From Thermofilaceae archaeon (GTDB taxonomy: Archaea; Thermoproteota; Thermoprotei; Thermofilales; Thermofilaceae): a stretch of DNA of 64,000 bases. The stretch lies in assembly GCA_038727095.1 (NCBI GenBank), contig JAVYWK010000005.1, forward strand, positions 19,340 through 83,339. Direction: 5' to 3'. This document shows, in pieces, positions 1 to 64,000 of the stretch. Within the stretch, counting starts at the first letter, position 1. Each line of letters opens with the position of its first letter. The notes below the pieces were generated by a model. That model was given only the letters and a program-made list of their open reading frames with translations, searched no databases and had not been told where the DNA came from. The position numbers and the translations under genes are program-made.

Positions 1-108
1 GAACAGCTGCTCAAGCTCCTCTGGGCCAAGCATAGGGAAAAGGTGAGGTCCATGCTCGCACGAGCGGCACAGGGTGCTGGCCTCAGGGGCCCGCAGCGAC
101 GCCGCTGA
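1..108 (+). CDS. 3' end of an unidentified CDS entering from the left edge (partial)
   Basis: Frame 1 is open from base 1 (EQLLKLLWAKHREKVRSMLARAAQG...) to TGA at 106-108, convergent with the KITE gene. Confidence 0.45.
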   Translation, partial: EQLLKLLWAKHREKVRSMLARAAQGAGLRGPQRRR

Positions 109-634
109 AGCCGGCTAGCTTATCCAAGTCCACCTCGACACGGGCCCTCCAACCGATAGATACGGTGTCACCCTCCCCCTCCTCCAGGTAGCCGAGGCGT
201 ATGAGCCTCTCGAAGGTGTAGGTGAGCCGGGGCCCCTTAAACTTGGACTTCAGGATGCTCAGCAGCTCGCTGCGCGGCGCGCTCCCTCCCCTTGCTACGA
301 GGTAGAGGAGGGAGGAGGAGAGCACGGCTAGATCATCGATCCTCCAGCCGCTCGTCTTGGCCTCCTCGATGCTCGGGGGCTCCTTCAGGACGACTAGGAA
401 GAGAGCCTTCCTGAGGTCCCCCTCAAACTTCAGCTTCCTCCCCTCCTCGTCCACTGCGACCGCCTCGAGGCCCAGCACCTCGAGGATCGAGTTGAGGGCC
501 TTAACGACCTCCACGTAGTCTTCGCCCAATGCCCTAGCCAGCTCCCACCCTCTAACCCCCGGCCTAGCCCCGCTCCTGTAGAGGAGGAGCCTGGCTGCAC
601 GCTTGAGCTTCGCTGAGGGGACTCTAGCGGGCAT
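83..634 (-). CDS. KITE-family tandem winged-helix SMC subunit (Nse1/Nse3/ScpB-like)
   Basis: 183 aa with two WH-like units (GWELARALG...LNSILEVLGLEAV; PRSELLSIL...FERLIRLGYLEE). C-terminal SIGWRARVE resembles the GPRA..E motif of Nse1/MAGE. Overlaps the kleisin gene. Confidence 0.65.
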   Translation of the reverse strand: MPARVPSAKLKRAARLLLYRSGARPGVRGWELARALGEDYVEVVKALNSILEVLGLEAVAVDEEGRKLKFEGDLRKALFLVVLKEPPSIEEAKTSGWRIDDLAVLSSSLLYLVARGGSAPRSELLSILKSKFKGPRLTYTFERLIRLGYLEEGEGDTVSIGWRARVEVDLDKLAGFSGVAAGP

Positions 635-1373
635 CCTCCACCACCCGCTCTAGCGGTATCGCCAGGGACGAAGCTTCCCCGCCGCCGCTCCTCGTGACGT
701 AGAACTCGTCGGCTAGGGGGTCGTAGACCACAGAGAACTCCCCGCTGCTGGCGAGGAGCGAGAGAGCGTACGCGTTCAAGTAAGTCTCGTAGCTGCTCCC
801 GCCCCGAACGGCCTCCGCGTAGCTCACCGCTTCCTCAACCTCCAGCAGCCGGTTCAGCCTCCCCCTCACCCTTTCAACCACCTTCTCTAGCTCAACCTGG
901 GAGAGGATTCCCAGCTCAGCCGCAAGCTCGCGCGTCGCAACCAGCGTCTGCTCCTCCCCACCCTCGAAGGCTGCCCTCGGCTTCCTACCGCCCATGTACT
1001 CGACGGCCCTCAGGATGTCGGTGAACGTGACCTGCTCCAGCTCGACAATCGGCCTCCACGCGCCGAGGAGTTGGAGGGCCAGCTCCCTCTCCCCCAGCGC
1101 GTGCACCTTCAGCGCGGCCACGAGGCGGCCCAAAGCCACGGCTGAGGCCTCGCTGGCCAGCCACTCCTCCTGCCTTCTCACGACCTCGGCCAGCCTGTAG
1201 ATCAGCTCCGCGTCCAGTGGCAGCTCCTCCACCTTGAGCTTCGGTAGGAGTGAAGCCAGCTCGTCGAGCAGCTCCTTTACCCTAACCCTGAAGGGGTCAG
1301 GTGAGGCTCTCAGGGTTTCAACGATCTCCTCCAGGATTTCCCTTAACCTACCCTCAGCTGACACGTCCCCCAC
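624..1373 (-). CDS. Kleisin (ScpA/Nse4-like) SMC subunit
   Basis: N-terminal DPFRVRVKELLDEL resembles ScpA DPWDIDI. C-terminal WH (VSYAEAV...YLNAYALSLLASSGEFSVVYDPLADEFYV) resembles the ScpA C-terminus. Lies between the SMC and KITE genes. Confidence 0.7.
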   Translation of the reverse strand: MGDVSAEGRLREILEEIVETLRASPDPFRVRVKELLDELASLLPKLKVEELPLDAELIYRLAEVVRRQEEWLASEASAVALGRLVAALKVHALGERELALQLLGAWRPIVELEQVTFTDILRAVEYMGGRKPRAAFEGGEEQTLVATRELAAELGILSQVELEKVVERVRGRLNRLLEVEEAVSYAEAVRGGSSYETYLNAYALSLLASSGEFSVVYDPLADEFYVTRSGGGEASSLAIPLERVVEDAR

Positions 1374-3090
1374 CCCTGCTCAGCGAGACGAGCGTCCTTC
1401 CCCGGACCTTCTGTATGAGGAGCGTGTGGGCGTTCTCGGGCAGCTTAGTGAGGGGGCCCGGTGTGATCACGACGTACTGGACGCCCGGGCTCGCCTCAGC
1501 GAGCTCGAAAACTATGTTTAGCACAGCATCCCTGTTGCGCGGGTCCATATGCACGTCGAACTCGTCCACGGCTCTGAAGGGGGATTTAACGTGGTTCTGG
1601 AGGGCGAGGAAGAAGCAGACGACTGCGGCGGTCCTCTCACCCCCGCTCAGGGAGTAGGGGTTGAGCGGTGCGGGTGCGGCACCGCCGTAACCGACGAGGA
1701 TCTCGAGGCCCGCGCTCTCAACGTCCCCGCTCTCCGCCAACCTGACGCTGCCGCTGGCCCCCAACCTGGCCAGCATTGCGGAGAACAGCTTGTCGACGTC
1801 CTCCACAACCGCGGACACCTTCTCCCTCCAGAGGCTGATCCGCTTCTCCAGCTCCTCCTCCAACCTCCTCTTGTTCTCCTCCAGCTCCACAGCCCTCTTC
1901 TCCAGCTCTCGGTACTCTTCGAGGAGCTTCCCGTAGGCCTCCTCAACCTCCGCCGGTATCTCGCCGATGGCCGCGAGGGAGAGCTCCACCGACCGGATCT
2001 CCTCCTGTATCTCCACAACGCTCCTCACCGATTCCACCCTCTCGCCCTCCTCGAGCGCCTTCTCCTCGAGCGCCCTAACCTTCTCCGCAGCCCTGCGGCG
2101 GCGGGCCTCCAACTCCTCCCGCTCAGCGATCAGAAGCCTACGCTCGAAGGCTTTCACGCGGGCCGACGCGACCACTTCGACCAGCCCCTCCCAGACGCTG
2201 CGCAGCATCGCCAGACCCTCGGCAAGGCCCAGTGCGCCGCTGGTGATCTGCCGCTCAATTGAGCCCAGCTCAGCCCTCAGCTCCCCCTCCCTCGAGCCTA
2301 GCACCCCCAGCGCCTCCTCCACCCCCTTCAGCTCCAGCGTAACCCTGCTGAGCTCCTCCTCAACCGCCCTCAGGTCGGCCTCCGCGTCCCGCACTCTGGC
2401 CCAGGCGAGCTCCCTACGCAGCAGCTTGAGGCTCTCCTCGAGCGCCCTCCTCCTCCTGTACCTCTCGTAAACCTCGCTCCAGTACTTGAGAGCCTCCCGG
2501 GCTCTAGCGAGCGCGCTTTTAGCCTCCTCCGCGCTCTTCGCGCCTTCAGCTAGCATCCTCTTCGCCGCCAGTACCCTCTCCCTGTACCCCGCCAGGCCCA
2601 CGGCTTCCTCGAGCAGCCTGAGCCTCTCCTGGGGCGAGAGGAAGGCGAACTCCTCCACCACGCCCTGGTGCATGATGATCAGCGCGTTGTCGGGGTCTAG
2701 GCCCAGCCTCGATAGGTACCTCTTGACCTCAGCCTTCGTGACAACCCTCCCGTTCACTTCGTGCCAGTACTGGCCGTCGATCCTCAGGTACCGCGTGAAG
2801 AACACCTCGTCGCTCCGGAACCAGGGGAGGGGGCGGCGCCCATCCACGGGGCGATTGTCGATGACAACCGTCACTCGGGCTGCCTCCTCGCCGCGCCTAA
2901 TCAGGTCGCTCAACCTGCGCCCCCTCTCCGTGTACGTCTGACCGAGCGCAACGCTGATGCCGAGGAGGAGGCTGCTCTTACCCGAACCGTTGGGCCCCGT
3001 GACTATGTTGATGCCCGGCGCTAGGGGGACCCTAGCGTACTTGTAGCTCATGAAGTTCTCCAGCACAACTTCCTTGATTAGCGCGGGCAC
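1354..3090 (-). CDS. SMC-family ATPase, Smc5/6-like, short coiled coil
   Basis: 578 aa. LENFMSY, Walker A GPNGSGKS, Q-loop IIMHQ, coiled coil, signature LSGGER, Walker B/D-loop PFRAVDEFDVHMD, QYVVITP. Confidence 0.92.
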   Translation of the reverse strand: MPALIKEVVLENFMSYKYARVPLAPGINIVTGPNGSGKSSLLLGISVALGQTYTERGRRLSDLIRRGEEAARVTVVIDNRPVDGRRPLPWFRSDEVFFTRYLRIDGQYWHEVNGRVVTKAEVKRYLSRLGLDPDNALIIMHQGVVEEFAFLSPQERLRLLEEAVGLAGYRERVLAAKRMLAEGAKSAEEAKSALARAREALKYWSEVYERYRRRRALEESLKLLRRELAWARVRDAEADLRAVEEELSRVTLELKGVEEALGVLGSREGELRAELGSIERQITSGALGLAEGLAMLRSVWEGLVEVVASARVKAFERRLLIAEREELEARRRRAAEKVRALEEKALEEGERVESVRSVVEIQEEIRSVELSLAAIGEIPAEVEEAYGKLLEEYRELEKRAVELEENKRRLEEELEKRISLWREKVSAVVEDVDKLFSAMLARLGASGSVRLAESGDVESAGLEILVGYGGAAPAPLNPYSLSGGERTAAVVCFFLALQNHVKSPFRAVDEFDVHMDPRNRDAVLNIVFELAEASPGVQYVVITPGPLTKLPENAHTLLIQKVRGRTLVSLSRGGGRVS

Positions 3091-3128
3091 CTCGTTGGTT
3101 GGGGAACCGCCGGCTATAACGCTATTCC

Positions 3129-4154
3129 CTAGAAGAACGACTCAAGCGTGCTCTGGCGGGCTCTCGCCCAGGCCTTCTCCAGCCTGGCGATCACGAGCTC
3201 GGCTCTATCGTGCGAGAAGCTGTTCTCCTCGACCAGGAACCTGTACAGCTCCTCGCTCTGGGGCTCGGCGGAGACGATCTCGTAGTCCTCCCTCACGGGA
3301 GGGTTGAGGAAGAGCTCAACGATCTCGCGGTAGTTGGCTGGCAGTAGCTCCCTGATCCTCGAGGGCAGCCGATCGAGGCTCCCGTACAGCTTGATGAGCT
3401 TGTACGCCCTCTTCGGCCCAATCCCCTTCACACCCCTGTTGTAGTCGGTCCCCGAGAGCACGGCTACCTCGACCAACTGCCTGCGCGTCAGCTGGAGGGA
3501 GCCGAGAAGCCTGTCGAGCTCGACCAGCTCGGGCTCCAGCTTCCTCGCCGCCATCTTGCTGGGAAGCCACTCGAAACCCGTCAGCGTCACGTACCTCACG
3601 AGCCGGGGGGCGCCGTACAGCAGCGAGTCCCAATCCTGGCTGGCCACCGCCCAAGCCTCCCCCCTCGAGACGATGAGCGCGGCCTGAGCCTCAGCGTCGT
3701 GGGGAGCGTCGACGATGGGGAAGCCTATGAGCTTGAGCAGCTTCCTGCTGCTCCCGAGGATCCACTCATCCACGCTCGCCGACACCACGGCCTTGGAGAA
3801 GGCCTTCTCGTACTCGCCCGCTTCGATCAGCCTCCTGTACTCCTCCAGCGCCCTCTCCCTCAGCTCCCTCCTCCTCGCGATCTCCGCCCGCTTGAGGGGG
3901 TGCGGGGGGCCGTCGAAGACGAAAATGAACTTGCAGTTGTGCTCGAAGGCGAGCCTGGAGAAGCGGGTCGCCAAGCCTACAAGGTGCGAAGTGACTTGGC
4001 CCCTGCTGTTCCTCAACGGCTCGCCCCTCGTATCCCTGACCAGTGCGAGGAACTGGTAGATAGCGTTCAGCGCGTCGACGGCCAGCACTTTACCCTCCAA
4101 GCCCTTCAGCCCGATCCTCTCCGGCTTAGTTAGGGGGGTGAGTTTCGAGCCCAT
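3129..4154 (-). CDS. fen: Flap endonuclease 1
   Basis: AVDALNAIYQFL, FVFDG, DAEAQAA, SQDWDSLLYG, GTDYN.GVKGIGPK and C-terminal PIP box QSTLESFF. Confidence 0.97.
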   Translation of the reverse strand: MGSKLTPLTKPERIGLKGLEGKVLAVDALNAIYQFLALVRDTRGEPLRNSRGQVTSHLVGLATRFSRLAFEHNCKFIFVFDGPPHPLKRAEIARRRELRERALEEYRRLIEAGEYEKAFSKAVVSASVDEWILGSSRKLLKLIGFPIVDAPHDAEAQAALIVSRGEAWAVASQDWDSLLYGAPRLVRYVTLTGFEWLPSKMAARKLEPELVELDRLLGSLQLTRRQLVEVAVLSGTDYNRGVKGIGPKRAYKLIKLYGSLDRLPSRIRELLPANYREIVELFLNPPVREDYEIVSAEPQSEELYRFLVEENSFSHDRAELVIARLEKAWARARQSTLESFF

Positions 4155-4157
4155 CCT

Positions 4158-5330
4158 TCAGCCGGCGAATTCCCACTCCTCCAGGTTGGCTGCGATGTCC
4201 TGAAGCAGCTCTCTCGAAGCGTCTCTCGGCAGCGCGAGGAAGAGCTTCACCAGGTGCTTGCAGAACCTCTTCGACTCCAGCGACTTCCTCCAATCCTCGC
4301 AGTCGTGGTAGAGCCTCCGACCCACTCGGTCCACCTCGACGCGGTAGCTCTTCACGCGGGCTGTAACCCCCTCGCTCGTCAGCGTGTACTGGACCTCCGC
4401 GTCGACGATTTCGAGAGCCCGCTGGAACCTCCGATCACCGGCTAAAGCCTTCAGGAACTCCTCGATCCTACCTTCCTCCAGCTCGCGGACCACGCTTTTA
4501 GCGACTGGAGGGGCTGAGGAGAAGTACCTGTCCATCCGAGACAGCATCTCCAGCTGCCGGCTGTCCGCGAGGCCCAGCAGCGCGAGCATCTGGAGGGCGT
4601 TGTGGGGGGCGAAGCCCCTGAAGTGGTTGTTGAAGTAGCCGAGGAGCAGCTCAACCTGCTCCGCCAGTTGCCTCACCTTTTCGGCCCACGGCTTCAGCTC
4701 CTCGAGGCTGTAGTGGTAGTAGTACCATGGTCGCTCCCCCCTCCCGTGCCACCTCACGTACGCGAACCCGGCGGTCACTTCAGTTATGGGAGGGAGAAGG
4801 GGTTCGTCGACGATGACGTAGGCCACCCCGTACCTCCTGAGCAGGTTGAAGACCTCGCTGTTGATCCAGCTCGGGTCGCGGAACTCCACTGCGAACCTCA
4901 CGCCCTGGGGGAGTAGGGCGAGGAACTCCTCGAACCAAGGCAGCTCCCACCTCTCCTTCGGTGGGAGCTGGATGAGCACCGCACCCAGCTTCTTCTGCCT
5001 GGCGAGGGGATGGATGGACTTTAGGAAGGCGTTGAGCTCGGCTTCGACGAACTTCGGGTTCAGCAGCCTCTTGTGCGTGACCCCCCTGTACATCTTCACT
5101 GAGAAGTAGAAGCCCGGTGGGGCTGACCTGGCGAGCCCCTCGTAGAACCTCTCGCTCAGCAGGGTGTAGAACGAGGAGTTGACCTCAACAGTGTCGAACA
5201 GCTTCGCGTAGCTGGTGAACATGCCCCTGTCGCTATCGTAGAAGGGGCCGACCCAGTCGTCGTAGTCCCAGCCCGAAGTACCGATCCGGATCCTCGACCG
5301 CGGCAGCCCCAGGAACTCGTCCAGCGACAT
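4158..5330 (-). CDS. DUF72 (YecE-like TIM barrel) fused to a C-terminal SWIM-type Zn finger
   Basis: IGTSGWDY, VEVNSSFY, LIQLPP, AVEFR, YVRWHG, YFNN, then HDCEDW...FCKHLVK. Start moved to ATG 5330 (track ORF extends to 5384). Confidence 0.88.
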   Translation of the reverse strand: MSLDEFLGLPRSRIRIGTSGWDYDDWVGPFYDSDRGMFTSYAKLFDTVEVNSSFYTLLSERFYEGLARSAPPGFYFSVKMYRGVTHKRLLNPKFVEAELNAFLKSIHPLARQKKLGAVLIQLPPKERWELPWFEEFLALLPQGVRFAVEFRDPSWINSEVFNLLRRYGVAYVIVDEPLLPPITEVTAGFAYVRWHGRGERPWYYYHYSLEELKPWAEKVRQLAEQVELLLGYFNNHFRGFAPHNALQMLALLGLADSRQLEMLSRMDRYFSSAPPVAKSVVRELEEGRIEEFLKALAGDRRFQRALEIVDAEVQYTLTSEGVTARVKSYRVEVDRVGRRLYHDCEDWRKSLESKRFCKHLVKLFLALPRDASRELLQDIAANLEEWEFAG

Positions 5331-5373
5331 CACCGGCAAGACCACGGCCCGCGTAAATATGCAGCGCGCAATC

Positions 5374-5404
5374 CTAGTAGTCATCTTTATATTCTAGTTT
5401 TCAT
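5374..5404 (+). promoter_or_regulatory. vapBC promoter: TATA flanked by a direct repeat (possible antitoxin operator)
   Basis: TTTATAT at 5386-5392 lies between CTAGTAGTCAT (5374-5384) and CTAGTTTTCAT (5394-5404), about 23 nt before GTG 5415. Confidence 0.45.
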
Positions 5405-5414
5405 TCTCAATCTC

Positions 5415-5630
5415 GTGAGGGTTAAGGTCACCAGGAACTACCAAGTCACCATACCGGTGGAGGTGAGAGAGGCTTTGGGGATTAGGGAGGGGGACTACGT
5501 GGAGTTCGAGCTGCAGGATGGCGTAGCCCTGCTGAAGCCTGTGAGGAGGAAGTGGTCGACGATCAAGCTCGGTAGTGCGCTGAGCGTCGAGGAGATCGAG
5601 GAGATCGCCGATAGAGCGTTCTCGCCCTAG
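5415..5630 (+). CDS. vapB: AbrB/MazE-type antitoxin
   Basis: VKVTRNYQVTIPVEVREALGIREGDYVEF (SpoVT/AbrB motif), directly upstream of a PIN gene. Confidence 0.92.
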   Translation: MRVKVTRNYQVTIPVEVREALGIREGDYVEFELQDGVALLKPVRRKWSTIKLGSALSVEEIEEIADRAFSP

Positions 5631-5633
5631 GGC

Positions 5634-6023
5634 ATGCTCGTCCTTGACACCAACGTGCTCGTCTACGCGAGCGTGGAGGACAGCGAGTTCCACGAGGAGA
5701 GCTTGAAGCTGCTCAACGAGAGGGACTCTGTGATACCGCAGATCGTGGTTTACGAGTACATCAGGGTTATTGCGGAGCTTACTCGGGACCCCCTGTTTGT
5801 CTTAACGAAGATCTGGGAGCTGGCGGAGTACAACGTTCTATGCGAGCCGCTTCACGTCGTTCAGAGGGGTGTGCAGCTCTGGACGGAGCGCAACGCCCCC
5901 ATCAGGGAGCTGAACGATTGTGTTATCCTCGCTTTAGCCCTCACGCTCAACGCTGAGCTCGCAACGTACGACAGGAAGCTTAGGCGGCTCGCTGAAGAGC
6001 TGGGAGTGCCAACGCGCCCCTAG
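5634..6023 (+). CDS. vapC: PIN-domain toxin
   Basis: VLDTNVLV...YE...NDCVI...LATYDRKL. Confidence 0.93.
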   Translation: MLVLDTNVLVYASVEDSEFHEESLKLLNERDSVIPQIVVYEYIRVIAELTRDPLFVLTKIWELAEYNVLCEPLHVVQRGVQLWTERNAPIRELNDCVILALALTLNAELATYDRKLRRLAEELGVPTRP

Positions 6024-6105
6024 AGCCCCGCGAGTGAACCCCTCGCTGCGGAAAACCGCTCCACCGCGCCGGCGGGCGCGATACCGTTAATTCCGAGCGG
6101 TCGGA

Positions 6106-7119
6106 GTGCCCCCTGTGGCGAAGCTTAGGGTCGGCATCATCGGTTTAGCACACGTCCATGCTCCCGGTCACATCGAGCAGTTGAAGGCTCGCCCCGACGT
6201 GGAGATCGTGGGGGCTTACGATCACGACGAGCAGAGGGGGCTTCAGCTGTCCTCGAGGTACGGTATCAAGTTCTACAGCAGGCTTGAGGCCCTGCTCGCG
6301 GAGGGGCTGGACCTCGCCGTCATCGATAGCGAGAACAGCATGCACGGGGAGCACGTGAAGGCTGCCGCTGAGAGGGGTATCCACGTGTTCTGCGAGAAAC
6401 CCATCGGCTCCGACCTCCGGATGGCCCTGGAGATCCGCAGCATCGTGAGGAGGCACGGCATCCTCTTCACGACAGGGTTCAACTCCCGCTTCAACCCCGA
6501 GATCCTCAAGCTGAGGGAGCTGGTGCAGAGCGGCGAACTAGGCCGCGTGTGCATGGCTAGGGTGAGGGTTGCGCACTCAGCGGCAATCGACCGCTGGTTC
6601 AGCGGCTGGTCAGCCTGGTTTGCGTCGCGCGAGCTCGCGGGTGGCGGGGGTTTCCTCGACCTGGGCATCCACGGCGCTGATCTACTCAGGTTCGTGCTCG
6701 GGGAGGAGGCTGTCGAAGTGCAGGGCTTCACGGGAAACGCGACGGAAGCCTACAGCATCGACGATCAGGGGGTGGGCGTCATCCGGTTCTCCGGGGGCGC
6801 GCTGGGGATCCTCGACGCCGGCTGGACCCAGCTAGTCGAGCACATGCCCTGGTCCCCCCTGGAGGTTTACGGCAGCAGAGGATCGGCGCTGAGGACTTGG
6901 ATCGGGCTCATGTACTACACCAGGGAGAAGGGGTGGGTCAAGCCGGTTCCACCGCAGCCACCCGCGCGCAACGCCCTCGACGACATCATCGAGGCTGTCA
7001 AGACCAATAGAAGCCCATTGATCACTGTGGATGATACAGTCAAAGCTCAGGAGATCATAGAAGCCATATACTTCAGTAGCAGAGAGGGTATGAGCGTAAA
7101 ACTGCCGCTGACCGGCTAG
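6106..7119 (+). CDS. Gfo/Idh/MocA family NAD(P)-dependent oxidoreductase
   Basis: RVGIIG Rossmann start, HVFCEKP, GFNSRF, GGGGFLDLGIHGAD. Confidence 0.93.
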   Translation: MPPVAKLRVGIIGLAHVHAPGHIEQLKARPDVEIVGAYDHDEQRGLQLSSRYGIKFYSRLEALLAEGLDLAVIDSENSMHGEHVKAAAERGIHVFCEKPIGSDLRMALEIRSIVRRHGILFTTGFNSRFNPEILKLRELVQSGELGRVCMARVRVAHSAAIDRWFSGWSAWFASRELAGGGGFLDLGIHGADLLRFVLGEEAVEVQGFTGNATEAYSIDDQGVGVIRFSGGALGILDAGWTQLVEHMPWSPLEVYGSRGSALRTWIGLMYYTREKGWVKPVPPQPPARNALDDIIEAVKTNRSPLITVDDTVKAQEIIEAIYFSSREGMSVKLPLTG

Positions 7120-7146
7120 TAGACCGAGCGCAAAAACAAGCTCAAG

Positions 7147-7154
7147 TTTTTAAG
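7147..7154 (+). promoter_or_regulatory. TATA box of the C/D sRNA
   Basis: TTTTTAAG about 23 nt upstream of box C at 7178. Confidence 0.55.
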
Positions 7155-7175
7155 GACCCCTTTCCTCATCTCCAT

Positions 7176-7229
7176 GGATGATGTGTTTGCCGAGTGATGA
7201 CCTATGATTAATCATTCATGAGCTGACAC
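7176..7229 (+). ncRNA. Box C/D methylation-guide sRNA
   Basis: C ATGATGT 7178-7184; 12-nt guide; D' ATGA 7197-7200; C' ATGATTA 7204-7210; 12-nt guide; D CTGA 7223-7226. Guide GTTTGCCGAGT is complementary to the conserved 23S rRNA segment ACUCGGCAAAC. Confidence 0.8.
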
Positions 7230-7369
7230 CACACTCGTATTTGGTTATGGTTGTTTTCCTCTACAAGGTCCCCATACCTTGCAACTGATGAAATAGCGCG
7301 TTGCGGCTCGCCGATGCTGCGTTTAGTTCATAGTAGCTAAAGTTACATAATAAAAATTTTTCCGAATTT

Positions 7370-7644
7370 GTGAGGACTAAAGTTCTAGAAACTACCAAGT
7401 TACGATATTATTGGGGATTAAAGAGGCTTTGGGCATTAGGGGAGGGCAAATACTAGAGTTTGAAGTGCAGAGGGACGACACCCCGCTGAAGCATGTGGAG
7501 AAGAAAGAGTCGACGATCAAGCTGGTCCAGTAACTTGACGTTAGAGAAATCAAGAGGTCACGGAACAGGTACTCCCTTTAAGCATGTTCGTTCTCGACAC
7601 TAACGTGTTCATTTACGCTAGCGTGGAGGATAGCGAGTCCCATC
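7370..7644 (+). pseudogene. Decayed vapBC copy (frameshifted vapB plus 5' fragment of vapC)
   Basis: Colinear with 5415-5694 (GTGAGG..AACTACCAAGT..GAGGCTTTGGG.ATTAGG..TCGACGATCAAGCT..ATG.TCG...GACAC.AACGTG). 1-nt deletion near 7385 and an in-frame TAA near 7531; vapC similarity ends after DSE.H. Confidence 0.88.
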
Positions 7645-8200
7645 GGCCTGATGGTCATCTATTCTCTTTGCTCTCAAGAGTAACGATTTACATCGATTTC
7701 CTCCTTATCCATATGAAGACGTCATATATCGCTGCCTCCTTGTTTTCTAGCTGGTTTACACGCTTCAGTCCACCGTGATGAAAAGCAGGAGGTCCTCCAC
7801 CCTCGCCCGATCTTCAGCCATCATGAGGTTATTCACCGTGAGCTGCTCGCGCGACATGCACACTCAGTTAAATGATTAGCGCTTTCCCCCACTTATAGGC
7901 AGCAAGCTGATGATGTGGCCCGCGAACACCATTGGCAACAGAATCATTTCTCTTACTTCACCCTCCAGCCTCTTCATGTTCCTGCTCAAGCTCGAGCACT
8001 CACCTCTAAGAGCTGCGATTCCGCCTCGCTGACGCCGCAAGAAGGGCTATAAGGGGGAAGAGTAGGTGCAAGTACTGCCACGACTGCTTCAAGTTCGGGG
8101 GCTTAGTCTACAGCACGGAGGTGTAGTTCGCTTGAGGAGGTGGAACGCAGCTCTCTCTTACTGCTCCATTAGATCGTCGTGAAGCTAAATACTCATCTAG

Positions 8201-8218
8201 TTTTCCAATATTTTAAGG
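8201..8218 (+). repeat. 18-bp exact direct repeat, copy 1 (TTTTCCAATATTTTAAGG)
   Basis: Identical to 26411-26428. Confidence 0.85.
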
Positions 8219-8239
8219 TAAATCGGTGGGCGAGATGAG

Positions 8240-9511
8240 CTACGGGCTGTCGCTGAACTGAGCCACGACGTAGCACGTGTAGCCTACGCGTACAGGTGGA
8301 TAAGTACAGGTGACGCCGATCCCAGCGTAGCGCCAGGCGGGGTTGAGCATGTTAGCGTTATGCCCGGGGCTCTTGCTCCACTCGTGCACAGCCTGCCTGG
8401 CTAGCTCATCAGCGCTCGTCCTGCTCGGGATGGGTATAACGATTGGGAAAACGATGATAAAGCCCGGCTGCCCCGAAGCCATGAACAAGTTCTCACCCCA
8501 CATTCTGTCGTCTGGACCTACGGAGTGCGAGAACACCCTGGTGGAAGCTAGATGCTGGCTCCAGCTTTTAGCCCTCCACGCGAGGTACTCGCTCCAACCT
8601 AAGCCAGGAAGACCATGCGATACTCTGTACTCATTTATTGCCGCAAGGATCATGCGGGCTGCAAGCTCTTCATCCACCGTGTTGAAAACGTGCAGGCCCG
8701 CAACGATCAGAACAATCAGGATTGGGGCGATTACCCACTTTTTCAACTTTCGCATCACTCTGTCTTTGGTAAGCGCAGCTCGGCGCCGCTTCATGGGGGC
8801 GCTATAACGCTGCAGCAGCGTCCTCTTGGTACCGGCGGCCGGAGCCTCGGTCTTCACAGTTACAGGTCTACGCTTCCTCTCGTTGTACTCCCTCCAGAAC
8901 CAGCTGGTGTACGCGGTACAAGGGTGGCCACTCTCGCTCAACCAGTGCTCCTTTATAACAGGAGCTATGTCGCGGTACTGTATAATGTAAGCTTGGTACT
9001 GATTAAAGGTCATCGCTAATCTCGGTGCTGCGTGTTTCTCACAATAAAATTCACCGCAGTACTTGCACACAGCAAGAACTTTCTCAGAATGATCTCCCTC
9101 AATTGTACAACGAGGACATTTTCCACATTGTCCATTGGTAATAGTGCCTTCTTGCCCAACTTTGAACCTGAAATCTGTGGTCTCCCAAAGTTGCAGAGGC
9201 GGGGGGCTACGTCCTGCAAGCTCTTCGTACAGCTCGCACACTAGTTGCCGAACGAAAGGTGACAAATCACGATATTCTCTTGCTTGCTCCAGTACTTTCT
9301 CAGCAAACTCCCATCTGGTAATATTGTTCCGAGCCAGTTCATCACCAAGTCTTTCGACCTTCATGTAAAATTGGACATCACCGTAGCTAAGGTAATTGCG
9401 TGGTCTGGCGAAGACCTCAACACCGTACTTCTCAAGGAGAAATGAACGATATTTAATCAGAATTGGGTTCACTAAACGTGTTAGAATGTAGTGTCCATCC
9501 TCCCCTGTCAT
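8240..9511 (-). CDS. Membrane protein with AN1-like Zn finger, TM helix and C-terminal CAP (SCP) domain
   Basis: CPRC...CKYCGEFYCEKH...HPC; TM WVIAPILIVLIVAGL; CAP motifs INEYRVSHGL, FSHS, GENL, WSKSPGHNANML..WRYAGIG. Confidence 0.85.
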   Translation of the reverse strand: MTGEDGHYILTRLVNPILIKYRSFLLEKYGVEVFARPRNYLSYGDVQFYMKVERLGDELARNNITRWEFAEKVLEQAREYRDLSPFVRQLVCELYEELAGRSPPPLQLWETTDFRFKVGQEGTITNGQCGKCPRCTIEGDHSEKVLAVCKYCGEFYCEKHAAPRLAMTFNQYQAYIIQYRDIAPVIKEHWLSESGHPCTAYTSWFWREYNERKRRPVTVKTEAPAAGTKRTLLQRYSAPMKRRRAALTKDRVMRKLKKWVIAPILIVLIVAGLHVFNTVDEELAARMILAAINEYRVSHGLPGLGWSEYLAWRAKSWSQHLASTRVFSHSVGPDDRMWGENLFMASGQPGFIIVFPIVIPIPSRTSADELARQAVHEWSKSPGHNANMLNPAWRYAGIGVTCTYPPVRVGYTCYVVAQFSDSP

Positions 9512-10081
9512 TGTACTTAATTCTTTAAAAATGCTTTAAACTTTTCCTTTTTAAAGTAGATGACAATTAGCCCTAGGTTTTCTAGGGAATTGACCTAGTG
9601 GTTGCTCTTTAAAATATTGTTAGGGTTGGTAAAGCTTCAGCCCTCATGATCAACTTAAGAAGAGCTATCCTTCGATTGGCTGAGCTCATCGCTTACGTTA
9701 CGGCTCCTGCGCTGCGGTTTTGCATGAGTAGTTTCACCGCCTTTCGTAAAAGTCAAACGCAGTGAATGTGCTGTATGACGTGCGAACTCAATGTTAAAAA
9801 TCAATATGTTCTTACAGTTTCGTCGACACGTTCGCAGCCCCTATCTAATCACAATGCGTTTGTGTTTTAAATTTCCCTCCATGCGCAAGCGAGAAAGTTT
9901 AACAAGTACGTCATCCTAGCTACAGTCTGATCGCTACATAAGAAGCTGGTTTCATATAACCAGCGGCTGAGAAAGTTCGTTGAGAAATAGAAGTCGTATA
10001 CGCGCCCTCAACGGGAATAAAGAGTACTCGAAATCGATAAGAGACTCACCCTCTTGAGCTCCGTACTGCTGGACCTGTAAG

Positions 10082-11041
10082 TTAACGTAGGTGCTCGACG
10101 TCACCCGAGTAGAAGACCATCTTCATTCCCTCTCTCTCCACAATCAACCCTCCCTGCTCTTCGATATCTACGGCTACACCTTCGAAAGTCCCTTTCACGG
10201 TAACCACGCGTACGGTTTTCCCAAGCGTTGATGAAAGCTCCCTCCACTCATCGAGCACGCTAACAGCAGCCCCCTCAAGCAGCATTGCGTAGAGTCGGTC
10301 GAACTCCTTAAGGATCCGCAGGAGTAGGAGTGTGCGGGGTAGTGCGCGACCCGTAAGCTCCTTTAACGATGTGGCAAGGGTCTGCAGCTCCCGCGGCGGG
10401 CTGTTGTTCACGTTAACTCCGATGCCGGCGAGTGCGTAGCGGAGCCTATCGGCTTCCGCGCTGCCTTCCACGAGAATCCCCGCGACCTTCCTTCCCTCCA
10501 CCATCACGTCGTTCGGCCATTTCAGCCGAGCATCGACGCCGGCTATCTCCCGGATGGCTTTTGCAACAGCGACGCCAGCCGTTAAACTCAGCAGGTGTGA
10601 AACCCCGAAGCTCGTCGGCCTAAGCAGGATCGTGAGCCAAAGACCACCCCTGGGGGAGACCCAGCTCCTGCCGAGCCTCCCCCTGCCCGCCGACTGCTCC
10701 TCCGCCACAACCACGGTACCCTCACCCGCCCCAGCCTCAGCGAGAGCAGCCGCAACCTCCTGGGTTGAGGAGCAGGATTCGAGGTAGCAGAGGGTGAAGG
10801 GTAGGGACGCCTTTAGCGCGCCAACGTAGCGGGCCGCCGCGCTCAAGTCGTCGCTCGCGACGAGCCTGTAACCCAGCTTAGGGTGGGCCTCAACCGGGTA
10901 CCCCTCCTCGACCAGCCTCCTCGCCAGCCTGCTCACAGTCGCACGGGAGAAGCGGAGGGCTCGCGCCAGCTTCTCCCCCAAGACAAAACCGGGGCTCAGC
11001 GCCAGCTCCCTCAGTAGGGCGGCCTCCAGCTCGCCGCTCAC
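10082..11041 (-). CDS. birA: Bifunctional biotin repressor / biotin-protein ligase
   Basis: N-terminal HTH (GEKLARAL..SRATVSR), QSAGRGRLGRSW, LKWPND, KVAGILVE, GIGVN. Confidence 0.96.
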   Translation of the reverse strand: MSGELEAALLRELALSPGFVLGEKLARALRFSRATVSRLARRLVEEGYPVEAHPKLGYRLVASDDLSAAARYVGALKASLPFTLCYLESCSSTQEVAAALAEAGAGEGTVVVAEEQSAGRGRLGRSWVSPRGGLWLTILLRPTSFGVSHLLSLTAGVAVAKAIREIAGVDARLKWPNDVMVEGRKVAGILVEGSAEADRLRYALAGIGVNVNNSPPRELQTLATSLKELTGRALPRTLLLLRILKEFDRLYAMLLEGAAVSVLDEWRELSSTLGKTVRVVTVKGTFEGVAVDIEEQGGLIVEREGMKMVFYSGDVEHLR

Positions 11042-11051
11042 GCCCCACGCA

Positions 11052-11696
11052 TCACCCCCGAGTTAAAAGGCTGTACTCGCGGCTCAGCGACCTGGCAACT
11101 CGCCAAGCGGCTAGCACGGCGAGCGCGTGATCCATCGCGAAGTCCTGCGGAATGAAGATGAGTACTGAAACCAGAGGGATCGCCAGCGCTGCATCCCGCA
11201 CCCCAAAGAGCCGGGAAGCGCCCATAACCCACGCCGCGAGCCTAGGGTCTGCGGAAACCCACCGTGTAAACACCAGGTAACCCAGCAGGTAGATCGGCAC
11301 TGCAGCAGCGCACGAAAGGAGCCACAGCGCGACTAGGTCCCGCCTACCCGCCTCGCGCAGAGTTCTTCCGCAGCCCCTCTCGTAGAGCTCCCTCAGCACG
11401 GCCGTCAGTAGAGCTGCAAGGGGGAAGGCGGCCAGGTAGCCTCCGGTCGGCCCGAGGAGGATCCCCACTCCGCCTCTGAGGCCCGCGGCTAAAGGCAAGC
11501 CCGTCGCGATGAGCGCTAGGTACAGGAGCTGGGACAGCAGAGCCCAGCGAGGTGGTAGCAGCAACCCCGAGAGGACGACGCCCGCGTTCTGCATCGTGTA
11601 GGGCACGGGCCCTAGCCTGAAGGTTACCTGTGCGAGCAGGCCGGTAACAACCGCCAACGCTGTTGAAACCGTCAACCTGAAAACGGTCACCCCCAC
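11052..11696 (-). CDS. bioY: Biotin transporter S component
   Basis: GPVPYTMQ, GPTGGYL, multiple TM segments, next to birA. Start set to GTG 11696 behind a TTAATA box (track ORF starts at 11735). Confidence 0.92.
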   Translation of the reverse strand: MGVTVFRLTVSTALAVVTGLLAQVTFRLGPVPYTMQNAGVVLSGLLLPPRWALLSQLLYLALIATGLPLAAGLRGGVGILLGPTGGYLAAFPLAALLTAVLRELYERGCGRTLREAGRRDLVALWLLSCAAAVPIYLLGYLVFTRWVSADPRLAAWVMGASRLFGVRDAALAIPLVSVLIFIPQDFAMDHALAVLAAWRVARSLSREYSLLTRG

Positions 11697-11736
11697 GGGG
11701 GAACCCTGCTCCACGCCGGCTATTAAGGACTCCACA

Positions 11737-11751
11737 GTGAAACCGTTTCAC
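11737..11751. promoter_or_regulatory. Palindrome upstream of bioY-birA, candidate BirA operator
   Basis: GTGAAAC-C-GTTTCAC, perfect 7-bp arms, just upstream of the bioY TATA. Confidence 0.45.
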
Positions 11752-11819
11752 GTAAACGCACTCCATATCCGCGACAACGGGGAAACAATCGTTTTTTACG
11801 TGCTCTGAAATAGGAAGAC

Positions 11820-12800
11820 GTGTGGCAGGGCCTCCTGCCTCCCCAAGCCTTACTGGCTTGGAGGAGGTTCAAGAAGGTGCTTCTCGATCCACCGCGGTTC
11901 GAGCCGGGCTCTTGGGCTGGCGCTGGGAAGCTCTGGCTGGACCCTCTCGACCGCGAGTTCCTGCTCACCAGTAGGCCTAGGGGCTGGCCGGAGAGGGGGT
12001 TCGCAATCGAAGTTTACCGCTCCAGGGATGGGGAGAACTTCACGCTCGCTTGCAGGTTGAGCAAGGAGGAGTTGAGCGATATGTGCGGCTTAAAGGTGCT
12101 CAGCATCGAGGGGACGCAAATCCTCCGCGACCCGCTGACCGGGAGGTACATGCTCTACGCCTCCCTTGACGTGGGCGGAAGATGGGAGACCTACCTGCTG
12201 TCCTCAGACGACCCGGCGGGGCCCTGGCGCGGTGAAGGGTATGTGCTCCGCTGCGATAGGGACTACGATGCGGTGGAGGCTAGGGACCCGACGATCGATA
12301 TCGTCGATGGGCGCTACATCTGCCTCTACAAGGCCAACGCGGGTGGGCTTTCGGTCAGGACGGCGCTGGCAGTCAGCGAGGATGGGCGCCGGTGGGTGAA
12401 GCTGGGGATTCCCCGGTTGGATGGCGAGGAGCAGAAGCCCTACTTCCTCCTCTACGGCTCCATCTTCGCCGGCTGCACAGGCCCCGTGATCATCGGTGTT
12501 GCCACGAGAGAGGTGGTGAAAGGCGCCCACCTGACCGACACCTTCGCCGCCTACGTCATAGATTACCGGGGGTTGAACCTCGAGCGGATCTTCGAGGCGA
12601 AGTGGGCGCCGGGCTCGATCTACGAGCACCCCCGCTACCCCATCCACGGTTACGCTGGCGTGGCTCAAGACGTGGAGCGCGGCCGCTGGTTGATCTGGAT
12701 CGAGGCTGTCGACCCGAGCTGGAGCAGGGAGCCCGGATTAAACGAGGAGGTTGATAGGGTGCTACTCTACGAGAGCAAGCCGCCATCGAAAAGTTTTTAG
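11820..12800 (+). CDS. Putative five-bladed beta-propeller glycoside hydrolase-like protein
   Basis: Asp-box-like YRSRDGENF and AVSEDGRRW, ARDPTI, SDDPAGPW (GH32/43/130-like features). Confidence 0.6.
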   Translation: MWQGLLPPQALLAWRRFKKVLLDPPRFEPGSWAGAGKLWLDPLDREFLLTSRPRGWPERGFAIEVYRSRDGENFTLACRLSKEELSDMCGLKVLSIEGTQILRDPLTGRYMLYASLDVGGRWETYLLSSDDPAGPWRGEGYVLRCDRDYDAVEARDPTIDIVDGRYICLYKANAGGLSVRTALAVSEDGRRWVKLGIPRLDGEEQKPYFLLYGSIFAGCTGPVIIGVATREVVKGAHLTDTFAAYVIDYRGLNLERIFEAKWAPGSIYEHPRYPIHGYAGVAQDVERGRWLIWIEAVDPSWSREPGLNEEVDRVLLYESKPPSKSF

Positions 12801-12812
12801 TAGCAAACGCCC

Positions 12813-13757
12813 GTGGGCCGCGTGGAGTTCGATCCGAAAGCCTTCCTCGAGAAGGCAGTGGAGGAAGTAAGGTCCAGGGTGGGCGGTGAGCGCGCGATTG
12901 CCGCCTGCTCGGGCGGTGTTGACAGCACCGTCTCAGCGCTGATAGCGAGGATTGCGCTCGGCGACCGGCTGAAGGCAGTGTACATCGATGACGGCTTCAG
13001 GAGGTTGGGCGAGCCAGAGGCGACGGTCCAGCTCCTAAGGAGCCTCGGGCTAGATGTGGAGTTGATCGACGCGAAGAATGAGTTCTACAACGCCGTTAGG
13101 GGGCTGAGGGACGCTGAGGAGAAGAGGAAGGCGTTCAGGCACACCTTCTACACCGTGCTAGGGAGAGCCGCGAAGAGCTGGGGGGCTAGGTTCCTGGTGC
13201 AGGGCACGATCGCGCCCGACATCATCGAGACCGTGGGCGGGGTGAAGACGCAGCACAACGTGCTGGTGCAGCTGGGTTTGGACCCCAGGGCTTACGGCTT
13301 CGAAGTGGTTGAACCCCTCAGGGAGCTGTACAAGCCGCAGGTGAGGCAGCTGGCCAGGTATTTGGGCCTCCCGAAGGAGATCTCGGAGAAGATGCCCTTC
13401 CCCGGTCCCGGGCTCCTCATCAGGGTTGTGGGCGAGGCGACGCCGGAGAAAGTGGACATCGTGAGGAGGGCCACGAGGATCGTTGAGGAGGAGACTCGGG
13501 GCTTGGGCGCCTTCCAGGCCTTCGCCGTCCTCCTCGAGGGTAAGGCAACGGGAGTCAAAGGGGGTAAGAGGGTCTACGGCTACATAGTAGCTGTGAGGGT
13601 GGTGGAGAGCGAGGACGCGGTTACGGCTAGGGCCAGCGAACTCCCCTACCCGCTGCTCAAGCGGATCGCCAACCGCATCATCAACGAGGTGCCGGAGGTG
13701 GCTCGCGTGCTCTACGACGTCACTGACAAGCCCCCGGCCACCATCGAGTTCGAGTAA
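12813..13757 (+). CDS. guaAB: GMP synthase, ATP pyrophosphatase subunit B
   Basis: SGGVDS PP-loop, QGTIAPDIIE, KTQHNV, PFPGPGL, KPPATIEFE. Confidence 0.96.
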   Translation: MGRVEFDPKAFLEKAVEEVRSRVGGERAIAACSGGVDSTVSALIARIALGDRLKAVYIDDGFRRLGEPEATVQLLRSLGLDVELIDAKNEFYNAVRGLRDAEEKRKAFRHTFYTVLGRAAKSWGARFLVQGTIAPDIIETVGGVKTQHNVLVQLGLDPRAYGFEVVEPLRELYKPQVRQLARYLGLPKEISEKMPFPGPGLLIRVVGEATPEKVDIVRRATRIVEEETRGLGAFQAFAVLLEGKATGVKGGKRVYGYIVAVRVVESEDAVTARASELPYPLLKRIANRIINEVPEVARVLYDVTDKPPATIEFE

Positions 13758-13806
13758 AGACCTTCAGATGAGCGTAGGGACGACCGACCTCCGACGTCGC
13801 GCCGCA

Positions 13807-13821
13807 GTAACGCCGCGTTAC
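13807..13821. terminator. Short hairpin between convergent genes
   Basis: GTAACG-CCG-CGTTAC between the guaAB and glycosidase stop codons; no oligo-T tract. Confidence 0.25.
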
Positions 13822-13825
13822 GCTC

Positions 13826-15976
13826 CTACAAGTCGATGATTACCATCTCGTACTCATCGAGTTTCAAGGAGAGCCTACCATCGACTAGATCAAGCACGCG
13901 GCCCGTAAGAGCTGATCTTGCCTTACGAGGTTCGAAACCCTTGATTTCAATCGTAACGTCCACGGGCACGGTTTCTCTCGGCGGCATGACGGTTTCAACT
14001 GTGGAATGCCACATCGTGGGATCATCAGTGTTCCCCCTCAGGATGATCCTTCTATCGAACGTTAGATTGACGAGGTGGATCAGGAGCTGGCCGCTCCTCA
14101 CATAAGGCTCAAAGAGCACGAGCCCCCTACTGAAAGCCCTCAGCGGCGGTTCGCCAGACACCCACTTAACAGCCCCCTCGATCAGAGCCTCATAATGGGG
14201 GAGCCCAAGCCTCCAGTAGAGTCTCCCCAACTGCCCGCTGAAGTAAACCGTTCTGCGCTGCTCTCCTACTACGATAGCTGGGATGCTCGTTTCCGGTCCG
14301 AGGAGCGGTGGGGATCTCCCGTTTTCGTACTCGTACCCGTACTCCCCAGCCGCTAGCGCAACCCTACCTAGCACTCGCGAGCCTTCTACAGGCTCCACTA
14401 TAGCATGCCAAGCAAGTGAGGGCGGCACCCTCCTATCCCTGAACACCCTGTCAAAGTCCCCCCACACTATGATTGGGTCGGGAACCCCTCTGACAACCGG
14501 ATGATCGCCCGTGATAACCACGTAGCTCCAGTTAGCCTTTAGCGTACCCCTGTAGGAGACTCCGAGAAGCCTTGAAAGCCGAAACTCCTCGAGGCTCCTC
14601 CCCATCTCATCCAGCTTCGACGTTAGGAAGGAGGCCACTAAGCCCCCACCCCTTCCGACGAACGCCTCAAGCTGCGCTGCCGCGCGCTCAGAGAGGGAAG
14701 CCGTGTTACCTAGGAGGATGCCAGCGAAGCCCGCGAGGCGGCCTTCATCCAACCGAGAGTCAGAGATGAAGTCCACTGGGAAGCCGTTGTAGGCAAGGGC
14801 GTAGTAGAGCCCCCTCACCTCATCCGTAACGTGTCTCGGATCCCCTCGACCAGCCCAGTCTCTGCTCCGATTCGAATAGACCACGCCAGCGTACCTCACC
14901 CTTTCAACGCCCTCCATAAACTCCTCAAGCCTTTCAACCTCCGCCATCACCTCGGATACGGGTCTGCGGTACGAGCTGGTTTGCGCAAAAGCGGAGCTGA
15001 ACACGAGGATCATCGGATCGCCGCCGGCCGCGAAAATCTCCCTGACTCCCTGCTTGATCACGATCGGCGTCGTCGGCGTGGTTGTAAGCGCCATGTGGAA
15101 CACGTTCCTGGTAGCCCAGACCCTCTTACCCCCGCTGAGCGCCTGCGTTAGCTTCACCATTTCCGCTAGGAAACCGGGGGGCTGGTAGTCCGCTTCAGAG
15201 CACTCGGCGAAGACTACATCCAGGTGGTCCCTAGCCATCTCAACAATCGTGTTTGCCCTACCCTTCCACCCGGCTGGGTGGCTGTTGTAAACGAGTAGAG
15301 CATTCCTGCTTAGAGATTTGACTAGGTTGTAAATGCGCTCGATCGCTTTGACGTTGACCTTGTACCTCGACAGGAAGCTCTCCCTGTAGGCCAGGGAATC
15401 CCAGTCCTCGGTCGCAGGTAGATCCCGCCCCGTTTCATCCCTATGGAGCTTCCTGCACCTCTCGCAGAAGCAAGCTCTCTCCAGGTCCGGCATGTACCTG
15501 AAGGAGTCGAGGAAAACGCCGTCAACACCGTAGGCAAGCACTTCACTCACTTCCTTCAAAATCCTCTCGAGGAATGGGGAGTTCAAGCACATCAACGGCC
15601 ATCTCAGTTCCGGGTTAGCCTCCTGGGAGGGGTTTGTATCCATGTGGATGACCGAGCCGTCTAGCCTCCTCTGGGCCCAATCCGGGTTTGCGCTGTAAAG
15701 CTCAGGGTCAGTCGTGTGGCCAACCATTACAACTACCTTAAGGTTTGACTTTCTGGCGGCTTCAACTAACTCACGTATGAAATCCCTCGAGCCGAGAGCT
15801 GCGGCTTTCCTTATAGCCCCACTATTGTAGTAGGCCCTCCCCCAAGCATCCCTGGCGAAAACCACGATTACGTTGCAGTGGAGCTCCCTCGCTAGCCTTG
15901 CTACATCTTCGCCCGTGATCCCGCTGAGGTACTTCAGCTCCCTATCCTCGAAGTTGAACTGGAGAATCCTAGCCAC
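13826..15976 (-). CDS. Glycoside hydrolase (GHL6/GH42-like TIM barrel plus trimerisation domain)
   Basis: RDFIRELVEAARK, NPDWAQR, CLNSP, YGVDGVFLD, CFCERC, later class-I GAT-like domain (LSERAAAQLEAFVGRGGGLVAS). Confidence 0.8.
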   Translation of the reverse strand: MARILQFNFEDRELKYLSGITGEDVARLARELHCNVIVVFARDAWGRAYYNSGAIRKAAALGSRDFIRELVEAARKSNLKVVVMVGHTTDPELYSANPDWAQRRLDGSVIHMDTNPSQEANPELRWPLMCLNSPFLERILKEVSEVLAYGVDGVFLDSFRYMPDLERACFCERCRKLHRDETGRDLPATEDWDSLAYRESFLSRYKVNVKAIERIYNLVKSLSRNALLVYNSHPAGWKGRANTIVEMARDHLDVVFAECSEADYQPPGFLAEMVKLTQALSGGKRVWATRNVFHMALTTTPTTPIVIKQGVREIFAAGGDPMILVFSSAFAQTSSYRRPVSEVMAEVERLEEFMEGVERVRYAGVVYSNRSRDWAGRGDPRHVTDEVRGLYYALAYNGFPVDFISDSRLDEGRLAGFAGILLGNTASLSERAAAQLEAFVGRGGGLVASFLTSKLDEMGRSLEEFRLSRLLGVSYRGTLKANWSYVVITGDHPVVRGVPDPIIVWGDFDRVFRDRRVPPSLAWHAIVEPVEGSRVLGRVALAAGEYGYEYENGRSPPLLGPETSIPAIVVGEQRRTVYFSGQLGRLYWRLGLPHYEALIEGAVKWVSGEPPLRAFSRGLVLFEPYVRSGQLLIHLVNLTFDRRIILRGNTDDPTMWHSTVETVMPPRETVPVDVTIEIKGFEPRKARSALTGRVLDLVDGRLSLKLDEYEMVIIDL

Positions 15977-17042
15977 CCGAACACCCCCTCAACTCAACCC
16001 TGTACGCCGCAACATCCTCCACAACAGCGTCTTCGGAGCCCACAGTCACCCGCTCCCCGTTAACGTTGAGTACGAGTTGTGCGAGCCCCGTGGCTCCGTC
16101 CAGCACGACGCCTGTCACCTCCCCCTCGATCATCGCTTCCCTACCCTTTCTCAGGTGCATCCCGTACACCGTTGCCCGCAGCCTGCAACCCCTCCTAATG
16201 AGGACCTCCGCCTCGAGTAGCGCCAGCCTGAAGAATGTAAACGACGTTGGGAGCCTTACAGGATCGTCGCAGAGGGCTTCGCTCCTAATCCACCTGTTGA
16301 AGAAGTCGTGCTGGAGAAAGTCGATCAGAACCGGCTCTTCGATGATCAAGCCGTAGCTGGGCGTCTGGTAGGGGCCCATCCGCCTTTGCGTAACGGCAGC
16401 AAGCCTCGAGTCCGCGATGGCTACGACGTCACCCGAGATGTAGCGTTTCACCTTCCTCACCTTCGGTATGCTCTCACGATCCACAGGTACGCCCGGCACC
16501 TCATAGAGGAGCACATAGACGTTAACCCCCTCCTCCTCCTTAGCCTCTAAAACCGTGGAAAGGGAGCTCACGAAGCGGGCGTCTCCGCACACAACCAGAT
16601 CCACGCTCGCTTCCTTGATCACTTCCTCCGCTCTGGCTAGAAAGCTCCTCCAGTTGCGTAGAACGTATACCAGGAACTCCTCCTTCTCCGACCGTTTCTC
16701 AGTAGAGTAGCTGCTACTCAGCAGAGCCAACGCCTGCGACTTGAGCTCCCTGACCCTCTGATCAAATAGTTTCTCCACAACGCTTGGAGGGACTGCTCTG
16801 TACACGTTCGGCCTCCCGTAGCTCACTTCAACAAGGCCCACCTGTGCCAGCTCCTTTAGGTAGCTGTGGAGCTGGGGGGGTTTTGCACCCAGCTCCTCGC
16901 TCAGGTCGCTTAACGACATGGGACCTTTCACAGCTAGCACCCAGTAGAGCTCTGCGCTGAACTTGCTCAAACCCAACGAGGCGAAAAACTCCCTGAGAAC
17001 CCTACTGGCATTCATAAAATCGGGCTGAGACTTATCAGACAT
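15969..17042 (-). CDS. trmB: TrmB family sugar-sensing transcriptional regulator
   Basis: LGLSKFSAELY, HTH, GRPNVYRAVPP, C-terminal VTVGSEDAVVEDVAA. ATG 17042 chosen (track 17072). Confidence 0.92.
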   Translation of the reverse strand: MSDKSQPDFMNASRVLREFFASLGLSKFSAELYWVLAVKGPMSLSDLSEELGAKPPQLHSYLKELAQVGLVEVSYGRPNVYRAVPPSVVEKLFDQRVRELKSQALALLSSSYSTEKRSEKEEFLVYVLRNWRSFLARAEEVIKEASVDLVVCGDARFVSSLSTVLEAKEEEGVNVYVLLYEVPGVPVDRESIPKVRKVKRYISGDVVAIADSRLAAVTQRRMGPYQTPSYGLIIEEPVLIDFLQHDFFNRWIRSEALCDDPVRLPTSFTFFRLALLEAEVLIRRGCRLRATVYGMHLRKGREAMIEGEVTGVVLDGATGLAQLVLNVNGERVTVGSEDAVVEDVAAYRVELRGCSGG

Positions 17043-17232
17043 CCCAGCACCATCTTCACGCTTCAAGTGCACTTTCTTATTAATCTTTCCTTGTAAGCAT
17101 CATCCCTAGCCGCGCTGGATCACCTTCTACCGGGGGAAGCTGAGCAAAGTTACCGATGTATTGCATTTGATTAATAACAAAAGCTAGGAAAAAGATAAAT
17201 AGGGGAAGCGGTAGGGGTATCCATGTGGAAAC

Positions 17233-18591
17233 ATGCAGGGCAGACCCCCTCCTTCCAGGCTGATTATCGTCGCTCTTAGCATCGCCCTTGTCGTGGTATC
17301 TGCTGTAGCTGGATACTTCGCTTACTTGGCAACTAGACCTCCTCCAGCGCCTCCACCCCCATCACCACCACCTACGAGGCCACTAACTCGGATAATATTC
17401 GCCTCAACCCAGCTAGCCCCAGCAGCGGAGCAAGCTTTCGTGCGAGGCCTTCTAGCAGGCCTTCTACACGAGAAGAACATCACGGTTGAGTTCGTACCTC
17501 TAGGCTACGCTGACATGGCGGCCAAGCTCGAGGCGGAAGTGACAACAGGGAAAGTGACCGTCACAGTTGTCGGCGGGCTGGCAACAGAGATCGATTTCTT
17601 CGCTAGCAAAGGCCTGCTGGAAGATCTAGGCAAGTTTGGAACCCTCCCCGATAGGACGTTTGTTAGAACCGCGTTAAACGTTGTAGACGAAATGAAGAAT
17701 AGGTACGGCGTCACCGCGTTCGCCCCGTGGATGACGGCCACCTTCCTCGTCGTTGTGAATAACAGGGCCTTCGAATACCTGCCTCAGGGTTTAACGAAGG
17801 AGGACGTTGTCACGGGCACTGAGAAGTGGACGTGGGATGCCCTGGTAGCTTGGGCTCGAAACATCTACGAGAAGACAGGAGAGAGGAGAATGGGTCTCCC
17901 AGCCGGAGCGGGCGGCCTGCTCCACAGGCTGCTTCACGGCTACCTCTACGTATCTTACACCGGTTACCAGTCCAGGTACTTCGATAGCCCGGAGGCAGTC
18001 GAACTATGGAACATGTTGAAGGAGTTGTGGAAGTACTGCCACCCCGAGAGCACCACCTGGGCAGCGATGGCTGACCCTCTGATCAGGGGCGACGTGTGGA
18101 TCGCCTGGGATCACACAGCTAGGGTTGTGGCTGCCCTCAAAACGATGCCCGAAACGTTCACAGCTGTACCGGTCCCCAGAGGGCTTAATAGCAGAGGCTA
18201 CATCATCGTGTTGGCCGGTCTCGCCATGCCCAAGGGTGCTCCCGACCAGGATGCTGGTTGGGAGCTGATAGAGTTCCTGACAAGGCCCGAGATACAGGCC
18301 AGGGTAGCTGAAAACGTCGGCTTCTTCCCGGTTGTAGAAGAAGCCACGCCCGTAATCGTTGATCCGGGCATAAAGGTGCTATCCGCAGGTGTTTCAAGGC
18401 AGCTTGCGACACCCGACGGTAAAGCCGTCTTTATACCCGTGCTCGGAGGTAAAGCGGGCGATTACGTCGCGCTTTACAGGGAAGCGTTCGAGAGAATAGT
18501 ACTGAAGGGAGAAGAAATCACCAGAGTGCTAGCGGAGCTTAGGCCCAAGCTCGACGCGATCTTCACTGAGCTCGGGATCGAAGCCCCATAG
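17233..18591 (+). CDS. Sugar ABC transporter substrate-binding protein
   Basis: N-terminal TM, Pro-rich linker, cluster-D SBP features (PWMTATF, WTWDAL, AWDHTAR). Confidence 0.92.
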   Translation: MQGRPPPSRLIIVALSIALVVVSAVAGYFAYLATRPPPAPPPPSPPPTRPLTRIIFASTQLAPAAEQAFVRGLLAGLLHEKNITVEFVPLGYADMAAKLEAEVTTGKVTVTVVGGLATEIDFFASKGLLEDLGKFGTLPDRTFVRTALNVVDEMKNRYGVTAFAPWMTATFLVVVNNRAFEYLPQGLTKEDVVTGTEKWTWDALVAWARNIYEKTGERRMGLPAGAGGLLHRLLHGYLYVSYTGYQSRYFDSPEAVELWNMLKELWKYCHPESTTWAAMADPLIRGDVWIAWDHTARVVAALKTMPETFTAVPVPRGLNSRGYIIVLAGLAMPKGAPDQDAGWELIEFLTRPEIQARVAENVGFFPVVEEATPVIVDPGIKVLSAGVSRQLATPDGKAVFIPVLGGKAGDYVALYREAFERIVLKGEEITRVLAELRPKLDAIFTELGIEAP

Positions 18592-18635
18592 ACTCATTAA
18601 GTTAAATAATGAAATTATTTTTGAGGTGATTTTTC

Positions 18636-19472
18636 TTGAGTTTCGTACGCCGAGCGGCTCCGTACTTGCTGGTTCTTCCCAGTCTGGTCTACGCGCTCGT
18701 CTTCACGGGCTACCCTTTAGTCTACGTGCTTGGGATGGCCTTCAGCGGTAGGAATCCTGCGATTCTCGAAGTGATTTTCTCGCCCAGGCTCGGGGAAGCC
18801 GCCCTCTTTACGGCAGTTATTGTGGCTTCTGTGATTCCCGCTCAGCTGGCGCTGGCGATCTTTGCTTCGCTCTTCTTCCTGCAGAGCTTCAGGGGGAGGG
18901 ACCTGGTTTTATACATCTTCGTTATCCCACTAGCGGTGAGTGAGGTAGCTGCAGCCTTGCTCTGGTACACGATGCTCTCCTCCAGCGGCTTCCTCAATAA
19001 GGCGCTCATGAGGATAGGGCTCATCTCAAGACCCATCTACTTCTTCGGTTACCAGTTCAGGGATAGAACCCTACTAGCCATAGTTCTCACCGAGATCTGG
19101 AGGGCAACAGCGATCGTCTTCGTGATAATCTACGCGGGGCTCCAGATGATCAACAGGGAGTACCTTGAAGCTGCCGACGTTTTCGGGATGAGCTTCTGGC
19201 AGAAGCTGAGGTACGTGATCCTACCTCTGCTCAAACCCTCCATCCAGACAGCGCTCGTGATAAGAACCCTCTTCGCCCTTCAGATCGTCGGACCCATCTT
19301 CGTCCTCGGCGGCGAGTACATTCGGGTTCTGGCAACCGAGGTTGTCTACTGGTACTCCATGCGGCTGAACCCTGCCGTAGCCAGCGCGTGGGCTGTCTTA
19401 GTCGGAGCAGTCACCTTAGCGTTGGGCGGCCTATACATCAAGCTCCTCTCGCCCAAAGGGGTGATGCAATGA
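18636..19472 (+). CDS. Sugar ABC permease (MalF-like)
   Basis: EAA loop YLEAADVFGMS...ILPLLKP. Confidence 0.93.
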   Translation: MSFVRRAAPYLLVLPSLVYALVFTGYPLVYVLGMAFSGRNPAILEVIFSPRLGEAALFTAVIVASVIPAQLALAIFASLFFLQSFRGRDLVLYIFVIPLAVSEVAAALLWYTMLSSSGFLNKALMRIGLISRPIYFFGYQFRDRTLLAIVLTEIWRATAIVFVIIYAGLQMINREYLEAADVFGMSFWQKLRYVILPLLKPSIQTALVIRTLFALQIVGPIFVLGGEYIRVLATEVVYWYSMRLNPAVASAWAVLVGAVTLALGGLYIKLLSPKGVMQ

Positions 19473-20275
19473 TCAAGCGTTGGTTAACGTACATCGGGGC
19501 CCTCGCCATCGCTGTGTGGATCCTGCTGCCGATAGCGTACACAATCCTAGCTTCCTTCGCCGAGATCAGAGACTACTACGCGAGGGTTATACCGAGGAGT
19601 TACACCCTGAGGTACTACGAGGAGTACTTCAGGCTAGGAGTGCTTGATGCGCTCGTCAGGAGCGTCCAGGTTGGTTTAATCACCGTGGCTCTCAGCTTCA
19701 TTTTCGGCCTCCCCGCGGGCTACGCGATCGGCCGCTGGGCTTTCAGGGGAAGAGACACCCTAAGGATGGCCGTGATCTTCTTCCGAGTGTTCCCCGTTGC
19801 GGTGATGGCCGTCCCCTTGGCTGTCACGTACATTTCTCTGGGCCTCTACGATACGCTGCTGGGCATCGCGCTCGCCCACACGGCCGTAGCCCTGCCGTTC
19901 GTCATCCTGATAACCTCGAGCATCTTCATCAGCATTCCAAAGGATCTGGAGGAGGCGGGGCACGTCTTCGGCATGAGCAGGCTCAATGTCTTCCTCAGGA
20001 TCACACTCCCCCTGGCTGCGCCGGGCCTCGCGGCAGCCGCCATGTTCACCTTCCTGATCTCCTGGAACGAGGTGGTTGCAGCCACGATCTTGAGCTACGT
20101 GAACAGGACGCTTCCGGCGATGGTCCTATCGCCGTACGTCATTGGAACCGGTGGGGAGCTTCCAGACCCCTACAAGTTCGCAGCCGCGACGATCATGATC
20201 CTCCCGGCGCTGCTCTTTATGGCCTACGTTAGGAGGTACTTGATCACCATGTGGGGGGCTGCCGGGGTGAGGTAG
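19469..20275 (+). CDS. Sugar ABC permease (MalG-like)
   Basis: IPKDLEEAGHVFG...LPLAAPG, FLISWNE. ATG 19469 overlaps the upstream stop. Confidence 0.93.
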   Translation: MIKRWLTYIGALAIAVWILLPIAYTILASFAEIRDYYARVIPRSYTLRYYEEYFRLGVLDALVRSVQVGLITVALSFIFGLPAGYAIGRWAFRGRDTLRMAVIFFRVFPVAVMAVPLAVTYISLGLYDTLLGIALAHTAVALPFVILITSSIFISIPKDLEEAGHVFGMSRLNVFLRITLPLAAPGLAAAAMFTFLISWNEVVAATILSYVNRTLPAMVLSPYVIGTGGELPDPYKFAAATIMILPALLFMAYVRRYLITMWGAAGVR

Positions 20276-20276
20276 G

Positions 20277-21344
20277 GTGGTTCGGGTAAACCTCGAAGGA
20301 GTCACGAAAAGGTTCGGCAACGTCCTGGCGGTCGACAACGTCACATTGACCGTTGAGAGCGAAGAGTTCTTCGTCCTCCTCGGACCCTCAGGCTGCGGGA
20401 AGACAACGACGCTCAGGATTGTTGCTGGGCTTGAGACTCCCGACGCGGGCAGGGTGTTCTTCGATGGCGTTGACGTAACTCAGGTTCCGGCGAGAAAGAG
20501 GGAAGTGGCAATGGTGTTCCAGAGCTACGCCGTGTGGCCGCACATGAAGGTTTTCGAGAACATCGCTATGCCTCTGAGGATAAGGAAGCTTCCCGAGGGC
20601 GAGATCGCCGAGAGGGTGAAGAGGGTGGCGGAGATACTCCAGATAGACCACCTCCTCGACAGGTACCCGTTCCAGCTTTCGGGCGGCGAGAGGCAAAGGG
20701 TGGCGGTGGCTAGAGCCCTCGCCGTTGAGCCGAAGGTTCTGCTGATGGACGAGCCGTTGAGCAACCTGGACGCCCTGCTGAGGGTGACGGCTAGAGCGGA
20801 GCTGAAGAGGCTTCAGAAGAAGCTGAGGATCACGACGCTGTACGTCACGCACGACCAGGTCGAGGCGATGGTTCTAGCGGATAGAATCGCGGTGATGAAC
20901 AAGGGTAGGCTGGTGCAAGTGGGGACACCCGACGAAATCTATCGAGAGCCGATCCACCGGTTTGTTGCGCACTTCATCGGGTCTCCACCAATCAACTTCT
21001 TCGATGGAGTGATGCAGGAGGTTTGTATAGATGCCGGTTTCGCCAGGATCCCCGTCAACAACGTCCCAGAGGAATACGTTGGCAAGCAGGTTATCGTAGG
21101 AGTCAGGCCTGAGGACCTTAGCCTGCAGCCAGTCCCGAGGGGGTTGGAACTGAAGGGTGAACTCCTATTGATCGAAAACTTGGGGAACGAGTACATCCTT
21201 CACGTCGATGTTGGAGGTACCACCCTCCGAGTTTTGGCCAGGGAGAAGTCAACAAGGAGGGATGTTACGCTGTACCTCGATCCTGCGAACCTACACATAT
21301 TCGACAAAAGCACTGAGCTTAGAATACCCCTTCGATACAAGTGA
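20277..21344 (+). CDS. Sugar ABC ATPase (MalK-like)
   Basis: GPSGCGKT, LSGGERQR, DEPLSNLD, YVTHDQ, C-terminal TOBE (GVRPED). Confidence 0.96.
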   Translation: MVRVNLEGVTKRFGNVLAVDNVTLTVESEEFFVLLGPSGCGKTTTLRIVAGLETPDAGRVFFDGVDVTQVPARKREVAMVFQSYAVWPHMKVFENIAMPLRIRKLPEGEIAERVKRVAEILQIDHLLDRYPFQLSGGERQRVAVARALAVEPKVLLMDEPLSNLDALLRVTARAELKRLQKKLRITTLYVTHDQVEAMVLADRIAVMNKGRLVQVGTPDEIYREPIHRFVAHFIGSPPINFFDGVMQEVCIDAGFARIPVNNVPEEYVGKQVIVGVRPEDLSLQPVPRGLELKGELLLIENLGNEYILHVDVGGTTLRVLAREKSTRRDVTLYLDPANLHIFDKSTELRIPLRYK

Positions 21345-21613
21345 ATCTATAGGTCTAGATTTTTGATAGGCGGATTAGGCGCGACTGGTAAAACCTGAAA
21401 CTTTGTTTCCGCATTGGGCAAGTGGGTCCTGCATCCCCTGAAGCTTCAGCCGCGCTCAGGCCTATCCGGATGTAGCGACCAAGGTCACCTCTCAGTTGCA
21501 GCGCAGGGTTTTGGCGAGCGCCCGTCGACGGGTCAGGTATAACCTTCGCAGCGGCGGTGCTCACCCTCTTGATCCTGCACTCAGCTTTTATAGGCTGGGT
21601 TAGCGAACCCTCG

Positions 21614-23593
21614 ATGCTTGCCGCCGTCGATGTCGGCGGGACCTTCACCGACCTCCTGTACCTATCGCGCGACGGGCAGTTGGGTTTCCTCAAGATCCTC
21701 TCCACGCCGCGGGAGCCTGAGAGAGCGGTTGTCGAGGGGTTGAGAAGGATCGCCGCAAGAAGCCCGGTGAGGGAGGTCGTCCACGCCACGACGCTCGCCA
21801 CGAACGCGCTAAGGGGGCAGAGAGGGTTGGAGCTTCCCCGTACCGCCTTCGTCACAACGAAGGGTTTCAGGGATATCATCGAGATAGGGAGGCAGAATCG
21901 GCCCCGCCTCTACGACCTCTTCTTCGAGAAGCCTAGGCCGCTAGCCCCGAGGGAGCTGCGCTTCGAGCTCGACGAGAGGGTTGACGCGAGCGGCAGAGTT
22001 CTGAAGCCGTTGAGTCCGGCCGAGGTCGAGGAGCTGGGCCTGAAGCTGAGGGAGCTGGGCGTCGAGAGCGCAGCCGTCTGCCTCCTCCACTCCTACCTGC
22101 GCCCCGAGCACGAGGAGCTGGTTGGTAGGATCTTGTCGAAGCACGTTCGGTACATCTCGCTGTCCCACCGCGTCGCCCCGGAGCCGCGGGAGTACGAGAG
22201 GGCTTCAACGACCCTCGTCAACGCTGTGCTGCAACCTCTAGTCTCGAGGTACCTCACCAGCCTGGCGGGTGAGCTGGAGGGGATAGGAGTCAGGGGGCTC
22301 TACCTGATGTCGAGCAGCGGCGGGCTTGTGGACTCGAGGGAGGCGGCGGAGAGGCCGGTGCAGATCATCGAGAGCGGGCCCGCGGCCGGTGCTGTAGCCG
22401 CGGCGGAGTTGGCCAGGATGTTGGGCCTCGGCAGGGTCATCAGCTTCGACATGGGCGGCACGACGGCGAAGGCGGCCGTTGTGGCAAACGGCGGGGTGGA
22501 GGTTACGACGGAGTACGAGGTGGGAGGCGAGTCCCACCACGGCCGCGTAGTCAAGGGCTCCGGCTACCCGGTCAGGTTCCCGTTCATCGACTTGGCCGAG
22601 GTGTCCGCTGGGGGAGGGACCATCATCTGGAGGGATGAGGCGGGAGCCTTAGCGGTGGGCCCCGTAAGCGCGGGTTCGGAGCCTGGACCGGCCTGCTACG
22701 GTAGGGGCGGCCGCGAGCCGACGGTCACGGACGCGAACCTCGTGCTGGGTAGGCTCGGTGAAAGCCTGCTCGGCGGCAGCCTGCGCTTGGACAGGAGAGC
22801 CGCGGAGTCAGCCCTCTCCAGGCTCGGCGACCCGGCGGATGTGGCTGCCAGGGCCTTGGAGCTGATCAACCTGGAGATGGCGAGGGGTGTGAGGCTCGTC
22901 ACCGTGGAGAGGGGCTTCGACCCGGCGGACCACGTCCTCGTAGCCTTCGGGGGCGCTGGACCGCAGTTCGCAGCCTTTCTGGCGGAGGAGCTGGGGATCA
23001 GAGAGGTGCTTGTGCCACCCCACCCCGGCCTGTTCAGCGCGTGGGGTTTGCTCGCCGCGGACTGGAGGTTTGAGGCGAGAAGCGCCTACCCCGACCCTGA
23101 GGCGCTGGAGGAGACGTACAGGAGGATGGAGGAGTCGTTGATGGAGAAGCTCGGCCACGCCGATTACTTCGTTAGGAGCGCCGACGTCAGGTACAGGGGT
23201 CAGGGATGGGAGCTCACAGTGCCCGTGGGAAGGCCCGCGAGCCTCGAATCCGTGAAGCGAGCCTTCGAGGAGAAGCATGAGGCAACCTTCGGCTTTACGC
23301 TCGGGTTGGACGTGGAGATCGTCGTGGCCAGGGTCTTCGCGGTGAAGCTGAGGCCCAAGCCCGGGCTACCGCGGCCCCCGGCGGGCGAGCCGGTGAAGCC
23401 GGGTTCGAGGAGGGTCTTCTTTGAAGACGGGTGGGTTGAGACACCCGTTTACAGGAGGGAGAGCCTTCCGGTCGGCTTCGTGGGCGAGGGGCCGGCGATC
23501 GTTGAGGAGTACTCCTCCACGACCGTGGTGCCACCAGGGTGGGAGTTCAGCGTGGGTAAGCTCGGCGAGCTGAGGCTCGTTCGGGTGGGCTAG
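21614..23593 (+). CDS. Hydantoinase A / 5-oxoprolinase subunit A
   Basis: DVGGTFTD, HATTLATNA, ESGPAAG, DMGGTT, GPACYGRGG.EPTVTDA. ATG 21614. Confidence 0.95.
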   Translation: MLAAVDVGGTFTDLLYLSRDGQLGFLKILSTPREPERAVVEGLRRIAARSPVREVVHATTLATNALRGQRGLELPRTAFVTTKGFRDIIEIGRQNRPRLYDLFFEKPRPLAPRELRFELDERVDASGRVLKPLSPAEVEELGLKLRELGVESAAVCLLHSYLRPEHEELVGRILSKHVRYISLSHRVAPEPREYERASTTLVNAVLQPLVSRYLTSLAGELEGIGVRGLYLMSSSGGLVDSREAAERPVQIIESGPAAGAVAAAELARMLGLGRVISFDMGGTTAKAAVVANGGVEVTTEYEVGGESHHGRVVKGSGYPVRFPFIDLAEVSAGGGTIIWRDEAGALAVGPVSAGSEPGPACYGRGGREPTVTDANLVLGRLGESLLGGSLRLDRRAAESALSRLGDPADVAARALELINLEMARGVRLVTVERGFDPADHVLVAFGGAGPQFAAFLAEELGIREVLVPPHPGLFSAWGLLAADWRFEARSAYPDPEALEETYRRMEESLMEKLGHADYFVRSADVRYRGQGWELTVPVGRPASLESVKRAFEEKHEATFGFTLGLDVEIVVARVFAVKLRPKPGLPRPPAGEPVKPGSRRVFFEDGWVETPVYRRESLPVGFVGEGPAIVEEYSSTTVVPPGWEFSVGKLGELRLVRVG

Positions 23594-23594
23594 C

Positions 23595-24950
23595 TTGCCG
23601 TCGTGGGAGCTCATCCACAAGGCCACGGTCTTCATCGCGGAGGAGATGGGGGTCGCGCTGAAGCGGTCGGCGCTTTCCCCGAACATCAGGGAGCGGGTTG
23701 ATCTGAGCTGCGCCGTGGCCGACGGGGAGGGGAGGATCGTCGCTCAAGCGGAGCACATCCCGGTCCACCTCGGCTCCTTCAGGGTCTGCGTACGAAACGT
23801 GCTGGAGTGGCTCAGGAGGAGCGGCGTCGAGCTGGAGGAGGGTGACGCTCTGGTACTCAACGACCCGTACATTTCGGGTACCCACCTGAACGATGTTACG
23901 GTCATCGCCCCCGTCGTCAGCGGAGGCGAGGTCGTGGCGTACGTGGCCTGCAAGGCGCACCACGTCGACGTCGGCGGCCCCGCCCCAGGCAGCATCAACC
24001 CAGCGGCTAGGACGCTCTACGAGGAGGGCTTCATCGTGCCGCCCGTGAAGCTGGTCAGAAGGGGGTCGATCGACCGCGACCTGCTGGAGATGATAGCGGC
24101 CAACAGCAAGACGCCCCGGATCGTCGCGTGCGACCTCCGAGCGCAAGCCGCTGTGGTGCAGCTGGGGGTGAAGAGGGTGCTGGAGCTCATGGGGAGGTAC
24201 GGCTCGAGCCGAGTCCTCGAAGCCTGGTCCGAGTCGATCGAGTACGCGAGGGCCCTTGCCGCGAAGCGCATCTCCGGTTGGAGGGGCGGAGTGTACGAGG
24301 CCGAGGATTTTGTCGAGCTGGGTGAGGAGGACCTAGCGATAAGGGCGCGAGTCGAGATCCGCGGGGGCGGGGTCAGCGTGGACTTCACAGGCACCTCCAG
24401 CCAGGTGGAAGCCCCCCTCAACGCTGTGTTCGGGGTTACGTAGGCCGCGGGCTCGGGGACGATGATGAACGTAATGCTCGGCGGTGTGAGCGAGGGTGGC
24501 TACTGGGCCTACTACGAGACCGTCGGCGGCGGCACCGGAGCCAGGCCCTGCAGGGACGGGGTGAGCGGGGTCCACGTCAACATGACCAACACGCTGAACA
24601 CGCCGATAGAGGTCGCCGAGAGGAGCTACCCGATCCTCTACACCGCCTACAGGATTAGAGAGGGGAGCGGAGGGAGGGGTAGGTACAGGGGCGGGGACGG
24701 CATCGTGAGATCCTTCATCGCCCTGAAACCCTGCAGGCTCTCGATACTGGCCGACCGCTTCAGAAGAGGCCCCTACGGGCTCCGGGGAGGGGAACCGGGA
24801 GCACCAGGCAGAGTCACGATCAAGAAACGGGACGGAAGGGTGCTGGAGATGCCGAGCAAGTTCACCGTGGACTTAGAGGAGGAGGACGAAGTCGTTGTGG
24901 AGACTCCGGGAGGAGGGGGATGGGGATCGCCCGAAGGATATGAGGAATGA
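23595..24950 (+). pseudogene. Hydantoinase B / 5-oxoprolinase subunit B, split by in-frame TAG and an apparent internal deletion
   Basis: SPNIRERVD, HIPVHLG, GTHLND, HHVDVGG; TAG at 24441-24443, then in frame [10 protein letters not shown]...YYETVGGG...NTPIE...ETPGGGGWG. Confidence 0.8.
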
Positions 24951-25034
24951 GCCTTCTGGTATGCAAGGGTTCCATCGCGTTTGGAGAAGCCTCGTAGGCA
25001 GTAGATATTTAAAGGCTTTTTCGCTAGTGTTAGC

Positions 25035-26309
25035 ATGGCTAACTTTCGATTATCAAAAAGGATCTTAGCCTCGATAATATTGATGGGTTTTGCGGGACAG
25101 GTAGCTTGGACTGTCGAGAATCAATACTTTAACGTTTTTCTTTACAACGTCATAATTCCAGACCCTGCGTACGTGTCATATATGGTGGCTCTTAGCGCTG
25201 TCGTTGCAACCTTAACCAGCATACTGATTGGAGCCCTCAGCGATGCAAGGACAACCCGTTGGGGTAAAAGGAGACCCTACCTGCTTCTCTTTTCAGTTTG
25301 GGGTCTTGTGACTGGACTATTTCCTATGGCTGCTTGGTTGAGGCCTGCTGTTCTAGCAGCTTGGTTCGCAATTTTCTGGGATTGCCTGATGACCTTCTTC
25401 GGCTCTGCGGCGTACGACGCGAACTTCAACGCGTACGTTATAGATGTCACAACAGTCGAGAACAGGGGGAAGGTAATGGGTATCGTGTCTATTCTCGGAG
25501 GTCTCTCCTTGATCCTCATCTACGCTTTCGCCGGCTTATTCATCGAGATCTTCGGCTACTTCAACTTCTTCTACCTCGTTGGTGCCTTAACCGCTTCACT
25601 CGGCACGATTGGCGCACTACTGGCTGAGGAGCCCTCTGGGCCCCTTAGCGCACAGGGTAGCGTCCTAACCAGGATCAAGGAGAGTTTCAGCCCCGAGTTT
25701 ATCAGAAGGCATGCGAGCGTTTTCACCTTACTTCTAGCTAGCGGCATCGGAGGGGTTGGTTATCAAACCTTCTTTCCATACATCCTCATCTACATCCAGC
25801 ACTACCTTCAGTACCCGCTCGGACTTGCATCAATTCTAATATTCATCGCTCTACTAGTAGGGATGATCGCGGGCTTACTCTCTGGCTTCGCAGTAGATAA
25901 GTTCGGAAGGAAAAAGTTCGGTATTCTAACTCATGTCTTCGGTGTCCTGGCTCTTTACGCGTTCTCCTTTGCAAGACAAATCCACGAGACGCTAGCTCTC
26001 GGCATAGCTTGGGTTTCACTCCTGAGCTGCAGCGGCGTAGCTATCGGAACTTGGCTGAGGGACCTCTTCCCAGAAGAGAAGAGAGGGGAGTTCAGTGGCT
26101 ACAATATACTGTTCAATGTAGCGTTTACGATGATCCCAGGTCCAATGATAGGCAGCTGGCTCATACATCAATTCGGAGAAAGGAAGGTTATCAACGGTGA
26201 AGAAGCCATCATCCCAGCCCCCGTGATATTCCAAGCTGGCGCCCTCATTATGCTGCTCTCCGTCCCCCTCATGTTGAAGGTTAATGAAACCCTTCGAAAA
26301 ACGCCATGA
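25035..26309 (+). CDS. MFS transporter (glycoside/sugar type)
   Basis: GALSD..TRWGKRRPY, VDKFGRK, about 12 TM segments; lower GC than flanks. Confidence 0.92.
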   Translation: MANFRLSKRILASIILMGFAGQVAWTVENQYFNVFLYNVIIPDPAYVSYMVALSAVVATLTSILIGALSDARTTRWGKRRPYLLLFSVWGLVTGLFPMAAWLRPAVLAAWFAIFWDCLMTFFGSAAYDANFNAYVIDVTTVENRGKVMGIVSILGGLSLILIYAFAGLFIEIFGYFNFFYLVGALTASLGTIGALLAEEPSGPLSAQGSVLTRIKESFSPEFIRRHASVFTLLLASGIGGVGYQTFFPYILIYIQHYLQYPLGLASILIFIALLVGMIAGLLSGFAVDKFGRKKFGILTHVFGVLALYAFSFARQIHETLALGIAWVSLLSCSGVAIGTWLRDLFPEEKRGEFSGYNILFNVAFTMIPGPMIGSWLIHQFGERKVINGEEAIIPAPVIFQAGALIMLLSVPLMLKVNETLRKTP

Positions 26310-26410
26310 CAATAAAATCTTGATAAGCAGTAGTTCTAGGCATAACGGAATCAGCGCTGGACTCTCGACTCAATGAGAGATAAACCTCAAAGAAGTATTC
26401 GTGTGAACCC

Positions 26411-26428
26411 TTTTCCAATATTTTAAGG
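26411..26428 (+). repeat. 18-bp exact direct repeat, copy 2
   Basis: Identical to 8201-8218. Confidence 0.85.
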
Positions 26429-26443
26429 GTTAAGAATTCAAGA

Positions 26444-27391
26444 TTATACGAGGCCTAGGGTTTTCAGTGATTCAATGGCATAGAACGTGTATTCCAGACT
26501 TGATACGCCGTGCGTGGTTGTGCGGCGGAAGCCTCCGTTAGCGTTCTGCAAGCTTGAAACGTACCTTAAGTGGCTGCGCGCGTACCTCGGGGATGCCCCC
26601 AGCTTCTGCAGTGTTTTCAATCCGTAGTACAGGTTTTCAACAAAGTAGTTCCTGGAGTAGGGGGTTGCGCTGAATCCGCCGCTCTCGTTCTCGCACGCTA
26701 GAACCCACTTCACAGTCTCGGCCGGCGTGTCGAATCGGTGCAGCGCGCTCAAGCCCTTGACAGCCCAGTAGGTGTACTCAAGCTGGGGCACGGGGTGGCC
26801 GAACCCTCCACCGTTCCGGCTCTTGAGCATTGCGGCTGCGGCAGCTTCAGCGTAGCGATCCGCCGCGCCGCCGAGCCTGTCTAGCGCGAGGACGATCATT
26901 GAAACCCTGTTCAACCAGGGGGTGAAATCGGCCGGCGTAATGATGTAGGTGGCATCCTTCGATCGGAGGACGCCCTTCTCATCGATCAGCGGCTTCTCGT
27001 CGAGGAGGACCCGCGCGTGACCGTTCTGCTCCGCGAGGGTCGCCTCCAGGGCCTCGAGGAGGAAGCGGGCAGCCCCCTCCGGGTCAGCCGGCTTAGCGCC
27101 CAGTAGATCGAGAGCCAGCAGCGAGTTGTACGCTACTTCAACGCTCCTGTAGCCGCCCGACGGATCCTGTAGGCGCCTTAGGAATCCGATTGTAGCGTCG
27201 GCTTGCGGAGGATCAACCTTCAGCGTGGAGAGGATTGAGAGAGCGTAGAAGGTGTCCTCAGCCGACGATTCGAACATGTCCATGTACTGGAAGGAGAGGT
27301 AGCCGCCGTCGCTCCCCCGCTTCGATAGCACGTACTCGACCACCCCGTCGAGGTCAACCAGCGCGTACAAGCTCCCCGCCATTTCAAACAC
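26444..27391 (-). CDS. Prenyltransferase/squalene-oxidase repeat (alpha-alpha toroid) protein
   Basis: Repeated Q..xGG[FY] motifs (LQDPSGGY, CENESGGF, LQNANGGF) with TFYAL/TYWAV/TFYAI helices. Confidence 0.85.
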   Translation of the reverse strand: MFEMAGSLYALVDLDGVVEYVLSKRGSDGGYLSFQYMDMFESSAEDTFYALSILSTLKVDPPQADATIGFLRRLQDPSGGYRSVEVAYNSLLALDLLGAKPADPEGAARFLLEALEATLAEQNGHARVLLDEKPLIDEKGVLRSKDATYIITPADFTPWLNRVSMIVLALDRLGGAADRYAEAAAAAMLKSRNGGGFGHPVPQLEYTYWAVKGLSALHRFDTPAETVKWVLACENESGGFSATPYSRNYFVENLYYGLKTLQKLGASPRYARSHLRYVSSLQNANGGFRRTTTHGVSSLEYTFYAIESLKTLGLV

Positions 27392-28091
27392 CCAGGCTCG
27401 ACAAAAGCTCCCTCAGATCCTCATCCCCCAGCACGCGCAGGATGCTCAACCGACCCCCAAACCTCCGCCAGGAGGAGGCAACAGCCAGCTGAGGGTATCC
27501 ACCGCGCACGAGCTCCTGAACATCCACTTCAACGCCCACCACCTCCCCCTCGTAAACACTCCCGTAAACGGGGTGGACGGCTCTCGCCCTCTCCCTGAGG
27601 AAGCTCTTCGGCAGAACGAAGCGCAGCTCCCGGCGCTCACCCAGCCTAACCCTATTGAACTTGTAGGGGAGGATCACCGTATCGTCGCGCGGCAGGTAGA
27701 GGAGATCCACCATCCCGCTCACAGGCAGCACGCCGCGCGGTAGATCACCCACCCTCTCCTCCTCAACGAAGCGCAACCCCTTCACGCGCAGACGCTCAAC
27801 CTGCCCTACGGGAACCTCCTCCCGCATCCCGCTCACAACCCTCCCATACTCCCCCAACGCCTCGATCTCGAAGTCGCTCATCACGCCGTCCCCGCACCCG
27901 ACCCGAACCTCCCCCTCACCCACCTGGAAGTTCACGGCGAGAGGCCTCGCCTCAAGCAGCTGCAGAACATCCAGCCCGCCGGAACCCGGGGTTAAAAGGG
28001 CGCCTTTAGCAAGTTCTCTATCATCGACCAGCACCTCAACTGTCAACGCGGTCTTCAAAGCCTCGAAGACGCGGTGCGGAAGCAGTCTCAC
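27384..28091 (-). CDS. Hypothetical protein
   Basis: 235 aa, normal coding-like composition, overlaps the next gene by 8 nt, TATA (TTTAAATA) upstream; no motif recognised. Confidence 0.7.
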   Translation of the reverse strand: MRLLPHRVFEALKTALTVEVLVDDRELAKGALLTPGSGGLDVLQLLEARPLAVNFQVGEGEVRVGCGDGVMSDFEIEALGEYGRVVSGMREEVPVGQVERLRVKGLRFVEEERVGDLPRGVLPVSGMVDLLYLPRDDTVILPYKFNRVRLGERRELRFVLPKSFLRERARAVHPVYGSVYEGEVVGVEVDVQELVRGGYPQLAVASSWRRFGGRLSILRVLGDEDLRELLSSLGV

Positions 28092-28183
28092 AGATACCGG
28101 TGTAACGGCTGTTACAATACACTATTTAAAGCTTTCCATTCAGCCGTCAAACCCTTAACCCAGGCAGCCGCAGAGTACTCGTC

Positions 28184-28717
28184 ATGAAGGAAGGGAAGCT
28201 GCTTATCATCCTGTACGAAGTCCCCGAGGAGCCGTCAAGATTCAAAGTCCGAGTCTGGAGGAAGCTGAGAGGGTTGGGGGGAGTGTACCCCCGCCTCTCG
28301 CTCTGTCTGCTACCCGACACTAGGGAGGTGAGGGAAGCCCTAGCTGGAGTGCTGAGGGAAATCAGGGAGTACGGTACCGCCATCGTAATTGAGGGTAAAG
28401 CATCCAGCGGAGACGACACCTCCCAGCTCCAGAGCCTGCTCGCACTAGTGAAGGAGAGGGAGTATAGGGAAATCCTCGAGGAGTGCGACGAGTTCCTCAA
28501 CGAGATAAGAGAGAACATCGAGAAAGGAAACGTGACGCAAGAGGAAGCGGAAGAGCTGGAGAAGATCCTCGAAGCGTTGAAGAAGTGGTACCAGCAGGTG
28601 CGCAACAGCGACTGGATCGGAGCAAAAGCCGGGGATGAAGTAGATAAGAAGCTGAGGGAGTGTGAGAAAGCTCTTGAAGAGTTCACCTCCCTATGCCTAA
28701 GAAACCTAAAATGGTAA
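28184..28717 (+). CDS. ChrB N-terminal domain protein
   Basis: LLIILYEVPEEPSRFKVRVWRKLRGLGG...LLP, EYREILEECDEF, LKKWYQQVRNSDW. Confidence 0.8.
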   Translation: MKEGKLLIILYEVPEEPSRFKVRVWRKLRGLGGVYPRLSLCLLPDTREVREALAGVLREIREYGTAIVIEGKASSGDDTSQLQSLLALVKEREYREILEECDEFLNEIRENIEKGNVTQEEAEELEKILEALKKWYQQVRNSDWIGAKAGDEVDKKLRECEKALEEFTSLCLRNLKW

Positions 28718-28827
28718 AAGTTTAAAAGTGGAGAAGAGCATAAGCTGCTGGAAAAAATCTTAAAATGATAATTTTATCTCGACACTATAGCTTCACTTAG
28801 AAGAAACTTGCTGGTTGGTGGAGTGGG

Positions 28828-29469
28828 TTAGAGTTCTGGCTGAGTTTGTTTGAGGGTTTCTTCGGTTGCGAGTAGTACTGCTTTTACTTGTAGCTCGAGT
28901 GATAGTGAGGCGGGGGGGCCTGGTTTTGACGCTGCGATCTCCGGTGTGTAAGGCAAGTGGATGAAACCCGCTTTGAGGGGATAGCCGTTTCGGCTGGCGA
29001 AGTAGAGTAGCGTGTACATCGCGTAGTTGCAGAGGAAGGTTCCCGCCGTGTAGGATAGTGCCGCTGGGATCCCCACGCGCCTTAGTCTCTCGAGGATCCT
29101 CCGGGTAGGTAGTGTGGCGAAGTAGGCTGCAGGCCCGTGGGGGTCGATTGGCTCGTCGACCGGTTGCTCGCCGTCGTTGTCTGGTTTTGAGGCGTCCTTG
29201 ATGTTTACCGCGACACGCTCGATTCTGACGTGGGTTGAGCCAGGGTTGAGCCCCAGCGCGATGCAAACCTGCGGTTTCAGCTCCTCGAGCAGCTTGATTA
29301 GCTCGACTCCAGCCCTCTTGAACGAGACGGGTAGCGTCGCGGATCGCGCCGCGTACCCCATCGCGTCCAGCCTCTCTGCCGCGAGCTTTGCGACGAGTGA
29401 GGAGGGGTTGACTTCTTCGCCGCCGAAAGGCTCGAAACCCGTTAGCAGGATCACGCGTGCCCCTCTCAT
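28828..29469 (-). CDS. pcp: Pyroglutamyl-peptidase I
   Basis: LLTGFEPFGGEEVNPS, IERVAVN, AGTFLCN (Cys), GFIHLP (His). Confidence 0.97.
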   Translation of the reverse strand: MRGARVILLTGFEPFGGEEVNPSSLVAKLAAERLDAMGYAARSATLPVSFKRAGVELIKLLEELKPQVCIALGLNPGSTHVRIERVAVNIKDASKPDNDGEQPVDEPIDPHGPAAYFATLPTRRILERLRRVGIPAALSYTAGTFLCNYAMYTLLYFASRNGYPLKAGFIHLPYTPEIAASKPGPPASLSLELQVKAVLLATEETLKQTQPEL

Positions 29470-29516
29470 CCGGTTGTTATAAGCGCGCTTGCAGCTTCAG
29501 GCTTGAGGCCGCGCTC

Positions 29517-30944
29517 TTAGGTTAACGGGGTTACGGCTGCGAGGAGCGCGCTGTGGACGACTGCGAGCCAGGCTGCGTTCTCGGTCCAGGATTTGGTGCG
29601 GTGGAGCCACACTTGGGCTGCAGCGTCGAGGGGTAGTAGTAGGGTGAGGCTAACGAAGGTTACGATCAGCAGGTAGCCGGAGAGGCCCTGCGGCCCCAGT
29701 AGCAGCCTCGCGGTGGCGTAGGCGGAGAGGAAGCTGGCCGCCCGGAGGGCGATGACGACCGCTAGCCCGCGCATCGGTGGCAGGTTCGCCAGCTTGAGCC
29801 TCGCGAGCGGCTCGAAGGTGGTGCACGGTAGAAGCGAGAGGGCTAGGATCGCGGCCATGAGGGGGGCTCTCTGCGAGCTCGGCTCCACGTTGAAGAAGGG
29901 TTGGAGGGCCTCGTGCAGGCCGACGTAGACGATCAGCGCCAGCGCGATGCTTGCTGCTACCAGCCCTGGCAGGCCTTTGATCAGGGCTGTGCTGAAGCGT
30001 GGACGGGGCCGCTGAACCAGGATCAAGGCGAGTGTCTGCGTGTAGAGCACGGCGAGGACGTAGGCGGCGATTAGCGATACGGCTGGAGCCATGAGCAGGT
30101 AGAGCGGGAAGGCCAGCGGCGCGGCTAGGGCGAAGGCTGCGGCTAGCTTGGCCAGCGGCAGGCTTCCCGGGGACTGCGCCTGAGGCTTCCTCAAGCGGGG
30201 GGCGAGCAGGCTGACGGCCGCGAGCGTAGCGGCTAGTGCGAAGGCGCTTCTCGCCAGCGTTAGGGTCAAGCGCTGGGGGGCGCGGTTCTCGTAGCCGTCC
30301 CCCTCGAGCCTCGACAGCACGGCGTCCGCTAGCGCCGGGTTGTAAAGCACGGTCAAGTGGTCGTCGTGGGGCAGGATTACCACTGTCCAGCCTTCGGCGC
30401 TGGTCACGGTGAAGATCTCGTCGAGGGCGGCGAAGACCACGACCCGCTCGATGGGTTTGTCGAGGTACGGCCTGGACGCGACGACGATGACCCTCACCAC
30501 CCTCGGATCCCTCTTCGCGAACTCCTGCGCGAAGAAGCCGCCCATGCTGTGGCCGACCAGCGTGACCTCCTCGTCTCGCACCCCGAGCGACTCCAGCAGC
30601 CTGAGGTAGACGGGGAAAGCCGCGGTGCCGTTGAAGGCCGCGATCCTCGAGCCGCTCCTCCCGTGCCCCAGGTTGTCGTAGGCGATGGCTCTGTAGCCGC
30701 TCCTGGCCAGCTCCACCCCGAGCCACTTCATCATCTCGAGGCTCCCGCCGAGCCCGTGGAGCAGCACAACAACGCCCTTGGTGGTGCCGCTCTTCGGGCT
30801 CCACTCCGCGTAGTAGACCGGGACTACGTCGACAAAGATGTAGCCTCTCCACTCTTCGACCCCCGACTCGAGCTGCAGCAGGCCGAGCGACAGCACAGCG
30901 TACGCGGCTATGAAGGCGGAGAGCAGGATGACCGCCCTACCCAC
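29517..30944 (-). CDS. Membrane-anchored alpha/beta hydrolase with multi-TM C-terminus
   Basis: LLHGLGG, GHGRS, GHSMGG nucleophile elbow, DDHL; hydrophobic C-terminal half. Confidence 0.88.
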   Translation of the reverse strand: MGRAVILLSAFIAAYAVLSLGLLQLESGVEEWRGYIFVDVVPVYYAEWSPKSGTTKGVVVLLHGLGGSLEMMKWLGVELARSGYRAIAYDNLGHGRSGSRIAAFNGTAAFPVYLRLLESLGVRDEEVTLVGHSMGGFFAQEFAKRDPRVVRVIVVASRPYLDKPIERVVVFAALDEIFTVTSAEGWTVVILPHDDHLTVLYNPALADAVLSRLEGDGYENRAPQRLTLTLARSAFALAATLAAVSLLAPRLRKPQAQSPGSLPLAKLAAAFALAAPLAFPLYLLMAPAVSLIAAYVLAVLYTQTLALILVQRPRPRFSTALIKGLPGLVAASIALALIVYVGLHEALQPFFNVEPSSQRAPLMAAILALSLLPCTTFEPLARLKLANLPPMRGLAVVIALRAASFLSAYATARLLLGPQGLSGYLLIVTFVSLTLLLPLDAAAQVWLHRTKSWTENAAWLAVVHSALLAAVTPLT

Positions 30945-31029
30945 GATGCCCCGTCCGAGCGATCGTATTAAGCTGTTTTCCCGCGCCCGGCCTCAAGCCC
31001 GGTGCACCACCTCGATCGGGGAGGGGCCC

Positions 31030-32301
31030 CTACAGCTGCAGCAGGATGGCGGTGGCCAGGAGGGGTGTGGCTACGGCGAGGTTGACGGGGATTAGCTTCA
31101 CGGCCCTACTCCTGCTGATGGGCGCCACGTAGACGGCCTTGTTGATCGAGGCGGCCGCTGAGGCGATCAGCGTCGACACGATCGCCGTCGAGGGTGAGAC
31201 GTAGTTCCCCACGAGCAGGCTCATCGAGGTGAAGATCACTGCCGCTGAGCTGGCGAACCCGCTGAGAGCCGATGCGAGCAGCGCGCCTGGAACGCCTAGC
31301 ACGAGCGTGGCCGCCGCGCTGATCATCGATGAGAGAGCGAAGAGGGCTGTAGCCCTCGCCGCCAGGCTGAAGCTCAGCGGGGGGACCTCGATGCTGAGCT
31401 CCCCCGGGCTCGGCAGGAGCTTTGACAGCGTGTAGGCCAGGAGGATCGAGAGGGAGTAGCCGAGCAGCCCGACCGCGAGGAGGTTAAGCTCCACCCTCCG
31501 CGACAGGTGCGATAGCAGGGTTGCGAGAGCCGCGTTCCTCGCCAGCATTGCCGCGTTCGCCAGCAGGGAGGACCTGACAGCCGCCCCCTCACCGCCCAGC
31601 CTGCAGGCGCTCACGACCGTTGCCTCGCTGTTGGCGAGCCCGCCGAAGAAGGAGACGAAGTCGATGGACCGCGAGCCACCGAGCCTGACCGCCACGTAGC
31701 CTATGTAGGAGATCACCAGCACCGTGACGAAGAATATGTAGAGGGAGCCGACGCTGACGGCGTTGAGGAACGGATCGGTCAGCTCGAAGGGCAGGAGGGG
31801 GCCGATCAGGAAGGCAATCACGCCCAGCTCGAAGAGGGGGAGGAGCTCCCCGTAGGTGACGCCCTTGACGACCCTCTCAATGCTCAGCTTTGCGGCTAGC
31901 GCCAGGCTCGCCATGAAGCAGAGGGCCACCCCTTCGACGAGCATCCCGGAGCCGATCAGCAGGCCGGAGGAGTAGGCGACAGCCAGCGCGAGGGGGGTTG
32001 TGATCCCGCTCTCCCCACTGATCACCAGCTTCCGGTAAGTGTAGACGCCAACGACTGAGACAACCATGGCCGCGAGAGAGGCTGACGCCAGCAGTGGGAG
32101 CCACGGTTCGGTTGCCACGCTACCGGGGAGAGCTGCGGACAGGCAGCCGAGCACGGAGAGGAAGCCGACGCTTCTGACCCCCGGCGCCTCGTGGGATTTC
32201 GCCCTCTCCCTCTCCAACCCTATCAGCGCTCCCGATAGGAAGCTGAGAGCGACCTTCACCACGAACTGGATGTCGACCGACACTGGGACTAGGGGCAGCA
32301 T
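31030..32301 (-). CDS. MgtC/SapB + DUF4010 membrane protein
   Basis: GALIGLERE...PGVRS, GITT, ISYIGYVAVR, GGLANSEATV. Start uncertain (32301 or 32283). Confidence 0.88.
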   Translation of the reverse strand: MLPLVPVSVDIQFVVKVALSFLSGALIGLERERAKSHEAPGVRSVGFLSVLGCLSAALPGSVATEPWLPLLASASLAAMVVSVVGVYTYRKLVISGESGITTPLALAVAYSSGLLIGSGMLVEGVALCFMASLALAAKLSIERVVKGVTYGELLPLFELGVIAFLIGPLLPFELTDPFLNAVSVGSLYIFFVTVLVISYIGYVAVRLGGSRSIDFVSFFGGLANSEATVVSACRLGGEGAAVRSSLLANAAMLARNAALATLLSHLSRRVELNLLAVGLLGYSLSILLAYTLSKLLPSPGELSIEVPPLSFSLAARATALFALSSMISAAATLVLGVPGALLASALSGFASSAAVIFTSMSLLVGNYVSPSTAIVSTLIASAAASINKAVYVAPISRSRAVKLIPVNLAVATPLLATAILLQL

Positions 32302-32523
32302 GCTTAAACCTATGTTTACTACAATCAGGTATATAAGAACTATTCTCTTCTTACATCTATATAATCTATAAACTTGCACCGTTAAGCGAGAGCAGCGCTC
32401 CGGGGTTCACCAGCTCCAAGCCGCGCGGCACAGCTGTCCCGGCTGAACCGCCGCAGCTCGGCGCACTCGACGCGGATGGAGGGTTCGAGGTTAAAGAGCT
32501 AGGATACCAATTTTAGGCTGGAA

Positions 32524-33189
32524 ATGGCCCGCTACGCCGTGGAGTCTGACCCAGCGCAGCTGAGGAGGAGGTTGGCTGAGCTGGACTCGAAGATGAGGAA
32601 GGCCGTGGGGGAGGTTGGGGAGCTGAAGGCGAAGATAGATGCCTTGAGCGAGGAGAGGAGGAAGCTCCGCGAGGATATCGCGAGGCTTGAGGCGGAGCTG
32701 CGCGAGCTTAAGGGGAGGATGGCCGCTGCGCGGGAGGAGGGGGGAGTTGACGTGAAAAAGCTCTGGGAGGAGAAGAGAAGCCTTCAGGAGAGGGTTACCA
32801 GCCTGCGCCGAGAGATCAGGGAGCTGCTCGATAGGATCGATAGGGGTGAGCCGAGGCAGGAGGAGCTCAGGTCGAAGATGAGGGAGTACGCTGCGCTGGA
32901 GAGCCGGCTCAAGGCCGTTGAGGCGAGCATAAACGAGGCTAGCAGGAGGAGGCTGGAGGAGAGGACTGAGAGGGAGAAGCTGAAGCTGCGCATCGCGGAG
33001 CTGCAGGAGGAGCTTGTGAGGTTGAGGAGGCGGAGGGCGGCGTTGAAGAAGCAGCTGGAGCAGCTGAAGTCCACGTACGCTGCTAAAGCCTCGGAGCTCC
33101 AAGACTTACGGCAGGAGATCGAGAGGATCAGGCTTTTCATCAGGGCGGCTGAGATCGCGGAGCGCCTGAGGGGCGGTAAGCAGAAATAA
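32524..33189 (+). CDS. Long coiled-coil protein of unknown function
   Basis: 221 aa of E/R/K/L-rich heptads throughout. Confidence 0.8.
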   Translation: MARYAVESDPAQLRRRLAELDSKMRKAVGEVGELKAKIDALSEERRKLREDIARLEAELRELKGRMAAAREEGGVDVKKLWEEKRSLQERVTSLRREIRELLDRIDRGEPRQEELRSKMREYAALESRLKAVEASINEASRRRLEERTEREKLKLRIAELQEELVRLRRRRAALKKQLEQLKSTYAAKASELQDLRQEIERIRLFIRAAEIAERLRGGKQK

Positions 33190-33209
33190 CCACGGTGGCG
33201 AGGGCCCAC

Positions 33210-34661
33210 ATGGGCTGCAAGTTCGATAGGGGCTTCAGGTTCGGGTTCAGCACGGTCGGCGTCCAGCACGAGATGGGCCTCCCCGGCTCCGAGTTCGCCA
33301 GCGACTGGGTCCTCTGGCTTCACGACCCGGAGAACATCGCCGCGGGCATCGTGAGCGGGGACCGGCCGGAGGACGGCCCCGGCTACTGGCACCTCTTCAG
33401 GGAGGATAACGAGAGGGCTGTCTGGCTGGGGATGGACGCTGCGTGGTTCACGATTGAGTGGGCGCGGATCTTCCCCAAACCGACTTTCGAGGTCGAGGTT
33501 CCCGTCGAGCGGAGCAGGGATGGCTTGGTGGCCGTTAACGTAGATCAGGAGCACGTGAGGAGGCTCGAGAAGCTGGCGGACATGGGTGCTGTGAAGCGGT
33601 ACAGGGAGATCTTTGAGGACTGGAAGGGGCGCGGAGGGTTCCTGATAGCCAACCTCTTCCACTGGTCGATCCCCGTCTGGCTGCACGACCCCGTGAAGGT
33701 CAGGAAGTTGGGGCCCGACCGGGCTCCCTCCGGTTGGCTCGACGAGAGGACGGTGGTCGAGTTCGCGAAGTTCGCCGCGTTCGCTGCGAGCGTGTTCGAC
33801 GACCTCGTGGACGCGTGGTACACGATGAACGAGCCGGAGGTGGTGGCGATGCTGGGCTACGTGAGCGTGAGGAGCGGCTTCCCGCCCGGCTACCTCGACT
33901 TGAAGTGCTACGAGGTTGCGAGGAAGCACTTGGCCGAGGCTCACGCCCGGGCCTACGACGCTGTAAAGACCTTCTCGAAGAAGCCCGTAGGGATCGTCGA
34001 GTCCGTCGCCGCTTGGACCCCGCTGACGGAGGAGGATAGGGAGGCAGCCGACGCCGGGTTCGAGCGCAACATCTGGCCGTACGAGGCTGCCGTCAAGGGG
34101 GTTCTCGCTGGGGGCGTGAGGGACGACTTGAGGGGCCGGCTCGACTGGGTGGGGTTGAACTACTACACGAGGAGCGTCGTTAGGAAGGTTCCAGGCGGCT
34201 ACACCGTGCTTTCCGGCTACGGCTACTCCTGCCCGCCGGGCGGTTCATCGAAGGCTGGGCGCCCGGCGAGCGACTTCGGCTGGGAGGTTTACCCGGAGGG
34301 CCTCTACGAGGTGCTCATCAGGCTCTGGAAGAGGTACCGGCTCCCCATTTACGTCACCGAGAACGGCATCGCCGACGCGAGCGACAGGTTAAGGTCGCAC
34401 TTCATCGTCTCCCACCTGTACCAGGTCCACCGCGCCGCGTCAGAGGGGGTTGACGTTAGAGGCTACTTCCACTGGAACCTCTTCGACAACCTCGAGTGGG
34501 CGCAGGGCTACAGGATGAGGTTCGGCCTCTTCCACGTTGACTTCGCGACCAAGCGCAGGTACGCGAGACCCAGCGCCCTCGTGTTCCGGGAGATCGCGAG
34601 GGACAAGGAGATACCGGACTACCTGATGCACCTCACCGAGCCCCCACGCGTTAGCGGTTGA
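33210..34661 (+). CDS. GH1 beta-glycosidase
   Basis: TIEWARIFP, TMNEP (acid/base), GLNYY, YVTENG (nucleophile), DNLEWAQG..RFGL. Confidence 0.97.
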   Translation: MGCKFDRGFRFGFSTVGVQHEMGLPGSEFASDWVLWLHDPENIAAGIVSGDRPEDGPGYWHLFREDNERAVWLGMDAAWFTIEWARIFPKPTFEVEVPVERSRDGLVAVNVDQEHVRRLEKLADMGAVKRYREIFEDWKGRGGFLIANLFHWSIPVWLHDPVKVRKLGPDRAPSGWLDERTVVEFAKFAAFAASVFDDLVDAWYTMNEPEVVAMLGYVSVRSGFPPGYLDLKCYEVARKHLAEAHARAYDAVKTFSKKPVGIVESVAAWTPLTEEDREAADAGFERNIWPYEAAVKGVLAGGVRDDLRGRLDWVGLNYYTRSVVRKVPGGYTVLSGYGYSCPPGGSSKAGRPASDFGWEVYPEGLYEVLIRLWKRYRLPIYVTENGIADASDRLRSHFIVSHLYQVHRAASEGVDVRGYFHWNLFDNLEWAQGYRMRFGLFHVDFATKRRYARPSALVFREIARDKEIPDYLMHLTEPPRVSG

Positions 34662-34681
34662 GGAAGTTGACGGGTGTGACC

Positions 34682-34737
34682 CCCTCAGTAAGGCCGGGAA
34701 CCCTCACTGATCGGTAGGTAGCTGAGCTCATCACCGT
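34682..34737 (-). ncRNA. Box C/D methylation-guide sRNA
   Basis: Minus strand: C GTGATGA (34734-34728), guide GCTCAGCTACCTA, D' CCGA, C' GTGAGGG, guide TTCCCGGCCTTA, D CTGA (34688-34685). TTTTTAT box at 34763-34757. Confidence 0.8.
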
Positions 34738-34784
34738 GCTCGCTTAATGCGCGCGCATAAAAACCCTAGGCTCTACTGGGTCGC

Positions 34785-35807
34785 GTGAACACGACCCTCC
34801 TCTCCAAGCTATCAGCTGCGCTGGGACCGTCGGGCTTCGAGAGCCAGGTGAGGAAGCTCATCGCCGAGGAGCTGGGTAAGCTGGGGCTTGAGCCAGCTAC
34901 CGACCCCCTGGGTAACCTCTACGTTACGTTCGGGGAGGGTAGGCCGCTGATGGTTGTGGCAGCCCACATGGACGAAGTCGGCTTCCTGGTGAGACACGTC
35001 GAGGACGCCGGCTTCCTGCGGGTGACCGCTCTCGGCGGTGTGAGCGCGAGCGCCTCGCAGGGCCATGAGGTCGTCGTCATGGGGCGGAAGGGGGAAGTGA
35101 AAGGAGTGGTGGGCTCGACCCCGCCCCACCTGCAGGCTGGGGCCCAGCCGAGGGAGATCACTGTGGAGGACCTCTTCATCGACGTCGGCGCCTCTACGAG
35201 GGAGGAGGCGCTTGCCATGGGTGTGGGAATAGGTTCTCCAGCCACATTCGCCCCACGCTTCGAGGATCTGGGCGGCTGCGTGGCCGGTAAGGCTCTCGAC
35301 GACCGGATTGGATGCTACGTGCTCATCGAGTCGCTCCGCGGCTACAGTGGGCCGGAGAGGGGGACTCTCGTGGCAGCATTCACCGTGCAGGAGGAGACAG
35401 GGCTGCGGGGCGCGCTAGCCCTCGCCCACCGGCTCCAGCCGGACTACGCGGTCGCTCTGGAGGGAACGATCGCTAACGACGTGCCTGGGACGCCGGCCGA
35501 CAGGGTGATCACGAGGCTGGGATCGGGGCCCGCGCTCAGGGTGATGGATAGGACGATCGTAGCTTCCAGCGAGCTCCTCTCCCACATCGCAGCTCTGGCG
35601 GAGCGGGAGGGCATCCCGTACCAGCTCCAGATCTCGCCCTACAGCGGGACCGATGCGGGCGGCTTCGTGCACTACGGCTCAGCCGCGACTGCCATCTCAG
35701 TACCGGTCAGGTACATCCACTCACCCGTGTCCATCGCGAGGAAGAGCGACATTGAGCACACGATCGCCCTCGTGAGGAAGCTGCTCGAATACCCCTGGCC
35801 CGCGTAG
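34785..35807 (+). CDS. M42 family aminopeptidase (TET-like)
   Basis: GPSGFE, AAHMDEVG, KALDDRIG, FTVQEETGLRGA, GTDAG, RYIHSP. Confidence 0.96.
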   Translation: MNTTLLSKLSAALGPSGFESQVRKLIAEELGKLGLEPATDPLGNLYVTFGEGRPLMVVAAHMDEVGFLVRHVEDAGFLRVTALGGVSASASQGHEVVVMGRKGEVKGVVGSTPPHLQAGAQPREITVEDLFIDVGASTREEALAMGVGIGSPATFAPRFEDLGGCVAGKALDDRIGCYVLIESLRGYSGPERGTLVAAFTVQEETGLRGALALAHRLQPDYAVALEGTIANDVPGTPADRVITRLGSGPALRVMDRTIVASSELLSHIAALAEREGIPYQLQISPYSGTDAGGFVHYGSAATAISVPVRYIHSPVSIARKSDIEHTIALVRKLLEYPWPA

Positions 35808-35973
35808 ATAGAAATCGTGCAGCCTCTAAGGGCCCCATACCCTAGCTGGTAGCCCAACCCTCTTCGAGAGGCTAGGCGTTAATGGCTGCGGCTTTCGGTA
35901 CGACCTCTCGATGAGCTGGACGCCGGTACTGATTGCGCGTCAATCTTAATTACCGTTATCAGAGTGCCCTTTC

Positions 35974-36882
35974 GTGACTGAAGCCCGAAGAAGGCTCTTC
36001 GCTTTCCTGGTGCTCGCCTACCTCTTCGCCCTGACGATCGATCTGGCGGCCTTCATGACGCTCGAGAGGGGCGGTGCGGGCTCTTCCGATCCCCGGACAG
36101 CCTTGGTAACCATGGTGTGGGGCTTCGCGAGGATGTGGTCTGTGACGGCTGCCGCGCTACTCTCTGCGGTGATCGGTCGTGAAAGCCTACTAGGTTGCCT
36201 GAAGCGGTGGCTTAGGGTTTCGAAACGTTCCCTGCTGTGCTACCTCTCAGCCCCCCTTCTAATCTACCTCGCTTTGGGAGTCTACGTGCTGATCGCCGCG
36301 CCTTTCGGGCTCTTCGATTTTAACGCCTACGTGGAGCTCATTGCGAGCCAACTGCGAGCCGCAGGGCTGGCGGAGGAACTGGCCCCCCTCGTTGCGTTCC
36401 AGCAGCTCCTGCTGGGCTACTTCGCGGCTATCTCGGTGAACGCCGCTTTCGCGCTCGGCGAGGAGCTCGGGTGGAGGGGCTACATGTTCGACCTGCTCGA
36501 AAGGAGGCTCACGGCCAGGGGCGTTGTAGCGATTGGCGTCGCGTGGGGCTTGTGGCACGCGTCAGCCACAATGCTGCTCGGCCACAACTACGGCTCCAAC
36601 CGGCTCCTCGGTGGGTTCATCCTCTTCCCCGTTTTCACCACGCTCCTATCAATCCCACACATGCTCCTAGTTGAAGCAGCGGACAGCGTGCTCCCCGCCG
36701 CCTCGCTCCACGGGGCCGTGAACGCGCTGTGGGGCCTCACGGTCGTCGCCACGGGGCTGCCGCTAGAGGCGAGAGAGCTCTACACCGGTCTGGGTTTAGC
36801 GGGCTTTGCCGCCTGGGCGATCCTCGATGCTCTCATCATCAAGCTGAGGCTGAAGAGGGCTAGAGGCGACGGTAGAGCGTAA
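35974..36882 (+). CDS. CPBP (CAAX/Abi) intramembrane metalloprotease
   Basis: GEELGWRGY, WGLWH, LHGAVN. Confidence 0.93.
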   Translation: MTEARRRLFAFLVLAYLFALTIDLAAFMTLERGGAGSSDPRTALVTMVWGFARMWSVTAAALLSAVIGRESLLGCLKRWLRVSKRSLLCYLSAPLLIYLALGVYVLIAAPFGLFDFNAYVELIASQLRAAGLAEELAPLVAFQQLLLGYFAAISVNAAFALGEELGWRGYMFDLLERRLTARGVVAIGVAWGLWHASATMLLGHNYGSNRLLGGFILFPVFTTLLSIPHMLLVEAADSVLPAASLHGAVNALWGLTVVATGLPLEARELYTGLGLAGFAAWAILDALIIKLRLKRARGDGRA

Positions 36883-36980
36883 CCTCTGAGCGCTTCAGGC
36901 AGGCCCAGCCTTTCCGACTTTCTCGATCCCTGCCACGTACTGGTCCGCGGTGCTGGGTTGCTGCACGTCTGATCGAGCTG

Positions 36981-38357
36981 CTACTTCGTTGACGGCTGGG
37001 GGCGAGCGCCGGGTCGGTGCTGCAGGGCGAGCTCGCAGAGGATCGCGGCCAGCTGTATCAAGGCGAAGTGCGATTCGCCCTCGCTAGCCGGTCGGAACAT
37101 GCCGTCATCCATCAGCTTAACGTTCGTGTACCTGCTGATGGCCAGCTTCCTCCAGAGCGCGTAGGCCCGCTTATCGGCGGTGAGCACGGTCAGATCCTTT
37201 ATGAGCTCCGGATCGATCGAGGGTATCGAGATGTCGCACTTGTACTGCGTGCTGGGCACCTTGCTCGCGAAAGCTTCGACCACCTCGTAGGCCATGAGGA
37301 GGGCTTCGGCGAGCAGTCTCTCGCAGGCCTTCCTGCTCTCGGCCACCCTGTTGAGCACCTCAGCGTGGACGCAGTAGGGGACGTGGATCCGGGGTCCCAG
37401 CAGCCGTACGACGTTGTGGACACCAGAGTAAATCACATTCGTGTCTATTAAGTACCGCTCATCCTGCCCCAAGTCGAGAATCTCGAAGCCAACCAACCTG
37501 TACAACCACCCAACCTCCCTGCAGCGGGGCTCGCCCCAGGCTATGGCGGATAGGGCCTCCGCTGCGAAATCCTCGAAGAGCCTCCGGTCGGGCGGCGGGT
37601 GGACGCTGATGCTCTTCCTAACCCTTGCCGTCGGCGCCTCGCCTTTGACCGGCAGCCTGGCCAGCTCGCAGACCGGTACCAATCCAGCGGTCGTACTTAG
37701 GTAGAGGGTCTTCGACAGCTCGCCCCCCTCGACGGCTTCAACGAGCTCGAGCGCGAGCTTCGGGGTGGAGTAGTCGTTAACCCACGTTTGGGGGAGTGAG
37801 AGGTTCAAGTCGACGCAGAGGCTGGCGATCCTCTTGAGGAGCCGGGTGGGAAAGGGGGCTTCCTCCTCCAGGTACTCCACAGCCCCGTCCCTGCTGAAGG
37901 CGCGTCTCGCGGGCTCCGGTGGATCCCCTAGCACCCGCATCGGCTGCAGGTACCGGGGGACGTAGGGGTAGAAGAAGCCGGTCCATGGGCCGAAGGGGAA
38001 GAGGACGTGCCCAACGTCCGCCCCCGTTCTCGCGGAGGCCAGCGTGAGAGCAACCGCCCCCACGAGGGAGCCGGAGGTTGGCACAGCTAGAGCTTTACCG
38101 CGCGAGAGGAAGCTTTGAAACGTGTTCAGCGCCTCCCCCAGGTCCCGGGACATCTGACGGAGCTCCAAACCAGCGTCGAAGAGCCTCTTGACGAACCGGG
38201 AAACCCTCTCCGCCTCTCGCTTCGCGAAAGCGCTGTAGAAGGCCACGCACTCGCCGATAGGGAACGCCTCTAGAGCCCTCGCGAGGGAGGAGGCCGCGGA
38301 TTGGAAGGTGAAGCTGGGAGAGCCGACGAGGAAGACCGCAAGCTCGTAGCCAGCCAC
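36981..38357 (-). CDS. Putative CARF-like Rossmann domain plus C-terminal PIN nuclease
   Basis: PIN acidic tetrad (YLIDTN, HAEVL, CDISI, LTAD). N-terminal AVFLVGSPS and AVPTSGSLVGAVAL resemble CARF motifs I and II. Confidence 0.6.
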   Translation of the reverse strand: MAGYELAVFLVGSPSFTFQSAASSLARALEAFPIGECVAFYSAFAKREAERVSRFVKRLFDAGLELRQMSRDLGEALNTFQSFLSRGKALAVPTSGSLVGAVALTLASARTGADVGHVLFPFGPWTGFFYPYVPRYLQPMRVLGDPPEPARRAFSRDGAVEYLEEEAPFPTRLLKRIASLCVDLNLSLPQTWVNDYSTPKLALELVEAVEGGELSKTLYLSTTAGLVPVCELARLPVKGEAPTARVRKSISVHPPPDRRLFEDFAAEALSAIAWGEPRCREVGWLYRLVGFEILDLGQDERYLIDTNVIYSGVHNVVRLLGPRIHVPYCVHAEVLNRVAESRKACERLLAEALLMAYEVVEAFASKVPSTQYKCDISIPSIDPELIKDLTVLTADKRAYALWRKLAISRYTNVKLMDDGMFRPASEGESHFALIQLAAILCELALQHRPGARPQPSTK

Positions 38358-38448
38358 GGTAAAGACGGCTCACACCCACTAAAATGCCTTCAGGGGTGTG
38401 GGTGGCCGACAGCTGGAGGCCCCTTGAATGACTTGAGCCGGAGCACCT

Positions 38449-39204
38449 TCACCAACCCCTCACTAGCCTAAGGAAAACTTCCTCCAGCGTTGCATCGCTC
38501 CCCGCTTCAGAGAGCCTCCTAACCTCCTCTAAGGTGCCCTCTGCGAGCAGCTTACCCCTGTTTATGATGCCGACCCTGGTAGCGAACTTCTCTACGGCGT
38601 GTAGCTGGTGGCTCGATATCAGCACTGCAGCCCCCTTCCTCGCGAACTCCTCCACGACCTTCCTGAACGTGTGCTGCGCCTCCGGATCCATGCCGGAGGT
38701 GGGCTCATCCATCACCAGCACGCTGGGCTCTGAGAGCAGGGCTGCAACTACGAGCACCTTTTGCACGGTCCCGCGCGAGAGCTTACCCATCCGCTTCCCA
38801 ACGTGCTCCTCCAGCTGGAAGAGCTGGATGTACCGTTGCACTCTCTCCTCGAACACCTCCCTCTCCACCTCCCTGAGCGAGGCTACTAGCGCGAAGAAGT
38901 CCCGCACTGTCAAGCTCTCGAAGACCACGGGGTTCTCGGGCACGTAACCCACGTGCTTCAAAGCCTCCTCCCGATTCAAGGTGACGTCTACGCCGCAGAC
39001 CTTAACCACCCCCCTGTCCGGCCTCAACAGGCCGACAACAATCTTGAGAAGAGTGGTTTTACCGGCACCGTTGGGCCCTAGAAGCCCGTATATCTCGCCC
39101 GCCCTGACTGCCAGCGATACCCCATCGAGCGCTCTCACGCGATGGTAGGTCTTCGATACGTCTACAACCTCGATGCAGCAGGCCACGCGGGGCGCAACCA
39201 CCAC
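38449..39204 (-). CDS. ABC-2 type exporter ATPase
   Basis: GPNGAGKT, LSRG signature variant, MDEPTSGMD, ISSH, LEEVFL. No adjacent permease. Confidence 0.93.
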   Translation of the reverse strand: MVVAPRVACCIEVVDVSKTYHRVRALDGVSLAVRAGEIYGLLGPNGAGKTTLLKIVVGLLRPDRGVVKVCGVDVTLNREEALKHVGYVPENPVVFESLTVRDFFALVASLREVEREVFEERVQRYIQLFQLEEHVGKRMGKLSRGTVQKVLVVAALLSEPSVLVMDEPTSGMDPEAQHTFRKVVEEFARKGAAVLISSHQLHAVEKFATRVGIINRGKLLAEGTLEEVRRLSEAGSDATLEEVFLRLVRGW

Positions 39205-39218
39205 ACTATATTATCTTT

Positions 39219-40400
39219 TCAATGTCCTATGAACGATCTAAACAGCAGTGCCGATGCTCTCTTTACGCCGCTTCCGCGATCCAGCTCGGATAAGTGCTGG
39301 TAGGCTCTGACCGCGTAGACGATCGCTGTGAGCGCTGAGTGGAACAGCGCTGCTGCGAGAGCGAAGAATGGCACTTGTAGGGCGCTGAAGGCTATGAAGT
39401 ACAGGAGGTACACGTTCCTCCTCCCGTCAACCTTGGCGAAAAGCCTGTCGAACTCCGCGTACCGCTTCAGCGGGACCCCTGCGACCAGCGTGAACTGGTT
39501 GTAGATGTGCCGCACGAAGCAGTCGACGACGAGCAGGGCTAAGCCCATCTGAAGCGCCGCAGCGCTCCAACCGTGCAGCGCTAAGCCGGCGGCGAAGGAC
39601 GCGTAGAGGGCCTGCTCGTACAGCGCGTCGAACGAGTGCTCAAGGTGCCCCAGCTTCGTTAGCACACCCCGAACCCTAGCGAGCTTGCCGTCAACGCCGT
39701 CGAGGACCCCGATCAGGTAGGAGAAGATGGAAGCCTCCAGGAACCTCCCCGAGAGGAAGAGCAGGATCGCCGGTATCGTTAGCAGGTTCACCAGCACGGT
39801 GACCCTGTTGGGTGTCACGTAGCGGCACCCTCCAACGAGGCGCACGATGAGGTTCTCCAGGGGGGCGTTGAGCGCAGAGGTGAAGTGGACGCCCTTCTGA
39901 GCCCAGCGGAGCAGCGCCCTTTCAGCCTCACGTGAAGCCGCGGGCACGCAGGCCGGTCTATGCCTCTTTTCAACCAGCTCATCCAGCTCTACGGGGGCGG
40001 CTTGGCTGCCCAGAGCGTTGAGGTCCGTTAAGCGCAGCGGGCTCTGCCCGTCCAACGTCACCCGTGCGATGACTACGCGCCCCCTGTGCGTTCCCGCGAT
40101 ATCGCGCCCAGCCTTTAAGATGCGCTGCACGGCGTCGGGCGATACGAGGTAGGAGGCGTCTATGAGCACGGCCGTGTGGGGCTCCGCGGGGGCCTCCTCG
40201 AGGCTTTCAACAGCTCTCACCGACGAGTCGCCGAGCTCTGAGAGGAGCTCCTTCACGCCTCTGCGGGCGCCGTGCTGGGGTACGACCAGTACCTCGCTGA
40301 CGCTCTCCTTCAGGAGGAGGATCCAGCGTAGGAGCGCGGGCGTACCGTAGTGCGATGAGAGCGCCTGGGGGTCGGCTAGGATGTAAGCTTTAACCTTCAC
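39219..40400 (-). CDS. CDP-alcohol phosphotransferase (DIPPS-like) with degenerate N-terminal nucleotidyltransferase-like domain
   Basis: VTPNRVT, LDGVDGKLARVRG...GHLEHSFD. N-terminal AYILAD...PALLRW..EVLVV lacks the GxGxR motif. Confidence 0.85.
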   Translation of the reverse strand: MKVKAYILADPQALSSHYGTPALLRWILLLKESVSEVLVVPQHGARRGVKELLSELGDSSVRAVESLEEAPAEPHTAVLIDASYLVSPDAVQRILKAGRDIAGTHRGRVVIARVTLDGQSPLRLTDLNALGSQAAPVELDELVEKRHRPACVPAASREAERALLRWAQKGVHFTSALNAPLENLIVRLVGGCRYVTPNRVTVLVNLLTIPAILLFLSGRFLEASIFSYLIGVLDGVDGKLARVRGVLTKLGHLEHSFDALYEQALYASFAAGLALHGWSAAALQMGLALLVVDCFVRHIYNQFTLVAGVPLKRYAEFDRLFAKVDGRRNVYLLYFIAFSALQVPFFALAAALFHSALTAIVYAVRAYQHLSELDRGSGVKRASALLFRSFIGH

Positions 40401-42249
40401 GCTCGATCACCGAGGCCGCCCGGCTGGCGAGGAGGGTGATGAAGCCCTTGAACGTCCTGCGCAGCTCCTTCACGAGGTTGTAGAAGAGGAGGAGGGCGAG
40501 GAGGAGCAGGGTTAGAGCGGCCGCCGTTGAAATGTAGCTGCCGAGGGTGGGGGCCTCGCGGAGCAGCTGCGGCACATAGATGAGCGCTAGCACAACGATT
40601 GAGAGGTAGAGGGCGTTCATGGCCAACCCCTTCGCGGAGCTCTCAGTTATGCCCAGCAGTGAGGATAGCTTCACCGCGTAGATGTCCACGAGCCCACGAA
40701 GCCCGGTGAGGATGCGGTAGCCGTAGTAGATGGTCACGACGAGCCCGGCGATCGAGAGCGCGTCCTCAGCGGTCAACACTGCGGCGCCGAGGTTCAGCTT
40801 AACCCCCCTCACAGCGGCCTGCGCCAGCCACAGTACCGCTAGGGCCGCGAACAGCTTCAAGCCGTTTATCACGATCAATTCCACGCAGCGCTCCGTGGGC
40901 CTCACACGCTTCTCAATCTGCGGGTGAGGCGCTACTCTGGTACCTGGCCTGGAGGTTGGCCGGAGTGAACCGGCGAGAGCCGCGAGGCCGGAGGCGAGCC
41001 AGAGGAGGAGGATTGGCTGGATCCAGCCGGTGGGCTGCGCGAAAACCAGCGCGAGCAGCAGTAGAGAGCGGTCTGCCAGAACCCACGCGAGGCTTCCGCC
41101 TGCGGCTAGGCGCCGGGAAGCTTCAGCTCCTGCTGCGCTGGCCAACCCTAGAAGCGCCAGAGGTAGGAGGGGGGCCGACAGCGCTTCCGGTAGCTGCAAG
41201 AGCACTGTGGACAGGAGCGAGGCGTCGTAGAAGATCGAGGCTGCGGTTGAGAGGGCGCTTAGCGCTGCTGTTCTACCTTGCAGCTCCACTAGGAGCTCGC
41301 GAGCATCGGATAGCAGGAGGGATGCGTAGGAGAAGGCCAGTAGTACGAGGAAGGCGGCGAGGTTGAAGGCGGCTAGGGCGACCGTGAGGGCTGCTAAGGT
41401 TAGCTCGGCTAGAGCCATCTTGACGACAGCCTCGCCTCTCGAGTGCGCGGGCTCCCCGAGGGCTAGGATGCGGCTCACCGGTCTGACAAGCAGCTTCGTC
41501 ACGGGCTCTGGGAGCGCCTTGTCGCGCTCCCTCAGGATGATCCGGGGGTAGAGCCTCCTGGCCTCGAGTAGGTCTTCCGGGGTATCAACGTCCTTCCACA
41601 GAAGGCCGGTCACATCGACGAAGTCCACGTCCCCGGCCTCGGCGGCTAGATTCAGAGCGTCGCCGATCGCTGCTTGAGGCCCCCTCCTCGCAACGGCTTC
41701 CTCGATGTATCCTACGGCTCTCTCCCTGACGATGATGAGGCCCGTGTCTATCCCGTACCTCGACTCCAGCCCTTTCCCCACGGCGACGATCCTCCCCTCC
41801 TCGATCCTGACTTTAAGCCCCTCTCTCGCCTCCAGTGCGGAGGGGGTCCTGTCCAGGCAGATTGTGAAAGCCTTGTCCGAGCTGTGAGCTAGGAGCCGCT
41901 CCAGCAGCTCGTACTCGAAGATGTGGTCGGACATCGCAATGAGGAAGGGCGGTTCCACGTGCTTCAGGGCGGTGTACACCGTGTAGAGGTTCCCGAACTC
42001 CTCCCTATCTACGGTGAGCACGCGAGCCCCAAGCTCGCGGCCCAGCTTCTCCGCGTGCTCCCTCCTCGTGACCACGTAGATCGGCCCCAGCCCGGCTTTG
42101 CGCAGCCTCTCGAGGATGAACCTGATCAGCGGGAGCCCGGGCTCGAGCTCCATCAAGGTCTTCGGTAGGTCTCGCGAGTAGGGGTGTAGCCTGCTGGCTA
42201 CGCCAGCTGCAACGATGACAGCGGGCATTGACTGCAAGACAGCCCCCAC
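40390..42249 (-). CDS. Sugar-phosphate cytidylyltransferase (IPCT-like) fused to membrane domains
   Basis: AVIVAAGVASRL...PKTL, GNLYT, MSDHIF, IDTGL, WKDVDTPEDL, followed by about 10 TM segments. Confidence 0.88.
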   Translation of the reverse strand: MGAVLQSMPAVIVAAGVASRLHPYSRDLPKTLMELEPGLPLIRFILERLRKAGLGPIYVVTRREHAEKLGRELGARVLTVDREEFGNLYTVYTALKHVEPPFLIAMSDHIFEYELLERLLAHSSDKAFTICLDRTPSALEAREGLKVRIEEGRIVAVGKGLESRYGIDTGLIIVRERAVGYIEEAVARRGPQAAIGDALNLAAEAGDVDFVDVTGLLWKDVDTPEDLLEARRLYPRIILRERDKALPEPVTKLLVRPVSRILALGEPAHSRGEAVVKMALAELTLAALTVALAAFNLAAFLVLLAFSYASLLLSDARELLVELQGRTAALSALSTAASIFYDASLLSTVLLQLPEALSAPLLPLALLGLASAAGAEASRRLAAGGSLAWVLADRSLLLLALVFAQPTGWIQPILLLWLASGLAALAGSLRPTSRPGTRVAPHPQIEKRVRPTERCVELIVINGLKLFAALAVLWLAQAAVRGVKLNLGAAVLTAEDALSIAGLVVTIYYGYRILTGLRGLVDIYAVKLSSLLGITESSAKGLAMNALYLSIVVLALIYVPQLLREAPTLGSYISTAAALTLLLLALLLFYNLVKELRRTFKGFITLLASRAASVIEREG

Positions 42250-42412
42250 TCCTACGCGTGGACCGCATATAAATGCTCAATTCAGTCTCGATTCAGTACT
42301 AATTCCCCCACAACGGACCTAATTTAAGTGAATTTAAGTGAAGGAAATGCAACTCTCCATCCGACTCTCATAAGTATTTTTAAGTTCAGGAGCAGTAAGA
42401 GCGTGAGGCGGC

Positions 42413-43851
42413 TTGCGCAGCCTGCTCAAGGAGAGGATCAGAGCCGCCGTTGACCTCGTCGGAGACGCCCTGCGGAGAGAGATCAGCGATAGGCGCGGTT
42501 TCATCGAGAGTTTGAGGCGGGAGTACGAATCGAAGGCTTTGAAACCCCTCTGGTGCTTCTCGGACGACCCGTACGACGAGGAGCTAGCGTTCATCTATGC
42601 TGTGGGAAAGCAGGTTGCCGCGGAAGAAGTCTCAGAGCTCAGGGAGGTCTTCGCCCTCGAGGTAGGGGCTGACGCCGTTATATCTGCGATCCTCTCCGGC
42701 GGGATGCGAGGGATGCTCTGGGGGAGTGTATGGGTGCAAGCGGTGCTCGCGAAGTTCTCGCTGTATCCAGGCTGGCAGCATCCTACGATTTGATCGAGCA
42801 GGGGGGAGAGATCCTGCCCCAAGTATTGAGAAGCTTAAGCGCGTCCATCCCCGAGCTCGACGATCTCCTGCTCAGGTTTAAGCGCTACTACGCGTCGATA
42901 TGGCTGGCAGCGATGTACGCTTTAGGGAGCGCTGACGAGAAAAACCTGGAAGCTCTTGCTGAATCGCTTGCGCTGAGGTTGGGTGACGTGAGGGCAAAAG
43001 CCATCGGAGTAATCGCGAGCAGGATCGCCACCGAGATCTTTGGGGTGAAGAAGGTCCCCGCAACCCCGTCGACTGGAGTGTTGGACGAGGTGCTTTCGCA
43101 GCTCGATAAAGGGGTGGCGGAGGCGTGGAGGTCCGTGTACAGCCAGCTCGTAACGCGCCTCACCGAGGCGGGGAGACCCGACGCCGAGCGACTGGCCGAA
43201 GTGCTGGTACGTGAGGCCATCAACAGGGGTGTGGATCCGGCTTCGATCGATGCGGCGTCCGTCGACCCTCAGAACCCTCTCGAGGCTTGGAGAAGGTACC
43301 TTAACCTCGACTGGAGGCTTAGCTACGCCTACCTTAACATTCGGAGCGAGTATGAAGTCAGGCTCGAGAGAGCACACGACTTCACGGTGCTTGGTAGGTT
43401 GCACCTGGTTGCGCTACGCTCGATCCACCGGGAGAAGCTGAGCGAGATGGTGTACCAATGGCTGATCGGTAGCGGCACGAAGCCCAAGGGTGTGAGCGAC
43501 GATTACCTACGAGCCGAGATCGACCAGCTCGCTGAGGGCATCGTGCGCCACGCGCGCTCGCTAACGGTAAGGCAGGCGCACCTCACCCTGGCCTCGAAAA
43601 GGGTGGAGGTGTCGGGTGTCCCAGTCGAGCTCAGCCTCCACGCGAAGCGGCACAGACTCTACCTGCAGTTGAAAGTCACGAACCGAACGAAGATCGTTGT
43701 GCGGGTCGATAGCCGGAGCGTCGAGAGGACTCTCGACCGGCTGAGGAACGCGTTGAGGAACGCCCTGCCACCGAGGGTGAGAGGGATAGCTGAACCCTTG
43801 GAGAGGGAGATCGGCGAGTTCTTGAGGACCAACCTTTGGGGTGGGCATTAA
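42413..43851 (+). pseudogene. DUF2192-like protein with extended C-terminus, frameshifted near 42700
   Basis: ERIRAAVDL...LRREYE...PYDEELAFIYAVGK resembles DUF2192. The two track ORFs join into one if a single G is added in GGCGGG (42698-42703). Confidence 0.6.
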
Positions 43852-43900
43852 ACAGCTGTAGCGCGATAAGCGTTTAAAGCGTGGTGCTGCGCGGGCAGCC

Positions 43901-45190
43901 GTGCGCTCGCGAGTTGCCAAGCTCGCCTTCCCACTGACGCTCGGCGTGCTGGCAGACTCCCTGCTCAGTCTCGCGGGCCTAGCGGTGGTCTCCCGCATCT
44001 CAACAGAGGCTGTAGCAGCCGTGGGCTTGTCCTCCTACCTGTTCTTCGTAATAAACGCGGTTCTAGCGATCTTCATGGGGGGCGTGATGGTGGTCGCATC
44101 GCAGGCGTTGGGGGGCGAGCGCGTAGACGTGGCTTCCGAAGCGACGGGGGAGGCGCTGGGCGCTGCAGTCGTCTTCTCCGCCCTCCTGGCTTCCACGGCC
44201 CCCTTCTGGCTGAACAGGTACCTTCTCCTCGTCTCGGGGGGTAACGAGGTTGTAGCAGCGTGGGGGTACGAGTACGCGCTGATGAGGATGCTCTCCCTCC
44301 CCGCGCTCGCGCTAAACGCCGTCGTCTCCTCGCTCTACCGGAGCGCTAGGATGCCCTGGCCGACAGCTCTCTACTCCATCATCTCGTCGGCCGTGGGTGC
44401 CGTTCTGCTGCCCGCCTTCACCTTCCAATTAAACATGGGTTTGGCTGGGGCAGGCTTAGCAACGGCGATTTCGAGTTACGCCGGCTTCTCAGCTTACGCT
44501 TTCGCTCGACTACCGCTCCCCCTACGCCTAAAGCTCCCGCGTAGAAGCGGCGTCAAGGTCCTCCTGCTAGGCCTCCCCTCCGCCGCGGAGAGGATCGTTG
44601 CGAGCGTGGCGCAGAACGTCTACTTGAATGCGGTGGCTAGAGGGGGGACGGCTGCTCTGGCCGCCCATAATATCGGGATTACCGTGGAGAGCCTCGTGTT
44701 CCAACCATCCTTCGCGCTCAGCATGGCAGCGCTCGTTGAAGCCGGCAGAAGCGTGGGGGCGAGCGACTCCGAGTCCACGTCAACGATCGTCGCGGAGAGC
44801 GTTAAGGTGAGCGCGGTTTGGATGGGTTTAGCTGCAGCCGCTCTAGCGCTAGCGTCGCCCTTCGTAGGCCGGGTTTTCACGAGCGATGAGAGTGTAGCGC
44901 AGCTCGTTATGGCGTACCTGCTGCTCGCTGCAGCCAGCGAAGTGGGGCTTGGCGTGAGCCAAGCGCTCTTCGGCGCTATTCGAGGGATGGGGAGCGTCTG
45001 GCTGCCCTTCGCGATCAGCAGCTTCACAGTCGTCTTTCTCAGGGCTCTGCCGGCTCAGCTGCTCTCGCTCCGCTACGGTGCTATCGGAGCATGGGTCACC
45101 CAGAACACAGACATGTACGGCCGAGCCCTCCTCGCTTACCTGGCGTGGAAGCTGCTGGGGGAGAAGAGGTTGGCGAGGAAAGTCGTGTAG
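43901..45190 (+). CDS. MATE family efflux transporter
   Basis: KLAFP, AVAAVG, MGLAGAGLAT, LLLGLPS, ALAAH, YGAIGAW. Confidence 0.93.
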   Translation: MRSRVAKLAFPLTLGVLADSLLSLAGLAVVSRISTEAVAAVGLSSYLFFVINAVLAIFMGGVMVVASQALGGERVDVASEATGEALGAAVVFSALLASTAPFWLNRYLLLVSGGNEVVAAWGYEYALMRMLSLPALALNAVVSSLYRSARMPWPTALYSIISSAVGAVLLPAFTFQLNMGLAGAGLATAISSYAGFSAYAFARLPLPLRLKLPRRSGVKVLLLGLPSAAERIVASVAQNVYLNAVARGGTAALAAHNIGITVESLVFQPSFALSMAALVEAGRSVGASDSESTSTIVAESVKVSAVWMGLAAAALALASPFVGRVFTSDESVAQLVMAYLLLAAASEVGLGVSQALFGAIRGMGSVWLPFAISSFTVVFLRALPAQLLSLRYGAIGAWVTQNTDMYGRALLAYLAWKLLGEKRLARKVV

Positions 45191-45227
45191 GGAGCAGGTT
45201 TTTAGCTAGAGAGGGTTAGAGCGACTC

Positions 45228-46148
45228 GTGGGGCTGGTTAGACTCGACGCGAGCAGGGTCTTCTACAGGTTCGACCCCGACATCCCGCCCGCTGCTCGTG
45301 CTAGGCCGGGAGACTTGGTAGAGTTCGAGTGCCTGGACGCGCTAGGAGGCCAGATCGTGAGCGAGGAGCAAACGGTGGCAAGCATCGACTGGAACCGTGT
45401 GAACCCTGCGACGGGCCCTCTATACGTGGAGGGCACCACACCGGGGGACGCGTTGGCCGTCAAGATCCTGAGCATCGAGCTGGGCGGGAAGGGGGTTGTC
45501 GTGACGGCACCCGGCGAAGGGGCCCTCCCCCACTTGACTAGGGAGGCCAGGACGAGGATCTGCAGGGTCTACGAAGACAGGGTAGAATTCTTGGGCCTAA
45601 CCCTCAAGGCGAGGAAGATGATCGGTGTGATAGGCACTGCCTCCAGCGAGAGAGCACCGACGGGTGTGCCGGGGAGGCACGGCGGAAACCTGGATACCCG
45701 CCTGATCGGTGAGGGCTCGACGGTCTACCTGCCCGTGGAGTACGAGGGAGGGTTGCTTGGCATCGGCGACCTTCACGCCGTGATGGGCGACGGTGAAGTT
45801 TGCGTGGCGGCCTGCGAAGTCAGCGGCAAGGTTCTAGCTAGAATCGGTGTTCTGCGCGGGCTAGCCCCGAAGTGGCCCATGGTTGAAACTCGGGATGCCA
45901 CCTACCTGATAATCTCGGCGGAGGGCTTGGAGAACGCTCTCAAGCTGGCGGTCGAGGAGGCCGTGGGCGCGCTCTCAAGGGCTTTGAACTTGGACTGGTA
46001 CGACGCGTACATGCTCGCGAGCATGGCGCTCGACTTCGAGATCAGCCAGGTCGTGGATCCGCGCAAGACAGTGAGGGTCAGAGTCCCGAAGGAGGTGGTA
46101 CCCGCGACGAGGCTCCTCGAAAGCTTCGCGCGTTCCAGCGGGCACTAG
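45228..46148 (+). CDS. Acetamidase/formamidase family protein
   Basis: NPATGPLYVEG..PGD, HGGNLD, GDLHAVMGDGEV. Confidence 0.95.
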   Translation: MGLVRLDASRVFYRFDPDIPPAARARPGDLVEFECLDALGGQIVSEEQTVASIDWNRVNPATGPLYVEGTTPGDALAVKILSIELGGKGVVVTAPGEGALPHLTREARTRICRVYEDRVEFLGLTLKARKMIGVIGTASSERAPTGVPGRHGGNLDTRLIGEGSTVYLPVEYEGGLLGIGDLHAVMGDGEVCVAACEVSGKVLARIGVLRGLAPKWPMVETRDATYLIISAEGLENALKLAVEEAVGALSRALNLDWYDAYMLASMALDFEISQVVDPRKTVRVRVPKEVVPATRLLESFARSSGH

Positions 46149-46573
46149 AGGATCTCCACGATCCTGACTCCGAAACCCTCCAGCCTCTTTTTGAGCTCTT
46201 CATCAAAGCTCGCCAGCTTGCACCCCAGCTTTTGGGCGAGCGCGACGTAAAGAGCGTCGTAAACTGTGATCGAGAAGTCGGAGGCGATGCGTACGGCGCT
46301 CTCGAGCAAGTCGAGGGACGCGTATAGCCGCGCTGAGCCGTACACCAGCGGTTTCAAGTATCGGGCTAGAGCCTCGTACCTGTCTAAAGGGATTCGCCTG
46401 AGGAGGCAGGTATGCCGCCATAGCGCGTTCGCAGCCTCCAGGACCGCCAAATCGAGGGTTGCGAGGCGCCCCGCGTACTCCCGAACGAAATTTACCGCTC
46501 TCTCGTAGAACTCGTCCTTAACCAGAATGCTAGCGTAAACACTGGCGTCGACAACGTAGAGAGTCTCGCTCAA
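46145..46573 (-). CDS. vapC: PIN-domain toxin
   Basis: VVDASV, EAANALW, VYDALYVALA, LASFD. Confidence 0.93.
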   Translation of the reverse strand: MSETLYVVDASVYASILVKDEFYERAVNFVREYAGRLATLDLAVLEAANALWRHTCLLRRIPLDRYEALARYLKPLVYGSARLYASLDLLESAVRIASDFSITVYDALYVALAQKLGCKLASFDEELKKRLEGFGVRIVEIL

Positions 46574-46797
46574 GCCTCCTCCCTCAACGCCCTGACGCTC
46601 CTCCAGGCTGGTTCACCGGCTGGCGAAGCCCCCTCCAGGGCCTCCTCGATGGCTTTGAGCGCTCTATTAAGCTCCAGCTCCGCCAGCCGACGCTCGAGGA
46701 AGCTCTCGATCTCCCTCCTCCAGTCGACCTCCTTGAATTCTCTCATCCTCCTCTTGATATCGCTCCTCACCCTCACGCTGAGAACCTCGCTGGTCAC
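46570..46797 (-). CDS. vapB: RHH-type antitoxin
   Basis: VLSVRVRSDIKRRM...VDWRREIESF, C-terminal VRALREE, overlaps vapC. Confidence 0.9.
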   Translation of the reverse strand: MTSEVLSVRVRSDIKRRMREFKEVDWRREIESFLERRLAELELNRALKAIEEALEGASPAGEPAWRSVRALREEA

Positions 46798-46826
46798 GCT
46801 CTACCGGATGAAAGCCGTATATAAAT

Positions 46827-46869
46827 ATTGTATGCAATTCTCAGCGATCAATGTATACATTGCATGAAT
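46827..46869. promoter_or_regulatory. Palindromic operator array upstream of vapB
   Basis: Perfect palindrome CAATGTATACATTG (46849-46862), near-palindrome ATTGTATGCAAT (46827-46838), next to the TTTATATA box on the minus strand. Confidence 0.55.
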
Positions 46870-46916
46870 ACAGCGGGCACAGCTAAGCTTTTTGCACCCC
46901 TCTATGCTTTGCTGCC

Positions 46917-48272
46917 GTGACCGATTGGAGCCGGTTGGAGTCGTTCATCGTCGAGAAGATGTCTAAGACGAGGATCCCCGGCCTCAGCATCGCCCTCTTC
47001 AAGGGAAGCGCTATCGCCTACGCGCGGGGTTTCGGGTTCAGGGACGTGGAGAGCGGCTTGCCGGCGACGCCTGGGACGTTGTACGGGGTCGGCTCGATCA
47101 CGAAGTCCTTCACCGCGCTCGCCATCATGATGCTGGTTGAGGAGGGTAAGCTCTCGCTGGACGACCCGGTGTCCAAGTACTTGCCCCTCGACCTCAGAGT
47201 GAAAGGGAAGCCCGTAACCGTCCACCATCTACTGACGCACACGAGCGAGCTTCCAGCTCTAGCTTACGCGGAAGGCTTGATCAGGGGAACCCTCAATCTC
47301 GACGCGACGTGGACACCGGTCGCATTAGCGGAGGACGTTGTGAGCTACATGACGAGCTGCAGCGAGTGGGCGGTGGCTGAGCCTGGCCAGCGCTTCTTCT
47401 ACCTCAACGAGGGGTACGTTCTGCTCGGCCTGCTGGTCTCGAGGGTCAGTGGGCAGGCGTACGAGGAGTTCATCAGGAAGAGAGTACTCGAGCCGCTGGG
47501 TATGTCGCGGAGCTACTTCCGCGAAGCTGAGGTGGCGCGCGACCCTGATGTAGCGGAAGCCTATGTGGTGGACCGGGAAGGGCGGCACGTGAAGCTGAGG
47601 TTCCCCTACGGCCCTACAGCCGACGGGGGTCTGCTGAGCAACTGCCTCGACATGGCGAGGTACGCCGCGATGCTGGCCAACAGGGGCGAGCTCGATGGAG
47701 TGCGAATCGTTCCGCGCGAAACTATCGAAAAGATGGAGGAGGGTTACGCGAGCTTCCCTGGGATCTTCGGCGACGAATCCTACGGCTACGGACTGATAAA
47801 AACGGATAAGTTCTGGGGCAGGAAGCTAGTCTACCACGGCGGGTCTGTGCTCGTTCACACAGCTTTCATGGGCTACGCGCCCGGTGAGCGGGCGGGTGTC
47901 ATCGTACTGGCGAACGCCTCAGGTTACCCCCTGTCGATTATCGGCTCGTACGCCCTCTCCCTCCTGCTCGGCGAAGAGCCGGAGAAGCTGCCCTTCGTTA
48001 GGAGGGATAGGATCCTCAGCAAGCTTGAGGGTACGTACGAGTCCTTCAGGGGATCCTACAGGCTGAACGTTAGGAGAGCTGGTGACTTCCTGATCCTCGA
48101 GTACCGGGACAGGCTGACGGAGGTCGTTACGCCGCTTGCTCCAATCGAGGTTAGGGACGATTACGCCCGCTTCTTCACCGAGAGTTACGGGAGGAGGGTG
48201 GAGGCCGAGTTCTTCGTTGACGGGGAGAAGGTTGTGATGATTTACGAGCGGTATAAGATGGTGAAGAAGTAG
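46917..48272 (+). CDS. Serine hydrolase, beta-lactamase/Pab87-like peptidase
   Basis: GSITK (SxxK), LLTHTS, FYLN (YxN), YHGG, C-terminal Pab87-like domain. Confidence 0.93.
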   Translation: MTDWSRLESFIVEKMSKTRIPGLSIALFKGSAIAYARGFGFRDVESGLPATPGTLYGVGSITKSFTALAIMMLVEEGKLSLDDPVSKYLPLDLRVKGKPVTVHHLLTHTSELPALAYAEGLIRGTLNLDATWTPVALAEDVVSYMTSCSEWAVAEPGQRFFYLNEGYVLLGLLVSRVSGQAYEEFIRKRVLEPLGMSRSYFREAEVARDPDVAEAYVVDREGRHVKLRFPYGPTADGGLLSNCLDMARYAAMLANRGELDGVRIVPRETIEKMEEGYASFPGIFGDESYGYGLIKTDKFWGRKLVYHGGSVLVHTAFMGYAPGERAGVIVLANASGYPLSIIGSYALSLLLGEEPEKLPFVRRDRILSKLEGTYESFRGSYRLNVRRAGDFLILEYRDRLTEVVTPLAPIEVRDDYARFFTESYGRRVEAEFFVDGEKVVMIYERYKMVKK

Positions 48273-48278
48273 CGGGGT

Positions 48279-49190
48279 TCACCCGCCCCCTAGAGCCGCC
48301 CTCAACCTTTCAGCTTCCTCGACTACTTCCGCTATCTTCGATAGAAAACTGCCCGGCTCGAGCTCGGTCGGAACGTAGATCACAGGCTTCCCATACTTCT
48401 CCGCCAGTTCCAGCGCTTTAGCGCCCGCGGGAGTATCCTCAGCCCCTTTCACCACGATGACTAAAGCCGCCTCCCCCGTCGCGAGGGCTCTCTCGGCGGC
48501 CGCCAGATCCTCCGGCATAGCGGGTAGATCGTGCTCCCTGACCAGGAGGTACTTCACGCGAACCCCCATCCACTCTACGGCGTACTGCGCGAGCGGCCCT
48601 ACAGCCACCGCGGCAACGTTCAAGCGTGGGGCTTTGGAAACCAGCTCATCAAGCCTGGACAGTATGGCTGAAGCCTTCTCACTGTACACGGCCGCGCAAG
48701 TGGGCCGCAGATTGGAAAGCGTTCCTGACAGATTCCTGACAAAGGAGGCGTAGTTGCGAGGGTCGAGAAGGATGCCGTGGTAGTTCGGCTGGCCCGTCGC
48801 CGGGTTTTCGAGGATAATCAAGCCGGCCACTTCGCTCAGCTCCAGGAGCCTCGCGCTAATCTCACCCGACTTCACGAGCTCATGGATACGCAGCTCAAAC
48901 GGGGCATGGGCTGTCGATACGATCAAATCGCTACCCTTGAGTTTTTCAACATCCTGTGGTGTTAGCGAGTACTCGTGGGGGTCAATCCCAGAGGGGACCA
49001 GCGCGAGTACCTCGTCACCTTCGCACAGCAGTGCTTTGACGTCCTCAACGAGGGATGAGAAGGTCACGACGATTCTCAACCCCTCCCTCTCCTCCTCCCT
49101 CTGCATAGAGTACAGGGTAGTGTAGAGGACCCATGCGGCTACAGCAGCGGCTACGACGGCTACGGCTATTATGTACCTCCGGTCACTCAC
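48279..49190 (-). CDS. Metal ABC transporter substrate-binding protein (ZnuA/TroA family)
   Basis: N-terminal TM, GIDPHEY, NYHGILLDP. GTG 49190 chosen (track 49229). Confidence 0.9.
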   Translation of the reverse strand: MSDRRYIIAVAVVAAAVAAWVLYTTLYSMQREEEREGLRIVVTFSSLVEDVKALLCEGDEVLALVPSGIDPHEYSLTPQDVEKLKGSDLIVSTAHAPFELRIHELVKSGEISARLLELSEVAGLIILENPATGQPNYHGILLDPRNYASFVRNLSGTLSNLRPTCAAVYSEKASAILSRLDELVSKAPRLNVAAVAVGPLAQYAVEWMGVRVKYLLVREHDLPAMPEDLAAAERALATGEAALVIVVKGAEDTPAGAKALELAEKYGKPVIYVPTELEPGSFLSKIAEVVEEAERLRAALGGG

Positions 49191-49222
49191 ATCGTAATCG
49201 GTGCTATCCCAGTTATAAAGCT

Positions 49223-49326
49223 TGTGCACACTATCGCTGAATATCGCCCTATAATGTGCACAGACGAAGGAGAAAGTTTATTAGGTGTGCACGTTCAACG
49301 TTAAACTTGAGGCTGCAGTATGCACG
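49223..49326. promoter_or_regulatory. Phased TGTGCAC operator array in the divergent promoter
   Basis: TGTGCACA 49223 and 49255, TGTGCACG 49286, TATGCACG 49319; spacing 32/31/33 bp. Confidence 0.65.
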
Positions 49327-50066
49327 GGAAGCCGATGGTAGAGGTTAGAGACCTCGAGTTCGCGTACGGCGATGAAGTCGTGATCTCCAGCTCGAGCTTA
49401 AGCGTGGAGGGGCCAGGTCTCGTGACGCTGCTCGGACCCAACGGTGCGGGGAAGACAACGTTCTTCAAGCTGCTGCTCGGAATCCTTAAGCCTTTGAGGG
49501 GCAGCGTGCTACTCAACGGGGAGGACGTTACCGGTGATCCGGTCAGAGCGGGTGTGCATGCCAGCTACGTTCCCCAGCTCTCAGCGGTGAGGAGGGATCT
49601 GCCAATGACCGCCCTGGAGGCCATAGAGGCAGCTCTTACGGGCAAGCTTGACGGGCGGGAGAGGAGGGAGCGTGCACTGAAGGCTTTAAGCCTGGTGGGG
49701 GCTGAGCAGCTGGCGAAACGCAAGCTGAGCGAAATGAGTGGCGGCCAGCTGCAGAGGGTCATGATCGCCAGGGCTCTGGCTAGGGGTACGCCGATACTGC
49801 TCATGGACGAGCCCTTCTCCGGCATCGACCCAAGGGGGCGTGAAGACCTGGCCGACCTTATCTCCGATCTCGCGGGGGAAAGGCTGATCCTGCTTTCCTC
49901 ACATGACCCTATCTTCACGCTCAACAAGAGCAAGCTGGTGGTGGTCTTCAACAGGGGTGTGCGAGCGATTGGAAGCCCCGGGGACGTCTACAGGCTGGAA
50001 CTGCTCAGGGAGGCCTACGGGCCGGGGGTCCTCCTGATAGAGAAGTGCCTCCACGTGTTGAGCTAG
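49320..50066 (+). CDS. Metal ABC transporter ATPase
   Basis: GPNGAGKT, YVPQ, MSGGQLQR, DEPFSGID, SSHD. Confidence 0.94.
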   Translation: MHGKPMVEVRDLEFAYGDEVVISSSSLSVEGPGLVTLLGPNGAGKTTFFKLLLGILKPLRGSVLLNGEDVTGDPVRAGVHASYVPQLSAVRRDLPMTALEAIEAALTGKLDGRERRERALKALSLVGAEQLAKRKLSEMSGGQLQRVMIARALARGTPILLMDEPFSGIDPRGREDLADLISDLAGERLILLSSHDPIFTLNKSKLVVVFNRGVRAIGSPGDVYRLELLREAYGPGVLLIEKCLHVLS

Positions 50067-50067
50067 G

Positions 50068-50877
50068 GTGGTGTCAATGAGCCTCGACCCCCGCTGGGTC
50101 ATCGTGATGCTCGGCAGCTCAGCTGCATTCGGATCGCTCAGCCCCCTTACGTACGCGAGGAAGCTCAACTACTTCGCTGCTTCACTCCCGCACTCCGCTC
50201 TCCTATCCGTCGCGCTTGGCGTTGTAGCCTCAGCCTACCTCGGCGGGCACCCGGCGGCGTGGGCTGTTGTTATCAGCCTCCCCCTCTCCTACCTCCTTAT
50301 CCACCTGATCCACCGGGGCGTTAGCGAGGATAGCGCCACGTCGGTGTTCGTCGCGTTCACAGCGGCAGGCAGCGTCGCAGCTATATACTACGTGCTCACC
50401 AGCGTCCCCGTGAGGGTCAGCCTCTGGTCCTACATCCTCGGCGACCCGCTCTTAACCACTTGGGATGACGCGCTCTTGACGGCTGCCATCGGCGCGGCGA
50501 CTTTCATCGCGTCGAGACTCCTCTTGATGCAGGAGATGCTAATCGGGCTGGACAGTGAGTTCGCCGCAGCATCGGGCTTGAGAGTAAAGCTGCACAACTA
50601 CCTCCTCGCGACCCTGCTGACCATCACGTCGGTTAGCCTCTTAAGATCCGTCGGCTTCGTCGTGGAGCACGTGGCCCTTCTCCTACCCAGCGCGTTGGCC
50701 GCGCAGATCGCTAGAAGCGCGAGGGAGTTCTTCACTGTCAGCGTGGCTAGCTCAACGGCGGCCGGGTTGATCGGCCTCTTCCTCTCTCGGATCCTCAACG
50801 CCGCTCCAGCAGCGATGATGGGCTTCACCCTACTCGGCATGTACGCGCTATCGCTCCTCGTCAAAGGGGGGCGATGA
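50068..50877 (+). CDS. Metal ABC transporter permease (ABC-3)
   Basis: LPHSAL, YILGD, DSEFAAASG, LRSVG. Confidence 0.92.
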   Translation: MVSMSLDPRWVIVMLGSSAAFGSLSPLTYARKLNYFAASLPHSALLSVALGVVASAYLGGHPAAWAVVISLPLSYLLIHLIHRGVSEDSATSVFVAFTAAGSVAAIYYVLTSVPVRVSLWSYILGDPLLTTWDDALLTAAIGAATFIASRLLLMQEMLIGLDSEFAAASGLRVKLHNYLLATLLTITSVSLLRSVGFVVEHVALLLPSALAAQIARSAREFFTVSVASSTAAGLIGLFLSRILNAAPAAMMGFTLLGMYALSLLVKGGR

Positions 50878-51260
50878 TGAAGAAGAGGAGGTTCGGCATC
50901 TCGCTTGACGAGGATCTCTTCGAGGAGCTCGATAGAGCGGCAAGAGCGATTGGCGCGGACAGATCCCGCCTGATCTCGTTAGCGACTAGAGAGTACCTAG
51001 TGGAGAGGATCCACTTCGAGAGAGTGCACGAGTGCGAAGGAGTGCTCGTCGCCAGCTACCCGGCTGAGAGCAAGGGGGAAGTCGATAAGCTCCTAGAAAA
51101 CAGCGGCTCGCTCGTGCTTAGCCGATCTCACTTCCACTCGAGGGGCGGCTGCTGCGTCGAAGTGATCTACCTGAGAGGCTCCTCCGACTCCGTTTGGAGC
51201 CTTCACATGGCGATTGGTAGAATCTGCAGAGCCTGCCGCTACATTCCAACCTGCCTCTAA
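50874..51260 (+). CDS. NikR-like RHH metalloregulator
   Basis: RFGISLDEDL..ELD...RSRLI (RHH); C-terminal HFH.....CVEVI.LRG. Confidence 0.88.
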   Translation: MMKKRRFGISLDEDLFEELDRAARAIGADRSRLISLATREYLVERIHFERVHECEGVLVASYPAESKGEVDKLLENSGSLVLSRSHFHSRGGCCVEVIYLRGSSDSVWSLHMAIGRICRACRYIPTCL

Positions 51261-52282
51261 AGCCTCCTCCCGTGAGAGCAGTACTCCCCACTGAGGATCG
51301 CCGCTAGAAGGCCCTTGCGGCGCTTCTCGTAGACCCCTTCGAGTTCCTCCCGGTACCACGGGAACGCACGCACGGCCTCGTGGAGCTCATCGAGCGCTCT
51401 CAAGCTCCTTTCCAGGTGCTCCCCTATCCTCCCCTCCTCGAAGCCACCACCGTTGAAGAGGAGGCACTGCCGCTCGCTCCAGTCTCCCGGCTGGTCCATC
51501 CCGGGGAAGTAGTGGGGCAGCATCCTCTCCAGCGTTTCCTCCGCCACTATGCCGCCGAGCGATACGAGCTTGCCGGACTTGTAGGCGGGAATATCGGGAC
51601 CGTACAGCAACATATCGTACTTGTTCGATGCTAGAGCCGCCAAATCCTGCAGCGCGTAGAAGAAAATCCGTTCCACCCCCAACTCCTCCAGCTCGGCGCT
51701 CACCCTCCTTACACCTTCCTCCGCGAGGAAGCCGTAGACGTGAACTTCTCTAACGCGCGCCCCTTTCGCCTCGACCGCCGGGAGGAAGTACGCTAAGGCT
51801 CTTGCGAGGGACTCGCCCGTAGCCACGGTGTCGGCCACCACCAAAACCCTCTCTCGCGAAACTCCCCCCAGATCCGCGTAAACCACCTCAGCTTTCCTGC
51901 CCTCGTGGCACCCCGTCGAATACCCGGGGTAGCGGACTCTCACATAGGCCTCGGCGAGGCGAAAGCCACCCTCCTTCAACGCTTCGTGGAGTCTGTACCC
52001 CATTGACGCCCTCAAAACGTGTAGGAATGCGACTTCCCTGCTGCCAGCCGTTTTAGCGATGAGCGCTGCCGCCGCTCTAGCCGCCTGAAGCGCTTCCCTT
52101 TCCAGCCTAGTTCCGACGATTTCGGGTTCGCAGGCCATCCTCAGCCCGCTGTCGGTGTCAAGGATAATCACTGTAGCCCGCGAATCCACGTCAGCTCTGT
52201 AGGCCCTCCCCCCTTCCACACGAGCGAGAGGAGCAACCTCGGTCCTAACGCCAGCATCGAGAGCCGCTCTCTTCAAGCTCAA
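51257..52282 (-). CDS. Type I phosphoribosyltransferase-like protein (divergent UPRTase-like)
   Basis: HVLRAS, PRPP loop LVVADTVATGESL, C-terminal PGMDQPGDWSER. Confidence 0.65.
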   Translation of the reverse strand: MSLKRAALDAGVRTEVAPLARVEGGRAYRADVDSRATVIILDTDSGLRMACEPEIVGTRLEREALQAARAAAALIAKTAGSREVAFLHVLRASMGYRLHEALKEGGFRLAEAYVRVRYPGYSTGCHEGRKAEVVYADLGGVSRERVLVVADTVATGESLARALAYFLPAVEAKGARVREVHVYGFLAEEGVRRVSAELEELGVERIFFYALQDLAALASNKYDMLLYGPDIPAYKSGKLVSLGGIVAEETLERMLPHYFPGMDQPGDWSERQCLLFNGGGFEEGRIGEHLERSLRALDELHEAVRAFPWYREELEGVYEKRRKGLLAAILSGEYCSHGRRL

Positions 52283-52340
52283 GAACGCCCTAGGGGCCGG
52301 TTGGCAAACCCCTATAAACTTGGTCCCCTTCTTCGAGAGG

Positions 52341-52366
52341 GAAGGAAAAGAAAAAGAGGAAAAAGA
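52341..52366 (-). terminator. Oligo-T (pyrimidine-rich) archaeal terminator
   Basis: CTTTTTCCTCTTTTTCTTTTCCTTC on the minus strand directly after the stop at 52374. Confidence 0.6.
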
Positions 52367-52373
52367 GCGCTAT

Positions 52374-53402
52374 TTACTTTTTCTTCCGACGGAGTAAGAA
52401 TAGAGCCGCCACTACTACTGCTATGACGACTACTGCAACCGCTGCAGCAATCAGCTCCATGGGTGGGCCTGGAGGCGCGGGTGGCGCGGGCGGAGCCGGG
52501 GGCGCCGGTGGCGATAGATCGACTTCGATCAACGGTCCCCTCACCGTTCCCGTCCTAACGTCCAGAGAGTCATCCGGCATGTAGTCAGCGAAGTCACTGC
52601 CTCCTACACCCTCGCCGGGGCCGCCGGGATCATCGGGGTCGAAGGTATGAGCCCACTCGCCCCAAGCCCCTATCGGTTCGCCCGGCTTCGCGGAAGCTAC
52701 GAACACGTAGACTTTACCAAGATTCGTCCCTAGCTTATCCTCGAGGAACTTTCTGCTGATCCTCATCTCGAATGCGCTCCTCTTCAAATCGACAGCGAAA
52801 GACCCTACGTCGCCCGAAACAGAGACGCCGGACCAGTCGGGCCACTGCAGGAAGGGAGCCGCGTAGGTTCCATCAGGATAGCATGCTGCATCGAACTGGA
52901 CATTGAAGTGCCAAGCGTAGTCGCCAAAGCTGGTATCACTGGCTCCAGCGGCAGAGCTCTGCGGGGATATTACAGCGCCTGGAACCCTGAAGTAGATGTG
53001 GTAGGCGCTCACGTTGGGGTACGGGTAGGCCACGGGCCTCTCTTCGTGGTACTTCTGGCTCGGTACGCACCACCCCTCGTACAGCTCGTTGACGTCAAGG
53101 CGGATGTAGATCCAATCTTCGTCAGCGTAGAAGTAGATCGCCTTCAGATCCCTGCACTTATCGTTCGCCTCCACCTTCTCGGAGGGCTCAGCTGTTGATC
53201 CCACACCGACGATCTTCGGGTCCTTCGACCATGGTTGCGTGTCGCCCAGCTTGTCAACGTAGGCTGGCTGAATTCCTGCAGCGTCCCAATCGCTAACGTC
53301 ACCATCTATGTTGATCTCCGGTGCCGCCAGCACTGGCAGCAGAAGAGAGGCACTAAAGATTGCAAGCAGAGCGATTGCAAAATGAATGCTTCTTCCCATC
53401 AT
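52374..53402 (-). CDS. Secreted, C-terminally anchored protein with DOMON/CBM9-like domain
   Basis: Signal peptide, IDGDVSDW, DLKAIYFYAD..WIYIRLDV, (PPA)n linker, TM plus RRKKK. Confidence 0.75.
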   Translation of the reverse strand: MMGRSIHFAIALLAIFSASLLLPVLAAPEINIDGDVSDWDAAGIQPAYVDKLGDTQPWSKDPKIVGVGSTAEPSEKVEANDKCRDLKAIYFYADEDWIYIRLDVNELYEGWCVPSQKYHEERPVAYPYPNVSAYHIYFRVPGAVISPQSSAAGASDTSFGDYAWHFNVQFDAACYPDGTYAAPFLQWPDWSGVSVSGDVGSFAVDLKRSAFEMRISRKFLEDKLGTNLGKVYVFVASAKPGEPIGAWGEWAHTFDPDDPGGPGEGVGGSDFADYMPDDSLDVRTGTVRGPLIEVDLSPPAPPAPPAPPAPPGPPMELIAAAVAVVVIAVVVAALFLLRRKKK

Positions 53403-53444
53403 CGGGGCTATAGTTAAAACACTCTTAAAAATATTGCGGTGAGA

Positions 53445-54590
53445 TTAATAGTAGTTAGTGAGAAGCCAGGGGTTGCCGATCCTTACGTTCACAAGCCCCT
53501 CCTCCTTAGCGACCTTGAGAGCTCTCTCCGCGTGCGCTCTGCTGGTGGGCGGTAGATCCAGCATTCGGTGATCGGGGTGAAAGGCAAGCAAACTGTAAGG
53601 GGTGTCGGGAGAGAGGGAGGCTAGGAAGCGTGAAATCCCGCGTACTTCCTCCTCGTCGATGTAGCCGGGCACGAGGAGAGTGCTTGCTGTGAATAGCGGT
53701 ACTTCAGGCCTCTCGGCAGCCGCTTTTGCCACGGTTCGCGCGTTCTCGTACACCGAGCCCAAATCGACGCCGGTGAGGGCTTTGTAGACGCTGGGGGTCC
53801 AGGCCTTCAAATCGAACTTTACAATTCCGCCGGATTTCAGCGAAACTTCGATGACCTTCGGTAGCACCCTGGGGCTGAAGTGCCCGTTCGACTCCCAGCA
53901 GATCCTCATGACTCTGCCCCCTGCCCTCTGGCTGAGGAGGCTGGAGAAGTGGAGGGCGTGGAGAACCTGCGGCGCAGGGTCGCCGCCGAAGAAGCAGACG
54001 CATGTCACCCTCCTATCGAGCGCAGCCGCGAGCAGGGTTTCCGCGCTCACCCTCGGGCTCACGGATAGAGTGCAGCTGCGGTAGAACCAGTTCTGACAGA
54101 AGGCGCAGTTGTGATTGCAAGCCCCGTAGAAGACGGCGAGGTTCACGTAGCCTTTCTCGCAGCCCGGCTTAACGGCGTACTTCGGGTAGCCGCTGCCCGT
54201 AGCCCCCGGGCAGACCCAGAAGGCAACGCAGTTGGTGGGGTGCGGGTCGTAGTAGTACTCGAGAACCGCGGACTTCGGCTGCCCCGACATGTAAACCAGC
54301 CTGCCCCCCTCGTTCCTGACAAGCCCGCAGAACCCTACTCCACCCTCGGGGATGCCGCAGTTCAAATCGCAGATGCCGCAAGGACGCCCCTTTGCGTCGC
54401 GGGGCGGTTTAGGCGGCAAACCCAGTCCAATGCGTTCGCGCGCGTGCTTCTCCAGCGGAACCTCGACGGCCTTCGGGTCGCTCCTGAGGCACTCGAGGCA
54501 GACACCGATGGCCTCCGATATCAACCTCGACCGCCTGCCGCAGACCTCGCACTCTTTCTCGCTGTACCAGAGCTTCCGGGACAGGAACAT
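53445..54590 (-). CDS. Radical SAM protein (PFL-activase / AmmeMemoRadiSam-like)
   Basis: GACNHNCAFCQN, FFGGDP, ESNG, FDLK, AFHP; extra N-terminal Cys clusters. ATG 54590 chosen. Confidence 0.92.
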   Translation of the reverse strand: MFLSRKLWYSEKECEVCGRRSRLISEAIGVCLECLRSDPKAVEVPLEKHARERIGLGLPPKPPRDAKGRPCGICDLNCGIPEGGVGFCGLVRNEGGRLVYMSGQPKSAVLEYYYDPHPTNCVAFWVCPGATGSGYPKYAVKPGCEKGYVNLAVFYGACNHNCAFCQNWFYRSCTLSVSPRVSAETLLAAALDRRVTCVCFFGGDPAPQVLHALHFSSLLSQRAGGRVMRICWESNGHFSPRVLPKVIEVSLKSGGIVKFDLKAWTPSVYKALTGVDLGSVYENARTVAKAAAERPEVPLFTASTLLVPGYIDEEEVRGISRFLASLSPDTPYSLLAFHPDHRMLDLPPTSRAHAERALKVAKEEGLVNVRIGNPWLLTNYY

Positions 54591-54645
54591 ACCCCGAGAA
54601 AGCGGGAAGGCATTGATATTAACCCTCCGGGTTGGCTGCTGTTCC

Positions 54646-55254
54646 ATGATCGACTTGAAGCAGCTCTGGGATTCTTTTGTGATGCTATTCATCGTGCTTG
54701 ACTCCGTCGGGAACGTGCCGATCTTTTACGCGTTGACTTCAACGCTCAGCGAGGCGGAGCGGTACCGGATCTTCACGAAATCGATAGTAATCGCGTCGCT
54801 GATGCTCCTCACCTTCGCCCTAACCGGCGGCGCCATCCTTGACTACTACGGCATCAGCATGGCCGATTTCCGGATCGCTGGAGGCCTCGTCCTGCTCCTG
54901 ATCGCTCTCTTCGGCATCTTCGGGAGGATCGAGGCGGAGACCCTCAGGAGCGAGCAGGTAGCCGTCGTGCCCATGGCTACGCCGCTCCTCGCGGGCCCCG
55001 GCAGCCTGTACACGGTCATCTACCTATCGAGAGTCTACGGCACGGCACCCACGCTGGCCAGCATCGTGTTGAACACTTTGGCAGCTTACGCTATTCTACG
55101 CGCGAGCGGCTTGATACTAGAAAAAGCTGGTAAAAACACCGTTCTAGCCCTTTCCCGAATCTTTTCGCTACTTCTGGCCGTGTTGGCCGTCTCCATCATC
55201 AGGTCGGGATTCGCTGAGGCTCTCGCCGAGCTTAGCCTAAAGGATGGTCGGTAG
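54646..55254 (+). CDS. MarC family membrane protein
   Basis: LFIVLDSVGNVPIF, FRIAGG, VPMATPLLAGPG. ATG 54646. Confidence 0.93.
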   Translation: MIDLKQLWDSFVMLFIVLDSVGNVPIFYALTSTLSEAERYRIFTKSIVIASLMLLTFALTGGAILDYYGISMADFRIAGGLVLLLIALFGIFGRIEAETLRSEQVAVVPMATPLLAGPGSLYTVIYLSRVYGTAPTLASIVLNTLAAYAILRASGLILEKAGKNTVLALSRIFSLLLAVLAVSIIRSGFAEALAELSLKDGR

Positions 55255-55560
55255 GAAGAGGCCCAGGATCGCGTTAATGATGTAGATCAGCACCGCCAGC
55301 GCAGCGGCACCGAGCCAGCCCACGTTCTGGATCTTCTTGAGCGCGTACAGCCAGACCACAATCGAAATGATGGTTCCGAAGGGTATCTTGAGCATCGCGA
55401 AGACGCCGAAGATTACAGCACCGACCAGCGCGGTCAGCAGAGCTCCACCAAAGCTCTCCCGCTTCTGCCTTCCAGGGAACAATTTCAGCGCCAGCCAGAC
55501 TGCGACGCCCGATATCAGCCAGCCGATCACAAGCCCGATTATTGTTGCGAGCTCCATCAT
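55237..55560 (-). CDS. Small 4-TM membrane protein
   Basis: 107 aa hydrophobic, SFGGALLTAL, GWLGAA; TATA upstream. Confidence 0.8.
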   Translation of the reverse strand: MMELATIIGLVIGWLISGVAVWLALKLFPGRQKRESFGGALLTALVGAVIFGVFAMLKIPFGTIISIVVWLYALKKIQNVGWLGAAALAVLIYIINAILGLFLPTIL

Positions 55561-55600
55561 CGCTACTCTTTCAAAATTTCTTATTTTTAAATCCTCTAGT

Positions 55601-57505
55601 TCATGCTTTATCCAGTTTGAACGGGTTAATTTTTTCCCCGTAGCGGCTGCGGGCTTCCTTGAGCTTCAAGTACTGCTCCCTCATAAGCTCGAAAAACTGT
55701 GAGGGGGTGTCGGGGATCCGCCGGTAGATTGCCATGATCCTCTCGATCTTCGCCATGTACTGCGGAAGCCTGATGGCGAACATCTCGCTGTACAGCTCCT
55801 CGCTGAAGCTCTTCCCCAGCTCCCTGTCGAAGAGAGCGCGGAGATCCTCGTAGATCGGGATGCGGCCTGTGGGCGCCTGGAGGGCATCGATCTGAGCGTT
55901 GCAGCGCACCTCCATCCACCTCAGCCAGACCCTCTTGTCCCTCTTCTCCGCCAGGTACTGGCCGTCCCTCCCTCGGAGGAAGTAGTTGACAGCGAAAACC
56001 TTCGGCGTGGCCTTCAGCTTCGAGGCGAAGCGGAAGTGGAGCTCTAGGAAGGCTCCGGGCGATATAGAGAGGAAGTCGACGATCGCGAAGGGGTTGAACT
56101 CGAGCTCACCGGTCTTCCCTAGAACGGCGGCGGTGCGCTCCGACTCGAGCGAAGCCCCCATCGTGGCGATCCCGTGGAGCCAGTTGAAGGCTTCCTGAAC
56201 GGGCGGCCACGTATCGGGGTCCCTTCCGCCGAAGATGAAGCCCGAGACGGGCACTCCCATTGGGTCGTCGATCGCTGGGTCCAGCGTGCGGAGGTGGCGG
56301 ATGCTCACAGTGAAGCGGGCATTGGGGTGCGAAGGCGGCATCTCCCTGCCGGTCTCGTCTCGCATGCCGGGCCGCCAAAAACCAGCGTAGTTTAAACCTC
56401 TTTTCGGTTCGCAGGGTTTCCCCCGCCACCACACCTCTCCGTCATCTGTCAGGAGGACGTTAGCGAAGATTATCTCGGCGCTCGGGTCGGTGAGGATCGC
56501 GTAGATATCCGGGTCTTCCGCCGGGTTGACGTCGTCTATGATCCCAAACATCCCAACCTCAGGGTTGATGGCCCGAGCGACGCCGTCGACGTCCCTGATA
56601 ATCGCCAGGTCGTCGCCCACGACGGTGTCTGCAATCATGGCGGTCGCTGTCTTGCCGCAGCCCGCTGGGAAGGCTCCGGTGAAGTAGGTTACTCCGCCGC
56701 TGCTGTTGCGCATCCCGATTATGAACATGTGTTCCGCGAGCCACCCCTCCCTGTACCCCTTGTAGACCGCGAGCCGGAGGGCGAGCTTCTTCAGTCCAAC
56801 CGTGTTGCCCGCGTACTGGGTGTTGACGCTGTAGGTAGCGTTCCCCTCCAAGTCGATGTAGATCCTCCTGCGCTCAACGTTCCTGCTCCAACCGTTCTCA
56901 TCCCTCTCCCCGGCGGCGTGGACGAAGAGCATGTACTCTACCTCCCCTCCTCGCTCGATGAAATCCTCGTAGCAGCTGCGGTAGAGGATGTCCTCGCTGT
57001 GCACGACGTAAGCGGAGTCGGTGATCTGGACCCCGTACAGCGAGAAGGGTGAATTGCGGGGCCCGTAGAGGTAAAACGCGACGAACATCTCCCTCCCCCG
57101 CATCGCCCCCTTCACCAGCTCCGCTATTTCGCGCAGCCCCTCCTCACGTTCGAGTGAGTTGAGCAGCGGAATCCGCGCTCCACCAGTCGTCAAAATGCGA
57201 GTGTTAACCTTATCCCGGGCCAGGTCGTGCGGCCCGTCGAAGTGCACGGTGTGGATCGGTACTCTCGATGGCAACTCCTCGCGGTTCTCAAGAGCCCTCC
57301 TTCTCACGTACGCCCTGTCCTCAGGCGAGCCCGTGTGCACGAAGATTCGGCTCGGCTCAGCCAGCGCCGCTACGTACGCAACATCAGCGTGGAGCCTCGT
57401 GCAGGGTATCTTGAGGAGCCTCTCGACCTGATCCCTCGGCTCTAATCTATTGAGAAGCTCGAGAGGGTCTGTACTCAAAAACTCGCGCTCGGCGAGCGGG
57501 CTCAC
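55601..57505 (-). CDS. pckG: Phosphoenolpyruvate carboxykinase (GTP)
   Basis: YAGNTVGLKK, WLAEHM, GAFPAGCGKT, VGDD, HPNARF, FGGRD. Confidence 0.97.
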   Translation of the reverse strand: MSPLAEREFLSTDPLELLNRLEPRDQVERLLKIPCTRLHADVAYVAALAEPSRIFVHTGSPEDRAYVRRRALENREELPSRVPIHTVHFDGPHDLARDKVNTRILTTGGARIPLLNSLEREEGLREIAELVKGAMRGREMFVAFYLYGPRNSPFSLYGVQITDSAYVVHSEDILYRSCYEDFIERGGEVEYMLFVHAAGERDENGWSRNVERRRIYIDLEGNATYSVNTQYAGNTVGLKKLALRLAVYKGYREGWLAEHMFIIGMRNSSGGVTYFTGAFPAGCGKTATAMIADTVVGDDLAIIRDVDGVARAINPEVGMFGIIDDVNPAEDPDIYAILTDPSAEIIFANVLLTDDGEVWWRGKPCEPKRGLNYAGFWRPGMRDETGREMPPSHPNARFTVSIRHLRTLDPAIDDPMGVPVSGFIFGGRDPDTWPPVQEAFNWLHGIATMGASLESERTAAVLGKTGELEFNPFAIVDFLSISPGAFLELHFRFASKLKATPKVFAVNYFLRGRDGQYLAEKRDKRVWLRWMEVRCNAQIDALQAPTGRIPIYEDLRALFDRELGKSFSEELYSEMFAIRLPQYMAKIERIMAIYRRIPDTPSQFFELMREQYLKLKEARSRYGEKINPFKLDKA

Positions 57506-57577
57506 GGGCGAGTAGGCGCGCGGTTGCTAAAATGCTTTAAGCAAAACTCTCTTTATCTAAGTGGAGGAAGGGAGTGC

Positions 57578-58597
57578 ATGGTTCGGCTTAGGGAGCTGGG
57601 AAACCTTTACTGGTCCTCATGCCCCGACACGGAGCTCATTGAAGCCCTCGCCAGAAGGGGGGTAGCTCTGGTAGTCGATCTAACGGAGGGCGAGTGCAGC
57701 TACGCCGTGCCGCCCGGCGTCGAGAGGCTTGAATACCCGATACCCGACTTCTCCTACACGGCGTTCGAAAGCGTGCTGGTGGACGTCGCCCTACCCGTCC
57801 TCGAGAGGTTGAAGCGCGGTGAGAAGGTTCTCGTCCACTGCCGGGGCGGCATCGGTCGGAGCGGCGTTACGGTTGCGATGATTTTGGGGTTGAGGGAGCG
57901 AATCTCGCGGAACGACGCTAGGCAGAGGCTGTCCAGACACGGGTTCGTCGGTGAGACACCGTCCCAGTCGCTTGCGTTCAGGTGGTTCTTCAGGGCGAGG
58001 GACGTCATCGGAGTTGATCTGGTGGCGAGGCTCGTCAACCACCTAAAGAGGGTTAAGAGGGGGGCTTTCAGCTACTGGAGCGCTTACGGGGTTCACGCCT
58101 CAACAGTCGCTGGAGTAGCTCTGGACGTCCTGGAGGCCGTAGCCGACAGGTTGGGCGTTTCACGCGGAGACCTGCTCAACGCTTACGTGGCCGGCCTGGC
58201 TCACGATGTCGGCCGGGTCCTATCGGTGGGTGGGGAGCACCCGTCGGTTGGAGCAGAGTTCGCCCAGAGGCTCTGGGAGTCAGAGCGAGCGTGGGACCGC
58301 GAAATCGTTTCTAGAGCTGTTTACCACCACGAGGATGAAACAGACCTCCTCGCCGACCCAAGCTTGAGGGGGCTGGGGTTCAACGCGCAACTGGTGGCCT
58401 CCGCTGTGAGGCTCGCCGATACTTTCGAAAACGCGTATAGGGGTGAGGGCTTCTACTACGGGGCTGAGCTGAGGGGTTCAGAGCTCGTCCTGCTCCTAAG
58501 CCCTGAGGCTTGGGCTCTGCCGCTCGAGAGGTTGGAGAGGAGGGCTGAAGCCTTCACCAGGCTCACGGGTTTGGAAGTGCGAGCTGAGACACCGTAA
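57578..58597 (+). CDS. Dual-specificity phosphatase fused to an HD domain
   Basis: IPDF and VHCRGGIGRS (CX5R); HASTVA, LAHDVG, YHHE, RLAD. ATG 57578. Confidence 0.85.
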   Translation: MVRLRELGNLYWSSCPDTELIEALARRGVALVVDLTEGECSYAVPPGVERLEYPIPDFSYTAFESVLVDVALPVLERLKRGEKVLVHCRGGIGRSGVTVAMILGLRERISRNDARQRLSRHGFVGETPSQSLAFRWFFRARDVIGVDLVARLVNHLKRVKRGAFSYWSAYGVHASTVAGVALDVLEAVADRLGVSRGDLLNAYVAGLAHDVGRVLSVGGEHPSVGAEFAQRLWESERAWDREIVSRAVYHHEDETDLLADPSLRGLGFNAQLVASAVRLADTFENAYRGEGFYYGAELRGSELVLLLSPEAWALPLERLERRAEAFTRLTGLEVRAETP

Positions 58598-58631
58598 CCT
58601 TTAAGCGTGCCTGCCTGCGCAGCCGCCCCTC

Positions 58632-59189
58632 ATGCACGCGTGGAAATCGCACGCCGATGCGCTGCAGAATAGGGGTGCCCCCTCCCCGAGACTGGGGCTC
58701 CTGGTAGATGCGCTGGGTGGCTGGGGCAGGGTATTGGAGGTGGGCTGCGGGAGCGGCCGGAACACAATCCCCCTCGCGATGCAGGGGGTGGAGGTTGTAG
58801 CCCTCGACGTGGCTATCGAGCCGCTCCTCCTCCTGGGCGCTTGCTGCGAAAGGGTTAGAGCTACAGGGGAGTTCCACCTCCCCTTCCCCGACTCCAGCTT
58901 CGATGGGATCCTCGACTCCTACGCCTTCACCTTCATCTCGAACCGGAAGCTCTACGCTAGAGAGCTGCACAGAGTTCTCAAGCCGAAGGGCCTCCTACTG
59001 CTCGAGTTCGACGAGGAGCCGCACGTTAGAAGCCACAAAGCTCTGGAAAGAGCCCTGCACGCAGCCTTCGGAGGCCTCTTCGAGCCCCTCAAGGTGTATA
59101 GAATACACCACGCATGGGGTATCGTACATGAGGAGGGGGTGAGAGAGGTGCCGGCAATCGCTGCTCTGCTGCGCTCCTGCAAGGATTGA
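58632..59189 (+). CDS. Class I SAM-dependent methyltransferase
   Basis: VLEVGCGSG, LPFPDSSFD, RVLKPKG. Confidence 0.9.
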   Translation: MHAWKSHADALQNRGAPSPRLGLLVDALGGWGRVLEVGCGSGRNTIPLAMQGVEVVALDVAIEPLLLLGACCERVRATGEFHLPFPDSSFDGILDSYAFTFISNRKLYARELHRVLKPKGLLLLEFDEEPHVRSHKALERALHAAFGGLFEPLKVYRIHHAWGIVHEEGVREVPAIAALLRSCKD

Positions 59190-59204
59190 AGCAGCTTGCA
59201 AGCC

Positions 59205-60959
59205 TCAATGGCCGTGCCTGCGAGAAGCCTGCTTACCTCTCCCTTTCTCCCTCCTTTCCAGGATGAGCAGGAGTAGTAGTAGGAGCGCGAGCAAAAAGAC
59301 GGAAAGCAGGAGGACTATCAGTGCTAGATTGAGCTCCATTCTCCATCTGGCCTCAAGGACCGTGGGATTCATGACCACGAAAGAGAAGGTGGGAGTTGCC
59401 GAAACCTTCCTTCCGCTCTCGTACCATCCTTCAAAAACGAAGTTGACGAAGAGGCTCTCGGTAGCGATACTCGGATCCACTGATACCGTTGCAATCGATC
59501 CTTTGGCGTACCACCCTTCACCCGAGGGCTTTCCGTACTCGCTCCTCACGGTCACGTAGTGCTCGACTCTGTACGTGGCGTTCAGGACGGTATCCTTCAC
59601 CACTTTCACTGGGCGTGGGTTATCACGCGCACCATCGCTCCATCCGTCGAAAACTAGCCGAGTCCCCCCATAATTAACGCGGGCCGTTACCTCAAGCCTA
59701 CGTTCAACACTCGAAGTTTCAAAGCTTACGCTTCGCCCAGTCTTGTTTTCATTGTCTAGAGCCGCCCAGAAACCGTCACCGGGGAAATTCACAGTCAGCA
59801 CGTAGCGTGTCGCATAGCGTGCGTAGATTCCATTGACTAGGAAGGGGCTTCTCGCCAGGTTTCCAGCCAGGTGGATTGAACCGCCTGCGGGGTAGACACT
59901 CGTCCAAGTCGATTGGTTGCCCGCAGGAAGGGTCCAGGAGCCGAGCAGAGTCCCATCAAAGCTGTACTGGAGGTAAACTGGGAGCATGCTCCCATTTACG
60001 GTCGTGTGCCCAACGACATGGATCTCGCCCTCGTGAAGAGCGAGGTCGATGAAAGAATCATCCCCAGCGTTCCCGAAAATCCTCCACCAAATAACCTCCC
60101 CCCTCGGGTCGAGCTTAAGCAGTACTCCATCGAATCCCCCCTTTCCATAGGAATCCGTGAAACCGCACACGTACATTGCACCATCAAGCTCGATACTCTT
60201 GAAGAAGTCATCCCCCTCTCCTCCCCAAACCCTGGTTTCGACTAGACCGCTGCTCTCGTTGACCATCACCACCAACCCGTCAACGTCCCCTCCCGAGATG
60301 TATGGCGATGTTGAACCCGCGATGTAAATCTTCCCGGAGCTCACGACGAGGGATTCGGCTTCCTGATGACCACTCGCGACGAGTATGTTCTCCCATAGGA
60401 GAGAGCCCTCCTTATCATACTTTCGGACTACTACATCGAAGCCTCGGTCGCCCGAGTAGTACGCCTCTCCGACGACGTAAACCCGATCCCCCCTCACGTA
60501 AACGCCCTTAAACTCACTGAATACGGGGGACCCCACCCACTCCTTCTCCCAGAGCTTCTCAAGGTTAAGAGTGAACGCAGCTAGGAAGCCTGTCGTCTTC
60601 GGAAGCGTATCATGCTCAAGGAAACCCGCAGCGTATATCCTCGAGCCATCAAAGGCGAGGCTAACGATCATGCCTCTCTCCTCCGATAAATACGAGGATA
60701 AGCTCCCGCCCTCATCGAGCTTCAAAAGCGTCCAAACATTGTTTCCGAACTTCCCGGTACACCCACCAATGTAGACGCTGCTGTTAACGACGAGGATGTC
60801 GTTGAAAACCACATAGTCGCCCTCCCTACCGACCACCAGAAAGCCCTCCTGAACGATCCTCTCGGGAAGAGCTGATCCTGAGCCTATGACCAAGCAGAGG
60901 AGTAACAGGATGCACAGCACGTATCGGGCTACCCTATCCACCATCAATAACATCTGCAA
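59205..60959 (-). CDS. Secreted beta-propeller surface protein with C-terminal membrane anchor
   Basis: Signal peptide, repeated IY.AG / KYD..G...W blades, FDGWSDG and GEGWY repeats, C-terminal TM plus basic tail. Confidence 0.85.
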   Translation of the reverse strand: MQMLLMVDRVARYVLCILLLLCLVIGSGSALPERIVQEGFLVVGREGDYVVFNDILVVNSSVYIGGCTGKFGNNVWTLLKLDEGGSLSSYLSEERGMIVSLAFDGSRIYAAGFLEHDTLPKTTGFLAAFTLNLEKLWEKEWVGSPVFSEFKGVYVRGDRVYVVGEAYYSGDRGFDVVVRKYDKEGSLLWENILVASGHQEAESLVVSSGKIYIAGSTSPYISGGDVDGLVVMVNESSGLVETRVWGGEGDDFFKSIELDGAMYVCGFTDSYGKGGFDGVLLKLDPRGEVIWWRIFGNAGDDSFIDLALHEGEIHVVGHTTVNGSMLPVYLQYSFDGTLLGSWTLPAGNQSTWTSVYPAGGSIHLAGNLARSPFLVNGIYARYATRYVLTVNFPGDGFWAALDNENKTGRSVSFETSSVERRLEVTARVNYGGTRLVFDGWSDGARDNPRPVKVVKDTVLNATYRVEHYVTVRSEYGKPSGEGWYAKGSIATVSVDPSIATESLFVNFVFEGWYESGRKVSATPTFSFVVMNPTVLEARWRMELNLALIVLLLSVFLLALLLLLLLILERREKGRGKQASRRHGH

Positions 60960-61151
60960 TACCTTCCTTTTAAACTTTTATCTTAAAAGAACTCTTAGGA
61001 AAACACCTATATTATTTAGGAAAATAATTATTATTAACAAAAATTTTTCCTTATACTTCTAATAGCCAATTTTCTAAAAGTTTACACGTTCAGCTTATTG
61101 AACAGCCCGTTTACACGCTTCGGTTTTTACTGGATACCGCAGCGGATAGGT

Positions 61152-62063
61152 GTGAGAAAGCCCAGATTGAGGTGGATTGCAGTTCTGCTCTCAGCCTTAG
61201 GCATCTTCATCCTGGGAGTTTGCGTCGGCCGGCTTCTCCCGGGAGGGTTCGGGGTTACCACCCAAACTTCAGCGCCTATAACACTGCCCTCAGATAGCGA
61301 ACGCTACAGTACGCTAGCATCGAAAGGGGCTAGTGAATCCTTGGGAAGCGGTGGCTCCGCGGTATCGTATTCGATTCCTGAGGGTAGGAAAGTGATCTTG
61401 GAGGGGTTTGTAAGACTTCGAGTAGGCGAGGGAGCTGTTAAACGCGTGGCTGAGGAACTGGCTGGAGTAGCTCTCATGCTCGGCGGTTACGTGGGTGAAA
61501 CGAACGTGAGGGAGGACGGAGGCTACGTTGTCCTCAGAGTACCCAATGAACGCTTCGATGAAGCCTTGGAGGAAGTTAAGAAGCTGGGTGAGGCAGTCGA
61601 GTTGAGAACGTTTGCTAGGGATGTGACCGAGGAGTACGTGGATTTGAAAGCCAGGTTGAACGCTTCGCTAGCGCTGGAGCAAAGGCTTCTCCAAATGCTC
61701 GAGAAAGCGAAGAATGTGGAGGAAATGCTGAAGGTTGAGGAGTACCTTTGGAGAGTGAGAGCGCAGATTGAGGTCTACACCGCGCAGCTCAAGAACCTGG
61801 AGAGGATGATCGAGTACTCCACGATCTACGTCTACATCGAGGCTCCACCGAAGGAGGTAAAACCCATCATCCAGTTCCCTACGTTCGATCCTACGCCAGC
61901 GGTAGCGAACGCGCTAAGCCTGCTTTTCTCCATAGTTTACGCCATTATCACGGCTGTGATCGGTCTTTCACCGCTGGCGATCGTGGGTGCAGCTGGTTTC
62001 CTCGGTTACAAGAGAATGAGAAAGGGAAATGCTAAGAAGGAACCGGTGAAACCTTCGGGTTGA
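61152..62063 (+). CDS. DUF4349 domain membrane protein
   Basis: GGYV, LRVP..RF, DVTEEYVDLKARL, YSTI, C-terminal TM. GTG 61152 chosen. Confidence 0.9.
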   Translation: MRKPRLRWIAVLLSALGIFILGVCVGRLLPGGFGVTTQTSAPITLPSDSERYSTLASKGASESLGSGGSAVSYSIPEGRKVILEGFVRLRVGEGAVKRVAEELAGVALMLGGYVGETNVREDGGYVVLRVPNERFDEALEEVKKLGEAVELRTFARDVTEEYVDLKARLNASLALEQRLLQMLEKAKNVEEMLKVEEYLWRVRAQIEVYTAQLKNLERMIEYSTIYVYIEAPPKEVKPIIQFPTFDPTPAVANALSLLFSIVYAIITAVIGLSPLAIVGAAGFLGYKRMRKGNAKKEPVKPSG

Positions 62064-62149
62064 TACCTTTTCTCGATCTTTTTCAAGAATAATTCCGCTC
62101 TCAGGGGATCTTGTCAATATTCAGGTTTAGCACCGGTCAGAAGCATCGA

Positions 62150-62397
62150 TGATCTGGTACAGCCAACCTGATGATAGAACCGTAGGCTTCATCGGCTGAA
62201 ATGGTTGCTGCATCGTACACCAGCGCCGCTACTGCAGCAGCAGGTCGAAATGCGCCAGGTGGTTTGATTCTAAGTTCGACCGCTTTCAGGAGGGTCTCCT
62301 ACGTGAGCGGGAGGATCTTCACGCCCCTCAACTGCGTAGCTGCCTCGCGAAGCCGGTCGGCTCTATTGACAAAGGCGATGAGCATGTCAAGCTCCAC
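62150..62397 (-). pseudogene. Decayed vapC (PIN) gene
   Basis: Minus strand reads VELDMLIAFVNRADRL...VKILPLT*ETLLKAVELR...AALVYDAATISADEAY: PIN start and end motifs with an internal stop and a missing middle. Confidence 0.7.
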
Positions 62398-62587
62398 TCA
62401 TCTCTCGCAATCAGCTCATCTGCGACTCCTCAACGGCCCCGTGTGCGACAGCGGGGTCGCTGTAGCTGTAACGTTCGAAAGCAGCCAACTTTTCGTGCTT
62501 ATTGTGCAAAGGGCTGCTAAGCTAAAAATATCCATAAATAAAGACTAATAGAGACAAATATAAATAAAGCCACTTAACGCTTAGGTT

Positions 62588-64000
62588 GTGGGAGAAAAAG
62601 TTGAAGTTAGAGCTGAACGCATTCTAACACCGCCCATCCTCGTAGCCGTTATCCTCCTGATCGTTGTATCCCAGCTGGTGTGCGCTGTCGTAGTATCGAT
62701 CTCGGGAGTCATTAGAGGATGGTTCATAGGGCCCGTCTACATCCTCCTACTCCTCGAGGCGCTCGGCAGGGTATCGCCCAGGTTTAGGCTCCGTCCCGCG
62801 CAGCTGCTCTTACTACTGCTGCCCCTGTGGTACGCGGCTGGCAAAGCGTTCATGATCACTGGTGCTGGCGGGGAGGGTTGGGGCGACATCATCTCCCTCG
62901 TCGAGACGTTCAGGGTCAGAGCGTTAGCCGACCCGGCCGTCCGCGCTCTGTGCTGGGATCTTACACCGTCCCTCATCGCGCCAAAGGATCTGAGGCTGGT
63001 CGAGAGGGCGTGGAGAGGGCTCATCCCGGGGGAAGTCGTTGAGTGGAGTGCTTGGCTGCCGTCCACCGTCTACTGGGGCCTGTGGCTTGTCGTAACCACA
63101 GCGATGATCATCACGCTCGTGTATGCAGTCATAGGCCCCCAGACAGTTGAGGTCGAGAGGCTCGTCTACCCGATGAGCGTGCCGGCCACCGTTCTGCTCA
63201 CGAACGCTGGCACGTGGGTTGAGTCGAAGGGGAAGTACAAATCGAAGCTCTTCGACCTCTCAGACATCAGAGTGAAGGTCTTCTGGATCTCATTCGCCGT
63301 TGGAGCCGTCTTCCTCTCGGTAATCCCGATGGTGATGGAAGTTCTACCCATTGTCCCCATCCTGGGAGCAGCACTGTGGGGCGAGATCCCCATCCCCCTC
63401 CACCAGTACACTGCAGCCGTGCTGCCGGGTGCCTGCTTCTTCACGGTCTTCATAATCCACCAGGCGATCCTCATGACGCTGCTGCCGTACGACGTCCTGA
63501 TCACGCCGCTGATCGTGTGGCTCATCTTCTACGTGATCTATACCACCGTGGGTGTGAGGCTCGGCCTCCTGCCATACGCGCCCGACGTTGAGAGCCAAGC
63601 CCACATATGGTTCGGTATGAGACCTCCCTTCCCCATGGCTGAGTTCGGCTCAATAGGACTAACCTTCGGGCTGGGGCTGCTGACGCTCTGGGAGGCGAGA
63701 AGGACGCTCCCACGGCTGCTAAAGGGTGGAGGTGAACTCCCGGTTAAGCAGCTGCTCTACCTTTTTGCCGGTCTCTTCCTCGTCTGGCTGGTTTTGTGGA
63801 CTGCCGCTGGCGCGAACCCCGTAATGATGATCTACTTCTTCATCCTCTTCATCCTCTGGCAAATCTCCATCGTAAGGTACTACGCCGAAATCTGGTGGCA
63901 CCCCCCCACGATGGAGACTTACTACCTGCTGATCTGGCCGGTTGGCGCAGGGATTGGAGCTTGGAGCGGCGCGCCGGCTCAGAGCAACCAAGCCCTCTAC
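62588..64000 (+). CDS. Large multi-TM protein, DUF6785/OPT-like putative transporter (runs off the window)
   Basis: Open from GTG 62588 to the end (471 codons, absent from the ORF track because there is no stop); W.AWLP...WG, ERLVYP...P motifs, many TM segments. Confidence 0.8.
   Translation, partial: MGEKVEVRAERILTPPILVAVILLIVVSQLVCAVVVSISGVIRGWFIGPVYILLLLEALGRVSPRFRLRPAQLLLLLLPLWYAAGKAFMITGAGGEGWGDIISLVETFRVRALADPAVRALCWDLTPSLIAPKDLRLVERAWRGLIPGEVVEWSAWLPSTVYWGLWLVVTTAMIITLVYAVIGPQTVEVERLVYPMSVPATVLLTNAGTWVESKGKYKSKLFDLSDIRVKVFWISFAVGAVFLSVIPMVMEVLPIVPILGAALWGEIPIPLHQYTAAVLPGACFFTVFIIHQAILMTLLPYDVLITPLIVWLIFYVIYTTVGVRLGLLPYAPDVESQAHIWFGMRPPFPMAEFGSIGLTFGLGLLTLWEARRTLPRLLKGGGELPVKQLLYLFAGLFLVWLVLWTAAGANPVMMIYFFILFILWQISIVRYYAEIWWHPPTMETYYLLIWPVGAGIGAWSGAPAQSNQALY

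What the first reader, a model, noticed from the sequence alone, without database searches (positions are those of the whole stretch)
83..3090. Complete Smc5/6-like SMC-kleisin-KITE operon in a crenarchaeote
Seen: three overlapping genes (11 and 20 nt overlaps). The SMC head carries TERGRRLSDLIRRG, DNALIIMHQ..VEEFA, PFRAVDEFDVHMD.RN and QYVVITP. Recalled consensus: these resemble eukaryotic Smc6 (TNRGSSLKDLI.EG, LDEFDVFMD) and Smc5 (PFRVVDEINQGMD.RN, QYFLITP) more than bacterial Smc (LDEIDAALD, QFIVITH). The partner genes look like a kleisin and a Nse1/Nse3-like KITE (IGWRARVE). Established: crenarchaea generally lack canonical Smc-ScpAB; Sulfolobus uses coalescin, and Smc5/6-related archaeal proteins have been noted phylogenomically. 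Inference: this is a minimal, probably homodimeric archaeal Smc5/6-type complex that I do not know to be experimentally characterised.
Basis: partly seen in the sequence, partly recalled or inferred. Interest (0 to 1): 0.85.

Follow-up and report, generated by a model that had tools for sequence, protein, structure and literature searches.

The report
Archaeal Smc5/6-like SMC-kleisin-kite operon
Three overlapping genes in a heat-loving archaeon encode a compact relative of the eukaryotic Smc5/6 chromosome-maintenance complex; the gene family is already described from genome surveys but untested in the lab, and this version has unusually short arms and no hinge.

Summary
Window 83..3090 (minus strand) holds three overlapping genes: an SMC-type ATPase (578 aa), a kleisin (249 aa) and a tandem winged-helix kite (183 aa). 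The host is a Thermofilaceae archaeon.

All three subunits point to Smc5/6:
- The SMC family profile scores best against solved Smc5 and Smc6.
- The SMC sits with eukaryotic SMC6 in an SbcC-rooted tree (100/100). An AU test does not reject the rival topology (p 0.234).
- The kleisin family matches Nse4.
- The kite model matches the Nse1/Nse3 complexes best.

Gene order is kept in 54 of 62 related loci that have enough downstream DNA.

The idea is already in print from phylogenomics (Yoshinaga and Inagaki 2021; van Hooff et al. preprint). This is therefore a new member of a known but experimentally untouched kind.

One point is absent from the passages I read. The SMC is about half the usual length, has no room for a hinge domain and has no zinc hook. 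A controlled model supports, but does not show, arm-to-arm homodimerisation near the arm tip.

The eukaryote-only parts are absent: a second SMC, a RING domain, and Nse2 or Nse5/6 genes in the operon.

The parts
1354..3090 (-). SMC-type ABC ATPase, 578 aa, of the archaeal SMC5/6-related family. It has an N-terminal head half, a short antiparallel arm and a C-terminal head half.
   Evidence: ORF. Pfam SMC_N 1.4e-30. The family profile scores Smc5 at 203 bits and Smc6 at 201 bits, against Pyrococcus Smc at 158 and Rad50 at 52. The tree puts it with SMC6. A 99% identical protein is named by NCBI as coming from a Thermofilaceae archaeon MAG.
2974..2997 (-). Walker A motif GPNGSGKS (residues 32-39)
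   Evidence: G32 P33 N34 G35 G37 K38 S39 are invariant in 13 of 13 family members and in 46 of 46.
2665..2673 (-). Q-loop MHQ (residues 140-142)
   Evidence: M140 H141 Q142 are invariant. The name of the motif is recalled from SMC literature.
1633..1650 (-). ABC signature motif LSGGER (residues 481-486)
   Evidence: S482 G483 G484 E485 are invariant. The motif aligns with the LSGGE of SMC6, canonical SMC and SbcC.
1543..1584 (-). Walker B and D-loop block SPFRAVDEFDVHMD (residues 503-516), of the Smc5/6 type
   Evidence: S503 P504 D509 E510 H514 D516 are invariant. The block aligns with PFRAMDEFDIFMD of plant SMC6 and PFRVVDEINQGMD of yeast Smc5.
1459..1479 (-). H-loop position QYVVITP (residues 538-544), with Pro where bacterial SMC and SbcC have His
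   Evidence: I542 and P544 are invariant in both alignments; Q538 and T543 are invariant in 13 of 13 and at least 90% conserved in 46. SMC6 reads FITP, yeast Smc5 reads QYFLITP, bacterial SMC reads IVTH and SbcC reads VISH.
2143..2268 (-). Distal part of the arm (residues 275-316). It is a Gly-rich turn followed by the helix MLRSVWEGLVEVVASARVKAF, and it holds the main block of the predicted homodimer interface (residues 366-376 also touch).
   Evidence: In the complex prediction model the symmetric contacts with least expected error lie at 300, 304, 308, 312 and 315. W300, V312 and F315 are the majority residues in 63-65% of 46 sequences. There is no Pfam SMC_hinge hit. The protein has one Cys, so no zinc hook.
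624..1373 (-). Kleisin, 249 aa, of the Nse4 type. It has an N-terminal helical domain (residues 6-105), a low-confidence linker (108-145) and a C-terminal winged helix (159-228).
   Evidence: AF2 model, pLDDT 76. The family profile hits yeast Nse4 at E 1.1e-4 and human EID3 at 0.0041. Pfam Nse4_C matches 53 of 65 family members, but not the window's own copy. Foldseek top hits are Nse4 chains, followed by chains of cohesin and condensin entries and the ScpA C-terminal winged helix.
83..634 (-). Kite, 183 aa, made of two winged-helix domains (about residues 7-83 and 99-160). It has no cysteine, hence no RING.
   Evidence: AF2 model, pLDDT 87.7, pTM 0.77. The 4 Foldseek hits with E <= 0.001 are all chains of Nse1/MAGE-G1 and Nse1-Nse3-Nse4 entries, with TMq 0.64-0.66 for three of them. 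MukE, ScpB and JetB chains follow at TMq 0.31-0.44. Sequence.
3091..3128 (-). 38-nt spacer between fen1 and the SMC gene. It holds TTATAG at 3114-3119, about 25 nt upstream of the GTG start. This is a candidate archaeal TATA box for a leaderless operon transcript.
   Evidence: Sequence read. The promoter role is inference only and no test was run.

Best explanation
The three genes encode one complex: an archaeal relative of the core of eukaryotic Smc5/6.

Shown here by homology and modelling: an intact SMC-type ATPase, a kleisin of the Nse4 type, a tandem winged-helix kite of the Nse1/Nse3 type, and a three-gene order that is conserved across phyla.

Inferred from what is established for SMC-kleisin-kite complexes:
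- Two copies of the one SMC pair up.
- One kleisin binds the neck of one SMC with its N-terminal helices and the cap of the other SMC with its C-terminal winged helix.
- Two kite copies sit on the middle of the kleisin.
- ATP-driven head engagement clamps DNA on top of the heads.

Particular to this family: each arm has about 120 residues per strand. That is roughly 17 nm by my arithmetic, about a third of a usual SMC arm. The arm ends in a Gly-rich turn instead of a hinge domain. A controlled model supports a parallel arm-to-arm contact near the arm tip, which would take over the hinge's dimerising role.

My committed guess for the cellular role is genome maintenance on the chromosome (DNA clamping or short-range loop holding during replication and repair), not phage or plasmid defence. 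That last step is the least secure.
For: - Anatomy and overlaps.
- ATPase motifs are invariant across the family.
- SMC affinity, single sequence against the PDB: yeast Smc5 127.7 bits, an Smc6 chain (9lwi_A) 108, Pyrococcus Smc construct 100, Rad50 about 28.
- SMC affinity, family profile: Smc5 203, Smc6 201, Pyrococcus Smc 158, Smc2 141, Smc3 117, Smc4 116, Smc1 106, Rad50 52.
- Head-half profiles: the C-head scores SMC6 at 62-77 bits, archaeal SMC at 35-62 and bacterial SMC at 29-45.
- Tree of 54 rows and 311 columns with six SbcC as outgroup: {family + SMC6} against {canonical SMC + SbcC} has support 100/100. The family is monophyletic at 91/90.
- Kleisin.
- Kite. Pfam MAGE matches 10 of 58 family members, best E 0.0063.
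- Operon: of 62 loci with at least 1500 nt downstream of the SMC gene, 60 have the kleisin, 57 have both partners, and 54 are colinear on one strand. The loci come from Thermofilaceae, other Thermoproteota, Bathyarchaeia, Hadarchaeota and others.
- Arm dimer: ipSAE 0.69 in each of three runs; best of 3 controls 0.00; partner pLDDT at least 87; runs agree in 100% of contacts. The mark was reached by 20 of 30 solved homodimers and 1 of 23 solved monomers. Those counts hold only roughly because my own alignment was used.
- Not a listed defence system: the kleisin and kite have no PADLOC hit.
- Published trees place archaeal 'SMC5/6-related' SMCs of the same phyla with SMC5+6 (PMC8665677 sections 8 and 10; PMC9389158 passages). 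Matching kleisin and kite operons are described in bioRxiv 10.1101/2024.01.07.573240, section 8.
Against: - The AU test does not reject the tree that puts the family with canonical SMC and puts SMC6 with SbcC (7.63 log-likelihood units worse, p 0.234).
- Without an outgroup, the family is only a hub between two long branches.
- The N-terminal head is equally far from SMC6, archaeal SMC and bacterial SMC.
- A long family member (P0121) on its own scores a Pyrococcus Smc construct (113.7 bits) above Smc5 (99.3).
- My trees hold no Smc5, no Smc1-4 and no archaeal Rad50, because I had no way to fetch them.
- The window's own kleisin and kite have no Pfam, NCBIfam or PDB sequence hit by themselves.
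- The kite family profile reaches no Nse1/Nse3 by sequence, neither in the PDB nor among 1.84 billion representatives (146 hits). Of 13 weak hits that I scanned, two carry sub-threshold ScpB signals and none carries MAGE.
- The kleisin Foldseek hits are weak (best E 7.1e-3, none at E <= 0.001).
- Conservation of the interface is not significantly above the rest of the arm (p 0.079).
- No binding between subunits was tested, and the cellular role is a guess.
Confidence: 0.82

Rival explanations
1. It is a diverged paralogue of the canonical archaeal condensin-type Smc-ScpAB. The Smc5/6-like motifs would then be convergent or retained ancestral states.
For: NCBIfam's best model is SMC_prok_A, E 9.8e-58. 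The AU test does not reject the family grouping with canonical SMC. The N-head is equidistant from all groups. P0121 scores Pyrococcus Smc highest. Two faint relatives of the kite carry sub-threshold ScpB signals.
Against: The SMC_prok_A score is 195.7 bits against a cut-off of 729.4. The best tree separates the family from all 21 canonical SMC rows at 100/100. The kleisin family matches Nse4_C in 53 of 65 members, and ScpA is not among the 16 families matched. The kite model fits Nse1/Nse3 chains at TMq about 0.65, against 0.37-0.39 for ScpB.
Confidence: 0.08
2. It works as an SMC-based defence system against plasmids or viruses, in the manner of Wadjet or Lamassu or of the antiviral role of human Smc5/6, rather than in chromosome upkeep.
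For: The SMC gives PADLOC hits to mad3 (118 bits) and LmuB (73 bits). Smc5/6 is listed among antiviral SMC complexes in the abstract of PMC10586767 (search listing). A MazE-like/PIN toxin-antitoxin pair lies 2.3 kb away.
Against: The PADLOC scores are no higher than the generic Pfam SMC_N match of 106.8 bits. The kleisin and kite have no PADLOC hit, and no nuclease gene sits in the operon. No fourth same-strand gene is conserved downstream in 61 loci. The operon occurs in 511 of 599 candidate stretches from a one-genome-per-species set, next to housekeeping genes such as RNA polymerase A', NusA and L30e.
Confidence: 0.07
3. It works like RecN or Rad50: a short-armed, hinge-less tether that bridges DNA ends or sister duplexes during break repair. 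The kleisin and kite would be regulators and would not close a ring.
For: Total length is 578 aa, the arms are short and there is no hinge domain. A convergent Lhr-type helicase gene abuts the operon here and in at least 14 related loci. fen1 lies 38 nt upstream. That RecN is a comparably sized hinge-less SMC-like protein is recalled, not tested.
Against: Rad50 and RecN models score far lower: Rad50 52 bits against Smc5 203, and NCBIfam recN E 5.9e-4. There is no zinc hook. No Mre11-like gene is among the annotated neighbours. The conserved kleisin-plus-kite pair is the hallmark of ring-forming SMC complexes. The fen1 neighbourhood is kept in 0 of 68 loci with at least 1500 nt upstream.
Confidence: 0.1

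Closest known systems
Archaeal 'SMC5/6-related' SMC with Nse4-like kleisin and Nse1/3-like kite operons (Yoshinaga and Inagaki 2021, PMC8665677; van Hooff et al., bioRxiv 10.1101/2024.01.07.573240)
   Same: The phyla match (Crenarchaeota/Thermoproteota, Bathyarchaeota, Verstraetearchaeota, Thaumarchaeota, Korarchaeota). The three-gene operon matches. The affinities of all three subunits match.
   Different: I could not match accessions. The zip supplement of PMC8665677 gave no usable text and bioRxiv supplements are closed. Identity with their clade therefore rests on taxonomy and properties. The passages I read do not mention that these SMCs are half-length and hinge-less.
Eukaryotic Smc5/6 core (Smc5, Smc6, Nse4, Nse1, Nse3)
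   Same: It is the best sequence match among solved structures. The Walker B block and the H-loop Pro are shared. The kleisin has an Nse4_C-type winged helix. The kite fold is closest to Nse1/Nse3 complex chains.
   Different: There is one SMC gene instead of two and one kite gene instead of two. The kite has no cysteine, so no Nse1-type RING. No Nse2 or Nse5/6 gene lies in the operon. The SMC has 578 aa, against 1069-1114 aa for the solved Smc5/6 chains, and has no hinge domain.
Prokaryotic Smc-ScpAB (condensin type)
   Same: It has the same SMC homodimer, kleisin and kite-dimer logic and the same ATPase motifs.
   Different: The SMC_prok_A score is 195.7 bits against a cut-off of 729.4. No SMC_hinge, ScpA or ScpB Pfam hit was found for the window's proteins. 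It sits on the other side of a 100/100 branch.
RecN, Rad50/SbcC and ClsN/ASRP (short or hinge-less SMC-like proteins)
   Same: Overall size and the lack of a globular hinge are similar. This comparison is recalled, not computed.
   Different: Similarity is much lower: Rad50 52 bits, and ASRP 74.8 bits against a cut-off of 300. The zinc hook reported for ASRPs (PMC9389158 passages) is absent, because the protein has one Cys. Those proteins are not described with kleisin and kite partners.
MukBEF and Wadjet JetABC(D)
   Same: They share the SMC plus kleisin plus kite composition. MukE and JetB chains appear among the kite's fold matches.
   Different: Those fold matches have TMq of only 0.31-0.44. 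The JetC PADLOC hit is 35.9 bits over an arm segment. There is no JetA or JetB hit and no JetD-like gene.

Membership tests
Archaeal SMC5/6-related SMC-kleisin-kite complex | Among characterised SMCs, the SMC head is most similar to Smc5/Smc6 | tested here: met
   Family profile against the PDB: Smc5 203 bits, Smc6 201, Pyrococcus Smc 158, Smc2 141, Rad50 52. The single sequence gives the same order. One long family member taken alone does not.
Archaeal SMC5/6-related SMC-kleisin-kite complex | The SMC is sister to eukaryotic SMC5/6 in a rooted phylogeny | tested here: inconclusive
   The best SbcC-rooted tree groups the family with SMC6 at 100/100. The AU test does not reject the alternative (p 0.234). 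Smc5, Smc1-4 and archaeal Rad50 were not available.
Archaeal SMC5/6-related SMC-kleisin-kite complex | An adjacent kleisin of the Nse4 type | tested here: met
   Nse4_C matches 53 of 65 family members, best E 1.2e-6. The profile hits Nse4 in the PDB at 1.1e-4. The model has the kleisin architecture. Top fold hits are Nse4 chains. The window's own copy alone gives no Pfam hit.
Archaeal SMC5/6-related SMC-kleisin-kite complex | An adjacent kite of the Nse1/Nse3 type | tested here: met
   The model is a tandem winged helix. All 4 Foldseek hits with E <= 0.001 are Nse1/Nse3 complex chains. Sequence support is weak: MAGE in 10 of 58 members, best E 0.0063, and nothing by profile.
Archaeal SMC5/6-related SMC-kleisin-kite complex | The three genes form one operon | tested here: met
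   The overlaps are 20 nt and 11 nt. 54 of 62 loci with enough downstream DNA are colinear.
Eukaryotic Smc5/6 holocomplex | Heterodimer of two distinct SMCs | tested here: not met
   There is one SMC gene in the operon and no second SMC-like ORF in the 64-kb window. The rest of the genome was not seen.
Eukaryotic Smc5/6 holocomplex | Long arms ending in a hinge domain | tested here: not met
   The protein has 578 aa. Between the conserved arm markers W230 and G349 there are 116-125 residues in 35 of 46 family members. No SMC_hinge hit was found. However, Pfam's hinge model also misses plant SMC6, so the length argument carries the weight.
Eukaryotic Smc5/6 holocomplex | Nse1 RING, Nse2 SUMO ligase and Nse5/6 | tested here: not met
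   The kite has no cysteine. No further conserved same-strand gene was found downstream in 61 loci. A genome-wide search was not possible.
Canonical Smc-ScpAB | The SMC reaches the curated SMC_prok_A or SMC_prok_B score, and the partners match ScpA and ScpB | tested here: not met
   The scores are 195.7 bits against 729.4, and 141.7 against 567.35. No ScpA or ScpB Pfam hit was found for the window's proteins.
Rad50/SbcC-Mre11 | Zinc hook at the arm tip, an Mre11/SbcD partner and Rad50-type head | tested here: not met
   The only Cys is C492. The neighbours are fen1, DUF72 and an Lhr helicase, and none is an Mre11. NCBIfam Rad50 models score 33.7-70.1 bits against cut-offs of 700-1087.
ClsN/ASRP | The curated ASRP score and a zinc hook | tested here: not met
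   The ASRP score is 74.8 bits against 300. There is no CxxC.
Wadjet (JetABCD) or Lamassu | JetA/JetB/JetC/JetD or LmuA/LmuB models | tested here: not met
   Only generic head-level hits were found for the SMC. There were none for the two partners, and no effector gene is present.

The most novel reading that the evidence does not exclude
The archaeal SMC5/6-related family may be, as a rule, a hinge-less mini-SMC. Its arms of about 17 nm would be held together by a conserved distal helix bundle (W300, V312, F315) instead of a hinge. In that case the complex would be a compact ATP-driven DNA clamp, not a long-armed loop extruder. The 1022-1071-aa members are nested inside the short ones in my trees. 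The lineage that gave rise to eukaryotic Smc5/6 may therefore have started short-armed and gained long arms and a hinge later.
Probability: 0.3. Interest if true: 0.75.

Novelty: new member of a known kind. Interest (0 to 1): 0.55.

Why it matters
Smc5/6 is the least understood of the eukaryotic SMC complexes, and its prokaryotic roots were recognised only recently and only by phylogenomics. This operon offers a three-protein, thermostable, probably homodimeric version with half-length arms. That would make a tractable object for structure, ATPase and single-molecule work. It would also allow a direct test of which Smc5/6 properties (DNA clamping by kites, loop extrusion, arm and hinge functions) are ancestral. 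Thermoproteota are often said to lack SMC complexes (passage in PMC12153180), so the operon also bears on how these archaea organise and repair their chromosomes.

Tried and rejected
- The tree without an outgroup gave three clades meeting at the family. It says nothing about sisterhood, so I dropped it as a test.
- A tblastn of the SMC against plasmids to find outgroups returned only canonical SMC (19 records). I then took E. coli K-12 sbcC and five plasmid-borne SbcC genes. The Aerococcus copy is split in two and was left out.
- The kite family profile found nothing meaningful by sequence in the PDB (best E 1). It found only its own family and fragments among 1.84 billion representatives.
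- The Atlas look-up gave only the family's own clusters and short bacterial SMC-like clusters, with no structure search.
- The supplement of PMC8665677 could not be read (126 characters), so accession matching with the published clade failed.
- fen1 as part of the system was rejected: 0 of 68 loci keep it upstream.
- Interface conservation as support for the dimer model was not significant (p 0.079).
- No tRNA or Rfam family was found in the window.
- A literature search for 'hinge-less' SMC in archaea found only a marine actinobacterial cluster, which is not this family.

Full report
WHAT IS THERE

Window 83..3090 carries three minus-strand ORFs:
- 1354..3090, 578 aa, GTG start
- 624..1373, 249 aa, GTG start
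- 83..634, 183 aa, ATG start

They overlap by 20 nt and 11 nt. Upstream on the same strand lie fen1 (3129..4154; NCBIfam fen_arch 400.5 bits, above its cut-off) and a DUF72 gene. A 38-nt spacer separates fen1 from the SMC gene. It contains TTATAG about 25 nt before the GTG start, and I read it as a possible TATA box. That is inference only.

THE SMC

Pfam gives SMC_N at 1.4e-30 and no hinge hit. NCBIfam's best model is SMC_prok_A, but at 195.7 bits against a cut-off of 729.4. Rad50, ASRP, arcadin-4 and RecN models score far lower.

Scores against PDB chains, in bits:

| Query | Smc5 | Smc6 | Pyrococcus Smc | Smc2 | Smc3 | Smc4 | Smc1 | Rad50 |
|---|---|---|---|---|---|---|---|---|
| Single protein | 127.7 | 108 | 100 | 72.4 | 87.1 | 54.4 | 75.5 | about 28 |
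| Profile of 13 family members | 203 | 201 | 158 | 141 | 117 | 116 | 106 | 52 |

Separate profiles for the two head halves show where the signal lies. The N-head is equally far from plant SMC6 (61-68 bits), archaeal SMC (52-75) and bacterial SMC (46-69). The C-head is closer to SMC6 (62-77) than to archaeal SMC (35-62) or bacterial SMC (29-45).

Real sequences bear out the motif argument:

| Source | Walker B block | H-loop |
|---|---|---|
| Window | PFRAVDEFDVHMD | VITP |
| Plant SMC6 | PFRAMDEFDIFMD | FITP |
| Yeast Smc5 | PFRVVDEINQGMD | QYFLITP |
| Canonical archaeal SMC | PFYVLDEVDMFLD | MVSL |
| Bacterial SMC | PFCVLDEIEAALD | IVTH |
| SbcC | (not quoted) | VISH |

Walker A, Q-loop, signature and Walker B residues are invariant in 13 of 13 and in 46 of 46 family members. 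The ATPase therefore looks intact.

PHYLOGENY

I could obtain the following groups:
- plant SMC6 and two further SMC6 orthologues
- canonical archaeal and bacterial SMC, sorted with NCBIfam
- six SbcC, from E. coli K-12 and five plasmids

I could not obtain Smc5, Smc1-4 or archaeal Rad50.

Without an outgroup the tree is three clades meeting at the family, and it is uninformative. With SbcC as outgroup (54 rows, 311 columns, LG+C20+F+G4 by PMSF), the results were as follows:
- The split {family + SMC6} against {canonical SMC + SbcC} has ultrafast bootstrap/SH-aLRT support of 100/100.
- The family is monophyletic at 91/90.
- SMC6 is monophyletic at 100/99.

The grouping runs against the usual long-branch pull, which would draw SMC6 towards SbcC. 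However, the AU test does not reject the tree that holds the family with canonical SMC (7.63 log-likelihood units worse, p 0.234). I therefore call the sisterhood favoured, not proven.

It agrees with published trees. Yoshinaga and Inagaki place nine, later 80, archaeal 'SMC5/6-related' homologues at the base of SMC5+6. These come from Crenarchaeota, Verstraetearchaeota, Thaumarchaeota, Bathyarchaeota and Korarchaeota (PMC8665677 sections 8 and 10). A later paper gives that sub-clade MLBP 100% and BPP 0.99 (PMC9389158 passages). The phyla match those of this family's members. I could not match accessions because the supplement was unreadable.

THE TWO PARTNERS

Neither small protein has a hit of its own in Pfam, NCBIfam or PDB sequences. 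I therefore built family alignments from the genes downstream of SMC homologues in 80 loci of the one-genome-per-species collection.

Kleisin candidate:
- The profile hits yeast Nse4 (E 1.1e-4, over the C-terminal winged helix) and human EID3 (0.0041).
- Pfam Nse4_C matches 53 of 65 members, best E 1.2e-6.
- The AF2 model (pLDDT 76) has N-terminal helices, a low-confidence linker at 108-145 and a C-terminal winged helix.
- Its Foldseek matches are weak, with none at E <= 0.001. The first seven are all chains of SMC-complex entries. They begin with two Nse4 chains and include the ScpA C-terminal winged helix at TMt 0.77. That the cohesin and condensin chains among them are the kleisins RAD21 and Brn1 is my recollection, not a tool statement.

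Kite candidate:
- The model is confident (pLDDT 87.7, pTM 0.77) and shows two winged helices.
- All 4 Foldseek hits with E <= 0.001 are chains of the MAGE-G1/NSE1 and Nse1-Nse3-Nse4 entries. Three of them have TMq 0.64-0.66.
- MukE, ScpB and JetB chains follow at TMq 0.31-0.44.
- Sequence support is thin. Pfam MAGE matches 10 of 58 members (best E 0.0063) and SMC_Nse1 matches 1 of 58.
- The profile finds only 146 representatives among 1.84 billion, all from its own family or fragments. Of 13 weak ones that I scanned, two show sub-threshold ScpB signals and none shows MAGE.
- The protein has no cysteine, so it cannot carry an Nse1-type RING.

OPERON CONSERVATION

The kleisin is found in 67 of 80 loci and the kite in 61 of 80. 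Many of the remaining loci end too early. Among the 62 loci with at least 1500 nt downstream of the SMC gene:
- 60 have the kleisin
- 57 have both partners
- 54 have the order SMC, kleisin, kite on one strand with small gaps

No fourth same-strand gene is conserved downstream. fen1 is upstream in 0 of 68 loci with room for it, and a DUF72 gene lies within 4 kb upstream in 4 loci, on the operon's strand in 2.

THE UNUSUAL FEATURE

The SMC is half the usual length.
- Family members are mostly 570-685 aa.
- Between two conserved arm markers (W230 and G349) lie 116-125 residues in 35 of 46 members, and at most 194. That leaves no room for a hinge domain.
- The arm tip is a Gly-rich turn, and the protein has a single Cys, so there is no zinc hook.
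- I estimate about 120 residues per arm strand, roughly 17 nm. This is my arithmetic.
- Thirteen relatives of 1022-1071 aa exist. In both trees they are nested inside the short forms, next to a 645-aa Nitrososphaerota protein (100/99). A crude Gly+Pro profile shows no hinge-sized block in two of them.
- Because the SMC6 outgroup is long-armed, parsimony cannot say which state is ancestral.

A homodimer model of the arm (residues 185-410, two copies, 46-row alignment) reached ipSAE 0.69 in all three runs, against 0.00 for the best of three controls. Partner pLDDT was at least 87, and the runs agreed in 100% of contacts. The mark was reached by 20 of 30 proteins solved as homodimers and by 1 of 23 solved as monomers. 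Those counts hold only roughly here because my own alignment was used. The model supports binding; it does not show it.

The contacts are symmetric and in register (300 with 300, 304 with 304, 308 with 308, 312 with 312), so the helices lie parallel near the arm tip. A second patch lies at 366-376. Interface positions are not significantly more conserved than the rest of the arm (p 0.079).

The main texts of the two key papers do not mention short arms or a missing hinge in the passages found. A search for 'hinge-less' SMC in archaea found only a marine actinobacterial cluster.

HOW IT MOST LIKELY WORKS

By homology I take it to be an SMC homodimer closed by one Nse4-like kleisin that carries two kites, clamping DNA on the engaged heads. 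A distal helix bundle would stand in for the hinge. Binding between the three subunits was not tested here.

The cellular role is open. I favour chromosome maintenance over defence for three reasons:
- The operon is widespread across one-genome-per-species records.
- It sits among housekeeping genes in other lineages (RNA polymerase A', NusA, L30e).
- It has no effector gene and no PADLOC match for the partners.

A convergent Lhr-type helicase gene abuts the operon here and in at least 14 related loci. That fits a DNA-repair setting but proves nothing.

NOVELTY

The kind is in print from sequence analysis: SMC in 2021, and operons with kleisin and kite in a 2024-25 preprint (section 8 read in full). 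My searches found no experimental study of it in the library searched. This locus is therefore a new member of a known but uncharacterised kind. The half-length, hinge-less build and the modelled arm-tip dimer are the points worth following up.

Noticed in passing
window 1-108 (+): The window opens inside the 3' end of a convergent gene. Its last residues (EQLLKLLWAKHREKV...) match the C-terminus of an Lhr-type helicase (DEAD, DEAD_assoc, WH_Lhr domains) that lies tail-to-tail with the kite gene in related loci. The helicase gene overlaps the kite's 3' end. A homologous helicase ORF follows the operon in at least 14 of 61 loci (Thermofilaceae, other Thermoprotei and Hadarchaeota).
   Followed up: partly
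window 5415-6023 (+) and 7584-7778 (+): There is a MazE/AbrB-type antitoxin gene (71 aa) followed by a PIN-domain toxin gene (129 aa). About 1.6 kb further on, a 64-aa ORF has a first 40 residues 48% identical to the start of that PIN protein. It looks like a truncated second copy.
   Followed up: partly
window 8001-10000; ORF 8240-9511 (-): There is a dip in G+C to 0.49, against about 0.60 elsewhere. The dip coincides with a 423-aa ORF that carries a CAP (cysteine-rich secretory protein family) domain at its C-terminus and Cys-rich motifs in its first half. It may be foreign DNA.
   Followed up: no
P0121-P0133 (relatives, not in the window): Thirteen members of the same SMC family are 1022-1071 aa long. 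They are nested within the short forms in the trees. One (P0128) is labelled by NCBI as coming from a Planctomycetes MAG, which may be a binning error or a transfer.
   Followed up: partly
L003:2148-2849 (-) and 36 other loci: An ORF family (example 233 aa, no Pfam hit) lies divergently, within 1.5 kb upstream of the SMC gene, in 37 of 80 related loci. It is not in this window, where fen1 takes that place.
   Followed up: no
window 3129-5384 (-): fen1 and a 408-aa DUF72 protein with a long C-terminal extension lie head-to-tail just upstream of the operon. The gaps are 3 nt between the DUF72 gene and fen1, and 38 nt between fen1 and the SMC gene. The fen1 linkage is not conserved elsewhere (0 of 68 loci).
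   Followed up: yes
Atlas clusters: By language-model features, the nearest non-archaeal clusters are bacterial SMC_N proteins of 722-882 aa from Minisyncoccota and Actinomycetota. They may be other short-armed SMC-like families, such as the marine 'hinge-less' cluster of PMC12153180.
   Followed up: no
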